Below the pieces are notes generated by a model, which searched no databases, had not been told where the DNA came from, and saw nothing but the letters and a program-made list of their open reading frames with translations. Positions 1 through 42,185 of a stretch of DNA of 42,185 nucleotides are shown piece after piece. The stretch is taken from IMG/VR virus record IMGVR_UViG_3300043139_000001, positions 1 through 42,185 of that record, one strand, 5' to 3'. The first letter of the stretch is position 1; each line of letters starts with the position of its first letter. The stretch is from a virus. Both the position numbers and the translations under genes were made by a program.

Positions 1-127
1 CTCGGCCTCCTACACCTACATCGCCGACCAGGAAAACACCCTCAAGCGCTACGACGGCACCGACTTCGCGAGCCCGACGTGCAACGTCGGCGAAGCGAAA
101 GGCGTGGCGATGCCGAAGGGCCGCTTC
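1..127. repeat. Terminal exact direct repeat, copy 1 (identical to 42059-42185)
   Basis: Compared base by base: ctcggcctcctacacctacatcg...gatgccgaagggccgcttc occurs at both window ends and lies inside an open reading frame. Confidence 0.95.
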
Positions 128-1189
128 TTGGCCGTGTGGCCCGATGGCGGCAACCGCTTGGTTGTCGCCGGCACCACGGCCGCAGGAGGCCCCAACGGGG
201 CGATCTCGAGCGGCTCCCACGTGTGGTTCTCCATGCCCGGCAACGGCGAGGAATACGAAGGCACGGCCTACGTGCAGCTCAACCCCGGCGATGGTGAGGA
301 GATCACCGGCTGCGTCGCCTTCGGCGGCATGATCTTCGTCTTCAAGGAGACGCGCTGCTTCATCTTCTACGGCGTCTCGGCCGACAACGACGGCAAACCC
401 GTCTTCAACTTTCGCTCGGTCGAGCTCGGGACGCGGATGCGGGCGCCCGGCGTCAAGCGGGCCGAGAGCGTGGTCGCCGGCAACGACTCGGTCTACTTCG
501 TCGCCGATCACGGCGTGTACGCGACGACCGGCGGTGAACCCTCCCTGCTCTCCGACGACCTGGCGCCGCTGGCCGAGAGTGCGCCGCTCCTCGGCCCGAT
601 CCTCACCACCCTGGGGGAACGGCGCTGGGTGAACGCCGCCGGCATCGCCTACCTGGGGGAGGCCCTCTACGTCGGGCTCGAATCAGGCGGCATCGTCGAT
701 CGAGTGATGAAATTCGACCTGCGCTCGCAGAGCTGGACGATCTTCACGGCAGCGCTCAACTGCCTTGTCGCCTGGAACGAACAGACGAACAACCGGGCGC
801 GGGTCTTCTTCTCGGGGACCGGCGCCGGCAACCGGCGCGTCTACTTCTACACCCCGGCCGTCGACACCGACGCCTCGGCCGCGGATCTCGACTGTCGCTG
901 GCAGTCGGGGTTCTACGAACTCGAAGACGCCGACGAAAAGACCTTCGTGGGCTCGAAGCTGTGGGGGACCGGGGAAGTCACGGTGAAGGTGGCCGAGGAC
1001 TACAAAGCCCTCGGCGCCGGCACCAAATACAAACTCGGCGTCGCCCCGGCGGTCGGCCAGGCCCAGAAGCAGAAGGGGCAGACCGCGACGCTCTTCTCCC
1101 ACCAATTCTCCGGTGCCGCGCCGTGGTCGGTGCAGCGCATGGACCGCTACCTTCGCGAGACGCGGGTGACGGAGACTCAGAAGCCCTAA
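1..1189 (+). CDS. Virion structural protein, tail hub/nozzle candidate. C-terminal part of the gene that starts at 41724 (about 507 aa once joined through the junction).
   Basis: The frame of the 104..1189 ORF is open back to the window start (codon phase from nt 2). It is in phase with GTG 41724 when 1-127 is overlaid on 42059-42185. It follows the adaptor-like gene. Function is by synteny only. Confidence 0.7.
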   Translation, partial: SASYTYIADQENTLKRYDGTDFASPTCNVGEAKGVAMPKGRFLAVWPDGGNRLVVAGTTAAGGPNGAISSGSHVWFSMPGNGEEYEGTAYVQLNPGDGEEITGCVAFGGMIFVFKETRCFIFYGVSADNDGKPVFNFRSVELGTRMRAPGVKRAESVVAGNDSVYFVADHGVYATTGGEPSLLSDDLAPLAESAPLLGPILTTLGERRWVNAAGIAYLGEALYVGLESGGIVDRVMKFDLRSQSWTIFTAALNCLVAWNEQTNNRARVFFSGTGAGNRRVYFYTPAVDTDASAADLDCRWQSGFYELEDADEKTFVGSKLWGTGEVTVKVAEDYKALGAGTKYKLGVAPAVGQAQKQKGQTATLFSHQFSGAAPWSVQRMDRYLRETRVTETQKP

Positions 1190-1199
1190 GGAGGAACGG

Positions 1200-1679
1200 A
1201 TGATCTTCTACCTGCTCGCGATGCTCGCCGCCGTCTCGGCCAAGTGGTACGGCCAGGCGATCAAGGGCCAATTCAGCGGCACCGCTTCGCGGCGGGTCGA
1301 TTGGGTGAACGACACGATCAAGGTGGCGCTCGTTAAATCGGCCTACACCCCCAACCAGGACGAACACGACTTCTGGAACGACGTCAGCGCCAACGAGATC
1401 ACGGGGACCGGCTACACCGCGGGCGGCAAAGCGCTCTCCGAAAAGACCCTCACCTACGACGCTGCCTCCAACACCGTCCGCATGGATGCGAAAGACGTGG
1501 AATGGGCTGAATCGACTCTCACCGCTCGCTACGCGGTGATCTACAAGGTCGAAGGGTCGAGCGCTGAATCGCCAGTTCTCGGCTATGTCGACTTCGGCGA
1601 AGACAAGAGCACTTCCTCGGGCATCTTCAAGATCGAATGGGACGCGACTGACGGCGTGCTGCGCGACATCGTCAGCTAG
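1200..1679 (+). CDS. Virion-associated protein of unknown function
   Basis: ATG start with AAGGAGG at 1188-1194. N-terminal hydrophobic stretch followed by a beta-rich body. Lies in the tail module. No family recognised. Confidence 0.7.
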   Translation: MIFYLLAMLAAVSAKWYGQAIKGQFSGTASRRVDWVNDTIKVALVKSAYTPNQDEHDFWNDVSANEITGTGYTAGGKALSEKTLTYDAASNTVRMDAKDVEWAESTLTARYAVIYKVEGSSAESPVLGYVDFGEDKSTSSGIFKIEWDATDGVLRDIVS

Positions 1680-1688
1680 GGGACCCGC

Positions 1689-2588
1689 GTGACCTACCTC
1701 GAAGCCATCTTGGCGACGGCGGGGATTCAGGCGGTTTGGCCGCTCAACGAGGCGACCGGCAATGCGGTCGACGCGAAGAACGCCAACAACGGGGAACCGG
1801 AAGGCACGCTCACTCGCGCCCAGGCGAGCATCCTGCCGAACGGCGAGGGTGCTTCGTGCAACTTCGGCGGCGGCGGGTTCAAAGTCCCCAAATCCGCCAC
1901 GGTGGACATCGGCGAGGCGGTGACGATCGAGGCTTGGGTCAAGCCCTCTTCTGTGGCGACCTTCAAGCAGATCCTCGACCTCAACACCAACAGCGCCGCG
2001 ATGTCGTTGAACGAAGGCAAAGTGGAAATGGGGAAGTCGGGGGTGGCGACCCTCTTCTTCGGGACTCCCGCGATCGCCGTCAACACCGCTCACCACGTAG
2101 TGGTCGTCAAGAACGGCGCCACGCGGAAAGTGTATGTAGACGGAAAACTCCTCGAAGTCACGGTCAAAAACGAAGCCGCCGTCGCCGCGAACGAACTTGC
2201 CAAGTTCATCGGCAAGACCGCGGCCGGGGGTTCGGCGTTCGCCGGCAACATCCAATACCTCGCCCTCTACAACGTCGCCCTCGAAGCGGCGAAGATCGAA
2301 GAACACTTCAAAATCGGTGCGGCCTCGAATGCCACGATCGTCGCTCCTCCTGCCTCGGCAACCGCCTCCGCTCCGACGCCCCTGATCCCGCTGATCGTTG
2401 CTCCGAAAGCCGCGAGCGCGACCGCCTCCGCTCCGACTCCCAGCGTCGGCGTCGGCCCCGCTCCCTCCCGCACCGACAACAAGCGGGGCCTGCCGCTGCC
2501 TTTCCCGAGCATCCTGGCGAACCCGGCGAGGCTTGGGCCTCCCCGCTTCACCGCCACTGAGCGCAAGACCCTGAGGATCGGACGCTGA
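1689..2588 (+). CDS. LamG / concanavalin-A-like (Laminin_G_3-type) domain protein, probable tail fibre or receptor-binding protein
   Basis: GTG start. Jelly-roll pattern ..EAWVKPS..HHVVVVKNG..KVYVDGKL..FAGNIQYLALYNVAL... The Ala/Pro/Ser C-terminal linker carries a 17-nt repeat spaced 60 nt apart (2361-2377 and 2421-2437). Confidence 0.7.
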   Translation: MTYLEAILATAGIQAVWPLNEATGNAVDAKNANNGEPEGTLTRAQASILPNGEGASCNFGGGGFKVPKSATVDIGEAVTIEAWVKPSSVATFKQILDLNTNSAAMSLNEGKVEMGKSGVATLFFGTPAIAVNTAHHVVVVKNGATRKVYVDGKLLEVTVKNEAAVAANELAKFIGKTAAGGSAFAGNIQYLALYNVALEAAKIEEHFKIGAASNATIVAPPASATASAPTPLIPLIVAPKAASATASAPTPSVGVGPAPSRTDNKRGLPLPFPSILANPARLGPPRFTATERKTLRIGR

Positions 2589-2962
2589 TGCCCGAAGAAG
2601 ACCTCATAGCCGGCCTCGACGAAGAAGGGCTCCGACGCCTCCTCGGCGAGCTTCTCGCGGCCAACCGCGGCACTCAAGCCAACTTCGACGAGATCCGCCA
2701 GCAGTTCCCGATCCAGCCAAGCAACGCCGCCGACTCGATCCCAACCTGGGAAGAACTCGAAGAAGGCGGCCTCGAACCCCCCAGCGGGGAAGAACCCGAA
2801 TCCTTCCCCGAACAGCTCGGGCTCGAAGAAGCGATGGGGGTGATCGTCCACGGCAAAGAAGCCAAAACGCCGCGGGGTGAAAACTTCCCGGTCTACACCT
2901 GGATCGGCTCGGTCGAACCGAAAAACATGCTCGAATTCGACATCTGGATTGACACGTCGTGA
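2588..2962 (+). CDS. Small very acidic protein between the fibre genes (possible fibre assembly factor)
   Basis: ATG overlaps the upstream stop (TGATG). 124 aa with runs of E/D. Function is inferred from position only. Confidence 0.6.
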   Translation: MPEEDLIAGLDEEGLRRLLGELLAANRGTQANFDEIRQQFPIQPSNAADSIPTWEELEEGGLEPPSGEEPESFPEQLGLEEAMGVIVHGKEAKTPRGENFPVYTWIGSVEPKNMLEFDIWIDTS

Positions 2963-4311
2963 GCTACCTCTCCGAACTCCTGGCGGTCAAAGGGATCGTC
3001 AGCGTGTGGGAGCTGGGCGAGGCGGCGGGCAACGCGATCGACCTGGCCGACTCCAACGACGGCAGCTACCACCTGACGCCTCGAGCAGGGCTCTACGAAG
3101 AAACGTCCCGCGGCGAACCCTCGTTGCTCCCCAACGGGGAGGGGAAGTCGGCCAAGTTCTCGGGCGCCTCTACGAGCGTGATCGGGTCGTTCAGTTGCCC
3201 GCCGGTCAACGACGTCTTCACCTTCGAGGCGTGGATCAAGCTCTCCAAACTGGGCTCCGGTCACAACGGGATCATCAGCCGGGGGACCAAAGGCGGCTAT
3301 CTCCGCGTCGCAGAAGACGGCAAGCTCGAACTCCTAAAGGGCCAGATCGCCGGCATCCTCGCTTCTGCCGTCAAACTCTCCGTGGGGACGATCTACCACG
3401 TCGCGGCGACGAAGAACGGCAGCCAGGTCAGGCTCTTCCTCAACGGCGAAGTGATCGCCGAAGCCTCCACCGAAGTTGTCTGTGAAGCCGGTAACGAGGG
3501 TGCCCTCGGCCTCGCTCGAGATGTCTGGGCCTTCGGCGTCTCCGAGCCCTTCCACGGCACCTTGCAGTTCTGCTCCCAGCACCACGCCGCATTGACGCCC
3601 GCCGAGATCAAAGAAAACTACGAAGCGGCATCGGCGTCGGGGTATGTGGACGCGATCCTCAGTCGCCTCTCGCTGCTCACCTTGCACGAACTCGGGGAGA
3701 CGGAAGGCACCAAAGCCAACGATTCGATGGGCCGCCACCACCCGAGCCTGCTCTCGAGCGGAGAGGGGCGCTCTGTCGCTCTCGCCGAAGACGACTACAT
3801 AGAAGTCCCCGACGCGGCCAATCTCGACGTCGCCGACAACTTCTCGTTGCAAGCGGTAGTGGTGCGCTCCTACCCAGGGAAAACCGGGGGCATCATCAGC
3901 CGGGGGAAAAACGGCGCCTACCTGCGGCTGAGCGAAGGCGGCAAACTCGAACTGCTCAAGTCGAACGTCGCGGTGATCCTCACTTCGGCCACCGCTCTCG
4001 AATTCAACCGCGTCTACAAGGTGACGGCGACGAAGAACGGGAAAGTGGCGAAGATCTACATCGACGGGGTCTTGGATGCCGTCACCGAAGTCTCCGGCGT
4101 CACTTGCGAAGCCAACGCCGAGCTCTTGACGATTGGCGCGGACAACTCCGGCGGCGTGAAAGCCGAGCAGGCGAACGCGATCATCCAGTACGCGGCGATC
4201 TACAACTTGGCGATCGTCCCCGGCCTTATAACTGTGAAAATCATGCTTGGCGGCAAAGTGCAAGACAAGCCGCGCTACGTCTTAGTCAACGGTGAACTAC
4301 TCAACAGGTAG
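2959..4311 (+). CDS. Protein with two tandem LamG-like domains, probable tail fibre or receptor-binding protein
   Basis: GTGA overlap with the upstream stop. Two modules: ..FEAWIKLS..YHVAATKNG..RLFLNGEV.. and ..LQAVVVRS..YKVTATKNG..KIYIDGVL..IQYAAIYNLAI. The N-terminus YLSELLAVKGIVSVWELGEAAGNAID parallels the N-terminus of the 1689 gene. Confidence 0.7.
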   Translation: MSYLSELLAVKGIVSVWELGEAAGNAIDLADSNDGSYHLTPRAGLYEETSRGEPSLLPNGEGKSAKFSGASTSVIGSFSCPPVNDVFTFEAWIKLSKLGSGHNGIISRGTKGGYLRVAEDGKLELLKGQIAGILASAVKLSVGTIYHVAATKNGSQVRLFLNGEVIAEASTEVVCEAGNEGALGLARDVWAFGVSEPFHGTLQFCSQHHAALTPAEIKENYEAASASGYVDAILSRLSLLTLHELGETEGTKANDSMGRHHPSLLSSGEGRSVALAEDDYIEVPDAANLDVADNFSLQAVVVRSYPGKTGGIISRGKNGAYLRLSEGGKLELLKSNVAVILTSATALEFNRVYKVTATKNGKVAKIYIDGVLDAVTEVSGVTCEANAELLTIGADNSGGVKAEQANAIIQYAAIYNLAIVPGLITVKIMLGGKVQDKPRYVLVNGELLNR

Positions 4312-4326
4312 GAAAGGAAACGAAGA

Positions 4327-4956
4327 ATGGCAACTGCACTTGGTAACACTCGCCCTCGCGGGGGCGGACGAGGTCGCGTAGAACGGCTGCCGGGTGGCAA
4401 CTTGCCACGTAGCGGCCCGATGCCGAAACCGAGGGGCCAGAATCAGGGTGCTCCTCCCGCGGCTCCCGGCGGGCGCGTGAACCCGCCCGGCGTCGGGATG
4501 ATGAACCCTCCTGGCCAGGGTCCGGCCGGCGGTCGACCGCAGCGCGGGGTCGGTGCCAACGGCAACGGCCAGGGCGCGACCAACGGCAAAGGCGTCGGTG
4601 TCGGCGGCCAGGCGATGCCGGGTCCGGGTGGGCGCCAGCTCCAAGCCAAGGTCGAGTCGGGCGCGATCACCCAGCAGCAGGCGCAGAAGACGATGCAGCA
4701 GCGACAGACGCTCGCCAAAGCCCTCGGGCCGAACTGGCGGGACAAGCTGCAAGTCGGCGGGCAGTCCTTCGCCCAGGTCAACAAGCAGCTCAAGGCCAAC
4801 CCCGGCAACGCGAAACTGGCGGCGATCCGCAAGAAACTCGTCGCCAACCGCGCACAGGTGCTCGCGGGCGCTCGCTCGAAGCTGAAAGGCGGGGGCGAAG
4901 GCGGGGAAGAAGAAGGCAAGAAGGGTCGCAAGCCGGCCGGGGCAGGGGCCGAATAG
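4327..4956 (+). CDS. Basic Gly/Pro/Gln-rich low-complexity protein with a GRGRV motif (internal virion protein candidate)
   Basis: ATG preceded by GGAAAGGAAA. N-terminus RPRGGGRGRVERLPGG. Function is guessed from composition and position upstream of the giant gene. Confidence 0.6.
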   Translation: MATALGNTRPRGGGRGRVERLPGGNLPRSGPMPKPRGQNQGAPPAAPGGRVNPPGVGMMNPPGQGPAGGRPQRGVGANGNGQGATNGKGVGVGGQAMPGPGGRQLQAKVESGAITQQQAQKTMQQRQTLAKALGPNWRDKLQVGGQSFAQVNKQLKANPGNAKLAAIRKKLVANRAQVLAGARSKLKGGGEGGEEEGKKGRKPAGAGAE

Positions 4957-5694
4957 ATGGCGCGCGGTCGCAACTACACCGCCAACGCTGCACGGAGGCT
5001 CGCCAACGCGCGGGCTCGTCAGCGTGGTCGCGGCCGCGTCGCTGTCGGCGGTCGTGCTGGCGCTGGCCGGGGCAAAGGCGGGGGGCTCGGGCCTCCGGCG
5101 CCGATGCCCTGGGACAGCAAGGCGCAGCGGGAATCGGGTGAACTCGGCAACGAAGCTGCCGACACCCGCGCCTCGCTGGCGGCGAAGTACGCGGCCGCGC
5201 AGAGCGAACTCGGCTTCGGCTCGGGGGCGGGCAACCCCTACAGCCGCTCGGCCGAAAACAAGACCAACCTCGACAACAACCAGCGGGGGATCACCAACAC
5301 CGCCGGCAACCAGCTCTACGCGGGCTCGACGCTCAACAAGCAGTCGGGCGCCCGGAGCGAATACGACAAAAATCAGAAAGCGCTCGAGGACAGCTATGCC
5401 GCGGCGCAGGCGGCCTACACCCGCGGGGTGTCGCAGACGGCCAGGGACGAATCCCTCGGCCAGAACGCGATCCGCGAAGGGGCGATCAACCGCGCTGCGG
5501 CCTCAGAACCGGAACCGCTCGCCGTTGGCAGCGGTCGCCGGAAAGGCGCCGTGCGCGGTCGCGGGCGAGTGCCGGGCGGTCCCGGCCGAGACGGTCGCAA
5601 CGTCCGTCGCCCCGGTCAGGCTCGCACCATGAACGCCCAGGCTCGAGCGATCAATGCCCGCGTCAACGCGCGCACCGGAAGGGGGAGGGTCTAG
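4957..5694 (+). CDS. Arg/Gly-rich protein with three GRGRV motifs (internal virion protein candidate)
   Basis: ATG immediately follows the upstream TAG. Starts MARGRNY. Contains QRGRGRVAVGG and VRGRGRVPGGPG, and ends TGRGRV. Confidence 0.6.
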   Translation: MARGRNYTANAARRLANARARQRGRGRVAVGGRAGAGRGKGGGLGPPAPMPWDSKAQRESGELGNEAADTRASLAAKYAAAQSELGFGSGAGNPYSRSAENKTNLDNNQRGITNTAGNQLYAGSTLNKQSGARSEYDKNQKALEDSYAAAQAAYTRGVSQTARDESLGQNAIREGAINRAAASEPEPLAVGSGRRKGAVRGRGRVPGGPGRDGRNVRRPGQARTMNAQARAINARVNARTGRGRV

Positions 5695-6894
5695 ATGGCT
5701 CGAGGACGAGGTCGAGGTCGGATCGGTGCCGGGTCACACGTCGGCGGTGGCGGTGGACGAGGCCGTGGTCGCGGCAGGGGCGGTAACAGCGTCAGGCAGT
5801 TCCTCGCCCCCCACACTGGCCGCCAGGCGGGCGGTGTCGCCAACGCCGAGGCAGGGACCGAATACAACCCCGGCATCCGCGAAACGCGGGAGCAGGTAAA
5901 GGGGAGCCGCAAGCGCGAAGCCGATCTCGGCTCGTGGTACGCGCAGCTCGCCTCCGACTACCAGGGCGCCCAGGATCAGGGCGCCGCGGCGTTGAAATCG
6001 GTCGAGGACACCACCACGGCGCAGCTCAACGAAGCCGGCGCCCGCAGCTCGGCCGATCAGGCTGCCCTCGGCGCTTCCGACGAAGCCTTCGCCAAACTCG
6101 TCGGCGGCCCCAAGGACACCGCGGGGCTCGCCAAGATCGCCCAGGCCGGCCAGGCAGCGGCGGCCGCTCGGGTCGATCAGGCGAAGCTCCCGATCTCCGA
6201 GCAAGCCAACTTCGTCGCCCGCACCGGCTCCGACAAGGCAGCGGCCCGGTTGCAAGGGATCGAGGAACGGCGCTCCGAGCAGCGGCGTCGCGACAAACTC
6301 AAGGCTGACCTCGCCGCCCAGCGCAAGGAAAAGGGCCAGGCCCGCGTCTCCAACAAGGAGAAGATCCGCGAAGCCGACCGCAGCTACTCGACCGATCAGA
6401 AACAGCTCCGGCTCCAAAAGCGCGAAGCCGCTTCGGCCGAACGGTCGGCAGCGGCCGAGGCTGCCCTCGCTCAGATCAAGGCTGCTCAGGAAGCGCGGCA
6501 GGACGCGATCGGCAACCGCCAGGCCCAGGAACGGATCGGGATCTCCCGCCGCAACGCGAGGACGTCGGCCCGCTCTCAGCGCGCCACCGCCAAGCACTAC
6601 AAGCAGAGCGGCAAGGATGGCGGCCTCTCGCCCGGCGAGAAGAACACCAACCGCAAGGAACGGCAGAACGCCGCGGCGCTCGTCCACAGCGCCGTCACGC
6701 AGGCCGGCCCGCCGAAGTCGAAGGCCGAGGCAGCCGAACTCGAACGGCTCGCCGTCGAAGCCGGTGGTGCCCCCCGCGAGGTTCATCGCGCCGTGCAGAA
6801 GCTCCTCAACCGGGCGAAGGCCGGTAGGCGCCGCGGCTACAACTCGCGGGTCAAGCGAGGCGAAGTCGCCGGACCCCCTGCACCTGGGAGGTAG
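5695..6894 (+). CDS. RGG-box N-terminus plus long coiled-coil-like protein (internal virion protein candidate)
   Basis: ATG immediately follows the upstream TAG. Starts MARGRGRGRIGAG..GGGGRGRGRGRGG. The body is A/E/K/Q/R-rich. The C-terminus is ..KRGEVAGPPAPGR. Confidence 0.65.
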   Translation: MARGRGRGRIGAGSHVGGGGGRGRGRGRGGNSVRQFLAPHTGRQAGGVANAEAGTEYNPGIRETREQVKGSRKREADLGSWYAQLASDYQGAQDQGAAALKSVEDTTTAQLNEAGARSSADQAALGASDEAFAKLVGGPKDTAGLAKIAQAGQAAAAARVDQAKLPISEQANFVARTGSDKAAARLQGIEERRSEQRRRDKLKADLAAQRKEKGQARVSNKEKIREADRSYSTDQKQLRLQKREAASAERSAAAEAALAQIKAAQEARQDAIGNRQAQERIGISRRNARTSARSQRATAKHYKQSGKDGGLSPGEKNTNRKERQNAAALVHSAVTQAGPPKSKAEAAELERLAVEAGGAPREVHRAVQKLLNRAKAGRRRGYNSRVKRGEVAGPPAPGR

Positions 6895-6899
6895 CCCCG

Positions 6900-9800
6900 T
6901 TGGCCGGCGCCTATGAGCGGCGGATTCGTCGAGGAGAAGTCGACGGTCCCCCGGCTCCGACCAAACCGAAGAAGAAGCGCGGCCGCGGTCGCGTGTCGCC
7001 GACCGGCCCCTACCGGGCTGAGTCGGGCAACAAGAAGATCCGCTCGAAGGCGAGCTCGGCCGAACGCCGCAAGTTCTCCCACGGATCGACCCCCACCGCC
7101 AAACGAGCTCGCAAGCTCGAGCGGAAGGACAGCCGCGACGCGGCACAGGCGAGGAAAGAGGCTGCCGCCGCAGCCAAGAAGGTGCGGCTGGCGAATGCGT
7201 CTCGCCCAATTCAGACGCTCCGCAAGGCCGAAGAGAAGCTCAAGCGGAGCGAGGACCCGAAACTCCGCGAGGCCACGCGGAGGCTTCGCCATGCCCTCGC
7301 CTCGCAGGCCCTCGCCAAAGCCCGAGAGGCGACGCCGGAAGGATCGCCGAAGCGGGAGAACTACCCCGAGAAGGCGCTCAAAGACGTCGCCCCGCGGGCC
7401 TACAAGAAATCGCGCCGGGTTGCCGGAGGCCCTCACCGCAGCTCCGAGGGGCTCGGCGAACCCGAAGACCTGACCACGGCGATCACCCTGGCCGCGCCGG
7501 GAGGCGGGCTGGCCGGCCGCGCTGTCGCCAAGGGCCTCGAGGCGGGTGGTGAGCGGCTCGCCGCGACGCTCGGCAAGAAGGCCGCCTCGAAGGTTGCCTC
7601 CGAGGCCGAGCAGACCGCCGCCGAGGCCGGGGCCAAGGTCGCCGCCAAGCGCATCCGCGTGAAGGCGGGCAGTCACGTCCGGGCTCGAGCCGAGCGGGTG
7701 AAGACGTCGCCCTCGAGGGCAGCTCGTCGTGTGCGGGAGACGCCGCGGCGGGTCCGCGAGGCACCGCGGCGAGCTCGTCGTGCCGCTGCCACCAAGGAGG
7801 GGCGCCGCGCGGCCGCGAAGAGGGCGGCTCGATCGAGTGCGCGTCACCCGATCCGCTCCGGTGCCGGCGCCCTGGCGGTGCTGCCGGTCAAACCCGAAGG
7901 CGGGGGGGTCCTGCCGGGCGATCCGCTCAACCGCCTGTCGGCCTTCGGCAAGGGCGAGCTCGCGGCCGCACTCGGCCACCCCGGCAAGTACGCGGAGACG
8001 ACCGCTCACGCCGGGCTCGGCGCGCTGGCCTACCCGCTCGTCCTCGGCGGTGCCGGCGTCGAGTCGATCAAGAAGGGCTCGCCCGACCCGCTGATCGAGC
8101 AGGGCAAGCTCGCCGTCGAGGGGACGAAGAAAATGGTCGGGGATCTCGCCTCCGGCGATCCTCGCCGCGTCGAGCGCTCGGCCTTGCAGGAAACCGGCGC
8201 TGTGCCCTTCATCCCCGTCCCTGCGGCCCTGCGGCGGCTCAAGGGCACCAAGGCTTACGAGGACGCACGTGCGGCCGCCAGGGCGGCTGTCGAGGGCAAG
8301 CGGGCTCCGAAGCGCGAGGCGGCGATCGCAGCCGACAGGGCGGCGCAGGAGGCCGGGGACTACCGCTCCCGGCGATCGCAGCGCAAGATCAAACGCTCCC
8401 ACCCGGTGCCCGACACGTCGCGGCCCGGCGAGAACTACATCAACCGGCGCGTCGGCCGGATACTCGAGAAAGGCCGCTCGAGGCACCGCGTCGCCCGCGA
8501 GTTCGCCCGGATCAAACACGAGGAAAACCAGGCCCGCAAGGCGGTCGAAGAGGTCGCCAAGCCGCTGCGTAAATCGAAGGCGACGACGCAGAAGGACGTC
8601 GCCGACGTCGGCACCGCGCTCCGCATTGTCGGCCGCTACGGGCTGCCCCACAACGAGGCGAAGGGGATGGCCTTCGTCGAGCGCCTGCACCGCGGCTGGG
8701 AAAAAGGCGAGGCGGGGAAGTCCCCCGGCGGCGTCGCCCTCGATCGCCACGCGACCGCCTACATCATCAGCCACCCGGAGGTCTTCCGTAACCCGAAGTT
8801 CTGGGAGGCGGTCGGCCGGCTCGACAAGCTGCAAAAGGAGGTCGCGACGTCGCCGCGGCATCAGTTCATGGCGCAGCTCGATCAGCTCGTCAACCCGATC
8901 CGCGAGGAGGCCGGCAAGCACCGGCTGCTCAAACCCGAGGAGATGGTCACGCCCGAGGCGTTGAAGCTGCTCCCGAAGAAGGACACCGGGGGCCTGCTTC
9001 CCTCCCAGGCGAAAGAGCTCAAAGCGGTCAAGGAGCTCGAACGGCGCGGCCTCGTCGCTCCGGGGACGGCGCCGAAGGGCGGCCACCTGGCCGTCGCCGA
9101 GCGCCCGAAGCCGGTGGGCGAATGGTCCCGGTCGGAGGCATACGACTACCTCAAGCAGCTCAAGAAGAGCCGCGACGGCAAAGACCAGGCCCGCGCCGCG
9201 GCGTTGCAGAACGCGCTCGAAGACGCTGGCGGCGGTCGACGTCTGATGGCCCCGCCCGAGCATGGCGGCGCCGAGGGCGGCGTCTCGACGACCAGGGCGG
9301 TGCCGTGGACGTCGGAGATGCTGCAACGGCACCTGAAACAGATCAAGCCCGAGCTCAAGCGGCTGGGCCTGCGCGAGCCGACGCCCTACCTCGCCGACGT
9401 CCTGCCCTCGAAGATGCCCGGCGCCGAGCCCGGCTACGGGACCGGGCTGCCTCGAGCGGTCCATGCCTCGCAGGGCCTCGCGGCCAAATCGGGCAACGCG
9501 GTCGCCGACTTCGATCAGATGCTCCACCACTCTGCGGTGCTTCCGCGCCGGCGAGCGGCGATGGTGACGGGGCTCAACCGGATCTTCGACCACTTCTCCC
9601 GCAAAGTCGGCGGGCACCGCTACCTGACCCGCAGCCAGGTCGAGAAGGCGATCAACAATCACGAGTGGCCGCCGGGGACGGTGCCGGTGCGGACGCAGAT
9701 GCTCCGCTCCCTGCTCGAGGGCGACACCCCCGCGGCCGAGAGCGAGTTCAAGCAGGCCCTCGCAGCCGAGCTCGAGCACGGCCAGGCGTTGATCGGCGGC

Positions 9801-11522
9801 GGCAAGGAGGAGCTGCGCGCGGCGATGGAAGCGGCCAAAGCCCACGGCGTCAAAGGCGACAAGTTCGCGCCGATGGACGCGGTCGCGATCAACGAGCTCA
9901 TGGGGCATCTCGAGGGACCGGGCGCCGTCACCAAATGGGCGGGCCACGGCTCCAACTTCGCCACCCGGACGATCCTCAACTCGCCGGCCTTCGAGCTCAG
10001 CCAGTTCTTCCAAGAAGGGGTGCCCGGCGCGATCGCCCTCGGCCGCGACGTCGTCAACCTCCCCAAAGCCGTCAAGCAGATCGAGCAGATCAACAAGCTC
10101 CCGGTCGCCGAGCAGAACCGGGTGCGCGCCGTCATGGGCGCCTCGGTCGGTCTGCGCGGCGCTCCCAACATCAAGGAGACGGAGGGCTTCCTCGACCCCG
10201 TCCGCTCGGCCGCGCCGAAGCAGGCTTGGCGCCACGCCTGGGAGCTCGTCAACGGCTCGAAGATCTCGCGCTTCGACATCGCCCGCTCGGGCAAGTTCCG
10301 CGAAGCCGCCGCCCTGGCCCGGATCGAGGGCGACTTCAAGCGGGCCAACAAGGGCTTCGAGGGGTGGCGCTACTCGGCCCGCAACCTCTTCAAAAACGAG
10401 GCCCAGGCGGTCAAAGATATGAAGGGCATGGACGGCGGGGAGCGCGCCCTCTACATCGCCGAACACCCGCGCCTGGGCGACAACATCGTGAAAGATATGC
10501 GGGGCATCCTCGGCAATTGGGACGCCTTCACCGTCTTCGAGAAGCACATCGCGCCCTTCGCGATCTTCTACCCGTTTCAGCGCTTCTCGGCGCTGTGGAC
10601 CCTCTACCACTTCCCCCTTGACCACCCGGCCGCGGCGACGTCGCTGGCGCTGCTCGGGGCGGTCAACGCGGCCGAAGTGAAGAAGGCCGCGGAACTCGAA
10701 GGCGGCTCGCCCTCGGTCGTCGACTACACCAAGCCGGTAATCAACGGCAAGTCGATCCTCCCCGCCGGCCAGCGCTTCTCGGCTGGGCTCGGGTCGGTGC
10801 AGTCGGCGATCCTCAACCGGAAACCGATGCAGGCGTTGCAGGGCCTCAACCCGGCGCTCGGGCTGCCGATCGAAGCCCTCTCCGGCAAAAACGCCTACAC
10901 CGATCAGCCCCTCGGCGAAAACGGTTTCGAGTATCTCGCTCGCCAGGCCGCCAACCTCTCGCCCCTCTCCCGCTTCCTCGGCCTCCCCGACCTCGGCAAG
11001 GGTGCCCCCTCGCCGGGCAGCCAGGCGTTCGCCGAGCAGGACCCGCGGCGCCAGCAGCGCTCGCTCTTCAACCCCCTGATCGGGCAGAGCGTCAAGCAGT
11101 TCGCCAAGGAAAAGCGGCTCGAAAAAGACTTCCGCGACAAGTACGGCGAAGGGGACATCCCCGGCCCGTTCGACTCGCAGATGGTGATCGACCTCCTCTA
11201 CGGCGGCAAGGGCGGCACCCCGCAGCCCGAGCTCCTCCCGCGGGTGATCCGCAAGATCCACGAGGCCGAAGCTGCCGGCGAGCGGGTGAAGCGGGCCGAG
11301 GCTCCCTACCTGCCGAAGAGCAAGCCGTTCTCCCAGCTCCAAACCGAACTGCTCCAAGCGGTCGAAGACGCCTGGGAAACCGGCCCCTCGGCGACGCAGG
11401 GCGGCAAGTACAGCGGCACCCTCGCCAAGAAACCGCTGCCGGGCCAGGGCAAGTACGGGGGTGCATTCTCCGGGTCGGCCTCGAGCTCGGCCGGCAAGTA
11501 CAGCGGGGCCTTCGGCGGATGA
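6900..11522 (+). CDS. Giant 1540-aa virion protein (internal/ejection protein or tape-measure analogue)
   Basis: TTG start 10 nt after GGGAGG (6884-6889). The first 330 aa or so are Lys/Arg/Ala-rich and include RRGEVDGPPAP and KRGRGRV. Hydrophobic segments occur in the C-terminal third. No enzymatic motif recognised. Confidence 0.8.
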   Translation: MAGAYERRIRRGEVDGPPAPTKPKKKRGRGRVSPTGPYRAESGNKKIRSKASSAERRKFSHGSTPTAKRARKLERKDSRDAAQARKEAAAAAKKVRLANASRPIQTLRKAEEKLKRSEDPKLREATRRLRHALASQALAKAREATPEGSPKRENYPEKALKDVAPRAYKKSRRVAGGPHRSSEGLGEPEDLTTAITLAAPGGGLAGRAVAKGLEAGGERLAATLGKKAASKVASEAEQTAAEAGAKVAAKRIRVKAGSHVRARAERVKTSPSRAARRVRETPRRVREAPRRARRAAATKEGRRAAAKRAARSSARHPIRSGAGALAVLPVKPEGGGVLPGDPLNRLSAFGKGELAAALGHPGKYAETTAHAGLGALAYPLVLGGAGVESIKKGSPDPLIEQGKLAVEGTKKMVGDLASGDPRRVERSALQETGAVPFIPVPAALRRLKGTKAYEDARAAARAAVEGKRAPKREAAIAADRAAQEAGDYRSRRSQRKIKRSHPVPDTSRPGENYINRRVGRILEKGRSRHRVAREFARIKHEENQARKAVEEVAKPLRKSKATTQKDVADVGTALRIVGRYGLPHNEAKGMAFVERLHRGWEKGEAGKSPGGVALDRHATAYIISHPEVFRNPKFWEAVGRLDKLQKEVATSPRHQFMAQLDQLVNPIREEAGKHRLLKPEEMVTPEALKLLPKKDTGGLLPSQAKELKAVKELERRGLVAPGTAPKGGHLAVAERPKPVGEWSRSEAYDYLKQLKKSRDGKDQARAAALQNALEDAGGGRRLMAPPEHGGAEGGVSTTRAVPWTSEMLQRHLKQIKPELKRLGLREPTPYLADVLPSKMPGAEPGYGTGLPRAVHASQGLAAKSGNAVADFDQMLHHSAVLPRRRAAMVTGLNRIFDHFSRKVGGHRYLTRSQVEKAINNHEWPPGTVPVRTQMLRSLLEGDTPAAESEFKQALAAELEHGQALIGGGKEELRAAMEAAKAHGVKGDKFAPMDAVAINELMGHLEGPGAVTKWAGHGSNFATRTILNSPAFELSQFFQEGVPGAIALGRDVVNLPKAVKQIEQINKLPVAEQNRVRAVMGASVGLRGAPNIKETEGFLDPVRSAAPKQAWRHAWELVNGSKISRFDIARSGKFREAAALARIEGDFKRANKGFEGWRYSARNLFKNEAQAVKDMKGMDGGERALYIAEHPRLGDNIVKDMRGILGNWDAFTVFEKHIAPFAIFYPFQRFSALWTLYHFPLDHPAAATSLALLGAVNAAEVKKAAELEGGSPSVVDYTKPVINGKSILPAGQRFSAGLGSVQSAILNRKPMQALQGLNPALGLPIEALSGKNAYTDQPLGENGFEYLARQAANLSPLSRFLGLPDLGKGAPSPGSQAFAEQDPRRQQRSLFNPLIGQSVKQFAKEKRLEKDFRDKYGEGDIPGPFDSQMVIDLLYGGKGGTPQPELLPRVIRKIHEAEAAGERVKRAEAPYLPKSKPFSQLQTELLQAVEDAWETGPSATQGGKYSGTLAKKPLPGQGKYGGAFSGSASSSAGKYSGAFGG

Positions 11523-11761
11523 GCCCGGCAGAGCGGGTTGAACAGCGCCTCGCCGACCTCGAGGCGATGGTCTTCGGCATTCGGGGGGAGGGTGGTCTCG
11601 TCCATGAACTCCGGGGATTGCGAGAGGACTTCAAGGAGTGGCGGAAAGAAGAGCGCGGCCGTCGCGAAAGCAACATCCGACAAACCGTGGTTTCCCTGGG
11701 GGCTGCCTGCACGGCGCTCCTGGCGGTGATCGTGACCCTGATTGGACTGGTGGTCAGATGA
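11519..11761 (+). CDS. Tail-anchored membrane protein (holin or lysis-associated candidate)
   Basis: ATGA overlap with the giant gene. 80 aa: a charged helical N-terminus followed by a C-terminal TM segment VVSLGAACTALLAVIVTLIGLVV. Confidence 0.6.
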   Translation: MSPAERVEQRLADLEAMVFGIRGEGGLVHELRGLREDFKEWRKEERGRRESNIRQTVVSLGAACTALLAVIVTLIGLVVR

Positions 11762-12396
11762 AACTCGACGGAAGAGAGGCGTGGATCGCAGAGCATTCGC
11801 TCAGGATCTTCGTCGTAGTTGCTGCCCTGATGGCGATCGCCGCCGGGTTCGCTGTTTGGCAGATCCAGCGACAGAACCGCTTTGAAGGGGAAATCCAGGT
11901 CCTCCGCCCCCAGGTGACGCGGGTGAGCAAGGCGATTTGCGATCAAGAGTCCCTGCACCACCTGAATCGCGCCCGTAGCTGCGCCGAGCGCATCCGGGTC
12001 GGGCTCGTCAACTGCCGCCACTCCGCACCGTGCCGGGCGGCCTTCTTGGCGATCGCCACCTACCCGCCGCCGGCGCGGTCGACGGCGCCCTCGAGCACCA
12101 CGGCGATCACCACGGCCCCCGATCAGAAAGGGGGTGCCACCCAACAGCCGTCCAACCACGGCCACCAGCAACCCGGCCCCTCCGGGGGCCAGGAAGGCAG
12201 CCAGGAAGCGTCTCCCGCGCCCTCTGGGCCTCCGGCGGCCGAACACGGTCCTCCGGCCGAAACGCCCGGAAACGGCCCTCCTGGGGCTCCTGGCGGCTCT
12301 TCGTCGTCCGGTGCGGGTGTTGAAGTCTGCGCCGTCAAAACCTGTGTCGGGGCCGAAGTCGGCCTCGGCGGTCTAACCGGAGGAGATCCCGAATGA
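11758..12396 (+). CDS. N-terminally anchored membrane protein with a Cys-containing and Pro/Gly/Ser-rich ectodomain (lysis accessory candidate)
   Basis: ATG 11758 overlaps the upstream stop (ATGA). TM segment IFVVVAALMAIAAGFAVW. I chose this internal start over the longer 11638 ORF on the track. Confidence 0.6.
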   Translation: MKLDGREAWIAEHSLRIFVVVAALMAIAAGFAVWQIQRQNRFEGEIQVLRPQVTRVSKAICDQESLHHLNRARSCAERIRVGLVNCRHSAPCRAAFLAIATYPPPARSTAPSSTTAITTAPDQKGGATQQPSNHGHQQPGPSGGQEGSQEASPAPSGPPAAEHGPPAETPGNGPPGAPGGSSSSGAGVEVCAVKTCVGAEVGLGGLTGGDPE

Positions 12397-13019
12397 ACAT
12401 CGACTACACCGACATCTCGCCCAAGCAGTCCAGCCGCGAGGGCGCCCGCATCCACGGCCTCGTCCTGCACACCACGGAGGGCAGCGACCACCCTGACGGC
12501 GACTCCGACCTCAAGACGCTCGGCTCGATCTTCCACAACGAGGAAGCCAGCGCGCACGTCGGCGTCAACGTCCGCGGCCGCTTCGGTCGCTATGTCCCCG
12601 ACGCAGCGAAGGCGTGGGCCGTCTGCAACTTCAACAGCGTCACCCTCTCGCTCGAGCAGATCGCCTTCGCGGCCTACTCGAAGGCCGAGTGGTTCAAGGA
12701 GCGCCACGCCCAGCTCCACGGCGCCGCCGAGTTCCTGCTCTACGGGCACATCCACTACGGGGTGCCGCTGCGGCCGGGCAAGGTGTCGGGCTCGGCGATC
12801 GTCGAGGCGGGGATCTTCCAGCACAAGGATCTGGGGATCTCGGGCAGCGGCCATAGCGATTGCGGAGACGGCTACCCGCAGGGCTACGTCACCCTGCTCG
12901 CCCGCTTCTTCCGCTCCCACAAGCTGCACCCGAGCTCGGCCTACACGGAACGGCTCCGCAAGGAGCTCAACAACATCCGGCGCCACCACGGCATCGACCT
13001 GATCCCGGCCGCCGGGTGA
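12393..13019 (+). CDS. N-acetylmuramoyl-L-alanine amidase endolysin (Amidase_2 / PGRP fold)
   Basis: ATGA overlap with the upstream stop. Motifs IHGLVLHTTEG, ASAHVGV, NFNSVTLSLEQ and GIFQHKDLG..GHSDCGDGYP match the T7-lysozyme-type zinc amidase pattern. Confidence 0.8.
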   Translation: MNIDYTDISPKQSSREGARIHGLVLHTTEGSDHPDGDSDLKTLGSIFHNEEASAHVGVNVRGRFGRYVPDAAKAWAVCNFNSVTLSLEQIAFAAYSKAEWFKERHAQLHGAAEFLLYGHIHYGVPLRPGKVSGSAIVEAGIFQHKDLGISGSGHSDCGDGYPQGYVTLLARFFRSHKLHPSSAYTERLRKELNNIRRHHGIDLIPAAG

Positions 13020-13132
13020 GCTCGGAGCCCGTCAAGCGGTTCGTCGCCAAGCTGCTCGGTCGGCCCTACCGGCCGGGCGGCTCACGCGGCCATTTCGCGT
13101 CCCAGCAATACACGTCAAGGAGGAAGAAGTGA
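13016..13132 (+). CDS. Possible 38-aa basic micro-ORF bridging the endolysin and holin-like genes
   Basis: GTGA overlaps at both ends (13016-13019 and 13129-13132). No other support. Confidence 0.3.
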   Translation: MSSEPVKRFVAKLLGRPYRPGGSRGHFASQQYTSRRKK

Positions 13133-13665
13133 AACGACTCATCGGCACCATCGGCGATCGCCTCCAAGCGGTCTTCCCGCCCAACCGCGTCATGCTCGTC
13201 CTCGCCCCCACGATCACCGCGGGGGCGCTCTGGCTCTCGGCCTGGCTGACGGCCAACGTCCCCGGCGTCACCCTGCCGGCCGGGGTGATCGCAGGGGCGA
13301 TGGGGGTCGTCGGCCTGATCGCCGTCACCCTCTTCTACAAGTGGTTCGACCAGTGGCAGAAGGGCGAGCCGATCGACTACAGCGCCGACCTCGACCAGGC
13401 CCTTGCCGAACTCGACCAGGCGACCACGCTGTTCTTCTCCGCACACGGCACCGTGCAGGGGGTCGGAGCGGCGCTCACGGATCTGCACGACCGGATCGCG
13501 AAGGGCTCGATCAACGAGGCGGAAATCGCCAGCGGCGTCGCCGGCATCCTCGACGTGATCGGGCAGTTCGTCGACGAGCACCCGGTGCAGGTCGAGCCCG
13601 AGCCCGTCCCGGCGCCGGCACCCGCCGAGGAGGCGCCCGTTCCGCCCGGCCCTGCCGGCGAGTGA
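13129..13665 (+). CDS. Membrane protein with 2-3 TM segments (holin candidate)
   Basis: GTG start preceded by AAGGAGGAAGAA. Hydrophobic stretches VMLVLAPTITAGALWLSAWL and AGVIAGAMGVVGLIAVTLFY. Adjacent to the endolysin. Confidence 0.6.
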   Translation: MKRLIGTIGDRLQAVFPPNRVMLVLAPTITAGALWLSAWLTANVPGVTLPAGVIAGAMGVVGLIAVTLFYKWFDQWQKGEPIDYSADLDQALAELDQATTLFFSAHGTVQGVGAALTDLHDRIAKGSINEAEIASGVAGILDVIGQFVDEHPVQVEPEPVPAPAPAEEAPVPPGPAGE

Positions 13666-14054
13666 ACCGGGCGCAGTTCGTCGTCAAGGGGCACCCCGCG
13701 CCGAAGGGCTCGAGGGTGTTTCTTGGCGGCGGGGCGAGCAAGGAGTCGAGCGACGCCTGCAAGCCGTGGGTGGAAGCGATCGCGATGTCGTGCCTCGGCC
13801 AGCGGCCCAAAGGCGTCGGCCTCCTCAAGCCGCCCTACAAGATCGGCCTGCGCTTCGTCATGCCGCGGCCGCGGGGACCGAAGTACGACTGGCCCTCCAA
13901 GGACGGGGATCTCGACAAGCTCGCTCGAGCGGTGCTCGACGGGCTGACGCAGGGCGGGTTGATCGTCGACGATCGCCACGTCGTGCAGCTCGACTGCTCC
14001 AAGGAGTTCGCCGGAGCGGGCAAACAAACGGGTGTGTCGATCGTGATCCTCTAG
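13662..14054 (+). CDS. rusA: RusA-family Holliday junction resolvase
   Basis: GTG 13662 overlaps the upstream stop. Pattern FVVKGHPAPKGSR ... GDLDKLARAVLDGL..GLIVDDRHVV.L is typical of RusA. This internal start was chosen within the longer 13341 ORF on the track. Confidence 0.8.
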   Translation: MNRAQFVVKGHPAPKGSRVFLGGGASKESSDACKPWVEAIAMSCLGQRPKGVGLLKPPYKIGLRFVMPRPRGPKYDWPSKDGDLDKLARAVLDGLTQGGLIVDDRHVVQLDCSKEFAGAGKQTGVSIVIL

Positions 14055-14103
14055 ACTCCACCCCTCGCGGATCTCCCTTCGGGATCTCGTTCATGCGACA
14101 GAG

Positions 14104-14131
14104 CCTCTCGCCCTCCGGGCGGGGGGCTTTT
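14104..14131 (+). terminator. Intrinsic terminator-like hairpin after rusA
   Basis: cctctcgccc-tcc-gggcgggggg forms a 10-bp stem (two G-U pairs) and is followed by cttttgtcgtt. Confidence 0.55.
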
Positions 14132-14165
14132 GTCGTTCTGCGCACGTTGCGGGGTTGCCACGCTC

Positions 14166-14190
14166 GCGTGTACACCAACTCGTGTAGCTT
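14166..14190 (+). promoter_or_regulatory. GTGTACAC palindrome (14168-14175) followed 9 nt later by the -10-like TAGCTT (14185-14190)
   Basis: Lies between a terminator and the 14230 gene. One of only three exact GTGTACAC copies in the window. Confidence 0.4.
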
Positions 14191-14229
14191 GCTCGACGAA
14201 CCAGTAACCAATTCTCCGAAGGGAGCGCT

Positions 14230-14835
14230 ATGAAATTGAAGGTGAGGCAGACGGCGGAAGCCGCAGTCCTCGATCTCATCAACCCCGGCGTCGACGGCGC
14301 CGAGGACACGGTCCTCAGCTCGAGGACGATCGGCCAGGGCCAGGAGTGCGAGATCACCCTGCCCGACGTCCACGACGAGGCCGGGGTGCAGATCGGCGAC
14401 GTTGTCGCGACGCCGGAGACGCCGGCACCCGAAGCGCCGGCCGGTGGCGGCGACCAGGGCGGCGGCGAGCAGCCGGCGGAAGGCGGCGGCGACACGCCGA
14501 CCGAGCCCCCCGCGCCCGAAGAGCCGAAGGACACGTCGGAGATCCCCGCGGGCTGCGCCCCCGGTCGGGTCGTGACGTTCCGCTCGGCCGAGAGCGGGAT
14601 CGACCTGGCGGCCGTGGTCAACGGCACGATCGCGTCGATTCCGCAGGCCGCGATCGACTCGGGCGACGTCCCCGAGCTCACGAGCCCGAAGCGGGTCCAC
14701 CTGACCGTCTTCTCGCCCTTCCTGGGAGAGGACAGCCGGGGCGGCTCGTTCCAGGCGTTCAACGTGCCGCTGGCCGCCGAGGGCGACGGCGCGGAGATCG
14801 CCAACGGCACGTGGCGCTGGCCGGAGCGGGTGTAG
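14230..14835 (+). CDS. Hypothetical two-domain protein with a Pro/Gly/Glu linker (moron-like)
   Basis: ATG preceded by CCGAAGGGAGC. Has its own promoter-like region and a downstream hairpin. No family recognised. Confidence 0.65.
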   Translation: MKLKVRQTAEAAVLDLINPGVDGAEDTVLSSRTIGQGQECEITLPDVHDEAGVQIGDVVATPETPAPEAPAGGGDQGGGEQPAEGGGDTPTEPPAPEEPKDTSEIPAGCAPGRVVTFRSAESGIDLAAVVNGTIASIPQAAIDSGDVPELTSPKRVHLTVFSPFLGEDSRGGSFQAFNVPLAAEGDGAEIANGTWRWPERV

Positions 14836-14839
14836 TTCG

Positions 14840-15013
14840 GTGACGGAAGCCGAGCTCAAGGCCAAGGCCAAGGCCCTCGCGGAGTTGCTCGCGACGGTCG
14901 ACGGCCTCGAGAACGTCGAGTTCATCGACGAGGGCGACCTCGAAGGTGAGCCCGCCTCGATCTGTGTCGAACACGACGGCACGGCCCTGGCGCTGGGGGT
15001 TCTGCCCCTGTAG
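14840..15013 (+). CDS. Possible 57-aa acidic protein
   Basis: GTG start 5 nt after the upstream stop, with GGAGCGGG upstream. High third-position GC. Below the ORF-track size cutoff. Confidence 0.4.
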   Translation: MTEAELKAKAKALAELLATVDGLENVEFIDEGDLEGEPASICVEHDGTALALGVLPL

Positions 15014-15030
15014 GATCGCGCCCCGACGAC

Positions 15031-15074
15031 CTGCCCCGCCCCCTTGGTTCTCGTGAGACTCGGGGGTGGGGCGG
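15031..15074 (+). terminator. Strong GC hairpin closing the moron cassette (no T-run)
   Basis: ccccgccccc (15034-15043) pairs with gggggtgggg (15062-15071) around an 18-nt loop. Confidence 0.4.
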
Positions 15075-15106
15075 TCGCCCTTCTAGTCCGGCGGGCCGGA
15101 CTTCCT

Positions 15107-15125
15107 CCCGGTTCCGTCCGCCGGG
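15107..15125. repeat. Left copy of a 19-bp imperfect inverted repeat (partner at 16355-16373)
   Basis: cccggttccgtccgccggg versus the reverse complement of the partner, cccggttcctgacgccggg, gives 16/19 identical (9 + 7 nt blocks). A 16-bp palindrome gtccggcgggccggac at 15086-15101 precedes it. Confidence 0.5.
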
Positions 15126-15144
15126 CCTGTTCCCCTACGAGGCC

Positions 15145-15339
15145 ATGCACGAGCCTCGTACCGATACACAACGTCTCCTCGCCGCGGTGGGCTTCCTCTC
15201 CGAAGTGCGCGCTGCCGGCGTCGACTGCACCCTGACCTCCCGCAGCCGGGAGGATCTTCGACGTCTCGCCTCGAGCGGGGACGAGGACGCCTTCGCCGAG
15301 CTCACCCGGCGTCGCGACCGCGAGCTCGTCGCGGCCTAG
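15145..15339 (+). CDS. Possible 64-aa protein ending in a sigma-70 region-2-like peptide
   Basis: ATG with a weak SD. Mostly G/C third positions. The C-terminus SGDEDAFAELTRRRDRELV resembles the start of ECF sigma factors, but the ORF stops 2 aa later. Confidence 0.4.
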   Translation: MHEPRTDTQRLLAAVGFLSEVRAAGVDCTLTSRSREDLRRLASSGDEDAFAELTRRRDRELVAA

Positions 15340-15560
15340 CCGCCTATCGCGGCCCTGAGCTCGAGGGCCAGGCGGTCGTCGTCGACGCTGTCGAGGGTGA
15401 GGGAGTGGACGGCGAACCAGCGGCAATCGCCTTCGGGCGGGATCAGCTCGAGCGTGTAGAGGGTGCCCTTGCTCGCGGGCTCGGCGATGGTGCGGATCTG
15501 GACGTGGCGGGGGACGACGACGCGGGCCACGGCGTAGAGGCGGATCTGCTCCTCAGTCAA
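15336..15560 (-). CDS. Hypothetical 74-aa protein
   Basis: TTG start overlapping the stop of the upstream small gene. Last gene of the leftward cluster. Confidence 0.55.
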   Translation of the reverse strand: MTEEQIRLYAVARVVVPRHVQIRTIAEPASKGTLYTLELIPPEGDCRWFAVHSLTLDSVDDDRLALELRAAIGG

Positions 15561-15702
15561 CCCATTGCTCCCACCGTCGACCGAGCAGGAAGGCGACGAA
15601 GGCGACGCCGAGGATCGTCACCCCGAAGCGGACGTCGCGGCTCCCCCACTCGGCCGCGGTGAAGGCGATCGCGAAGATCACGATGATCCGTAGACCGTTC
15701 AA
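15553..15702 (-). CDS. Possible 49-aa two-TM membrane protein
   Basis: TTG start overlapping the upstream stop (TATTGA). Sequence LRIIVIFAIAFTAAEW...VTILGVAFVAFLLG. I shortened the 144-aa ORF on the track. Confidence 0.4.
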   Translation of the reverse strand: MNGLRIIVIFAIAFTAAEWGSRDVRFGVTILGVAFVAFLLGRRWEQWVD

Positions 15703-15953
15703 TAGCCCCGGTGCCGGTAGCGCTCGGGCTGCTTCGCGGGCGGCCAGTCGGGCGGGTAGACGTCTTCCTTGAAGCCTTCGTCGCTGGCGCTCCATTCGTC
15801 CTCGCCGGCCCAGCCGTTGTCGACCTGTAGCTGCTTGCGGTGGCCGCGGCCGTGCTCTTCGGCGAAGACGGCGATCCCGGCCGACTCGTAGCCGCGCAGC
15901 ATCCCCATCTGCACTTTGCAGTTGAGGCAGCGGGCGGCGAGGTTGAGGCCCAT
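15699..15953 (-). CDS. Hypothetical 84-aa protein with an N-terminal CxxC
   Basis: ATG directly follows the upstream stop. Third codon positions are almost all G/C when read by hand. Confidence 0.65.
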   Translation of the reverse strand: MGLNLAARCLNCKVQMGMLRGYESAGIAVFAEEHGRGHRKQLQVDNGWAGEDEWSASDEGFKEDVYPPDWPPAKQPERYRHRGY

Positions 15954-16307
15954 CTACGACACCAGCCTCCGGCCGGTGCCGCCACACTTTTCACAGCCGG
16001 CGCCGTCGCAGTCGAGGCAGTCGGCGACGCGCCGCGGCTCCTCGTCGAACTTCACACAGGCGAAGCGGGCGCCGTTGCGACGGGGCGGCTCGACGCGCTT
16101 GCCCTCGTCGGAGAGGAGCGCAATGCCGTGGGTGCGGAGATCCTCGAGCGCGAGCTTGGCCTCCTCCTCGTTCGCCGCGGTGGCGATGATGAACATTTCG
16201 GTCGCGTAGCGCCGGCCACTGGAGCGGCCGCCCATCACCCGAGGACCGCCCTCGTAGAAGCGCCGTTGCTCCGGCGTCATTCGGAAGCTGATCCCTGGGG
16301 CCTCCAC
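15954..16307 (-). CDS. Small protein with a DnaJ-type zinc-finger C-terminus
   Basis: GTG 16307 lies 7 nt downstream of the -10-like TAGGGT (possible leaderless start); ATG 16280 is an alternative. The C-terminus CLDCDGAGCEKCGGTG contains two CxxCxGxG repeats. Confidence 0.65.
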   Translation of the reverse strand: MEAPGISFRMTPEQRRFYEGGPRVMGGRSSGRRYATEMFIIATAANEEEAKLALEDLRTHGIALLSDEGKRVEPPRRNGARFACVKFDEEPRRVADCLDCDGAGCEKCGGTGRRLVS

Positions 16308-16314
16308 AGCGAGG

Positions 16315-16346
16315 ACCCTAGCAAATACGTGTACACATGGTAGGCT
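16315..16346. promoter_or_regulatory. Divergent control region: leftward -10-like TAGGGT (16315-16320, minus strand), palindrome ACGTGTACACAT (16327-16338), rightward -10-like TAGGCT (16341-16346)
   Basis: An 85-nt spacer separates the leftward cluster from the recombinase operon. The palindrome sits between two back-to-back TANNNT boxes. Confidence 0.45.
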
Positions 16347-16354
16347 GCGCCGAT

Positions 16355-16373
16355 CCCGGCGTCAGGAACCGGG
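16355..16373. repeat. Right copy of the 19-bp imperfect inverted repeat (partner at 15107-15125)
   Basis: cccggcgtcaggaaccggg. Lies between the rightward -10-like box and the SD of the 16393 ORF. Confidence 0.5.
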
Positions 16374-16392
16374 GCAAACCGAAGGAGATCCG

Positions 16393-16557
16393 ATGCAAGG
16401 CATGGTTACGATCGTCCTCACCCAAGAGGAGGAGGGCGGCGACGTCGACGTCAAGAGCTTCTTCGCCCCCCGCCTCAACTTGGAGGGCGAGAACCCCGAC
16501 ACCCACGGCTTCGCGGTCAAGATGCTCGAGGCCGTCGCCCAGGAGGCGGGAGCATGA
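16393..16557 (+). CDS. Possible 54-aa acidic protein translationally coupled to the recombinase
   Basis: ATG preceded by AACCGAAGGAG. Its stop overlaps the recombinase ATG (ATGA). Below the ORF-track size cutoff. Confidence 0.45.
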   Translation: MQGMVTIVLTQEEEGGDVDVKSFFAPRLNLEGENPDTHGFAVKMLEAVAQEAGA

Positions 16558-17156
16558 GCAGCCGACCCGACCTAACGACCCCCTGGGCCGATCGAGAGGA
16601 ACTGCGCAAGCTGCTCCTCGCCGCCCGCGACACCCACCCACGCGACTTCTTGCTCGTCTCCCTACTCGGGCTCAACGGCCTGCGTGTCTCGGAGGCGGTG
16701 AAAGCCGCTGTCGAGGATCTCGGCAGCTCCGGCGGGCACCGCACCCTCCACGTCGTGCGCAAGGGCCGCAAGCGCGGTGTCGTGCCACTCGCGCCGATCG
16801 TTTGCACGTCGATCGACGAGTTCCTCGCAGGACGCACGGAGGGGCCGCTCCTGCCGCGCCTACACGCCTCCGGGGCGGTGCTCGAGCCCTTGGTCGGGAT
16901 CTCCCGGCAGACGGCCTGGGATCGCGTCAAGGCCCTGGCCGACTGGATCGGCGTCAACCCCGACCTCTCGCCCCACTCCCTGCGGCGCAGCTTCGTCACC
17001 CTCGCCTTGCAGGACGGGGCGCCGCTGCATCAGGTGCAGCTCGCGGTCGGCCACGCCTCGCCGACGACGACGATGATCTACATGAAGGACGCGGGTGGCC
17101 TCGAGCACAACCCGACCTTCGACCTGGCTGACTCTCTACTTCGAGTGGAGGGTTAG
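16554..17156 (+). CDS. Tyrosine recombinase, catalytic domain only (200 aa)
   Basis: GLRVSE (Arg I at residue 44), VVRKGRK (Lys), HSLRRSF (His-x-x-Arg), VGHAS (His) and TMIYMK (Tyr) together make the full catalytic set. There is no room for an N-terminal core-binding domain. Confidence 0.85.
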   Translation: MSSRPDLTTPWADREELRKLLLAARDTHPRDFLLVSLLGLNGLRVSEAVKAAVEDLGSSGGHRTLHVVRKGRKRGVVPLAPIVCTSIDEFLAGRTEGPLLPRLHASGAVLEPLVGISRQTAWDRVKALADWIGVNPDLSPHSLRRSFVTLALQDGAPLHQVQLAVGHASPTTTMIYMKDAGGLEHNPTFDLADSLLRVEG

Positions 17157-17160
17157 GGAT

Positions 17161-17361
17161 ATGTCGATTCACCGCGTCCAGCTTGACCTCAACATCGACG
17201 ACGAGGCCCTCGCCGACCACCTGGCCGAGGCTGACGGCGAGCGGCCGCCCTACTCGGCCGACCTCAACGATTGGAACGCAGACGACGTCGCCAGAGCGGC
17301 CGAGCTCGACATCATCGACCTGGGCGACTGCGCCTTCACCTACATCGGGAAGGTGGGCTAG
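17161..17361 (+). CDS. Hypothetical acidic 66-aa protein
   Basis: ATG preceded by GGAGGGTTAGGG. I shortened the ORF on the track. Confidence 0.6.
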   Translation: MSIHRVQLDLNIDDEALADHLAEADGERPPYSADLNDWNADDVARAAELDIIDLGDCAFTYIGKVG

Positions 17362-17493
17362 ATGCACCCCTCTCGCTTCCATGACGGCGGCCCGATCCTC
17401 GACGTCGGCAAGCCGCTCTGGCCGCTCTGGGTGATCCCACTCGCGATCCTCGGCGGCGGCTGGCTGATCGAAGTGGTGGGAGGGTGGCTATGA
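17362..17493 (+). CDS. Possible 43-aa membrane peptide
   Basis: ATG directly follows the upstream TAG. TM segment LWPLWVIPLAILGGGWLIEVVGG. Its stop overlaps the next ATG (ATGA). Confidence 0.4.
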   Translation: MHPSRFHDGGPILDVGKPLWPLWVIPLAILGGGWLIEVVGGWL

Positions 17494-17834
17494 CGATCCG
17501 CTTCCCCGGCATCCAGATCTACGTTGGCCGCAAGCGAGGGCAACCAATCACCTATGACCATCTCGTGGACGCAGAGACGCGGGCGTTCGCAGCCGAAGAG
17601 CGTCTAGTCGAAGAGCGCGAGCAGTGGTGGGGGCTACGTCGGGTTGTGGAGCTGGCGATCGAGAAGATGCGAGGGGATCTACGCAATCAAGAGCCGCGAG
17701 CGGTTGCCGACGTGCTCGAGCGGGCGTTGCCCAAGTGGGGTTGTGCCCGCGATTCCGATTGGTGCGACGGCCATGTTTGCCGCGAGCAGGGCGTGGAGTG
17801 CCCCAACCAAATCGAGGAGGGAGGAAATGCCTGA
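17490..17834 (+). CDS. Hypothetical 114-aa protein with a Cys-rich C-terminus
   Basis: ATGA overlap with the upstream stop. GTG 17484 is an alternative start. Confidence 0.6.
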   Translation: MTIRFPGIQIYVGRKRGQPITYDHLVDAETRAFAAEERLVEEREQWWGLRRVVELAIEKMRGDLRNQEPRAVADVLERALPKWGCARDSDWCDGHVCREQGVECPNQIEEGGNA

Positions 17835-18000
17835 GTCGATGCGGCCCTTCGACTGGAAACGCGACTGTCCCAGGGACGTCGAGCGCTTCCGCCCGATCGC
17901 CGGCAGAGGGCGCGGTAGGGAGCTCAGCCCCGAGGCGGTTCAAACTGCGACCCGCAAATTGCAGGGTCGGGAGTTGACGCGACGGGAGCGGCCAGCGTAG
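17827..18000 (+). CDS. Possible 57-aa basic protein
   Basis: ATG preceded by GGAGGGAGGAA. Overlaps the upstream gene by 8 nt and ends just before a terminator. Confidence 0.35.
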   Translation: MPESMRPFDWKRDCPRDVERFRPIAGRGRGRELSPEAVQTATRKLQGRELTRRERPA

Positions 18001-18035
18001 GGTCGCCCTCGCCAGTCTCACTCCCTGCCAGTCGC

Positions 18036-18066
18036 AAAGGGCCGTCCTTCGGGGCGGCCCTTTGTC
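18036..18066 (+). terminator. Intrinsic terminator of the recombinase operon
   Basis: aaagggccg-tccttcgggg-cggcccttt (9-bp stem that can be extended into the loop), followed by gtcgtt. Confidence 0.6.
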
Positions 18067-18131
18067 GTTCCGTCCGCTGGGGGACCTAGCTTCCTCGCCG
18101 TGATTCAGGGTCACAGGATGCGAGGAGATCG

Positions 18132-18947
18132 GTGAGCGACCAGGCCGCCCGCAAGGCCGTTCGATTCGCCGACGACGTCACTCAACAGGGCTTCACGCAG
18201 ATCCCCAACGCGATCCTCCGTGACTCGACCCTCTCGGCCGGCGCCCGCCTCACCTACGGCCTCCTCAGTTCCTTCGCCTGGCAGAGCGACGAGTGCTTCG
18301 TCGGGCAGAAGAAGCTCGGCGAGCTGGCCGGCGTCGGCGATCGCCAGATCCGCAAGTACCTCACCGAACTCGAGGACGCGGGCCTGCTCGAGATCACACA
18401 GCAGGGCCTCCACAAGCCGAATCTCTACACCCTCTTTGGTGCCGGTCCTGACCGGGCCTGTAGTTCCGGTCAGGACCGGACCTCTAGTTCCGACGAAGAA
18501 GACACAAAGGAAGAAGACCCAGAAAACCCCCAACCCCCTACCCAGCAGACCGTCAAATCGGAGACGACCCAGAAGATCGAGAGCGCTTGGGACAAGTACG
18601 TAGTTGAGATGAATCCCCGCGGGCGCGGGCGCGAGCTGCAACCCGACGACCGGAAGATCCTTCGCGCTGTGCTCAAGGTCGCCGACCTTGAGGAGGTCGA
18701 AAAGGCGATCGCCGAGTGCCAGGCCAGCGACTTCCACATGAAGCGGGGCAAACACAAGAACCGGCCGGGCGGCAAGTACAACTCGCTCGGCAAGATCTTC
18801 AAGCCGCGGCCGACCAAAGGGGAGACGTGGCGATCGCGGATCGAATGGTGGCTCGATCGCGCCGAGGAACGCTCGAGCAATTCGACCCCCGCCTTCGACG
18901 TCAACGCCGAGGCGAAACGAATCCGCGAAGAGCAGGAGGCCGACTAG
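18132..18947 (+). CDS. Replication initiator / replisome-organiser-like winged-helix protein
   Basis: GTG start preceded by GAGGAG. N-terminus GFTQIPNAILRDSTLSAGARLTYGLLSSFAW...KKLGELAGVGDRQIRKYLTELEDAGLL is a typical wHTH. Lies directly upstream of dnaB. Confidence 0.7.
   Translation: MSDQAARKAVRFADDVTQQGFTQIPNAILRDSTLSAGARLTYGLLSSFAWQSDECFVGQKKLGELAGVGDRQIRKYLTELEDAGLLEITQQGLHKPNLYTLFGAGPDRACSSGQDRTSSSDEEDTKEEDPENPQPPTQQTVKSETTQKIESAWDKYVVEMNPRGRGRELQPDDRKILRAVLKVADLEEVEKAIAECQASDFHMKRGKHKNRPGGKYNSLGKIFKPRPTKGETWRSRIEWWLDRAEERSSNSTPAFDVNAEAKRIREEQEAD
18442..18493. repeat. Inverted plus direct repeats inside the initiator gene linker (origin candidate)
   Basis: ccggtcctgaccgg (18442-18455) and its exact reverse complement ccggtcaggaccgg (18466-18479). 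Direct repeats cctgtagttccg and cctctagttccg follow each arm. Confidence 0.4.
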
Positions 18948-20320
18948 TGGCCGGCAGTGTCGTCCTCGACCAGCACCCCGGCGACGTCCCGCCGCAGAAC
19001 ATCGAAGCCGAGGAGTCGGTGCTCGGGGCGATGCTCGTCGCCGAGCCGGCGCTCAAGAGGGTGCGGGTCGAATCGGGCCTCGTCCCCCAGCACTTCTACC
19101 TCGACAAGCACGGCGAGATCTTCGCCGCGATCGGGAAGGTCGCCGAACGCAACGGCACCGCTGACCAGCTCACCGTCGCCGACGCCCTGCCCGAGCACAG
19201 GAACCTGATCTTCGAGCTCGCGGCCAAGGTGCCGGCGGCAGGGAACGCGATGCACTACGCCCGGATCGTGCTGCTCAACGCCCAGCTTCGGGCGAAGCTC
19301 GAAGGCGCGCAGCTAATCCAAGAGGGGGTGCGCGAGCGCTTCGACGAAGAGAAGTCGGCCTCGCTGATCCGCGAGGGGATCGCCAGGGCGACGTCGGACT
19401 TCACGATCGACGCCGAGCGGACCTCCGGCGCCGACATCCTCGAGGATCTCTTCGACACCTTCGACCGCGACACCGAGGGCGAGGTCATGGAGCTGCCGTG
19501 GTCGGAGCTCAACGAGTGCGTCCTCGGCGGCTACCGGCGCAAGCAGATGTCGGTGTTGGCCGGCTGGGAAAACATGGGGAAGAGCTGCGCGCTCGACGAG
19601 ATCCTCGACAGCTTCGACCAGCAGGGTTTCAAATGCGCGATCTTCGCCACGGAGATGTCCAAGGAGGAGCGGGCGGCCCGGTGGCTGACGTCGCAGACGG
19701 CGGTGCCGCTCGAACGCATCCTCCGCAACCAGCTCGAGCCGAAGCACATGAGCCGCTTGCTCGAGGCGGCCAACAAGCACAACCGCCTCCCCTTCGACTA
19801 CTTCGAGTGTGACGATTGGAGCGCCGACCGGATCTGCGAGCGGATCGTCTTCGGCGATTACGACGTCGTCGCCGTCGACCCCGTCACCGAAATCCCCGGC
19901 TTCGAGAAAGCCGAGGTCGCCGCCGCGATCACTCGCCGCTTCAAGCAGGTTGCCACCCAGGCCAACTGCCACGTGATCCTCGTCGCCCACTTGAACCGGC
20001 AGCGGTTGAAGGACCCGAAGGGGGTGAAGCCGCGGCCGCTCTGCGTCGATCTCAAGGGCTCGGGGACGCTCGCCCAGGCGGCCAACGCCGTGCTCTTCCT
20101 GCACCGCGACCAGGACGAGGAGGCCAACGTCAAGCCGGAGGGCGAGATCTACTTCGACAAGGTCCGCAACGGCTTCAAGAAGTCGATCCGGGTCGCCCAG
20201 AGCAGCCGCACCCACCGCTTCATGTGGCTCAAGCCCGAGCCGGTCCACGAGCAGGAGGAGCTCGAAGTCGGCAACACCCACCTACCGCCACCCGGCCACG
20301 ACCAACGAAGGGACGACTGA
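18947..20320 (+). CDS. dnaB: DnaB-family replicative helicase
   Basis: GTG overlaps the initiator stop (TAGTG). N-terminal signature PPQNIEAEESVLGAML. Walker A GWENMGKS. RecA-like C-terminal domain. Confidence 0.9.
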   Translation: MAGSVVLDQHPGDVPPQNIEAEESVLGAMLVAEPALKRVRVESGLVPQHFYLDKHGEIFAAIGKVAERNGTADQLTVADALPEHRNLIFELAAKVPAAGNAMHYARIVLLNAQLRAKLEGAQLIQEGVRERFDEEKSASLIREGIARATSDFTIDAERTSGADILEDLFDTFDRDTEGEVMELPWSELNECVLGGYRRKQMSVLAGWENMGKSCALDEILDSFDQQGFKCAIFATEMSKEERAARWLTSQTAVPLERILRNQLEPKHMSRLLEAANKHNRLPFDYFECDDWSADRICERIVFGDYDVVAVDPVTEIPGFEKAEVAAAITRRFKQVATQANCHVILVAHLNRQRLKDPKGVKPRPLCVDLKGSGTLAQAANAVLFLHRDQDEEANVKPEGEIYFDKVRNGFKKSIRVAQSSRTHRFMWLKPEPVHEQEELEVGNTHLPPPGHDQRRDD

Positions 20321-20787
20321 TGGGAACCAAGCGCCGAGTGCGGATCGAAGACGAGGTCGGAGGCGGCCTCGTCGAGAACCCCCGCGATCCGACCGAGCCG
20401 GCGCGCTTGCTCCGGCAGAACCCCCACAGCACCGACTACGACGGCATCCGTCGCAGCTTCGACGAGGAAGGGGTGCCGAGGGACGTCACCAACCCCGCGG
20501 CGATCGCGGAGGCCGGCGAGGAATCGGCCTACACCGATCGGCCGGGGCAGGCCGTCCCCGGCGAGCCCGAGGCGATCAGCCGGGAGGCCCAGGAAGAGAT
20601 CTGCCGTCGAGCCCGCGAGAAGAAGGAGCGGGTGGTGATGTCGCCCCTCTACGCGATCGACAAGGAGCTCGAGAAGCTCGAAGGCGCCGGCCACTACAAG
20701 CCCGGCAAGGTCCGCTTCATCCGCAAGCTCGTCAACCAGCTCGGCGAGGACGCGATGCGGGGCGCGGTGGAGGTCGAGGACGAGTGA
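20320..20787 (+). CDS. Hypothetical acidic 155-aa protein
   Basis: ATG overlaps the dnaB stop (TGATG). This internal start was chosen within a longer ORF on the track. Confidence 0.6.
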   Translation: MGTKRRVRIEDEVGGGLVENPRDPTEPARLLRQNPHSTDYDGIRRSFDEEGVPRDVTNPAAIAEAGEESAYTDRPGQAVPGEPEAISREAQEEICRRAREKKERVVMSPLYAIDKELEKLEGAGHYKPGKVRFIRKLVNQLGEDAMRGAVEVEDE

Positions 20788-21041
20788 GCCCCTCGGCCGA
20801 GAAGGTGCAATGCCCCTTCTGCCTCGGGCACCCGAGGATCAAAGACGACGGCACGATGTACGCCCACGACTACGGCCGGCCGGGGATGCGGAAGCGCTGC
20901 CCCGGCGCCGGCAGGACGAAGGCCGAGGCGAAGGCCGAGCGCGAGGCCGCAAACACCGAGGGTCGGCGTCCCACCGTTCTGTCCGGCCGGCCGGATTCAC
21001 TGGATGCCCCCAGCGAAGTTCGACCCGAGGACATCTTCTAA
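20784..21041 (+). CDS. Small Cys-containing (zinc-ribbon-like) protein
   Basis: GTGA overlap with the upstream stop. Contains CPFCLG...RKRCPG. Confidence 0.55.
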   Translation: MSPSAEKVQCPFCLGHPRIKDDGTMYAHDYGRPGMRKRCPGAGRTKAEAKAEREAANTEGRRPTVLSGRPDSLDAPSEVRPEDIF

Positions 21042-21272
21042 ATGCCAGCTTGCCGCGACTGCAAAGAGCCGATCAAGTTCGCCCGGATCGGCGGCCGCAC
21101 GATCCCTGTCGACGCGATCAACACCTTCGAGGGCAGCTACGTCCTCCTTCACGAAGGCGGGGTGCTGACGGCTCGGCCGGCTCGCCTCCCCGCCGATCAG
21201 ATGCGCCCCCGGCACAAGCACCACTTCGATACCTGCAAATCCCGCCGCTACCGAAAGGCCCCCCAGCGATGA
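21042..21272 (+). CDS. Small Cys-containing protein
   Basis: ATG directly follows the upstream TAA. Contains CRDCKEP...HHFDTC. Confidence 0.55.
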   Translation: MPACRDCKEPIKFARIGGRTIPVDAINTFEGSYVLLHEGGVLTARPARLPADQMRPRHKHHFDTCKSRRYRKAPQR

Positions 21273-22390
21273 GCATCCGAGCGATCAGCTTCACCGAGTC
21301 CGGCAACCTCCTCACCTGTCAGGCCCAATGGGACTTCAACTACGGCGGCTACCTGGCCGGCGACTGCCTCAAGCCGAGGGCGGTGCCGACGCGGCTGCAA
21401 GAGGGCAGCGCGTGGGGCGCCGGAGTCGCCGCCTTCCACGCCGCGACCGAGGACAAGGTCGACGCCGGGATCATCGCCCTCACCGCCAAGCTCGACGCCG
21501 AAGCCAAGAAGCTCGAGGCCAAGGGGGTCTACGACGCCGAGGCCCACCGGCAGATGGCCTCGAAGCTGCGGGCGCTGCTCGAGCAGTACGCGGTCGAAGA
21601 GGACTCGCGCCCGGTGCCGCTCGCTGGGCTCGGCGACCTCGAGCAGGAGCTCCTCGTGCCGCTGCCTTCGAGGTCGGGCAAGGGTGACTCGAGCATCTAC
21701 CGCTTGCAGGTCTTCTTCGACGGCGTCCTCGAAGACGAGGACGGCCGGATCTGGCTCGTCGAGTTCAAGCTGCGGGAAACCCTCTCGGCGCTCGAGCTGA
21801 TTACGAACGGGCGCCAGATCCGCTACTACGCCTGGGCCTGGGAACGGGAGCACGGCCGGCCCGTCGCCGGGGTGATCGTCGACGAGCGGCTCAACGCGCA
21901 GCCGAAGCCGCCGAAGATCGTCAACTCCAAGAAGGGGGTCGGCCGGGAGGTCGAGGTCGACGTCCTCGACAAAGAGACGAAAGAGCCCACCGGGGAGAAG
22001 AAGATGGTGTGGCGGGCGCCGTCCACCGACAAGGCCCAGCTCACCACTCCCGAGCTCTACGAGGCGGCCTGCGCCGAATACGGCGTCGAGGTCGACGAGG
22101 CGATGGTCGCCGCTCTGCGGGACCGCCGTTGGTCCCAGCGCGAGCGCGTCTTCCTCTCGCCCCGCGAGATCGAGGAGAGCGGCACGGAGCTGATCTCCCT
22201 CGGCCGCCAGGTCGCCGCCCTCGACTCCGGGCAGACCTACCCGGTGCGGAACGTCAAGCCGCAGAACTGCAACGGCTGCCGCTTCCGCGAGATCTGCAAC
22301 GACCCACACGACAAAGAGCTCGTCGACTCCCTGTTTGACAGGCGGCCGCCGAAGCGAAACCGCACCGACGAGGAGGTAGTCCCAGCATGA
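21269..22390 (+). CDS. Cas4/RecB-like PD-(D/E)XK exonuclease with a Cys cluster
   Basis: ATGA overlap with the upstream stop. Core FFDGVLEDEDGRIWLVEFKLR. One N-terminal Cys plus C-terminal CNGCRFREIC, as in iron-sulfur Cas4-type nucleases. Confidence 0.75.
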   Translation: MSIRAISFTESGNLLTCQAQWDFNYGGYLAGDCLKPRAVPTRLQEGSAWGAGVAAFHAATEDKVDAGIIALTAKLDAEAKKLEAKGVYDAEAHRQMASKLRALLEQYAVEEDSRPVPLAGLGDLEQELLVPLPSRSGKGDSSIYRLQVFFDGVLEDEDGRIWLVEFKLRETLSALELITNGRQIRYYAWAWEREHGRPVAGVIVDERLNAQPKPPKIVNSKKGVGREVEVDVLDKETKEPTGEKKMVWRAPSTDKAQLTTPELYEAACAEYGVEVDEAMVAALRDRRWSQRERVFLSPREIEESGTELISLGRQVAALDSGQTYPVRNVKPQNCNGCRFREICNDPHDKELVDSLFDRRPPKRNRTDEEVVPA

Positions 22391-23190
22391 CCCCGCTCGA
22401 TTTCGTCCAGCCCTCGGCCGTAGCGCCGACGATGAACATCCTGCTCTACGGCCCTGGTGGCACCGGCAAGACCGTCAACGCCTGCTCGGCCCCCGGCCCG
22501 ATCCTGGTAGGCAACGCCGAAGGTGAAAGCGCCCTGCGCTTCGCTCGCGGCAAGTGGGGCGACGACAAGATCCACGAGAAGGCGATCGTCACCGCCAAGG
22601 ATCTCGACGACATCTACATGCACATCCGCGAGGGGTGCGAAGAGCAGACGCTCGTGATCGACTCGGTCGGCGAGGTCTACCAGCGGCTCGTCGAGGAGCT
22701 CGCCGGCAGCGGCCGCGCGTCGTTGCAGAACTACGGCGACGTCAACACCAAGATCGAACGGTTCGTCCGGGCGGTCAAGGATCTGCCGATCAACGTCGTG
22801 CTGATCGCTCACGAGCAGCTCGACGAGGACGACGGCGCCACGATCAAGCGGCCGGCGACCGGCGGGAAGAAGCTGCCCGAGAAGCTCGTCGCCGCCGTCG
22901 ACGTCGTCGGCTACTGCGCGGTGATCCCCGAGGGCGACGACACCCCGCGCCGCTACGTAGCCCAGCTTGTCGAAGCCAACGGCCGCCGGGCGAAGGACCG
23001 CTCCGGCTCGCTCGGCAAGCTCCGCGACATCGACCTGAGCGAGTGGATTCCCACCGCCGTCGAGGCGATGTCGGGAGGCCAACAGGAACTTGCCGCCGAG
23101 CCCGAGGCTGAGGCCGAGGAGTCCGGCGAGGGCAAGGAGCAAACCACGTCGACCACCACCAAGGCGACGACCAAAAAAGGAGGCAAGTGA
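22387..23190 (+). CDS. Sak4-like RecA-fold ATPase (AAA_24 type)
   Basis: ATGA overlap with the upstream stop. Walker A LLYGPGGTGKT. Walker B-like LVIDSVGE. Typical partner of the flanking nuclease and SSB-like genes. Confidence 0.8.
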   Translation: MTPLDFVQPSAVAPTMNILLYGPGGTGKTVNACSAPGPILVGNAEGESALRFARGKWGDDKIHEKAIVTAKDLDDIYMHIREGCEEQTLVIDSVGEVYQRLVEELAGSGRASLQNYGDVNTKIERFVRAVKDLPINVVLIAHEQLDEDDGATIKRPATGGKKLPEKLVAAVDVVGYCAVIPEGDDTPRRYVAQLVEANGRRAKDRSGSLGKLRDIDLSEWIPTAVEAMSGGQQELAAEPEAEAEESGEGKEQTTSTTTKATTKKGGK

Positions 23191-23687
23191 TGGGATTCAA
23201 GATGAGCCTCGACGACGTCGAGCCCTGGAAGGGAGGCGGGTTGATCCTGCGCACCGGGACGCACCCCGTTCGCGTCGTCGACGAGGAGATCAAGGAACCC
23301 GGCAAGGACGGCTTCGAGGGCGATCACCCGGTCGTGATCCTCACGCTCGAGGCCATCGGCGGGGAAGAAAAGGGCGGCGAAATCCGCGATTGGGTCCACA
23401 TCACCGCGGAGGCCCTCGGCCGCGTCGCCCAGATCTACGAGGCGTTCGGGGTCGAGGTTCCGAGCGGCGAGTTTGAATGGATCTCCGTCAAGGGCCGGCA
23501 GGCCAAGGCGGTCGTCCGCGAAAAGCCCGGCCGCAAGGACCCGAGCAAAACGTTCTCCGAAGTCGCGAGCTACGTGGCGCTGGCCGAGTCCGACGCTGTC
23601 GTGGCCGGGCTCGAAGAGGCGTTCGATGCCAAGCCGGTCGAGGAGCCCGGCAAGGGCGGCGCCAAAGACGACGACATCCCCTTCTAG
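23187..23687 (+). CDS. DUF669-like protein (putative ssDNA-binding partner of Sak4)
   Basis: GTG 23187 or ATG 23190, after GGAGG. The family call comes from synteny and general sequence pattern only. Confidence 0.55.
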   Translation: MMGFKMSLDDVEPWKGGGLILRTGTHPVRVVDEEIKEPGKDGFEGDHPVVILTLEAIGGEEKGGEIRDWVHITAEALGRVAQIYEAFGVEVPSGEFEWISVKGRQAKAVVREKPGRKDPSKTFSEVASYVALAESDAVVAGLEEAFDAKPVEEPGKGGAKDDDIPF

Positions 23688-23689
23688 CG

Positions 23690-24232
23690 ATGGGGAAGGC
23701 CCTGACGCCCGAGGAGCGAGCCGCCAAAAAGGCGTTCGCCGTCGAGCAGAAGATCAAGAAGGGGACGGGGGCGATCAAGCAGGTCTGGATCGCCCTCGCC
23801 GGCCACTTGCACGAGTTCTACACCGGGCAGATGTGGACGGCGCTGGGCTACGAGAAGTTCGAGTCGTGGCTCGGCTCCCCCGACATCGGGCTCCAACGCA
23901 GCCACACCTACCAGTTGATCGAGGTCTACGAGGAGCTCGTCGTCAAGCGGGGTGTCTCTCAGGAGGAACTCGCCGAGCTCGAGATGTCGAAGCTCAGCGT
24001 GATCCTGCCGGCGCTCCGCAAGGGCGAGGTCGAGCTCGACGAAGCCCTCTCCGACTGCGAGGCGTTGTCGCGGTCGGAGCTGCGCGAGAAGTACGGCCAG
24101 TCGGTCCCGGCCGAGCGAATCCCGCTGACCGAGTGCGAGGAGTGCGGGAAGATGTGCCGCGAGAAGAGCAAGGCCGAGGCCGACGCGGTCGACCCGAACC
24201 AGATCGCATTGGAGGAAACCGATGCCTCGTAG
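23690..24232 (+). CDS. Putative DNA-binding protein
   Basis: ATG 3 nt after the upstream stop. Helical segment WIALAGHLHEFYTGQMWTALGYEKFESWL. C-terminal CEECGKMC. Confidence 0.6.
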   Translation: MGKALTPEERAAKKAFAVEQKIKKGTGAIKQVWIALAGHLHEFYTGQMWTALGYEKFESWLGSPDIGLQRSHTYQLIEVYEELVVKRGVSQEELAELEMSKLSVILPALRKGEVELDEALSDCEALSRSELREKYGQSVPAERIPLTECEECGKMCREKSKAEADAVDPNQIALEETDAS

Positions 24233-24350
24233 GACCGACCCGATGAAGCCGAAGCCGCGCAGGCCCTCGAAGAAGTGGAAGCGGCGGCAGCGCAAAATGA
24301 TCGCGCAGGGCCGCTCTCCCGTCGTTCCCGTCGCGGACTCTCGACGTTGA
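24222..24350 (+). CDS. Possible 42-aa highly basic peptide
   Basis: ATG preceded by GGAGGAAAC. Overlaps the upstream gene end by 11 nt. Weak support. Confidence 0.3.
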   Translation: MPRRTDPMKPKPRRPSKKWKRRQRKMIAQGRSPVVPVADSRR

Positions 24351-24400
24351 CGATCGCCAAGCCGCCTCCCGAGATCTCACACGGTTTCTGGGAGGCGGCT

Positions 24401-24760
24401 ATGGCCCGGCCTCGGCCGGTTCGCTTCATCGCCAACAAGCCCGCTTGCTGGCTCGCCTCCTTCGACCCCGAGCATCGGCTCTGCAAAGGGAAGTGGGAGG
24501 CGTTTCACTTCCTCGGCAAGCAGGAAATGCGCAACTGCCCCGAGCTCTACGGGCTCGACGATCCCGAGCTGATGATGCTGATCGAATACGACCCGCGCAA
24601 CGGTGGGCCGGGGTGCGTGGAGCACCATCGCCCCTTCGATTCCTTCACTGGCGGCGAGCGTCTCGTCGTCCCTCGCCTGGCGCTGCCCGACGACGTCGAG
24701 GAGTTTGTTGACGAACGTGGTCTGGAATCTCTCGCCCAGCGGCGTTTTCCGGCCTCCTAA
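24401..24760 (+). CDS. Hypothetical Cys/His-containing 119-aa protein (possible nuclease-like metal site)
   Basis: ATG preceded by GGAGGCGG. Contains ..CKGKWEAFH..GGPGCVEHHRPFD... Last gene of the rightward replication operon. Confidence 0.55.
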   Translation: MARPRPVRFIANKPACWLASFDPEHRLCKGKWEAFHFLGKQEMRNCPELYGLDDPELMMLIEYDPRNGGPGCVEHHRPFDSFTGGERLVVPRLALPDDVEEFVDERGLESLAQRRFPAS

Positions 24761-25128
24761 GCGGTATCATGGCGGTGCCCGCGCGCAGATCGCCCCCATA
24801 CCTGGCGATCAAGCCCAGAGCCGCTAGTCACTAGCCGTGCCCTGGGGCCGTGAGGCAGAGGATCTCCTCCTCGCCCGCCGTCGCCGTTCCCTGGCGGCAC
24901 ACTCAAGGCGGCGGGAATCTTCGCCGGGCCGCGGCTCGCGGGAGCCAGCGGACCAAGCAACCGAGTCGATGCGCGCACGATCCTGGGGGACCGGCTTTGC
25001 TGGGGCCGGACGGAGGGATCACGGTGCCCGGTGGAGGAACCTCACGGCGGTCGGGAAGCGTTGAGAAAATCGTCGGGGCTCGTGCAGGAACGTCGTAGCT
25101 GTCGCGACCTGCGAATACCCCCGGAGGG

Positions 25129-25153
25129 GCCGGTTCGACTCCGGCGGCCGCCA
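25129..25153 (+). other. tRNA T-arm-like hairpin (GCCGG-TTCGACT-CCGGC) followed by GGCCGCCA
   Basis: The 17-nt arm is identical to the arm at 26572-26588 on the opposite strand. No complete cloverleaf could be drawn. Confidence 0.35.
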
Positions 25154-25224
25154 CTACGTTATTCCGGCCCGCCGGAATGAGACGGGCCGGAATGCCGGCT
25201 GTACCGGCTTCACGTAGCAGCCAA

Positions 25225-25255
25225 AACGCCGCGCCAAAAATCAGGGCGCGGCGTT
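25225..25255 (-). terminator. Terminator of the leftward operon (hairpin usable on both strands)
   Basis: aacgccgcgcc / ggcgcggcgtt form an 11-bp perfect stem with a 9-nt loop. On the minus strand the stem runs into TTTTGG. It overlaps the last codons of the 25241 gene. Confidence 0.55.
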
Positions 25256-25474
25256 GGCCGTACCGGCCTCGCGGATCAGGCGATTGGCGCGCTGTCGCGT
25301 GATCTCCCGCTCCGGCAACTGGCGGCCCTCTTCGAGCGTCAGCTCGGGATGGTCGCGGGCCTCGGCGAGAGCGGAGCCGAGCCGCTTTCGCAGCTCGACC
25401 CCCCGCTCTTCGTGTTCGTGGAGTTCCTGCTCGGTCGCGCCGATCTCTAGGCGGATCGCCTTCGCGCTCCGCAT
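25241..25474 (-). CDS. Hypothetical helical 77-aa protein
   Basis: ATG 3 nt after the upstream stop. Charged helical composition. Confidence 0.6.
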   Translation of the reverse strand: MRSAKAIRLEIGATEQELHEHEERGVELRKRLGSALAEARDHPELTLEEGRQLPEREITRQRANRLIREAGTANAAP

Positions 25475-25477
25475 CGG

Positions 25478-25636
25478 TCAGTCCTCGATATCCCAGGACA
25501 CCTCCACCGCTCCGTCGAGTCGGTCTTCCTCCTTGTTGTCCTCGACGAGTTCCTCGACCACGGCGACGGCCTTGGTCCGCAGCCAGTCGAGGTCCGACGA
25601 GTCGGCGCACTCGACGTTGATAACGAGCGTTGGCAT
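25478..25636 (-). CDS. Very acidic 52-aa protein
   Basis: ATG 25636 preceded by AACCGAAGGGAGCAGCA. I rejected the upstream extension to 25774 because it runs through the tRNA-like element. Confidence 0.55.
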   Translation of the reverse strand: MPTLVINVECADSSDLDWLRTKAVAVVEELVEDNKEEDRLDGAVEVSWDIED

Positions 25637-25666
25637 TGCTGCTCCCTTCGGTTGTGTTTGGTACAG

Positions 25667-25748
25667 GGGAGCGCCGGGGAATCGAACCCCGGCAGGCTCC
25701 AAGCGCCCCTTGGCCGCGAGCCGCGCGGTGAGTCCCGCGCGGCCCTCC
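25667..25748 (-). ncRNA. tRNA-like cloverleaf element E2 (not a canonical tRNA)
   Basis: The minus strand reads ggagggc-c-GCGCGG-gactca-CCGCGC-GGCTC-(18 nt)-GAGCC-tg-CGGGG-TTCGATT-CCCCG-gcgctcc-c. It has the T-loop consensus and acceptor-like ends pairing at 6/7 positions. There is no 7-nt anticodon loop. Confidence 0.4.
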
Positions 25749-25770
25749 GGCGTCGTCATATCCGGGCCTC

Positions 25771-26085
25771 TCATGCCCTGTCGAATCCGTCGAGCAGGTT
25801 GCGGATCGTCTCCTCGCTCATGCGGTCTTCGCCGATGATCTCGATCAGCCGCTCGCGCGCCTCATAGGCGCTCTCGGTTCGCGCTTCGCGGGCCTCGGCC
25901 AACTCGGCGAGGTAGTTGCGATAGCCGACGCCGTCCCGCTCGGCGTAGTCATAGCCCGACTCGTCGCACAGGTGGCGCAGGTCGCCGAGCAAGTCGGAGA
26001 TGCACTCCTCCACGCTTGAATCGTCTTCGTAGTTGAGGACCGCGCGGTACGCCTTCTCCGCGCGCTCTGCGTTCGTCCGCGCCAT
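25771..26085 (-). CDS. Hypothetical acidic 104-aa protein
   Basis: ATG 2 nt after the upstream stop. No family recognised. Confidence 0.65.
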   Translation of the reverse strand: MARTNAERAEKAYRAVLNYEDDSSVEECISDLLGDLRHLCDESGYDYAERDGVGYRNYLAELAEAREARTESAYEARERLIEIIGEDRMSEETIRNLLDGFDRA

Positions 26086-26087
26086 CG

Positions 26088-26525
26088 TCAGACCTCCTCC
26101 ACGGCGACGGACACTTTCCAGTGTGCGCCCTTGCCGCTCTCAAGGTCAACGATCCAGTTGAGCGCCCAGCCTTCGTTGAAGCTGCCCGCCGCCCACACCC
26201 CGACCTCCTCGGCCGTTCCGGCGAAGAAGTCCGGGTTATCGCGGTAGCTCGATTCGCCCGATCCCTCCGACGTGCAAGCGAGGAACTGCGGGCACTCGGG
26301 CAGCTCGCCCAACGGGCACCCAGCGGCATGGCCCGGCGTGTCCTGTTCGGCGCAGATGCACTCCTCCCCGGCGGCGTCGAACAGCTCCGCTACCTCGGGA
26401 TTGTGGATGCCGTCAGACGGGCTCTCGTCGTCGATCAGTTCGCGCAACCTGCGCAGCCGCTCGGCGTAGTTGGGTGGCGCTGCGCCGAGCCCGTCAGCGC
26501 CGGCCATCTCGGTTTCTGCGTTCAT
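26088..26525 (-). CDS. Hypothetical acidic 145-aa protein with a Cys cluster
   Basis: ATG 26525 preceded by AACCGAAGGGAGCAGCACCC. I rejected the upstream extension to 26600 because it runs through the tRNA-like element. Confidence 0.65.
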   Translation of the reverse strand: MNAETEMAGADGLGAAPPNYAERLRRLRELIDDESPSDGIHNPEVAELFDAAGEECICAEQDTPGHAAGCPLGELPECPQFLACTSEGSGESSYRDNPDFFAGTAEEVGVWAAGSFNEGWALNWIVDLESGKGAHWKVSVAVEEV

Positions 26526-26562
26526 GGGTGCTGCTCCCTTCGGTTGTACTGCGTTCGGTACA

Positions 26563-26608
26563 TGGCCGCGCGCCGGAGTCGAACCGGCGCGATGCTCCAA
26601 AGCGCGGC
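26563..26608 (-). ncRNA. tRNA-like acceptor/T-arm minihelix element E3
   Basis: The minus strand reads GCCGCGC-tttggagcatcgc-GCCGG-TTCGACT-CCGGC-GCGCGGC-CA. The 7-bp outer helix and 5-bp T stem are both perfect. It starts at the last base of the upstream stop codon. Confidence 0.4.
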
Positions 26609-26976
26609 TAGGCGTTGAGCTTGGCTGCCAGGTCGACGGCCTGACGCTCGCTCAGCTTCGGGAGATCCTGTAGGCCGTGACCACGGCGGCAGATGCCCCA
26701 GCCGAACGTACCGGCGGGCTGGCGATTGTTCGCGTCGAGGTCGATAGCGACGTACTCCCACTGAGGCGTAGCGACCACGATCTCGTCTTCCCGTTCGCTG
26801 ACGAGCTGCTCGCCGTCGAGCAGCCGCTCTGCGGCCGTGCTGACCGATCCGGGCTCACCGGACCAGTCGAGCCACAGAGAGGCGGCCTCTACGGCGGTCG
26901 GCTTCACGTCGCTCCGATAGCCCCGGTGGCTGCCGTTGACGTGGCGGCGGACGTGGAAGCTCGGCGCGGCGCTCAT
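26608..26976 (-). CDS. Hypothetical 122-aa protein
   Basis: ATGA overlap with the upstream gene. No family recognised. Confidence 0.6.
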   Translation of the reverse strand: MSAAPSFHVRRHVNGSHRGYRSDVKPTAVEAASLWLDWSGEPGSVSTAAERLLDGEQLVSEREDEIVVATPQWEYVAIDLDANNRQPAGTFGWGICRRGHGLQDLPKLSERQAVDLAAKLNA

Positions 26977-27650
26977 TCGATCAGCTCCGGCACCACACGG
27001 CGGGCGAACTCTTCGGCGGCTTCCTTCGCCTCGCCGGTCAGCTCGACCTCAGCCGAGCTGCTCCATGAGTAGCGGAAGAGCACCCGGCGGATTTCCAGCG
27101 AGGCGGCGGTGTCCTCGCTCCCCAGCTCGACGCCGCCCCCGCTGCACTCGATCAGCAAGCGGCGATCAGGGCCGCCAGTCCCGAGCACGATTTCAAACGT
27201 GGTCGAGGCTTCGACGCAGAGAGGAAGCGCGTTGAGGCGGTCCTCTGCTTCCTCGCGGACCTGCGCGGCGCTGAGTGGCCCAGCGACGCCGTAGCCGATA
27301 TCCAAGCCGAGCAGCTCGTCATTGCTCCATTCGTCGAGCTCGGCCTCCTCTACGTTCGCCAGCTTGAGCAGATCGGCTAGTTCCGTGGTCAGGCTCTCGG
27401 CCGACTCGCCGACGTAGAGAGCCGGGACAGTCTCGCTGTGCTCGGCCTCATAGTCGCTGATCGTGCCGAGCATCGACTGAGGGCAGAGGAACGCAGTCTC
27501 CGGCGTCCACTCCTCCCCGTCCGGCTTGACGCTGTAGAGCGGCTCCCCATAGGGGCCGAACTTGCCGAGCTGCTCGACCACGCGGCCGCTCCTCGCCCCG
27601 TAGCCAGCGCGGACCAGGACACGATCTCCGCTGTTGTGCTGGTAGTGCAT
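26973..27650 (-). CDS. Hypothetical 225-aa acidic protein with an SH3/Tudor-like N-terminus
   Basis: ATG 27650 preceded by AACCGAAGGAGTGACG. N-terminus GDRVLVRAGYGARSGRVVEQL..YSVKPDGEEW. First gene of the leftward operon. Confidence 0.65.
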   Translation of the reverse strand: MHYQHNSGDRVLVRAGYGARSGRVVEQLGKFGPYGEPLYSVKPDGEEWTPETAFLCPQSMLGTISDYEAEHSETVPALYVGESAESLTTELADLLKLANVEEAELDEWSNDELLGLDIGYGVAGPLSAAQVREEAEDRLNALPLCVEASTTFEIVLGTGGPDRRLLIECSGGGVELGSEDTAASLEIRRVLFRYSWSSSAEVELTGEAKEAAEEFARRVVPELIE

Positions 27651-27703
27651 CGTCACTCCTTCGGTTGCGCTGCGTTCATGTAACGCCCACGGTACAGCAT
27701 CGC

Positions 27704-27713
27704 GGGTACACGT
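27704..27713 (-). promoter_or_regulatory. Degenerate copy of the ACGTGTACAC motif upstream of the leftward operon
   Basis: The minus strand reads ctgctACGTGTACCCgcgatgctgTACCGT. The motif is followed 9 nt later by a TANNNT-like hexamer, 50-60 nt before ATG 27650. Confidence 0.35.
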
Positions 27714-28066
27714 AGCAGAGGATCGGCGGGACGTGGACACATGTTCGGTTCCGCTCTGCTCTCGGCGTTGACGTGCAGCGGATGGCGCGTTGGCTCTACG
27801 CGCGCTGCACCAAATGCGCGCGCGAGCTGCGCTGCTCAGCTCGGCACGTGGTCGGACATATCCGCCGGACTGTCAACCCTTGCTTGGCTCTGCGAGTGGG
27901 CGCGTTCGATCAAGCGAATGCAGAACCCTCGAAACCCTCCCGATCATGTACCGCAGGCGGCACAATCAGGGGGGCGGGGGAGTGGGCGAATCCCGGCGCT
28001 GGCGCATCTATATATCTCCACCCTCCTCTACAAGAATTGGCCGAAAGAGCGGCCTTGTGTACACGT

Positions 28067-28099
28067 CCGTCGAGTCAACCCGCTAGGGTGCCCGTCCGA
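28067..28099 (+). promoter_or_regulatory. GTGTACAC palindrome (28067-28074) and -10-like TAGGGT (28094-28099) upstream of the rightward operon
   Basis: Third exact GTGTACAC copy. Its reverse complement ACGTGTACACA matches the 16327 copy over 11 nt. Confidence 0.4.
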
Positions 28100-28149
28100 G
28101 GAATCGCCGGACAGCTACGGGGGCGGCACACTCCCTAGGGCACGGCGTA

Positions 28150-28195
28150 GGGCCTCGCCATCTGGACCCTGGCGGTCGTGCCGGTGGCGAGGCCC
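28150..28195 (+). other. Large leader hairpin 20 nt upstream of ATG 28216
   Basis: gggcctcgcca (28150-28160) pairs perfectly with tggcgaggccc (28185-28195) around a 24-nt loop. Confidence 0.5.
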
Positions 28196-28215
28196 GCTCT
28201 CACCCCCAGGAACCC

Positions 28216-29730
28216 ATGAGCGAGGAGACGAGAGTGGAGATCGCAGGACCGCACTTCGAGATCAACGAGACGGTCGAGCCGACCCCGGACGCGGCGATCA
28301 AGCCCGCGGGTCGAGTCGGCCGAGTCGAGTCTCGGGCATGGACCGAGTTCCGCGGCCAGCCCGGCTACTGGCGCTACACGATCCGCTGGCCCGGCGGGGG
28401 CACGTCGAACGAGTCGGCGAAACACCTACAGGTGGCCGACCGGATCGCCTGCGACTTGAAGGTGGTCGTCAGCGGCGCCCCGTTCAAGATCGAGACGTAC
28501 ACGACGCAGACCGTCGAGGAAGTCGTCGAGGTCGCGCTCGCGAAGGCGGGCATCCCGCACCCGGATACGCCGCCGAATCCGACCTGGCAACTCCGCACCG
28601 AGGACGGGCGCGAGCTGCGCCACTTGGTCGGCGATGCCGAGCTCGTCGACGGCGAGACGGTGCTCTACCTCGATCCCGAGGTCGGCGGTGGAGGCGACCA
28701 GGGGGGCGAGGTCGTCGAGAGCGGCTACATCTACCCCGGCTGGCAGGGGACGCCGCCCGCGGAGGGCACCCGGCGCGCGCTGATCCGCGACACGATCGGC
28801 GAGACGCTCGAGGGCGCCGAGATCGTCGTCAAGCCGGACGACCGGCCCTTCGAGGGCGACCTGCCGCTGGCGCTGGCCGATCGAGTCGAGGAGGCCCTGC
28901 TCCGCGTCGTCGACCAGGGCGCCACCCCGGAGTCGGGATCGCCCGCCTCGGTGGCTATGGACTTGCTCGACCAGTTCGAGATCCCGCGGACCCGCGAGGG
29001 CGCGATCCTGACGATCGCCCAGCGGGTGACGGCGCTGGCCGACGAGCTCGTGGAGACGCGCCGCCAGGCCGACATCCGCCGCGCCTCGGCAGACGGACTC
29101 GCCGCCACCGTCGACGCGCAGCAGCGGGCAATGGACAAGATCCGCGCCGAGGGCAAGGTCCCCGCCGGCACCAAGGAGCTCGTGATCGTGCTCGAGGACG
29201 TCTCCGACCCGGACGGGCCGCCGGAGTACCGCTTCATCGAGCTCGAGGATCAGGACGGGCGCAGCGTCGGCTCGTTCCCGATGCGCGCGAGCTCGACGCC
29301 GCCGCTCAGAGAGATCGCGATCCCCTACGGCCGCGACGACGCTTGGGTGAGCGAGGTCGCCTACCAGGCCGCCGGGGCCGGCACCCGGCCGCTCATGGAA
29401 GACCACCCCGACTACGTCTTCCCGTCAGAGCGCGTGGCGGACGCCGTCGCGGAGTTGCTCTCCGACTTCGGCATCCCGCGGGCCTGCCGCGACTGCGCCG
29501 AGGAGGAGCTCGGCCACGGCGCCAAGGAGGTCGACGGCCGCCGCGACGACACGATCAAGGCCCTCACCGCGCGCTGCGACTCCCTGCTCGCCCAGCGCGA
29601 AGCCTCGCGGGCGAGCGAGGACACCTACAAGGCCCAGCGCGACTCGGCGCTGCACCTTCTGCGCTGGCTGATCGGCGACCTGATCCCGGCCGACCTGATC
29701 CGGTTCCAAGCCGAGCAGGAAAACTCGTGA
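28216..29730 (+). CDS. Hypothetical 504-aa protein, first gene of the rightward operon
   Basis: ATG with a weak SD. Ordinary amino-acid composition, unlike the overlapping Arg-rich 27741 frame. Residues 81-160 look beta-grasp-like and end in VGGGG. Confidence 0.7.
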   Translation: MSEETRVEIAGPHFEINETVEPTPDAAIKPAGRVGRVESRAWTEFRGQPGYWRYTIRWPGGGTSNESAKHLQVADRIACDLKVVVSGAPFKIETYTTQTVEEVVEVALAKAGIPHPDTPPNPTWQLRTEDGRELRHLVGDAELVDGETVLYLDPEVGGGGDQGGEVVESGYIYPGWQGTPPAEGTRRALIRDTIGETLEGAEIVVKPDDRPFEGDLPLALADRVEEALLRVVDQGATPESGSPASVAMDLLDQFEIPRTREGAILTIAQRVTALADELVETRRQADIRRASADGLAATVDAQQRAMDKIRAEGKVPAGTKELVIVLEDVSDPDGPPEYRFIELEDQDGRSVGSFPMRASSTPPLREIAIPYGRDDAWVSEVAYQAAGAGTRPLMEDHPDYVFPSERVADAVAELLSDFGIPRACRDCAEEELGHGAKEVDGRRDDTIKALTARCDSLLAQREASRASEDTYKAQRDSALHLLRWLIGDLIPADLIRFQAEQENS

Positions 29731-29900
29731 CCCGCGCCGAGCGCGAAGAGAAGGTGATCGAGGCCGTGCGCGGCTACCTGCCCGACGTGAAGCTGGGGAG
29801 CGGCGTGGTGATCCAGATCGAGGCTTGCGACCCTGAGAAGCACGACGGCGCGATCTTCACCGTCACGCAGGCCCGCGACCGCTTCGCCTGCCGCCGCTGA
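29727..29900 (+). CDS. Possible 57-aa protein
   Basis: GTGA overlap with the upstream stop. Its stop overlaps the next ATG (TGATG). It corresponds to the tail of the 27741 ORF on the track. Confidence 0.45.
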   Translation: MTRAEREEKVIEAVRGYLPDVKLGSGVVIQIEACDPEKHDGAIFTVTQARDRFACRR

Positions 29901-30235
29901 TGGCCCGCGAACGCAAGACCGGCGAGACGCTCGAGCTGCTCACCAAAGACGGCGGCGCGGTGCGGCTGCCGAAGAAGAAGCAGCTCGCCCTCCCGCACAT
30001 CGTCGAAGAGTTCCTCTCCATGACGATCTCCGAGCCCGACAGCTACCCGTCGATGTCGGAGCACAAGCAGGCCGAGATCGACCGGGAAATGATCGGCTTC
30101 GCCAAGGCGCAGGAGAAGCTCCGCGAGTTCATCGCGCTCTGCGGCGTCGACGCGATCGCCGACCTGGCCGACGTCCGCGACGATCGCCAGCCGCGCCCGC
30201 AGGACGTAGGAGGGCTGCGCGTGTGGATGCGGTAG
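29900..30235 (+). CDS. Hypothetical 111-aa protein
   Basis: ATG overlapping the upstream stop. Confidence 0.6.
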   Translation: MARERKTGETLELLTKDGGAVRLPKKKQLALPHIVEEFLSMTISEPDSYPSMSEHKQAEIDREMIGFAKAQEKLREFIALCGVDAIADLADVRDDRQPRPQDVGGLRVWMR

Positions 30236-30348
30236 AGGAGGCCCACTGGACCGAAGTGCTCGGCGCCTGGGCCTGGTTCATCGTCTTCCTCGAGTGCGAG
30301 TTCCTCTTCTGGCTCGGCGTAGTCCGCGCGGTCGAGGCTGTCCTGTGA
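30223..30348 (+). CDS. Possible 41-aa membrane peptide
   Basis: GTG start. TM segment LGAWAWFIVFLECEFLFWLGVV. Ends in the junction TCCTGTGAGC. Confidence 0.4.
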   Translation: MDAVEEAHWTEVLGAWAWFIVFLECEFLFWLGVVRAVEAVL

Positions 30349-30446
30349 GCCCCTACGGCTGGGTGCTCGGCTACGGGGTCGTCCTGGGCGGCTCCGTCGT
30401 CTACATCGTCCACCTGTCCGTCGAAGTGATCGGAGGCATCCTGTGA
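30345..30446 (+). CDS. Possible 33-aa membrane peptide
   Basis: GTGA overlaps at both ends. TM segment WVLGYGVVLGGSVVYIVHL. The same TCCTGTGAGC junction occurs at its end. Confidence 0.4.
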   Translation: MSPYGWVLGYGVVLGGSVVYIVHLSVEVIGGIL

Positions 30447-30706
30447 GCGCTTGGGCCGAGACGTCAGTGAAGGCGAAGGGCAACCCCGCCGCCGACTACC
30501 CGCCGCTCGAGGGCGAAGAGTGCGGCCAGTGTCACCGCGAGCTTCGCCAGGGCGAGCGCGTCTTCCGGCTGACCGAGCGCGACGAAGCCTGGGTCTGCGA
30601 AACCTGCATGGCTTCCCCGCTCCCGCTGGCCGGCGGCGTCGCCAAGAGCCTGCAAGGCGTCGCCGACGAGTGGCCCTTCCCTGACGATCCGCCCGACCCG
30701 CTGTAG
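30443..30706 (+). CDS. Small protein with two CxxC pairs (zinc-ribbon-like)
   Basis: GTG start. Contains CGQCHRE...WVCETC. Confidence 0.55.
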   Translation: MSAWAETSVKAKGNPAADYPPLEGEECGQCHRELRQGERVFRLTERDEAWVCETCMASPLPLAGGVAKSLQGVADEWPFPDDPPDPL

Positions 30707-30709
30707 ACG

Positions 30710-30973
30710 ATGGCATTCGGCCCCCTCAAGCGCGGTCCTCAGACCGAGGACCCGATCGACCGCCAGTTCAAGATCCGCGTCCGCGAGGCCGACCTCGAGA
30801 CGATCGAGCGCATGGCCCGCGACGGCGTCACTCTTCCCGAGCGCAAGATCCCGCCGGGCTCGACCAAATCCGAGCTCACCCGGATCGCCCTCGGCCTCGA
30901 CGATCCGCCGGACACCGAGCCCGGCAAGAACGCCCTCGACGAGCTCACCCGCCGGGTGAGGAAACGGGGGTGA
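30710..30973 (+). CDS. Ribbon-helix-helix-like small DNA-binding protein
   Basis: FKIRVREADLETIERMARDG...KSELTRIALGL fits a beta-strand plus two-helix CopG/Arc-like pattern. Confidence 0.5.
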   Translation: MAFGPLKRGPQTEDPIDRQFKIRVREADLETIERMARDGVTLPERKIPPGSTKSELTRIALGLDDPPDTEPGKNALDELTRRVRKRG

Positions 30974-30996
30974 CAGACCAACCAAGGAGGTAGCGC

Positions 30997-31170
30997 ATGG
31001 CCCGCGGCAAGAAGCTCCCCCCGCTCGGCTCCGGCCAGCGGTTCGCCTCTCTCGAGAACAAGCTCGCCCAGCGCGGCGTCCGTAACCCCGGCGCCCTGGC
31101 GGCCTACATCGGTCGCAAGAAGTACGGCTCCAAGAAGTTCGCCGCGCTCGGCCGCCACGGTCGGCGCTAG
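30997..31170 (+). CDS. Conserved-looking small basic protein (57 aa)
   Basis: ATG preceded by AAGGAGG. Sequence GSGQRFASLENKLAQRGVRNPGALAAYIGRKKYGSKKF. Below the ORF-track size cutoff. Confidence 0.6.
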   Translation: MARGKKLPPLGSGQRFASLENKLAQRGVRNPGALAAYIGRKKYGSKKFAALGRHGRR

Positions 31171-31964
31171 TGGCGAAACGGGACTACAGCTCCCAGGAAA
31201 TCGACCTGGCGCTCGCGGCCTTCGCACTCGAAGGTGGCCGCCAGAAGCCGACCGAGAAACTCCTCCGCTCGGCCGAGATCAAGGTGCCCTACGGCACCCT
31301 GCGCAGTTGGGCCTACGACGTCCACGCCGAGCGCTACCAGCAGATCCTTCTCGAAGTCGAACAGACGGTGCGCGCCCGCCTGGCCGACGACTACCACCGC
31401 CTCGCCCGCCGCAGCTCCGAGCTCGCCGAGGACGTCCTCGATCGCATCCGCGCCCTCTTCACGCGCAAGGACAAGGAACTCGCCGAAGTCGACGAGAAGC
31501 TCGAGGACGCCGAGGATCAGCTCCGCGAGCTCAACGCCCTGATCGACGTCGACCAGCGCCAGCTTGCCGAGACGCTCGAGATCCCCGACGCCGACGCGCT
31601 GATCGAGGAGATCCTCGGCGACCCCGGCGACGTCGAGCTCGACAAGGTCATGGTCGCCCGCCTCAACTCCAACTACAAGCGGCGCGAGGGCCTCGTCGCC
31701 GAGATGCAGGGCCTCTGGCGCCGGCGTGAGGGTCTCGAGGTCGGCTTCAAGGATCTCGCCAAGATCCTCCACGAGGCCGGCGTCATGGGCGGCATCGCGA
31801 CCGAAAAGCTCAACCTGCTCACCGGCAACGCGACCGACCGTGTCGAGCACAGCTTCCCCGAGTTGCAGCGGGCGCTCGCGGCGAAGGGCATCCGGCTCCT
31901 CCCCGGCCAGGGGCAGGCGAAGCCGATCCCCGTCAAGGAGCTGACGGCGGCTGCCGATGGTTGA
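31170..31964 (+). CDS. Terminase small subunit candidate
   Basis: GTG overlaps the upstream stop (TAGTG). Helical N-terminus followed by a coiled coil. Its 3' end overlaps the terL start by 8 nt. Assigned by position. Confidence 0.55.
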   Translation: MAKRDYSSQEIDLALAAFALEGGRQKPTEKLLRSAEIKVPYGTLRSWAYDVHAERYQQILLEVEQTVRARLADDYHRLARRSSELAEDVLDRIRALFTRKDKELAEVDEKLEDAEDQLRELNALIDVDQRQLAETLEIPDADALIEEILGDPGDVELDKVMVARLNSNYKRREGLVAEMQGLWRRREGLEVGFKDLAKILHEAGVMGGIATEKLNLLTGNATDRVEHSFPELQRALAAKGIRLLPGQGQAKPIPVKELTAAADG

Positions 31965-33561
31965 TCTCGGCGCGATCACTCCCGGCTTCGAGCTCGAGGT
32001 CGACGACCCGGCGCTGCTCGAGGACCCGGAGGTTCTCGACCTCCTCCACAAGATCAACGAGGCGGCCGAGGAAAACCCCCTCTACCGCTACGTGCCCCAC
32101 CCGCGGCAGAAGATCTTTCACGAGATCCGGGTGAAGACCAAAGCCTTCGTCGGCGGCAACCGCTCCGGCAAGTCCACCGCCACCGCCGTTGACTGCTTGA
32201 TCCAGGCGGTCGACGTCGAGGCGATCCCCCCCGAGCTGATGCCCTACCGGATCTGGCCGAAGGGGACGAAGTTCAAATGCCGCTTCATCACCCCCGACTA
32301 CGGCAAGCCCTTCCAATCGCTCGTCGAGGCGATCCAAGAGTGGGTGCCGCCGTCGCAGTTGAAGGGTGGCTCGTGGGAGAACGCCTACAAGGACAAGGAC
32401 CACATCCTCTACTTCGCCAACGGGTCTTTCTTCGACTTCATGACGACCGAACAGCCGGCTTCCAAGCACGGCGGCTCGGCCCGTCACCGCATCGTCTGGG
32501 ACGAGGAGCCGCCCGATACGGAAGAGGGCGAACGGATCTACAACCAGGCCCGGATGCGGATCGCCGACTACCACGGCGACATGCTCTGGGGCTTCACCCC
32601 GATCTCCGAAAAGCTCGGCTGGGTCTTCGACGAGATCCACGAGCAGGCGGTCGAAGAGGGCGAGCAGATCTCCGAGCGGGTGTGGCTCAACGAGGGCGAA
32701 GGGCTGCTCCTCGTGCAGGTGTCGATCTACGAGAACCCGCACATCGACGAAGAGGGCCGCGAAGACGCGATCGCCGGCATCCGCGGGGACCAGCGCGCCG
32801 CGGTGATCGAAGGCTCCTTCACCAACGCGAAAGGCTTGGTCTGGGAGGCGTTCGAGCCGCGGCCCGAGGATCACATCCACGTCGTGCCCGAGGAGTGGAT
32901 CGACAAGGAGCTCGTCGGCAACCTCGAACATCTCGACTCGATCGACCCCGGCCAGGTGCAGACGGCGATCCTCTTCGGCGGCGTCGACAAGCACAACCGG
33001 ATCGTGATCTACGACGAGCTTGCCCTCTCCGGCCGGGCCGCGGTCCCCGAGCAGGCGGCGGAAGCGATCGCCACCAAGCGCGAAGGCTGGGGCCTGCCCG
33101 AGGTCTGCAAGTACACGATCATCGACCCGGCCGCGCGCTCGAGGGACCTGGGCTCGGGCGAGCGCGTCGGCGAGCAATGGATCGCCGCCGGGGTGCCGGT
33201 GATCTACGGCAAGCACGACGTCGAGGCCGGCTGCATGGAGGTCGAACGCCGGCTGATCCACCACATCGACGGCGAGGACGGCAAGGAGCCCTTCCCGCTG
33301 ATCGTGATCTCCTCCCGCTGCACCAACCTCATCAAGCAGATGCGGAAATACCGCAAGAAGCCCAAGGAGGACGGCAGCTTCGGCGTGGTCAAGAAGGACG
33401 ACCACGCCTGCGACGCGCTCCGCTACCTGTGCATGGAGCGCCGCGTCCCCGTCAAGCGCAAACCTCGCCGCTCCCGGCAGCAAGCCTGGGTGCCCGGCAC
33501 CGCCCCGCCCTACAAACCAGCACCTCGTCGACGCGGCACCGTCATGGGCCGCTTCACCTGA
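31957..33561 (+). CDS. terL: Terminase large subunit
   Basis: Walker A GGNRSGKST, Walker B IVWDEEP, C-terminal nuclease motif KKDDHACDALRY. Confidence 0.9.
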   Translation: MVDLGAITPGFELEVDDPALLEDPEVLDLLHKINEAAEENPLYRYVPHPRQKIFHEIRVKTKAFVGGNRSGKSTATAVDCLIQAVDVEAIPPELMPYRIWPKGTKFKCRFITPDYGKPFQSLVEAIQEWVPPSQLKGGSWENAYKDKDHILYFANGSFFDFMTTEQPASKHGGSARHRIVWDEEPPDTEEGERIYNQARMRIADYHGDMLWGFTPISEKLGWVFDEIHEQAVEEGEQISERVWLNEGEGLLLVQVSIYENPHIDEEGREDAIAGIRGDQRAAVIEGSFTNAKGLVWEAFEPRPEDHIHVVPEEWIDKELVGNLEHLDSIDPGQVQTAILFGGVDKHNRIVIYDELALSGRAAVPEQAAEAIATKREGWGLPEVCKYTIIDPAARSRDLGSGERVGEQWIAAGVPVIYGKHDVEAGCMEVERRLIHHIDGEDGKEPFPLIVISSRCTNLIKQMRKYRKKPKEDGSFGVVKKDDHACDALRYLCMERRVPVKRKPRRSRQQAWVPGTAPPYKPAPRRRGTVMGRFT

Positions 33562-33571
33562 AAGGAACCCC

Positions 33572-33901
33572 TTGGACCCGAAACTTCTCACCCTGCCCGC
33601 CCACAACTCCAAGCCGCCGCACACGTGCGTCGTCACCGGCCGCCGCGATGGCGAGGTCGTCGACTTCGGCAAGGACTACGAGGGCACCGATCCGCACATC
33701 TACGTCCGCCGCGAGAAGGTCGAAGTCGCGGCCGAGAAGTGCGGGATGGTGCGCCAGGCCGCGGTCGACGAGCTCAAGGCCGAGCTCGAGGAGGCCAACG
33801 CCGAGGCCGGCCGGCTGCGGAAGATCGTCGCCGGCAAGGAAGCGCTGTCCGACGCGGAAGCGAAGCTTCGCGCGGCCCTGACCCCGGAGGAGACGAAATG
33901 A
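33572..33901 (+). CDS. Hypothetical 109-aa protein with a coiled-coil C-terminus
   Basis: TTG start preceded by GAAAGGAA. Confidence 0.55.
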   Translation: MDPKLLTLPAHNSKPPHTCVVTGRRDGEVVDFGKDYEGTDPHIYVRREKVEVAAEKCGMVRQAAVDELKAELEEANAEAGRLRKIVAGKEALSDAEAKLRAALTPEETK

Positions 33902-34290
33902 ACGGCACCCTGCTTGAGTCCGTAGAGCGCACCGCGACGACGTCGAGCGACGACGTCACGACCGGCGCCGGTACGCGCGGCGCGCTCATCACCCTCGACA
34001 TCACCAAAGCCCCCAACGCGAACGAAACGCTCACGTTGCAGGTCGAGGCCAAGGACCCCTCCTCGGGCAAGTACGTCCCGATCACCGCCTTCGCCGCCTC
34101 CAAAAAAGGCGAAGAACTCGGCGCCGGCACCACGCTCTGCTTCACCGTCTACCCCGGCGGTGCCGAGACGGCCGCCGTGGGGAACCACGAGGTACAGGCC
34201 CTCCCGCTGCCGCGTAGGTGGCGCGTCAAAGTGACGCACTCGGCGGCCGGGAAATGGACCTACAGCGTCGGCGTCTCGCCGCTCAACTAG
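33898..34290 (+). CDS. Hypothetical beta-rich 130-aa structural-module protein
   Basis: ATGA overlap with the upstream stop. This internal start was chosen within a longer ORF on the track. Confidence 0.6.
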   Translation: MNGTLLESVERTATTSSDDVTTGAGTRGALITLDITKAPNANETLTLQVEAKDPSSGKYVPITAFAASKKGEELGAGTTLCFTVYPGGAETAAVGNHEVQALPLPRRWRVKVTHSAAGKWTYSVGVSPLN

Positions 34291-34301
34291 GAGGGAAACA
34301 G

Positions 34302-34796
34302 ATGTCAGCTTCACGAATCACGATCAGGAGCGACGAGGCGACCTACGTGGCCGCCGACTCCCGCCATCCGGTCGAAGTCCTCAACGCCGCAGGCCGCGAC
34401 TGCTTTCACAAGAACGCGCCCGACGTCGACTCCGGCGACACCAAACTCGAACTCGGCAAATCGGTCGAACTGACCGAAGGCGCGTGGTTCGTCACCGCCG
34501 CCGGCTCGACCGAGCTCAACGTCCGCGAAATGGACAGCGTCCACGTCAACGACAATCTCTCCGTCGCCGGCACCGCCGTCGTCACCGGGGCCACGACGCT
34601 CTCCGGCGCCGCCACGGTCGGCGGCAAGCTCCACGCCGAAGGCGAAGTCGAAGTCGAGGGCGACATCAACCACGACGGGACCAAAGTGGGCTTCTTCGGC
34701 GTGGCTCCGGCGGAACGGCCGAACGTCAAACCGGCCGCCGAAGTCTCGGCGAAAGAACTCTGCGAAGCCCTCGAAAAACTCGGGCTCGTCCAGTAG
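34302..34796 (+). CDS. Hypothetical 164-aa protein with a short beta-helix-like repeat region
   Basis: ATG preceded by GGAGGGAAACAG. Contains LSVAGTAVVTGATTLSGAATVGGKLHAEGEVEVEGDI. Confidence 0.6.
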   Translation: MSASRITIRSDEATYVAADSRHPVEVLNAAGRDCFHKNAPDVDSGDTKLELGKSVELTEGAWFVTAAGSTELNVREMDSVHVNDNLSVAGTAVVTGATTLSGAATVGGKLHAEGEVEVEGDINHDGTKVGFFGVAPAERPNVKPAAEVSAKELCEALEKLGLVQ

Positions 34797-35155
34797 TGAT
34801 CGCGATCCTCGCAGCCACCCTCGGCCTCCTCGCGCTCCTTCTCTACGGAGAGTGGAGCGCGAGGCGCGACCGCCGCACGGCGGCCGCGGAGCTTGCCCGC
34901 AGCCGCGCGGAGACGGCCGCTGCGCGCGCCGAGCTGGCCGAGGAGCGCGAGAGGGCCGCCAAGGAGCGCCGGGAGCTCTACCAGCGCATCCAAGCCCCGG
35001 AGGTCGCCGTCGCCGACGCTGCGCTCGAGGCGCGACGGGAGCGGCCCTACGTGCCGCGTAAACCGATCGGTGCCGACGACGATGCCGCCTACCAGGCGCG
35101 CAGCGAGCGTCGCCAGGCCGAGCGGGCGGCCGAGGGCGAGGTAGAGAGTGGCTGA
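34796..35155 (+). CDS. N-terminally anchored coiled-coil protein
   Basis: GTG overlaps the upstream stop (TAGTG). TM segment IAILAATLGLLALLLY followed by an Arg/Glu/Ala-rich helix. Confidence 0.5.
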   Translation: MIAILAATLGLLALLLYGEWSARRDRRTAAAELARSRAETAAARAELAEERERAAKERRELYQRIQAPEVAVADAALEARRERPYVPRKPIGADDDAAYQARSERRQAERAAEGEVESG

Positions 35156-37334
35156 CGCCGTCGCCACCCCCGATCAGCAGAGCGGGGACGTCAAAGGCAA
35201 GGAAGTCGTCCCTACCGACGTCGAGGCGCGTCTCAAGCGCGGCCGCACCGGGCTCGAGGAAGTCGTCGCCCGCCGGCAGCTCGGCATCCGGTTCGCTAAC
35301 GGCAACCACTTCTCCGAGCTCGACGACACCGGCACCAAACTCACCGACATCTCGACGTCGGTAGCTGCGCAGGGCGGCGAAAAGCCCGACCACCGGGTGC
35401 GGCGATCGCACGACATCATCTCGCCGATGCTCAAGCGGAAGATCTCTTCCGCGACGCAGCGCGAACCGGAATGGGAGTCGACGGCGGTGACGTCGGACCC
35501 CGAGGACTACGCCGCCTCGAGGATCGCCATGCGGCTCGCCAAGGCCGGCTACGAACTGTGGGGCTTCCCCAACGCCGAGACGAAAGCCCTGTGGTGGGCG
35601 ATGGTGACGGAGGAAGCCTTCGGCCGCGCTGTCTGGAACGGCAACGTCGGCCCCTACATCGACGTCTCCCAGCACCCCGAAGCCGAAGTCGAGGAGCCGC
35701 CCGGCTCGGGTCAGTACCCCTACCGCGGGCAGCCCGACCCCGAAAACCCGCAGTTCCGCGGCCGTGGCGAGATCGAGCTCGTGATCTACTCCGGGCTCGA
35801 GGTTCTCTGGGAGCCCGGCGTCGACTTCGAGAAGAGCCGTTGGTACGCCGTCGAGCACGCGCGCTCGATCGAGGAGCTCGAAGACGAACCCGGCTTCCTC
35901 AAGGTCCCCAACGGCAAACTCCAACCCGACGCCGCCACCATCTCGAGCCGCAGCACGGCGCGGGAGAAGAAGGGCGCCAAGCTCGTAATCGTCACCGAAT
36001 ACTTCGAGCGCCCCTGTCCCAAGTACCCGAAAGGCCGCTGGGGCACCTACGCCGGGGGCCGCAAGATCTTCAAGGACGAGGACTACCCGATGGTCGACGG
36101 CAAAGGCCAGGTCGTCGACGTGCCTTGCCTGCGCCGGCTGATCTACGACGTCGACGGCGCCTCAGATCGCGCCCGCGGGCTCGTGCAGAAGATCGTCGAC
36201 GTCGTCCGCAGCTACGACCAGGCGATCAACAAGCAGTCGGAGTACAGCCAGATCGGCCTTGTCGCGCAGATCCTCGCCGCCGAGGGAGTGCTGCTCACCG
36301 ACCCGACCGACGAGCCCGGCCTCGTGCTCGAGTACGACCGCACCCTCGCCAACGGGGAAAAGCCCGAATGGCGCGAAAACATCCAGTTCCCCTCCGAGCT
36401 CTTCGAGATGGAAGACCGCGCCAAGCAGCGCTTCACCGACATCTCCTTCGACCAGGACATCCCCAACCAAGTCGAATCGGGGACGGCGATCAACTCGGTC
36501 GTCGAACTCTCCCGCGTCGCCTGGCAGAAGTTCGTCGACGACTTCGACCGCTTCCGCTCGGGCCTGATGTCCGACTGCCTCGTGATCGCCCAGCGCAAAT
36601 ACGGCGCCGACCGGATCTTGAAGTTCCGCGGCACGACGGGCTGGGAACCCGTAGGCGACTTCACCGGGGCCGACATCCGCGACCAAACCGACGTCGCCGT
36701 GAAGCAGTCGGCCGCCAACACGCAGACGCGCCAGCAGATCGAACAGCGGATCATGCAGCTCGTCCAGACCTTCCCCGGCGTCTTCCCGCCCGAGGTCGTG
36801 ATCGAGGCCCTCAACTCGGCCCACCCCGAGAAACTGATCCAGGGCTACGAAGAGGACATCGGCCGCGCCCACCGCGTGATCGAGCAGCTCCGCGACGGCA
36901 CCTTCTGGAACCAGCCGATGCGCCCGGCGCTGCCCGGCGAGGAAGTGCTCGAGGAAATCGGCGGCGACCCGACGCTGCCGCTCGGCGAACGTGGCGGCCG
37001 CCCGATGGTCCCCGGTTGGCTGCCGCGCCCGTTCGACTCCCTGCCGGTCCTCAAATCGGCGATCGAGAACTGGATGAAGACCGACGATTGGGATCGCTCC
37101 CCGCGCAAGGTCAAGGACGCCTCGCTCTTCTACTACCAAAAGCTGCTCGACCTCGAAACGCAGGCCAAGGTCCGCGAAGAAGAAGTGCAGACGCAGGTTG
37201 CCGAAGAACAGGGGATGGTGAACGCGGGCAAGGAACCCGAACCCAAGCCCTCGCCGTCCCTCCCCGGCGGCGGCCCGGCCCCCGGCGGCACTCAGCCAGG
37301 CGAAGAAGGCCCTGGCCCCGGCGCGGCCGAATAA
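35148..37334 (+). CDS. Portal protein candidate (728 aa)
   Basis: Largest gene between terL and the scaffold/capsid pair. The size and order fit a portal. Assigned by synteny. Confidence 0.7.
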   Translation: MADAVATPDQQSGDVKGKEVVPTDVEARLKRGRTGLEEVVARRQLGIRFANGNHFSELDDTGTKLTDISTSVAAQGGEKPDHRVRRSHDIISPMLKRKISSATQREPEWESTAVTSDPEDYAASRIAMRLAKAGYELWGFPNAETKALWWAMVTEEAFGRAVWNGNVGPYIDVSQHPEAEVEEPPGSGQYPYRGQPDPENPQFRGRGEIELVIYSGLEVLWEPGVDFEKSRWYAVEHARSIEELEDEPGFLKVPNGKLQPDAATISSRSTAREKKGAKLVIVTEYFERPCPKYPKGRWGTYAGGRKIFKDEDYPMVDGKGQVVDVPCLRRLIYDVDGASDRARGLVQKIVDVVRSYDQAINKQSEYSQIGLVAQILAAEGVLLTDPTDEPGLVLEYDRTLANGEKPEWRENIQFPSELFEMEDRAKQRFTDISFDQDIPNQVESGTAINSVVELSRVAWQKFVDDFDRFRSGLMSDCLVIAQRKYGADRILKFRGTTGWEPVGDFTGADIRDQTDVAVKQSAANTQTRQQIEQRIMQLVQTFPGVFPPEVVIEALNSAHPEKLIQGYEEDIGRAHRVIEQLRDGTFWNQPMRPALPGEEVLEEIGGDPTLPLGERGGRPMVPGWLPRPFDSLPVLKSAIENWMKTDDWDRSPRKVKDASLFYYQKLLDLETQAKVREEEVQTQVAEEQGMVNAGKEPEPKPSPSLPGGGPAPGGTQPGEEGPGPGAAE

Positions 37335-37352
37335 CACACTTACCCGGAACAA

Positions 37353-37370
37353 GGGGATCGGCAGATCCCC
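37353..37370 (+). other. Hairpin between the portal and scaffold genes
   Basis: ggggatc-ggca-gatcccc. No T-run follows. Possible attenuator or processing site. Confidence 0.35.
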
Positions 37371-37434
37371 CTCCGTCTAAACAGTGGACAAGCGCTCCCG
37401 AGCGCCCCACACACACCAAAGGAGTCAATCACCG

Positions 37435-38409
37435 ATGAAAGATCAGCCCTCCGGCTTCGACCGGAACAAGGCCGTATCTGACACCCTCCCGATGCTCGAC
37501 GAGATCCTTGCGATCGCGCCGAGTCTCGAAGCCAACTGGCCGGCGGAAGCCGCGGCCATGCCTCCGGGGACGCTCGTTAACCGAGCCGAGCCGGGCGCGG
37601 GTCCGGCAGCAGTCGAGCCCGGTGGTGAGGGAGAGCCCGGCGGCGGTGCTGAGCCCGGCTCTGAGGAGGAGTTTCTTGGCTCCTTCGACCTCAACAACGT
37701 CCCGCCCGAGGCCCGCCCCCACGTGGAGGCCCTGCAAAAAGAGTGGCAGGGTCAGTACACGCAGCGGCGACAAGCCGAGAGCGCCGAAGTTGCTGAGGCC
37801 AGGCGTGAAGCCGAACAGTCGCAGGCCCTCATCGAAGGGCTGCGCGACCCCGCAACGATGCCCCACTACCTGCAACTCATGGGGATCGACCTGTCGGACC
37901 CGCAGACGCTCGAGCTCCTCGGAGTTCAGGCGCCCGCGCGGGGCGGCGGGGAGGTCGACGACGAGTTGCGTCAGTTGCTCGAAGAGGGCGACGAGGACGA
38001 GCTCGAGGCTCGCCTCGCCACTCTCGAGGGAGAGCGGCAGACGGAAAAGCAGGAGAGGGAAGCCGCGGAAGTCGAGCAGGCGCTCGACGACCTGGCTGAC
38101 ACCGAACTCGAGAGGATCGAGGGCGAGTGGGGCCGCGAGCTGGACGAGTACGAGGACGCCATCATCCGCCAGCGAGCGGAGGCGACCCCCGGCCCGGACG
38201 GCTTGCCCGACTACGAGGCTGCGGCCGCCCTGCTCAAGGGGTGGCTGGCCCAGCGCGAGCAGCAATGGGCCGAGCAGCGTTCGCAGCCGGGACGTGGGGC
38301 ACCGGGTGGTAGGCCCGGCGGCAAGGCGCTCGACGTCAACAAAGATGAGGACCGCGCCGAGATCGGGCTCGCATCAGCCGAAGCGGCGTTGGCCTCGCTC
38401 AACGACTAG
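37435..38409 (+). CDS. Scaffolding protein candidate
   Basis: ATG preceded by AAAGGAG. 324 aa, very acidic, with long E/R/Q/A helices. Lies between the portal and capsid genes. Confidence 0.6.
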   Translation: MKDQPSGFDRNKAVSDTLPMLDEILAIAPSLEANWPAEAAAMPPGTLVNRAEPGAGPAAVEPGGEGEPGGGAEPGSEEEFLGSFDLNNVPPEARPHVEALQKEWQGQYTQRRQAESAEVAEARREAEQSQALIEGLRDPATMPHYLQLMGIDLSDPQTLELLGVQAPARGGGEVDDELRQLLEEGDEDELEARLATLEGERQTEKQEREAAEVEQALDDLADTELERIEGEWGRELDEYEDAIIRQRAEATPGPDGLPDYEAAAALLKGWLAQREQQWAEQRSQPGRGAPGGRPGGKALDVNKDEDRAEIGLASAEAALASLND

Positions 38410-38417
38410 GAGCTCTG

Positions 38418-39626
38418 ATGCAGAACGCAACGGCCTTCCGGGCCGTCATGAAGGACACGTTCTTGTCGGACTCGATCGAGAACTCGGTCTTCGTAGGAAG
38501 CCCGCTGCTCGATCAGTTCGTCAAACTCACCCCCGAGGGCGAAAACGGTGACACTTGCCGCGTCGCCGTCCGTACCGGGCTCTCGGGTGGCTACTCGGCG
38601 GTGTCCCGTAACGGTTCCTCGGAACTGAACGAAGGCACCAACATCGTCACCAAGCGGGCGGACTACCTCTACTCGCACAACTGGTTCGACGTCATCATCG
38701 AGTCGGCCGTGATCGACGAATCGGCAACGTCTGCCCTGGCTCTGTCCAAGGGGGTCGAGGCCGAGCGGACGGGTGCGGTCGACGGCATCAAGCGGCAGTT
38801 GCAGCGCGGGCTGTTCTCGGACGGCTCGGGCATCATCTGCTCGCTGGAAGACAGCGAAGGTGCGGTCACGACCTTCACGCTCGACTCCACCGGGAAAGGG
38901 GCCTTGAAGCGCGGGCACCTGTACCCGGGCCTCAAGGTCGACATCGGCACCAAAGCCGCCGAGGACGAAAAAGGCGACAAGCGGGAAATCACGGCCGTCT
39001 CCGTCAAAAACGGAACGATCACGATCTCCGGCGCCGCCTTCGACACCGAAGAAGACGGCAAATTCTTCGTCTCGATCGCCAACGCGCGTGACGGTGAAGA
39101 ATCCTTCGAGGTCGACGGGTTGCTGGCGATGCTCAGCGACGAAGTCGCCTACGGAGGCATCGACCCCGCCGAAGTGCCGTCCTGGGCGGCGTTCATCGAC
39201 GACACCGCGCAGGACGTGTCGACGTCCCTCGTCTACGAGCTCGAAGACGAAGTCTTCCAGAGCTCCGGCGAGGAGCCGGATTGGTGCATCTCCTCCGCGA
39301 AGCAGATCCGCATCCTGAGTGAAGAACTCCAGGCGCAGGTCCGCTTCAACGCCGGAGACAGCTACAACACCGGCAAGCGCAACGGGCTCACCACCCCGCA
39401 GGGCACTCCGATCGAGCGTCACTTCGACTGCCCCGATCGGTGCCTGTTCATGCTCAAGAAATCGGACCTCGGTTCGATTCGGAGCAAGCAGGGTCCGCAG
39501 TGGGCGAGCTCGGAGATGATCCGCTACATCGAGGGAACCACGCACTACCGCGGTGCCCTCTACTGGCGGCTCAACTCCGCGCTGACGCGGCGCAACACCC
39601 ACGCGGCCGCGACCGCGCTCAACTAG
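38418..39626 (+). CDS. Major capsid protein candidate (HK97-fold expected)
   Basis: 402 aa directly after the scaffold-like gene, preceded by AGGAGC, and followed by a strong terminator. Assigned by synteny and size. Confidence 0.75.
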   Translation: MQNATAFRAVMKDTFLSDSIENSVFVGSPLLDQFVKLTPEGENGDTCRVAVRTGLSGGYSAVSRNGSSELNEGTNIVTKRADYLYSHNWFDVIIESAVIDESATSALALSKGVEAERTGAVDGIKRQLQRGLFSDGSGIICSLEDSEGAVTTFTLDSTGKGALKRGHLYPGLKVDIGTKAAEDEKGDKREITAVSVKNGTITISGAAFDTEEDGKFFVSIANARDGEESFEVDGLLAMLSDEVAYGGIDPAEVPSWAAFIDDTAQDVSTSLVYELEDEVFQSSGEEPDWCISSAKQIRILSEELQAQVRFNAGDSYNTGKRNGLTTPQGTPIERHFDCPDRCLFMLKKSDLGSIRSKQGPQWASSEMIRYIEGTTHYRGALYWRLNSALTRRNTHAAATALN

Positions 39627-39632
39627 CAGCTC

Positions 39633-39663
39633 GAGGGGCGCCCCATCGACCGGGGCGCCCCTC
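39633..39663. terminator. Bidirectional terminator hairpin between the capsid gene and a convergent gene
   Basis: gaggggcgcccc-atcgacc-ggggcgcccctc is a perfect 12-bp stem, followed by ttctg. Confidence 0.6.
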
Positions 39664-39670
39664 TTCTGCG

Positions 39671-39997
39671 TCACGCCGGGTTGTCGCGTCGCAGCATCTT
39701 GAGCGCGCGGGCCTTCGCGTCCTTGCGTTTGCGGTGCCGGCGCATCGTCTTCATATCGGGCTTCCACGCCTTCGGCTTGCCGCTCCTCGAGCCCTTGCCG
39801 TAGCCGCGGTAGATGAAGCTCGCGAAGTAGCCCTTCGGGTCGTCGTCGGTCTGATCGGCCCGCTCCGTCGTCCAGCAGTACATGTTGCCGTTGGCTCCCT
39901 GGAAGTAACGGTAAGAGGGGGCGGCGGAAACCGCTCCCATTTCCCGCATGAACTGGTTGAGCCGCTCGACGATTGCCGGGTTCACTTCCTCGCTCAT
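39671..39997 (-). CDS. Hypothetical 108-aa protein with a basic C-terminus, encoded antisense within the structural region
   Basis: ATG 39997 preceded by CAACCGAAGGGAGCACAC, the same leader as the leftward-operon genes. I shortened the 302-aa ORF on the track. Confidence 0.65.
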   Translation of the reverse strand: MSEEVNPAIVERLNQFMREMGAVSAAPSYRYFQGANGNMYCWTTERADQTDDDPKGYFASFIYRGYGKGSRSGKPKAWKPDMKTMRRHRKRKDAKARALKMLRRDNPA

Positions 39998-40017
39998 GTG
40001 TGCTCCCTTCGGTTGGG

Positions 40018-40029
40018 TGTGAGTACACA
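40018..40029 (-). promoter_or_regulatory. Degenerate GTGTAC-type motif in the leader of the antisense gene
   Basis: The minus strand reads aaATGTGTACTCACacccaaccgaaggg. It lies in a comparatively AT-rich 153-nt divergent spacer. Confidence 0.3.
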
Positions 40030-40150
40030 TTTTCTCAAACGCACTTTTCACTCCCGACCGCCTCACGCACGGACTTCTGAAAGTGAAGTGTGTGTTTTGC
40101 AGGCTTTCTAAAAATTGCTTGACACCGAAATCACCAAAAGGAGGCACACG

Positions 40151-40501
40151 ATGTTTGTTGCCCTGCTCCTCGCCGCCCTGGCGGCTATCGGGATCTCCCG
40201 CGTACAGGCTCCTCGGGTGCCCGGCGCTGAGAAGCGCACCGTCACCCGCATCACCTTCGACAACAGCTACCCGACCGGGGGAGAGGTCGTCGCCCCCGAG
40301 GATCTCGGGTTGCAGCGCGTCGTCTTCGCGCAGGCCGAGGTCGTCCACGGCAGCGAATCTGCCGAACTCCTCGTGACCAACGCCGATTACGACGTCGCCA
40401 ACGAAAAGCTCAAGTTGCTCGACGCGAAAACCGGGAAAGAGCTGGCCGACACCAAAGACGCCTCCAAAGTCGTCGTGCAGGTCGTCGCCTGGGGCAGCTA
40501 G
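40151..40501 (+). CDS. Hypothetical 116-aa structural-module protein with an N-terminal hydrophobic segment
   Basis: ATG preceded by AAAAGGAGG. I shortened the ORF on the track. Confidence 0.6.
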   Translation: MFVALLLAALAAIGISRVQAPRVPGAEKRTVTRITFDNSYPTGGEVVAPEDLGLQRVVFAQAEVVHGSESAELLVTNADYDVANEKLKLLDAKTGKELADTKDASKVVVQVVAWGS

Positions 40502-40505
40502 GCCG

Positions 40506-41102
40506 ATGCCTGTTACCCCCTCCGGGCTCCACGTCCCCGTCAGCCGCGAGGAGCGTCTGCGGGCGATCGACGCCCTCACCGAGAAGATGGAGACGGGCGA
40601 GCCCGGAGGGGAGGCCCTCGAGCGCGAGCTGCGTCAGATCGACGATCGCATTCGGGTGGTCAAGATCGCCGAGCGGGCCGGCGAGCTGCATCCGCGGAGC
40701 CGCGCCCCCGGCGTGATCCCCGGCCGCTGGCACGTCAAGCTGCTCACGCGCCCCAGGAACGCCTACTTCGCCCTCTGCGGTCCTGATTGGGCCTATGCGG
40801 AGCCCGACCTCTATTGGGTCGAGAAGTTCAAGGCGGCCGACCTCTGGCGCAACGGCGCGCTCGAGGAGCTCCGCAAGGGCGAAGAGGACGAGGAGCGCGC
40901 CCGAGCTCGCGCCGCCCTGACCGAGAGCGAGGGGCGCCAGGACAACATCGCTGCCGACTGGCGGGCGCTCAAGCGGGTCCGCGGCGACGGCAGCCTCGAT
41001 CGCCGCACCGATCGTCGCGACGCCCCCCACGTTCCCTACGCGGGCGGGGTGAGCTTCCCGAAGACGTCCGACTCGGGGCTTGTACTCCCGGCGGGGGCCT
41101 GA
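40506..41102 (+). CDS. Hypothetical 198-aa protein
   Basis: ATG 4 nt after the upstream stop. No family recognised. Confidence 0.6.
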   Translation: MPVTPSGLHVPVSREERLRAIDALTEKMETGEPGGEALERELRQIDDRIRVVKIAERAGELHPRSRAPGVIPGRWHVKLLTRPRNAYFALCGPDWAYAEPDLYWVEKFKAADLWRNGALEELRKGEEDEERARARAALTESEGRQDNIAADWRALKRVRGDGSLDRRTDRRDAPHVPYAGGVSFPKTSDSGLVLPAGA

Positions 41103-41103
41103 C

Positions 41104-41724
41104 TTGAATCGAAAAGAACTTCGCGAAGAGATCATCGCCCTCGGTGCCGAAAACATCGCCAACGACACCGGGGGGGAAGCGCGGCTCAACCGCTGGATTC
41201 AGCAGGCGATCCGCGAGCTCTGCGACCACAAACCTTGGCCGTTCCTCTTCGCCGAAAAAGAAGGCGCGGCCCCGTTGGCGATCGCCGACCTGGGGCACGT
41301 CGTCGCCGTCACCGACGTCACCAACCGCAACCCGATCGAACCGGCCTCGATCAACCAACTCCTCAACATCGACCCGACCCTCGCCGGCAGCGGGCAGGCC
41401 GCCTACTGGTACACCGAGAACGGGACGACGATCAAGGTCTACCCGCTCCCCAGCGGCGGCGGCAACTTCAAGGTGCGCTACCGCAAGGTGCCGGTGGCGC
41501 TCACCGACGAAGAAGAACCGATCATCCCCGCCGACTACCACGATCTGATCGTCACTCGAGTCAGGGTGAAGGTCTACAAGGCGACCGACAATTGGGAGGC
41601 CGCCTCCGAAGCGTGGAAGGACTTTGAAAAGGAGCGCGAGGGGATGGTTCACGCCCTGATGAAGCCCAACTACGACAAGGAGCGGCGCCTGTCGCGCACC
41701 GGCCGCGCCGAGGACTACCAGTAG
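41104..41724 (+). CDS. Head-tail adaptor/connector candidate
   Basis: TTG 41104 just after the upstream stop (TTG 41080 is an alternative). About 206 aa. Lies upstream of the hub-like gene. Assigned by position only. Confidence 0.5.
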   Translation: MNRKELREEIIALGAENIANDTGGEARLNRWIQQAIRELCDHKPWPFLFAEKEGAAPLAIADLGHVVAVTDVTNRNPIEPASINQLLNIDPTLAGSGQAAYWYTENGTTIKVYPLPSGGGNFKVRYRKVPVALTDEEEPIIPADYHDLIVTRVRVKVYKATDNWEAASEAWKDFEKEREGMVHALMKPNYDKERRLSRTGRAEDYQ

Positions 41725-42185
41725 TGCCGACCGCGCCGAAACCGATCCCCTTCACCACCTTCGGGGGGCTGATCCTCAACAAGCCGCTCGACGACGTCGG
41801 CGCCGACAACGCGATCGACATCCTCGACGTCGATTGGGACAACTCCCTGTCGACGCTGCGCTCGAGGGAGGGCGCGGCCGCGTTCTCGCCGGCCGACGCC
41901 GCTTCGAGCTACGACGTCCTCTTCGGCCACTCGCTCACCCGCCTCCTCGCCCGTCGCGGCTCGACGCTCTACCCGCTCAACGCCGAAGGCAAAGAGATCG
42001 CCGGCAAGGAAGCGGCGACCAACGAAAAGCACCTGGCCTTCGCCAAGCTCGGGACGCCCTCGGCCTCCTACACCTACATCGCCGACCAGGAAAACACCCT
42101 CAAGCGCTACGACGGCACCGACTTCGCGAGCCCGACGTGCAACGTCGGCGAAGCGAAAGGCGTGGCGATGCCGAAGGGCCGCTTC
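41724..42185 (+). CDS. N-terminal part of the tail hub/nozzle candidate that continues at 128..1189 through the circular junction
   Basis: GTG overlaps the upstream stop (TAGTG). The frame stays open to the window end and is in phase with the 104..1189 ORF. Confidence 0.7.
   Translation, partial: MPTAPKPIPFTTFGGLILNKPLDDVGADNAIDILDVDWDNSLSTLRSREGAAAFSPADAASSYDVLFGHSLTRLLARRGSTLYPLNAEGKEIAGKEAATNEKHLAFAKLGTPSASYTYIADQENTLKRYDGTDFASPTCNVGEAKGVAMPKGRF
42059..42185. repeat. Terminal exact direct repeat, copy 2 (identical to 1-127)
   Basis: Same 127 nt as the window start. Confidence 0.95.

Follow-up and report, generated by a model that had tools for sequence, protein, structure and literature searches.

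A small tRNA-like element of 43 nt (element B, 25667..25709, minus strand) was identified in the window, by which we mean the whole 42,185-nt stretch of viral DNA that was analysed, and we found it to belong very probably to a real and conserved RNA family of anticodon-less tRNA mimics in the polycistronic operons of phages. The family is previously undescribed and unannotated, and no account of such phage elements was found in the literature searched. A total of 42 distinct copies with 28 different acceptor strands were collected, 42-46 nt in size, from high-GC relatives of this phage as well as from unrelated phage contigs (locus GC 36-60%). The stems covary over these 42 copies from very different phages, which indicates that the structure is under selection and speaks against the decayed phage tRNA that an initial annotation of this region had offered as one hypothesis.

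Structure and covariation of the mini tRNA-like elements

Element B was composed of a 6-bp acceptor stem (GGGGCG, 25709-25704, with CGCUCC, 25673-25668, giving G3.U70), an 11-nt linker C-UUGGAGC-CUG (25703-25693), a 6-bp T stem (CCGGGG, 25692-25687, with CCCCGG, 25679-25674), a T loop UUCGAUU (25686-25680) and a discriminator C (25667). These 43 nt are the core of the feature and make up the 3' part of an 82-nt span (25667-25748) for which the initial annotation had proposed a tRNA-sized cloverleaf. The span was correctly placed on the minus strand, and its transcribed sequence was otherwise as written, with one base dropped (GAGCC-tgc-CGGGG is the actual reading). The perfect T arm CGGGG-UUCGAUU-CCCCG was present as described and could be extended to 6 bp (CCGGGG/CCCCGG). 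The absence of a drawable anticodon arm was also borne out, with ARAGORN returning 0 tRNA or tmRNA genes in the whole window and no Rfam 15 family reaching its gathering score.

The cloverleaf itself was not upheld. Its ends were not paired with each other in the minimum-energy fold, which gave an upstream hairpin and a T-arm hairpin, and in most orthologous copies the stop codon of an ORF abuts the 43-nt unit, so that the extra 40 nt cannot belong to the conserved structure. The supposed closing stem of GGAGGGC (25748-25742) with GCGCTCC (6 of 7 positions) gave way to GGGGCG (25709-25704) as the conserved partner, in register with every member of the family. The helix GCGCGG/CCGCGC is real, but it is part of a separate upstream hairpin (25745-25718) present only in the window and in one related locus (L014). 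A further helix, GGCTC/GAGCC, was not supported; its GAGCC falls in the single-stranded linker, within the motif UUGGAGC found across the family. The sequence GCGGCCAAGGGG, likened to class II D-loops, is no D-loop, its GGGG being where the acceptor stem starts. Of the signs by which the proposal was to be judged, a covariance-model match above threshold was missing in Rfam, while compensatory substitutions among homologues proved abundant.

A second copy (element A, 26564..26608, minus strand) was found by structural scan 900 nt upstream of B. Its acceptor stem GCCGCG/CGCGGC (26608-26603 with 26570-26565) is followed by a linker carrying UUUGGAGC (26602-26590), a T stem (26589-26584 with 26576-26571), the T loop UUCGACU (26583-26577) and a discriminator C (26564). 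The acceptor and T stem differ between A and B, whereas the linker motif UUGGAGC and the downstream sequence are common to both. Exactly two family copies were detected in the window by covariance model R1, with scores of 62.7 bits for A and 65.9 bits for B. Three occurrences of the motif GGTTCGANTCC were counted in the window, where 0.22 would be expected, and all of them lie within 25.1-26.6 kb.

Relatives were fetched via the terminase-like protein, two DNA patterns and model R1, which was built on 14 seeds. Family members scored 27-72 bits with this model, while 20 canonical tRNAs of one phage contig (L004) scored no more than 21 bits. Among the 14 seeds, 94.6% of the pair cells were paired, compared with 49-56% in slid controls. 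With the 6+6 structure, 97.8% of the pair cells were paired in 31 copies aligned by the covariance model, compared with 50-56% with slid partners, in an alignment that was fitted by that model and in which several copies are close relatives. Compensatory double changes were observed in 10 of the 12 pairs of this 31-sequence alignment, and the covariation score was 0.707 against 0.225 or less in the controls. RNAalifold, run on the same 31 copies, independently gave a 6-bp acceptor and a 6-bp T stem. A first model with 7+5 stems was rejected: its pair 7:66 was mismatched in 24 of 42 copies, as the better-fitting 6+6 model explains. The resulting helix has 12 stacked pairs, equal to the 7+5 acceptor/T stack of tRNA.

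Several positions were held constant while the stems changed. The pairs G52-C62 and G53-C61 were invariant across copies. The T loop was UUCGAUU in 32 of the 42 copies (consensus UUCGAYU), with U54, U55, C56, R57 and A58 kept, an invariance that is partly an ascertainment effect of having fished the distant members with T-loop patterns. The linker (10-14 nt, unpaired) contained a conserved yUGG(A)GC in which UGG was near-invariant. Judged by its sequence, it resembles a D loop's 3' half followed by D-stem sequence (UUGG-[UA]-GAGC), and its GG could provide the G18/G19 contacts to the T loop that form the tRNA 'elbow'. The discriminator varied, being C in 23 of the 42 copies, and CCA was almost never encoded. 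One variant (L012) had no linker and formed a continuous 12-bp hairpin.

A likeness to tRNA-Ala was confined to a few members. Copy B and the copy of a distant relative of this phage (L002) carried G3.U70 together with the acceptor and T arm of tRNA-Ala, features absent from most copies. The 23-mer GGGGTTCGATTCCCCGGCGCTCC, which spans the T arm and 3' acceptor strand of B, was identical to the 3' part of a phage tRNA-Ala in L004, and the exact 23-mer was found in four IMG/VR contigs. L004 encodes a genuine phage tRNA-Ala(UGC), while L002 holds the mini version.

Placement in operons and conserved leaders

The window is a complete phage genome with a 127-nt exact terminal repeat, giving a genome of about 42,058 bp, and encodes a P22-like portal, an SU10-type adaptor, a DnaB-like helicase, a Sak4-like protein and a 200-aa tyrosine recombinase (16554-17156). 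Close relatives were found in Solirubrobacterales metagenome-assembled genomes, one of them (L254) inside a 2.5-Mb chromosome, and the hosts of this phage's relatives are likely Solirubrobacterales. Both elements belong to a minus-strand operon that encodes small proteins (27740..25241), for which comparison with Pfam and PHROGs returned only phrog_3963 (unknown function), matched by a 104-aa protein. No tRNA-related enzyme and no known defence or anti-defence gene was found adjoining the elements. INPHARED contained no relative of the window region, the sole match being a 50-nt mycobacteriophage stretch in the neighbouring 104-aa gene, and no relative of the low-GC loci L170 and L168; a search for related loci using the 104-aa neighbour gave no match.

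The position of the elements relative to coding sequence was highly regular. A same-strand stop codon preceded all 44 of the 44 copies examined, and in 40 of these an ORF of at least 40 codons ended no more than 60 nt upstream. In 30 of these 40, the last one or two bases of the stop codon were acceptor nucleotide 1 or 1-2, in high-GC and low-GC phages alike. Element A is an example, in which nucleotide 1 (G26608) also ends the TAG stop codon of ORF 26976..26608. In the high-GC relatives the next start codon preceded by a Shine-Dalgarno sequence was usually located 30-39 nt past the discriminator, after a conserved leader.

Two such leaders were observed here, both on the minus strand. The leader after B (25637..25666; C-UGUACC-AAAC-ACAACC-GAAGGGAG-CAGCA) begins directly past the discriminator and extends to the ATG (25636-25634) of a 52-aa ORF (to 25478), with its Shine-Dalgarno sequence at 25649-25642. 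The leader after A (26526..26563; A-UGUACC-GAACGCA-GUACA-ACC-GAAGGGAG-CAGCACCC) holds an inverted repeat UGUAC-N8-GUACA and a Shine-Dalgarno sequence at 26541-26534, and is followed by the ATG at 26525-26523 of a 145-aa ORF (to 26088). For the leader motif TGTACY..AACCGAAGG, three occurrences were counted in the window, where 0.00 would be expected, and two of these follow A and B. The third copy (40027..40006) lies upstream of a minus-strand ORF without a tRNA-like element, an arrangement that fits a discriminator marking a 5' mRNA end.

Element B is atypical in its surroundings, being located 62 nt past its stop codon (TGA 25773-25771), after a conserved 20-mer and an extra hairpin. The 20-mer GAGGCCCGGATATGACGACG (25751..25770, minus strand) forms the 5' edge of the B module and was identical between the window and L014 despite differing flanking genes. 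Between the stop codon and B, folding gave a strong hairpin (25713..25751, minus strand) with an 11-bp stem (25745-25735 with 25728-25718), a loop GACUCA and four outer pairs. A hairpin of different sequence was observed at the same place in L014, while other orthologous copies were without one. The conserved module behaves like a mosaic recombination joint, and part of its conservation may reflect DNA-level history.

Copies were usually paired, 0.3-1.05 kb apart, around 1-3 small ORFs of varied content. The genes between paired elements were not one conserved family, so the elements are no dedicated regulator of one protein and this candidate was set aside. Proteins downstream of A-type copies shared their first ~30-40 residues only (MNAE[T/S]EM..ADGLG) and then diverged.

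Relation to known RNAs

In a permissive Rfam search of 25550-25850 the best match was mascRNA-menRNA (RF01684; 26.1 bits, E = 0.0024, gathering score 42.5), which covered only 25709..25668 and paired GGGGCGC with GCGCUCC around the T arm. Neither RF00005 nor Y RNA/YrlA gave a match at E <= 10. Rfam returned no tmRNA match, and an mRNA-like domain or tag ORF was absent according to ARAGORN, the element being 43 nt. Compared with canonical tRNA, the elements had the closing acceptor stem and a T arm with G53-C61 and T54-Psi55-C56-R57-A58, while only the 10-14 unpaired nucleotides stood between the acceptor and T stems in place of the other arms. There was no terminal stem past the 6-bp acceptor of the kind seen in YrlA-type RNAs. 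The elements fall outside the tRNA, tmRNA, mascRNA and Y RNA families. Since neither ARAGORN nor, where tested, Rfam 15 detects the family, phage genomes presumably lack annotations for it.

A close parallel was found in the t-elements of plant mitochondria, tRNA-like structures with the motif GGTTCRANYCC that direct RNase P/Z cleavage of mRNAs (PMC1920247). They mark both the 5' and the 3' ends of mRNAs, some of these 3' ends lying at the stop codon or within it (nad6, ccmC), and the excised t-element RNA can be stable and C/CCA-tailed (PMC1920247). The phage elements likewise have a non-decoding, tRNA-like fold with the same T-arm motif and lie within longer, polycistronic transcripts. They differ in size and setting, being 42-46 nt without D or anticodon arm, whereas t-elements are degenerate cloverleaves of ~70 nt, and being placed in bacteriophage operons with bacterial enzymes. 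The overlap with the stop codon and the fixed downstream leader are also stereotyped in the phage elements. Cleavage has been demonstrated for t-elements, while for the phage elements we infer it.

Other comparisons were drawn with punctuation in animals. The mascRNA/MEN-beta RNAs at the 3' end of MALAT1 and NEAT1 are processed by RNase P, then RNase Z, and given CCA by the CCA-adding enzyme, the cleavage forming the 3' end of the upstream RNA. The phage element matched mascRNA (RF01684) at a sub-threshold score over the acceptor and T arm, a sequence homology limited to generic tRNA features, whereas mascRNA keeps a small anticodon-like arm and is vertebrate and nuclear. The tRNA punctuation of animal mitochondria was reportedly described by Ojala, Montoya and Attardi in 1981; there, cleavage leaves U or UA and adenylation completes the stop codon. 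Similarly, tRNA-shaped units abut coding sequence in the phages, where the stop codon shares one or two bases with the element in 30 of 40 cases. The mitochondrial marks are functional tRNAs, while the phage elements cannot decode, and a full stop codon is encoded in the phage, where cleavage and A-tailing would be hypothetical.

The minimal unit that RNase P, RNase Z, the CCA-adding enzyme and EF-Tu recognise is a 12-bp coaxial acceptor/T stack capped by a T loop, and the same holds for AlaRS if G3.U70 is present; in bacteria, a minihelix of acceptor and T arm is substrate enough for RNase P, RNase Z and the CCA-adding enzyme. The phage elements have such a stack of ~12 bp from the acceptor end to the T loop. 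In the tRNA-like domain of tmRNA an unpaired GG-containing analogue of the D loop replaces the D arm, and copy B shares GGGGC... and G3.U70 with tmRNA and tRNA-Ala. In contrast to minihelix substrates and tmRNA, the phage elements are natural, stand-alone units inside mRNAs and have no mRNA-like domain, and most copies differ from tmRNA and tRNA-Ala in lacking G3.U70 and in having a discriminator that is usually C rather than A. Repeated modules between early genes are also known from phages, in which T7 RNase III sites and T4-type PeSL cassettes set mRNA ends or stability and double as shuffling joints. The elements resemble these as repeated, structured intercistronic modules, although the T7 sites (RNase III duplexes) and PeSL cassettes (promoter plus terminator) differ from them in fold and in presumed enzyme and are not tRNA-like.

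Proposed processing signal and alternative explanations

The elements may well punctuate the operon mRNA as cis-acting, tRNA-like signals for processing by RNase P and a 3' tRNase. This is the best supported of the three hypotheses offered by the initial annotation, in that the anatomy fits it best, while the cleavage and the enzymes are what we infer from that anatomy and mimicry. We favour it because of the 12-bp stack, the T loop, the GG linker, the start at the stop codon, the leader boundary and the paired bracketing of genes. The folded element would be read by the host enzymes that process tRNA ends. RNase P would cut 5' of nucleotide 1, a position that in most copies falls within or beside the upstream gene's stop codon, and a 3' tRNase, either RNase Z or an endonuclease with exonucleases, would cut past the discriminator. 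A long early transcript would thereby be divided into defined mRNAs. The downstream mRNA would begin with the conserved UGUACC...GAAGGGAG leader, or alternatively would keep a paired, tRNA-like 5' end that might guard against 5'-end-dependent RNases. A mini-tRNA of ~45 nt may come off as a by-product.

If this processing does occur, several unrelated phage lineages would use a kind of punctuation known to date from mitochondria and from a few long non-coding RNAs of eukaryotes, with the principle shrunk to a minimal 43-nt form. The elements would provide a natural minimal substrate for examining how RNase P, RNase Z and the CCA-adding enzyme measure tRNA, would account for the conversion of long phage early transcripts into messages of differing stability, and would be a small, transferable signal with which synthetic operons could be processed. 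Given the overlap with the stop codon, one may also ask whether bacteria or phages tolerate, or even exploit, messages cut within it.

Several points count against punctuation, among them the ascertainment effect on the T loop of distant members and the mosaic behaviour of the module. A cut inside the stop codon would yield a non-stop upstream message, which demands explanation. In the minimum-energy fold of element B in isolation, GCUCC paired with the GGAGC of the linker and not with GGGGCG. The atypical position of B, away from its stop codon and behind an extra hairpin, also weighs against this role.

An alternative, which takes up the decoy hypothesis of the initial annotation, is that the element is excised and CCA-tailed to act in trans as a small RNA, a mimic of the acceptor/T half of tRNA that titrates or misdirects a host factor. 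Candidate targets would be defence toxins that modify or cleave acceptor ends, the CCA-adding enzyme and EF-Tu, with AlaRS or SmpB as further candidates for the G3.U70 copy B. The anatomy is that of the tmRNA tRNA-like domain minus its mRNA part, and B and L002 share their acceptor, T arm and G3.U70 with the genuine tRNA-Ala(UGC) of L004. There are also at least two copies per genome, with differing acceptor sequences, and the operon around them is made up of small genes without a known function, as is typical of early or host-takeover regions. We nevertheless consider a trans-acting role unlikely, as most copies are without G3.U70 or any common identity element, the discriminator is variable with CCA almost never encoded, and the tight coupling to stop codons and to the downstream leader would be superfluous for such an RNA. 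The adjoining genes also included no tRNA-related enzyme and no known defence or anti-defence function. The two roles could be combined, which we likewise regard as a doubtful prospect: RNase P would cut inside the stop codon, leaving U, UA or UG, and the excised, CCA-tailed mini-tRNAs of ~45 nt would act in trans, titrating acceptor-end defence toxins or, for the G3.U70 copy, AlaRS or SmpB. The upstream cistron would then be a non-stop message, or its stop codon would be remade by 3' adenylation.

The elements could also be plain structural hairpins that serve as a stabiliser, an exonuclease block or a factor-independent terminator or attenuator, with the tRNA likeness reflecting ancestry only and no tRNA enzymes being involved. 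GC-rich 12-bp hairpins at gene ends would suit such a role, as would the T runs after the copies in L152 and L168, the continuous hairpin of the linker-free variant and the extra hairpin just upstream of B. However, a scan for intrinsic terminators over 24500-28300 found no hairpin followed by a T tract at A or B, and no sigma-70 promoter was found at the elements. In a plain hairpin, changing stem sequences would not go together with a constant T loop of 7 nt, a constant G53-C61 and a constant UGG linker, and the stem is fixed at 6+6 bp, the ruler length of tRNA, which makes this explanation rather improbable.

Function at the level of DNA, as a joint for cassette exchange by homologous recombination at a common module or as the site of a small tyrosine recombinase, is less consistent with the data and appears improbable. 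The window and L014 share a conserved intergenic module despite having different genes on both sides of it, the A-type downstream proteins are alike over their first ~30-40 residues only, and the tyrosine recombinase at 16554-17156 is a possible enzyme. Such mosaicism can follow from any conserved regulatory cassette, though, and every copy examined was on the strand of a flanking ORF, with 44 of 44 located after a same-strand stop codon. The apical loop and bulge are conserved while the stems covary, the opposite of attC/attP core sites, and the T-loop consensus is exactly that of tRNA. The conserved loop and bulge, the covarying stems and the same-strand placement behind ORFs point to RNA rather than DNA.

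A decaying tRNA-Ala pseudogene, or a copy of a tRNA 3' end within an attP site, was rejected as very improbable. The identity of GGGGTTCGATTCCCCGGCGCTCC with the 3' part of the L004 tRNA-Ala, the integration of a relative (L254) in a Solirubrobacterales chromosome and the frequent integration of phages at tRNA/tmRNA 3' ends would agree with it. However, the elements have a 5' acceptor strand that covaries with the 3' one, whereas an attP core could do without it; two differing copies per genome lie 8.5-10 kb from the integrase; and the family is conserved over many phages at a fixed size of 42-46 nt. Prophage L254 was also found to have no copy within 10 kb either side of its terminase gene. 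That the spacer is coding, through a 98-aa ORF (25774..25478) that runs through the element into the 52-aa ORF, has next to no likelihood and was rejected: the frame is open, overlaps the upstream stop as ATGA and has a GC3 of about 0.7-0.8 in the spacer, but GC is equally high in all three phases, codon positions 1/2/3 carry 8/6/9 of the differences that separate the window from L014, the L014 frame is not continuous with the downstream ATG, a strong Shine-Dalgarno sequence (GAAGGGAG) precedes ATG 25636, and in most copies an ORF ends at element nucleotide 1-2.

A larger tRNA-like element of 108 nt was observed on the plus strand (25046..25153), at the convergent end of the plus-strand operon. 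It has an acceptor GGCGGUC/GGCCGCC, a T arm GCCGG-UUCGACU-CCGGC and a discriminator A, with D-like and 'anticodon-like' arms that are aberrant and expanded. Its best Rfam match was tRNA-Sec at 17 bits, under threshold. The tRNA-Met of prophage L254, considered as its kin, was unrelated. The T stem of this element covaries among 9 phages, and it is probably a relative of the same phenomenon, apart from the mini-element feature.

Variants and possible intermediates of the mini element

Units of 68-70 nt were observed in two unrelated viral contigs, L001 (4463-4532, plus strand) and L003 (4847..4778, minus strand), each carrying the acceptor stem (GGGGCGC/GCGCUCC, with G3.U70), T arm and A discriminator exactly as in tRNA-Ala. 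Neither was called as a tRNA by ARAGORN, and the middle part was aberrant. These units may be transitional forms linking a tRNA-Ala gene to the anticodon-less mini element represented by copies A and B on the minus strand of the window. A linker-less variant of the site-A element, observed in the contig L012 (3718..3688, minus strand), formed a continuous 12-bp hairpin with strands GCCGCUCGUCGG and CCGGCGGGCGGU and a UUCGACU cap, followed by C-CUGUACCC; in this naturally occurring variant the mini element takes the form of a "minihelix". Element pairs with differing acceptor stems were also observed in lower-GC phages (L190, L107, L177, L091 and L085, the last with two copies). The hairpin CGUGGAUGUUCCACG was located downstream of both L085 copies, and an encoded ACCA formed the 3' end of one L190 copy.

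A larger tRNA-like element on the plus strand

The third tRNA-like element in the window, with a length of 108 nt (25046-25153), lies on the strand opposite to A and B, where the plus-strand operon ends convergently. It combined an acceptor stem (GGCGGUC/GGCCGCC), a T arm (GCCGG-UUCGACU-CCGGC) and an A discriminator with a D-like arm that is short and an "anticodon" arm that is expanded. ARAGORN made no call on this element, and its top Rfam match, tRNA-Sec, fell below threshold at 17 bits. Counterparts of 76-108 nt were retained in nine related phages, with covariation in the T stems. Two sequence types of the element were found, one of which begins GGCGGUA-UGGAGC.

Sequences flanking the elements

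We compared the proteins encoded directly downstream of the A-type elements in the window (26088-26525, minus strand), L005, L017, L144 and L183, which shared their first ~30-40 residues (MNAE[T/S]EM..ADGLG) and diverged over the remainder. An identical gene start was observed behind both elements of L183. The element, its conserved leader and the first codons behave like a mosaic joint. The leader (UGUACY..AACCGAAGGGAGCA) occurs a third time, at 40027..40006 (minus strand), ahead of a 108-aa ORF (ATG at 39996, stop at 39672, minus strand) that is inserted in the orientation opposite to the structural genes. Unusually AT-rich sequence lies upstream and a GC hairpin downstream. This locus (39672-40027) looks like an independently transcribed moron, which appears to share a common type of 5' UTR with the genes behind A and B.

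Upstream of element B, the 20-mer GAGGCCCGGATATGACGACG (25751-25770, minus strand) was matched exactly in L014 despite different flanking genes. In the divergent control region heading the minus-strand operon, a TTGACA box (27876-27871) is followed after 2 nt by a similar sequence, CCGGCGGATATGTCCGAC (27851-27868, minus strand). The motif may be an operator or associated with a promoter.

Genome ends and recombinase

An exact terminal repeat of 127 nt (1-127 and 42059-42185) was observed, and the window is a complete phage genome of ~42,058 bp, circularly closed or terminally redundant. It encodes a tyrosine recombinase (16554-17156, plus strand; Phage_integrase, 72.8 bits), unusually short at 200 aa, with small minus-strand genes directly upstream.

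Follow-up and report, generated by a model that had tools for sequence, protein, structure and literature searches.

E3, an RNA element in a 42,185-nt stretch of viral DNA (hereafter, the window), is a real, conserved structure that imitates the acceptor and T arms of tRNA. It belongs to a family of intercistronic modules that is widespread in tailed viruses of bacteria and haloarchaea. In each module, a stop codon overlaps the first base of the helix, and the minihelix is followed, often after a small hairpin, by a ribosome-binding leader and then by the next gene. The family is apparently undescribed so far, and spans phages of several bacterial phyla as well as a haloarchaeal virus.

The positions of E3, its parts and the neighboring features are listed in Table 1. 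By direct reading, the minus strand from 26608 to 26563 is G(of TAG)CCGCGC / tttggagcatcgc / GCCGG / TTCGACT / CCGGC / GCGCGGC / CA. The original prediction, which was made from the sequence alone, had described a perfect 7-bp outer helix, a perfect 5-bp T stem and a 13-nt linker, with the first base of the element being the last base of the upstream stop codon, and all of this is confirmed (the stop codon is the TAG that ends ORF 26608..26976(-)). As in canonical tRNAs, the 7-nt T loop fits UUCRANY and is closed by G53-C61, and the acceptor/T stack comprises 12 bp. The D and anticodon arms are absent, with the linker in their place, and this linker contains a D-loop-like YGG, read as C-UUGGAGC. 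One predicted detail did not survive, namely a CCA at the 3′ edge: these nucleotides are C72-C73-A74 in tRNA numbering, not 74-76, and relatives read GGC-C-UUG at this point, so the trinucleotide is not conserved. The 3′ flank of E3 reads directly as CAUGUACC, and the CCA that canonical tRNAs have at 74-76 is not encoded in E3, in its paralogue E2 or in any core member of the family.

Table 1. Coordinates of E3, its parts and neighboring features in the window
Feature	Position	Strand	Remarks
E3 tRNA-like minihelix	26565..26608	(-)	read directly; covariance model 55.9 bits, E 1e-10
E3 5′ strand GCCGCGC	26608-26602	(-)	pairs with 3′ strand, 7 bp
E3 linker UUUGGAGCAUCGC	26601-26589	(-)	13 nt; D-loop-like YGG
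E3 T stem GCCGG + CCGGC	26588-26584 + 26576-26572	(-)	5 bp
E3 T loop UUCGACU	26583-26577	(-)	7 nt, tRNA-type
E3 3′ strand GCGCGGC	26571-26565	(-)	
E3 discriminator-like C	26564	(-)	followed by AUG..., not CCA
Small leader hairpin UGUAC-N8-GUACA	26545..26562	(-)	in centroid structure; 2 nt after discriminator, with A 26563 between
Conserved leader CAACCGAAGGGAG (Shine-Dalgarno), spacer and downstream ATG (26525-26523)	26523..26546	(-)	
Upstream gene, 122 aa	26608..26976	(-)	TAG stop 26610-26608 gives first base of E3
Downstream gene, 145 aa	26088..26525	(-)	first 21 nt (MNAETEM) inside conserved island
E2 paralogous minihelix GGGGCGC-uuggagccugc-CGGGG-UUCGAUU-CCCCG-GCGCUCC	25668..25709	(-)	49.6 bits, E 3e-9
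E1 convergent full-size tRNA-like gene with anticodon-loop insert	25046..25154	(+)	context, not part of E3

E2 is located upstream of ATG 25636 and adjoins no stop codon. The flanks that E2 and E3 had been predicted to share (GCGCTT(T)GGAGC, TGTACC(A/G)AAC and AACCGAAGGGAGCAGCA) are indeed common to both. Their stems differ yet stay paired, as also predicted, both in the T stem (CGGGG/CCCCG in E2 versus GCCGG/CCGGC in E3) and in the outer helix (GGGGCGC/GCGCUCC in E2, with a G3.U70 wobble, versus GCCGCGC/GCGCGGC in E3). The G3.U70 pair of E2 is not conserved across the family. We built a covariance model from 11 elements of other phages, leaving out E2 and E3. This model, although blind to both, detects both (scores in Table 1), and the next full-length match in the 42-kb window reaches 18.8 bits, which places E3 and E2 well outside chance expectation. 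The paralogy of E2 and E3 is thereby borne out, and the identification as a tRNA acceptor/T-arm minihelix is upheld by the model match together with the family data. Both copies in the window (2/2) are on the sense strand. The nearby E1 is a complete, conserved, non-decoding tRNA-like gene, whose T arm is identical to that of E3 at 18/18 positions.

Elements with the same architecture occur in approximately 14 related high-GC viral contigs, in one contig of a Solirubrobacterales MAG, in unrelated low-GC phages and in the haloarchaeal Halorubrum virus BLv36. The cultured Gordonia phage Cafasso carries six copies, all of which are unannotated and located on the gene strand (6/6). Megablast and tblastn searches against cultured phages with the region, the flanking gene and the major capsid protein retrieved no relatives; a ‘distant’ blastn search with the element itself was the only such search of cultured phages to match Gordonia phages, and blastn with a low-GC variant found no match among them. 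A scan of a genome collection with the pattern CTTGGAGC-N5-9-GGTTCGANTCC was swamped by variable arms of Acidobacteria tRNA-Tyr and left about 10 informative loci, and a metagenome scan with the 16-nt leader gave 102 matches, of which 4 were relevant and the rest mostly due to chance. We found no description of equivalent elements in the literature that we searched.

Explicit analysis of covariation in E2, E3 and homologues, which had been proposed along with the prediction, supports the structure. Among 30 distinct family sequences, 95.2% of pair cells are paired, compared to 62.9% in shuffled data (0/500), where the alignment came from a structure-aware model and some sequences were retrieved using T-loop or linker patterns, such that these numbers lean towards structure. 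When the 3′ partners are slid, the fraction of paired cells in the same 30 sequences falls to 44-53%. RNAalifold, applied to a MAFFT alignment that was not fitted to structure, independently predicts a stack of 12 pairs, of which 10 covary. Compensatory changes, which had been claimed as a signature of selection on RNA structure, are found at 9 of the 12 pairs, and G52-C62 and G53-C61 are invariant, as they are in tRNA. Homologous spacers do not break the helices: double substitutions preserve them, and the only exceptions are isolated single mismatches (G/G at the first T-stem pair in contig L007 and A/G at pair 7:66 in L015). The data of the family agree with a 12-bp stack divided as 7+5, 6+6 or 5+7; the T loop fits UUCRANY, and the linker, which forms a bulge, is 11-14 nt long. 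A YGG is present near the start of the linker in 25 of 29 elements that were not selected for YGG, compared to 14.3+/-2.5 with shuffled linkers. The acceptor sequences and the discriminators (C, A, G or U) vary widely.

On its own, the folding of E3 is unremarkable (single-sequence z of -1.7, not significant alone). Its minimum-energy fold favors a hairpin of 7-8 bp with a shorter outer helix, which competes with the acceptor-like pairing. We rejected an obligatory switch involving the 8-bp alternative hairpin, as its extra pairs are supported mainly in the GC-rich part of the family and clash with perfectly conserved acceptor pairs; in its place, we keep 5+7, 6+6 and 7+5 as alternative registers. 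ORFs that formally read through E2 and E3 are not coding, as judged by codon-position GC, and we likewise rejected coding extensions of the downstream ORFs through these elements.

The position of the elements relative to genes is also conserved. We scanned upstream ORFs of at least 40 codons for in-frame stop codons from -4 to +2 of the first base of the 5′ strand, and 23 of 58 elements have such a stop at the start of the 5′ strand or overlapping it. In all but two of 17 listed copies (from high-GC contigs and the window), the stop is at -2 or -1; in addition to E2, the copies in L126 and L022 adjoin no stop codon. The next start codon is 31-47 nt past the helix (31-39 nt except in L099) in the 16 high-GC and window copies for which a start was found. 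In the window, Cafasso, Planctomycetaceae, Microcoleus and haloarchaeal copies, a small hairpin starts 1-5 nt past the discriminator. The leader hairpin of E3 is kept in most E3-type relatives, and L099 has a different 8-bp hairpin instead. In BLv36, an ATG directly follows the discriminator.

The element, which is 82-95% identical, and its leader form a conserved island that in five loci includes the first 21 nt of the next gene. Beyond this island, homology over 150 nt is confined to L001 and L002 on the upstream side and to L001 on the downstream side. Homologues of the upstream gene in L001, L002 and L217 are also followed by an E3-type element, and L003, which still has the upstream gene, has lost the T arm. 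Similarity extends beyond the ribosome-site leader, since leader and minihelix occur separately: the same leader is found without any hairpin at 27650 and 40003, and Cafasso, BLv36 and low-GC phages combine the minihelix with leaders that are quite unlike this one.

E3 does not fit most of the known classes with which we compared it. ARAGORN with default settings detects no tRNA in the window, and E3 is not a canonical tRNA gene, given its missing arms. Neither the window nor 8 related loci contain a match at or above the gathering score of any Rfam family, and within the tRNA clan of Rfam there is only an 18-bit pseudo-hit to tRNA-Sec that runs into coding sequence. The ‘tRNA-Ile’ and ‘tRNA-Arg’ that ARAGORN places over the L217 and L191 elements are also spurious fits that enter coding sequence. 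The best Rfam match of E2 is mascRNA-menRNA (RF01684) at 26.1 bits (E 0.027), which is far short of the 42.5 bits set as gathering threshold; E3 gives no match to this family, so we rejected membership. A tmRNA is rejected based on the lack of any ARAGORN or Rfam detection and of a tag frame, and because G3.U70 is found only in E2. An intrinsic (Rho-independent) terminator, which would be a GC-rich hairpin with a U tract behind it, is not supported, as E3 has no terminator-like site. Viral 3′-terminal tRNA-like structures do not fit either, as E3 is internal to the operon of a DNA phage and lacks CCA. A read-through, PYLIS/SECIS-like or frameshift signal is contradicted by the lack of a conserved frame or slippery site and by the varying linker lengths. 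Neither E1 nor E3 is likely to be an attP core, which would adjoin the integrase gene and be identical only to the 3′ part of a host tRNA: the integrase is 9 kb away, E1 is a conserved, complete tRNA-like gene, and E3 also carries the complementary 5′ strand, superfluous in an att core. On the other hand, E3 has the sense-strand, intercistronic tRNA-like fold of RNase P/RNase Z punctuation signals resembling t-elements.

We judge the chances to be about even that E3 is a tRNA mimic at which host RNase P and RNase Z would punctuate the polycistronic mRNA of the phage. The data show the structure with its conservation and covariation, the strand specificity, the placement at stop codons and the lack of CCA; that tRNA-processing enzymes recognize and cut the element, and that this affects expression, is what we infer. 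Within the leftward polycistronic mRNA, E3 and E2 each mimic the top half of a tRNA by the 12-bp coaxial acceptor/T stack with its canonical T loop, onto which the YGG of the bulge (C-UUGGAGC) could dock as G18-G19 does in tRNA. RNase P of the host would then cleave on the 5′ side of the helix, RNase Z would cleave past the discriminator, or both would act; RNase Z is proposed because no CCA is encoded. CCA is an anti-determinant for RNase Z, and its absence is more in keeping with a substrate of this enzyme than with a CCA end that is already in place. Such cleavage would separate the cistrons, give the fragments structured, nuclease-resistant ends and set free a tRNA-like RNA of roughly 45 nt.

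Besides the specific signature of a tRNA top half, the sense-strand orientation and the stop codons at the 5′ strand, several observations are consistent with punctuation by these enzymes. The distribution across domains of life suggests a partner that is universal, as RNase P and RNase Z are. The small downstream hairpins resemble a protector of the 5′ end of the 3′ cleavage product, and in BLv36, where the ATG comes right after the discriminator, cleavage would give a leaderless mRNA. The sub-threshold match of E2 is to mascRNA-menRNA, a tRNA mimic processed by RNase P and RNase Z. Moreover, hairpins of acceptor stem, T stem and T loop are efficient substrates of RNase P, which also processes phage RNAs and mRNAs (PMC11143913), and polycistronic mitochondrial transcripts are matured by RNase P and RNase Z excision of tRNAs (PMC4394434).

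Other observations are awkward for punctuation. An RNase P cut 5′ of G+1 would deprive the upstream stop codon of its last base, leaving a non-stop mRNA, although this problem would be eased if cleavage is slow, is blocked by terminating ribosomes, or if A-tailing restores the codon. At -1 there is A or G, whereas bacterial RNase P prefers U, and a 3′ RCCA is absent. That E2 adjoins no stop codon, that the fold of E3 is unremarkable and has a rival hairpin, and that L003 keeps the upstream gene without the T arm, such that the element is dispensable for that gene, also count against punctuation. An extended version, which we consider improbable, would have tailed viruses of bacteria and archaea use non-decoding mini-tRNAs for mitochondria-like punctuation, in which RNase P would split the stop codon so that UA or UG is left. 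The message might then be completed with A to UAA or UGA, or be a programmed non-stop message under tmRNA; RNase Z would free hairpin-capped or, in haloarchaea, leaderless mRNA; and CCA-added minihelices and E1 RNA would serve as decoys for defences that target tRNA acceptor ends.

Stable hairpins past stop codons affect the stability and translation of the upstream mRNA, and REP elements are located within approximately 15 nt of stops. It is unlikely, though not far-fetched, that E3 is a generic protective or attenuating hairpin, i.e., a REP-like stabilizer or an actinobacterial ‘I-shaped’ terminator without a U tract, which derives from a T arm but acts by helix stability alone and with no tRNA enzyme. 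The GC-rich 7-8-bp hairpin that dominates the minimum-energy structure, the placement right past the stop codon and the T-rich tracts after some low-GC copies (L070 and L083) would agree with this idea, but it does not account for a UUCRANY loop that is invariant together with G53-C61 and G52-C62, for conservation of the C-UUGGAGC/YGG bulge, or for a 12-bp total that stays constant across unrelated phages and archaeal viruses. The serial copies in one operon (two in the window, six in Cafasso) and the lack of a terminator-like site also argue against it. The stop codon could alternatively be the point: a tRNA mimic that is melted at each termination event might act on the terminating ribosome, in termination, recycling, hand-over to the next start or rescue. 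We think this has a slim chance of being correct. The exact overlap with stop codons is conserved across unrelated upstream genes, an SD-like GGAG is present in the bulge 9-12 nt past the stop, and a strong ribosome-binding site always follows in bacterial copies. However, the 31-47 nt from the helix to the next start are too long for classical coupling, the E2, L126 and L022 copies do not adjoin stops, and we see no slippery sites or conserved read-through frames, while the linker length varies by 1-3 nt.

Segments of tRNA T arms and acceptors are classic integrase targets, and integron attC sites also overlap the stop codons of cassettes. A role in DNA recombination, either as a homologous-recombination boundary for cassette shuffling or as an attC-like or tRNA-like target of a phage tyrosine recombinase, might thus be considered: the conserved island of element and leader is flanked by unrelated genes, a tyrosine integrase is encoded in the window (16554..17156), and the 18/18 identity of the E3 and E1 T arms resembles a gene-conversion tract. 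We nonetheless regard it as quite improbable, because freely covarying stems with a fixed T loop and GG are the pattern of an RNA fold rather than a recombination core, because it is not obvious what a tRNA-specific loop would do in DNA, and because the 27 kb of Cafasso examined, with their six copies, have no annotated integrase. Sense-strand G.U outnumbers A.C by 7 to 2, which is weak evidence in the same direction, and mosaicism may passively follow from any conserved intergenic sequence. Equally doubtful is that a released mini-tRNA is itself the product, which after processing and CCA addition would be a decoy or sponge for host factors that recognize the acceptor end or elbow (toxins, synthetases or the CCA-adding enzyme), and might be aminoacylated. 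Minihelices are substrates for several synthetases and for the CCA-adding enzyme, the acceptor/T/elbow mimic is complete, several copies are found per operon of small, probably early genes, E2 bears the alanine identity pair G3.U70, and E1, a conserved full-size non-decoding tRNA-like gene, is nearby. Against this, the variable acceptors and discriminators mean that no single synthetase or toxin specificity is conserved, G3.U70 is not a family feature, and the strict tie to stop codons and downstream ribosome sites suggests a role in cis in the mRNA. Finally, tRNA genes are common in phages, the arms are identical to those of a sequence in L014 that we read by eye as tRNA-Thr(UGU), and true tRNAs are nearby in the relatives L003 and L018. 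Still, there is next to no chance that E3 is a decaying, functionless tRNA pseudogene. The same precise architecture recurs in many unrelated lineages, and compensatory substitutions, the conserved bulge motif and the fixed positioning are incompatible with neutral decay; the covariation evidence effectively refutes this reading.

If E3 does punctuate mRNA, phages and archaeal viruses would have a compact, portable RNA module that borrows universal tRNA-maturation enzymes to cut and stabilize operon transcripts. To our knowledge, such use of tRNA-maturation enzymes is on record so far for mitochondria, for a few long non-coding RNAs of eukaryotes and for a single herpesvirus. The modules would account for many unannotated spacers of approximately 80-100 nt in actinobacteriophage genomes, provide annotators with a new RNA family and offer a natural part for setting the stoichiometry of cistrons in synthetic operons. 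The spread across domains, the overlap with stop codons and the role at mosaic boundaries would make phage mRNA processing, cassette shuffling and tRNA decoys testable in cultured Cafasso.

Several known systems resemble the E3 family in part. Integron attC sites keep their structure while varying in sequence, start at or within a cassette stop codon and lie at mosaic boundaries, as E3 does, but they are single-stranded DNA folds for the integron integrase with extrahelical bases, and have no T loop or other tRNA signature. The SAS/ESAS elements of Cluster K mycobacteriophages are a repeated intergenic module before start codons that combines a ribosome-site leader with an upstream inverted repeat; their sequences differ from E3, they are not known to have a tRNA-like T loop, and overlap with stop codons is not described for them. 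The TMER units of MHV68 consist of a viral tRNA-like structure with hairpins directly after it, and have an RNase Z processing signal. Unlike E3, they belong to a eukaryotic herpesvirus, are Pol III transcripts and have no known tie to protein-coding cistrons. [quoted passage not shown] Mitochondrial tRNA punctuation (PMC4394434) is similar in that tRNA-like folds are located between the cistrons of a polycistronic transcript, where they are RNase P/Z marks, and stop codons can overlap the tRNA and end incomplete. This system is organellar and mostly uses full tRNAs, whereas the E3 family consists of non-decoding minihelices in viral operons of bacteria and archaea, where cleavage is presumed. 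The minihelices that served as model substrates for RNase P (McClain, Guerrier-Takada and Altman 1987; review, PMC11143913) have the same 12-bp acceptor/T stack and T loop without D and anticodon arms, and are cut at the canonical site by bacterial RNase P (PMC11143913). While these substrates are synthetic and carry a 3′ CCA, E3 is a natural counterpart within mRNA that has an 11-14-nt YGG bulge and no CCA.

The minus-strand element E3 and its paralogue E2 are minihelices that pair an acceptor-like outer helix with the T stem and T loop of a tRNA, and carry a linker in place of the D and anticodon arms. As originally predicted, E3 has an outer helix of 7-nt strands and a 5-bp T stem, and E2 shares its plan with different stems. 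The decisive evidence that both elements exceed chance comes from comparison. Covariance model R1, trained on 11 elements from other phages with E2 and E3 both left out, gave 55.9 bits to E3 (E 1e-10) and 49.6 bits to E2 (E 3e-9) with filters off; the runners-up in the window were the T arm alone of E1, a convergent tRNA-like gene (19.7 bits), and then noise. Single-sequence folding of E3 was not convincing (z-score -1.7), and its minimum-energy fold lengthens the T hairpin to 7-8 bp and shortens the outer helix in exchange. ARAGORN and Rfam at gathering thresholds gave no match in the window. A permissive Rfam scan gave E2 a sub-threshold match to mascRNA-menRNA (26.1 bits versus 42.5) and E3 only an 18-bit tRNA-Sec pseudo-alignment; no Rfam family matches the minihelix.

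Direct reading of the sequence makes the first base of E3 the G of the upstream ORF's TAG stop codon. ORFs formally cross both elements, and a coding extension was ruled out by codon-position GC, which is 0.72, 0.64 and 0.72 over E2 and 0.80, 0.64 and 0.56 over E3, unlike the approximately 0.7, 0.45 and 0.85 of real genes; this marks both elements as non-coding. Directly upstream of E2 (25720-25744) is a very stable hairpin of 11 bp.

Features of the window, and E1 homologues in compared loci (L handles)
Feature	Position	Strand	Remarks
E1, conserved convergent full-size tRNA-like gene	25046-25154	+	
E1 homologue	L010:5186-5302	-	
E1 homologue	L005:8878-9002	+	
E1 homologue	L001:5563-5684	-	
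E1 homologue	L217:3995-4110	-	
Upstream ORF	26608..26976	-	122 aa; TAG stop at 26610-26608
E3 5′ strand	26608-26602	-	GCCGCGC
E3 linker	26601-26589	-	UUUGGAGCAUCGC
E3 T stem, 5′ side	26588-26584	-	GCCGG
E3 T loop	26583-26577	-	UUCGACU
E3 T stem, 3′ side	26576-26572	-	CCGGC
E3 3′ strand	26571-26565	-	GCGCGGC
E3 discriminator-like base	26564	-	C
Small hairpin 3′ of E3	26562-26545	-	UGUAC-N8-GUACA
Leader between small hairpin and next ATG		-	CAACCGAAGGGAG
ATG of gene downstream of E3	26525	-	
E2	25709-25668	-	E3 plan, other stems; upstream of ATG 25636
Tyrosine recombinase/integrase	16554..17156	+	short, 200 aa; Pfam Phage_integrase, E 3.9e-20

The compensatory stem changes first proposed from E2 and E3 extend across the family. 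In an alignment of 40 R1 hits (30 distinct) fitted to the model, 9 of 12 pairs show such changes, and G52-C62 and G53-C61 are invariant. In this alignment, produced with a structure-aware model from sequences that were in part retrieved by T-loop or linker patterns, 95.2% of pair cells are paired, versus 62.9% after shuffling (0 of 500 shuffles as high) and 44-53% when the 3′ partners are slid; double changes occupy 100 cells versus 30 in the control, and the covariation score is 0.749 versus 0.165. The second-position elements and the Cafasso copies described below were found without any pairing requirement, yet are paired. Sense-strand G·U pairs outnumber A·C pairs by 7 to 2, which is weak evidence because the model favours G·U. 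The weak pair 7:66 forms in 16 of 30 sequences. A covarying pair joins the final base of the linker to the base that opens the 3′ strand in 21 of 27, and RNAalifold, given a MAFFT alignment of 17 sequences without structure fitting, returns a 5-bp outer and a 7-bp inner helix (12 pairs, 10 with compensatory changes). The robust description of the family fold is thus a 12-bp stack capped by the T loop, its 5′ strand broken by an 11-14-nt bulge, and the 7+5 tRNA register is one among three compatible registers. The bulge opens with a conserved C-UUGGAGC, more generally YGG, which occurs in 25 of 29 elements retrieved without that motif, versus 14.3+/-2.5 in shuffled linkers. The motif resembles the 3′ half of the tRNA D loop (..UUGG(U)AGAGC..), and by analogy its GG could mimic the docking of G18-G19 onto the T loop.

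Relatives were sought via flanking proteins, pattern scans, a linker-plus-T-loop scan, 'distant' blastn and a genome collection. Flanking proteins led to two IMG/VR loci (L001 and L002) with the E3 element directly 3′ of the homologous gene. At another locus (L003:4330-4420, +), the homologue of E3's upstream gene is followed by TAGCCGCG, 17 nt and GCGCGG, an outer-helix remnant without a T arm; this degenerate or deleted copy shows that the element can be lost. Pattern scans found E3-type copies in approximately 14 related contigs, with a second element 550-900 nt downstream whose stems are completely different (AGACGGC/GCCGUCU with GCGGG/CCCGC; GGGCGGC/GCCGCCC; GCGGCGC; others), and the linker-plus-T-loop scan found the same architecture in unrelated phage contigs of 53-68% GC (L034, L036, L063, L070, L092, L104, L120 and L126 among them). 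One IMG/VR contig, 3300037408_000341 (L014), has a phage tRNA array with a candidate tRNA-Thr(UGU), identified by eye at approximately 3965-4040 (-), which matches the E3-type consensus exactly in its acceptor (GCCGCGC/GCGCGGC) and its T arm (CCCGG UUCGACU CCGGG); this likeness hints at the ancestral tRNA of the minihelix family.

The blastn search matched the cultured Gordonia phages Cafasso, Aleemily and ObLaDi. Cafasso (MZ322021) has six R1 copies at 15892-20396 (-), in consecutive spacers of leftward genes 154-143, all six on the gene strand and none annotated; the TAG of gene 146 overlaps GCCCCGC-uuuggagcacgc-ACCGG-UUCGAUU-CCGGU-GCGGGGC. Every copy except that at 15892-15935 has a leader with a small C/G-rich hairpin, the motif GGCACCCAACA and a Shine-Dalgarno sequence. 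Cafasso offers a cultured system for experiments on minihelices. The genome collection added a copy with the window's T stem (GCCGG/CCGGC; 62.5 bits) on a 41,349-bp contig of a Solirubrobacterales MAG, and others in a Solirubrobacterales chromosome, in Actinomycetota, Microcoleus, Planctomycetaceae and Spirochaetia MAGs, and in three cultured haloarchaea (Haloarchaeobius, Halolamina and Halorubrum). In the cultured Halorubrum tailed virus BLv36 (OQ850970, 2499-2542), the element is the entire ORF24-ORF25 spacer: a TAA overlaps its 5′ strand and the ORF25 ATG directly follows the discriminator. In GenBank neither the Cafasso nor the BLv36 annotation marks the elements.

Of 58 distinct non-tRNA minihelices, 23 have an in-frame stop codon at the start of the 5′ strand or overlapping it (scanned from -4 to +2 of the strand's first base, for upstream ORFs of 40 codons or more). 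Among copies from the window and the high-GC contigs, this stop begins 2 nt before the helix (1 nt in contig L018), so the last base or bases of the stop form the helix start; it is absent at only 2 of 17 such copies, E2 and that of contig L015. The upstream genes are mutually unrelated. The CCA originally noted at the edge of E3 proved to be C72-C73-A74: relatives read C-UUG, and no core family member encodes CCA. A small hairpin often follows 1-5 nt 3′ of the discriminator, then a ribosome-binding site; the hairpin is UGUAC..GUACA in the window, CCCGCGAGGG (GNRA loop) in one of the five Cafasso leaders above with related sequences in the other four, and UUCG or other types elsewhere. Identity to E3 is 82-95% over the element and, in most loci, 70-92% over the leader; together these form a conserved island, which in five loci extends into the next ORF by 21 nt (90-100%). 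Outside it, identity over 150 nt on either side falls to background (57-67%) in all loci but L001 and L002, which makes the element a mosaic boundary. In the five contigs the DNA sequence of those 21 nt is conserved, and the encoded proteins diverge afterwards.

The leader GAACGCAG-NN-CAACCGAAGG(G)AG recurs without a minihelix at two other window sites, one ahead of the gene that opens the leftward operon, the other ahead of a gene for a small basic protein (39671..39997) that sits between capsid genes; the listed sites are 26541-26556, 27655-27672 (-), 40003-40015 (-) and 26516-26523. The octamer GAACGCAG is repeated directly 3′ of the ATG of E3's downstream gene. The E3 leader contains the palindrome TGTAC-N8-GTACA (26545-26562, -), and a similar CATGTACCGCAGGCGGCACAA lies at 27945-27965 (+), within the divergent promoter region that separates the leftward operon from a rightward one starting at 28216; such palindromes could be operators for a regulator.

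The window, at 67.5% GC, is the high-GC genome of a tailed phage and encodes a P22-like portal, a capsid protein, an SU10-type adaptor, DnaB, a PD-(D/E)XK nuclease, a Sak4-like protein, an amidase and an integrase that no T-arm-like attP core adjoins. We found no close cultured relative; the host is likely a member of the Solirubrobacterales. E3 and E2 lie inside a leftward operon of small unknown-function genes (27650 to 25241) that converges on a 480-nt non-coding stretch containing E1. A bidirectional terminator-like hairpin (AACGCCGCGCC..GGCGCGGCGTT, with A/T runs at its flanks, approximately 25225-25255) marks the meeting point of the convergent units.

In E1 the acceptor stem is GGCGGUC/GGCCGCC-A, the D stem has 3 bp and a GGUAGAG loop, the T stem covaries, and the anticodon loop is non-canonical, with a conserved hairpin insert of approximately 33-40 nt (GCAGGAACGUCGUAGCUGUCGCGACCUGC) in four of five genomes. 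ARAGORN needs its intron mode to detect E1, calling it 'tRNA-Thr(CGU) + 33-nt intron'; E1 matches no Rfam family, and its identification as tmRNA was rejected. The T arms of E1 (25129-25146, +) and E3 (26571-26588, -) are identical at 18 of 18 positions, an inverted repeat 1.4 kb apart. Relatives have other E1-type T stems (CCAGG/CCUGG or UCCGG/CCGGA), and GCCGG/CCGGC is already present in the E3-type stem of locus L217; E3 thus seems to have passed its T arm to the window's E1 in a gene-conversion-like event.

The fixed T loop, the invariant G52-C62 and G53-C61, the bulge GG, the constant 12-bp length, the free covariation of the stems and the strict sense orientation together form the pattern of an RNA selected to resemble the top half of a tRNA. 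This half is the part recognised by RNase P, RNase Z and the CCA-adding enzyme. Hairpins of the acceptor/T type serve RNase P as efficient substrates, and the enzyme's targets include phage RNAs and some mRNAs (PMC11143913); in mitochondria, polycistronic transcripts mature when RNase P and RNase Z excise the tRNAs (PMC4394434). Given this pattern and these precedents, together with mascRNA (PMC11693755), we favour tRNA-type punctuation of the phage operon by the minihelices, at about even odds. The absent CCA fits such punctuation; the downstream small hairpin stands where cleavage would create a new 5′ end, processing in BLv36 would yield a leaderless mRNA, and the bacterial and archaeal spread calls for a universal partner.

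The chief problem for punctuation is the stop codon, which a cut by RNase P would truncate; speculatively, cleavage by RNase Z only, protection by the terminating ribosome or repair by A-addition might provide ways round it. E3 might instead be a plain stabiliser hairpin, which we consider improbable, and we see still smaller chances, similar to one another, for a DNA recombination site, a decoy small RNA or a ribosome signal linked to termination. Neutral tRNA decay is excluded. Literature searches found no description of such tRNA-like elements, and tRNA mimics are already known elsewhere to act as processing marks: mascRNA does so in a nuclear long non-coding RNA (PMC11693755). What is new is the phage and archaeal-virus setting of this putative processing function, the form of a minihelix with a GG bulge, the stop-codon overlap and the modular leader.
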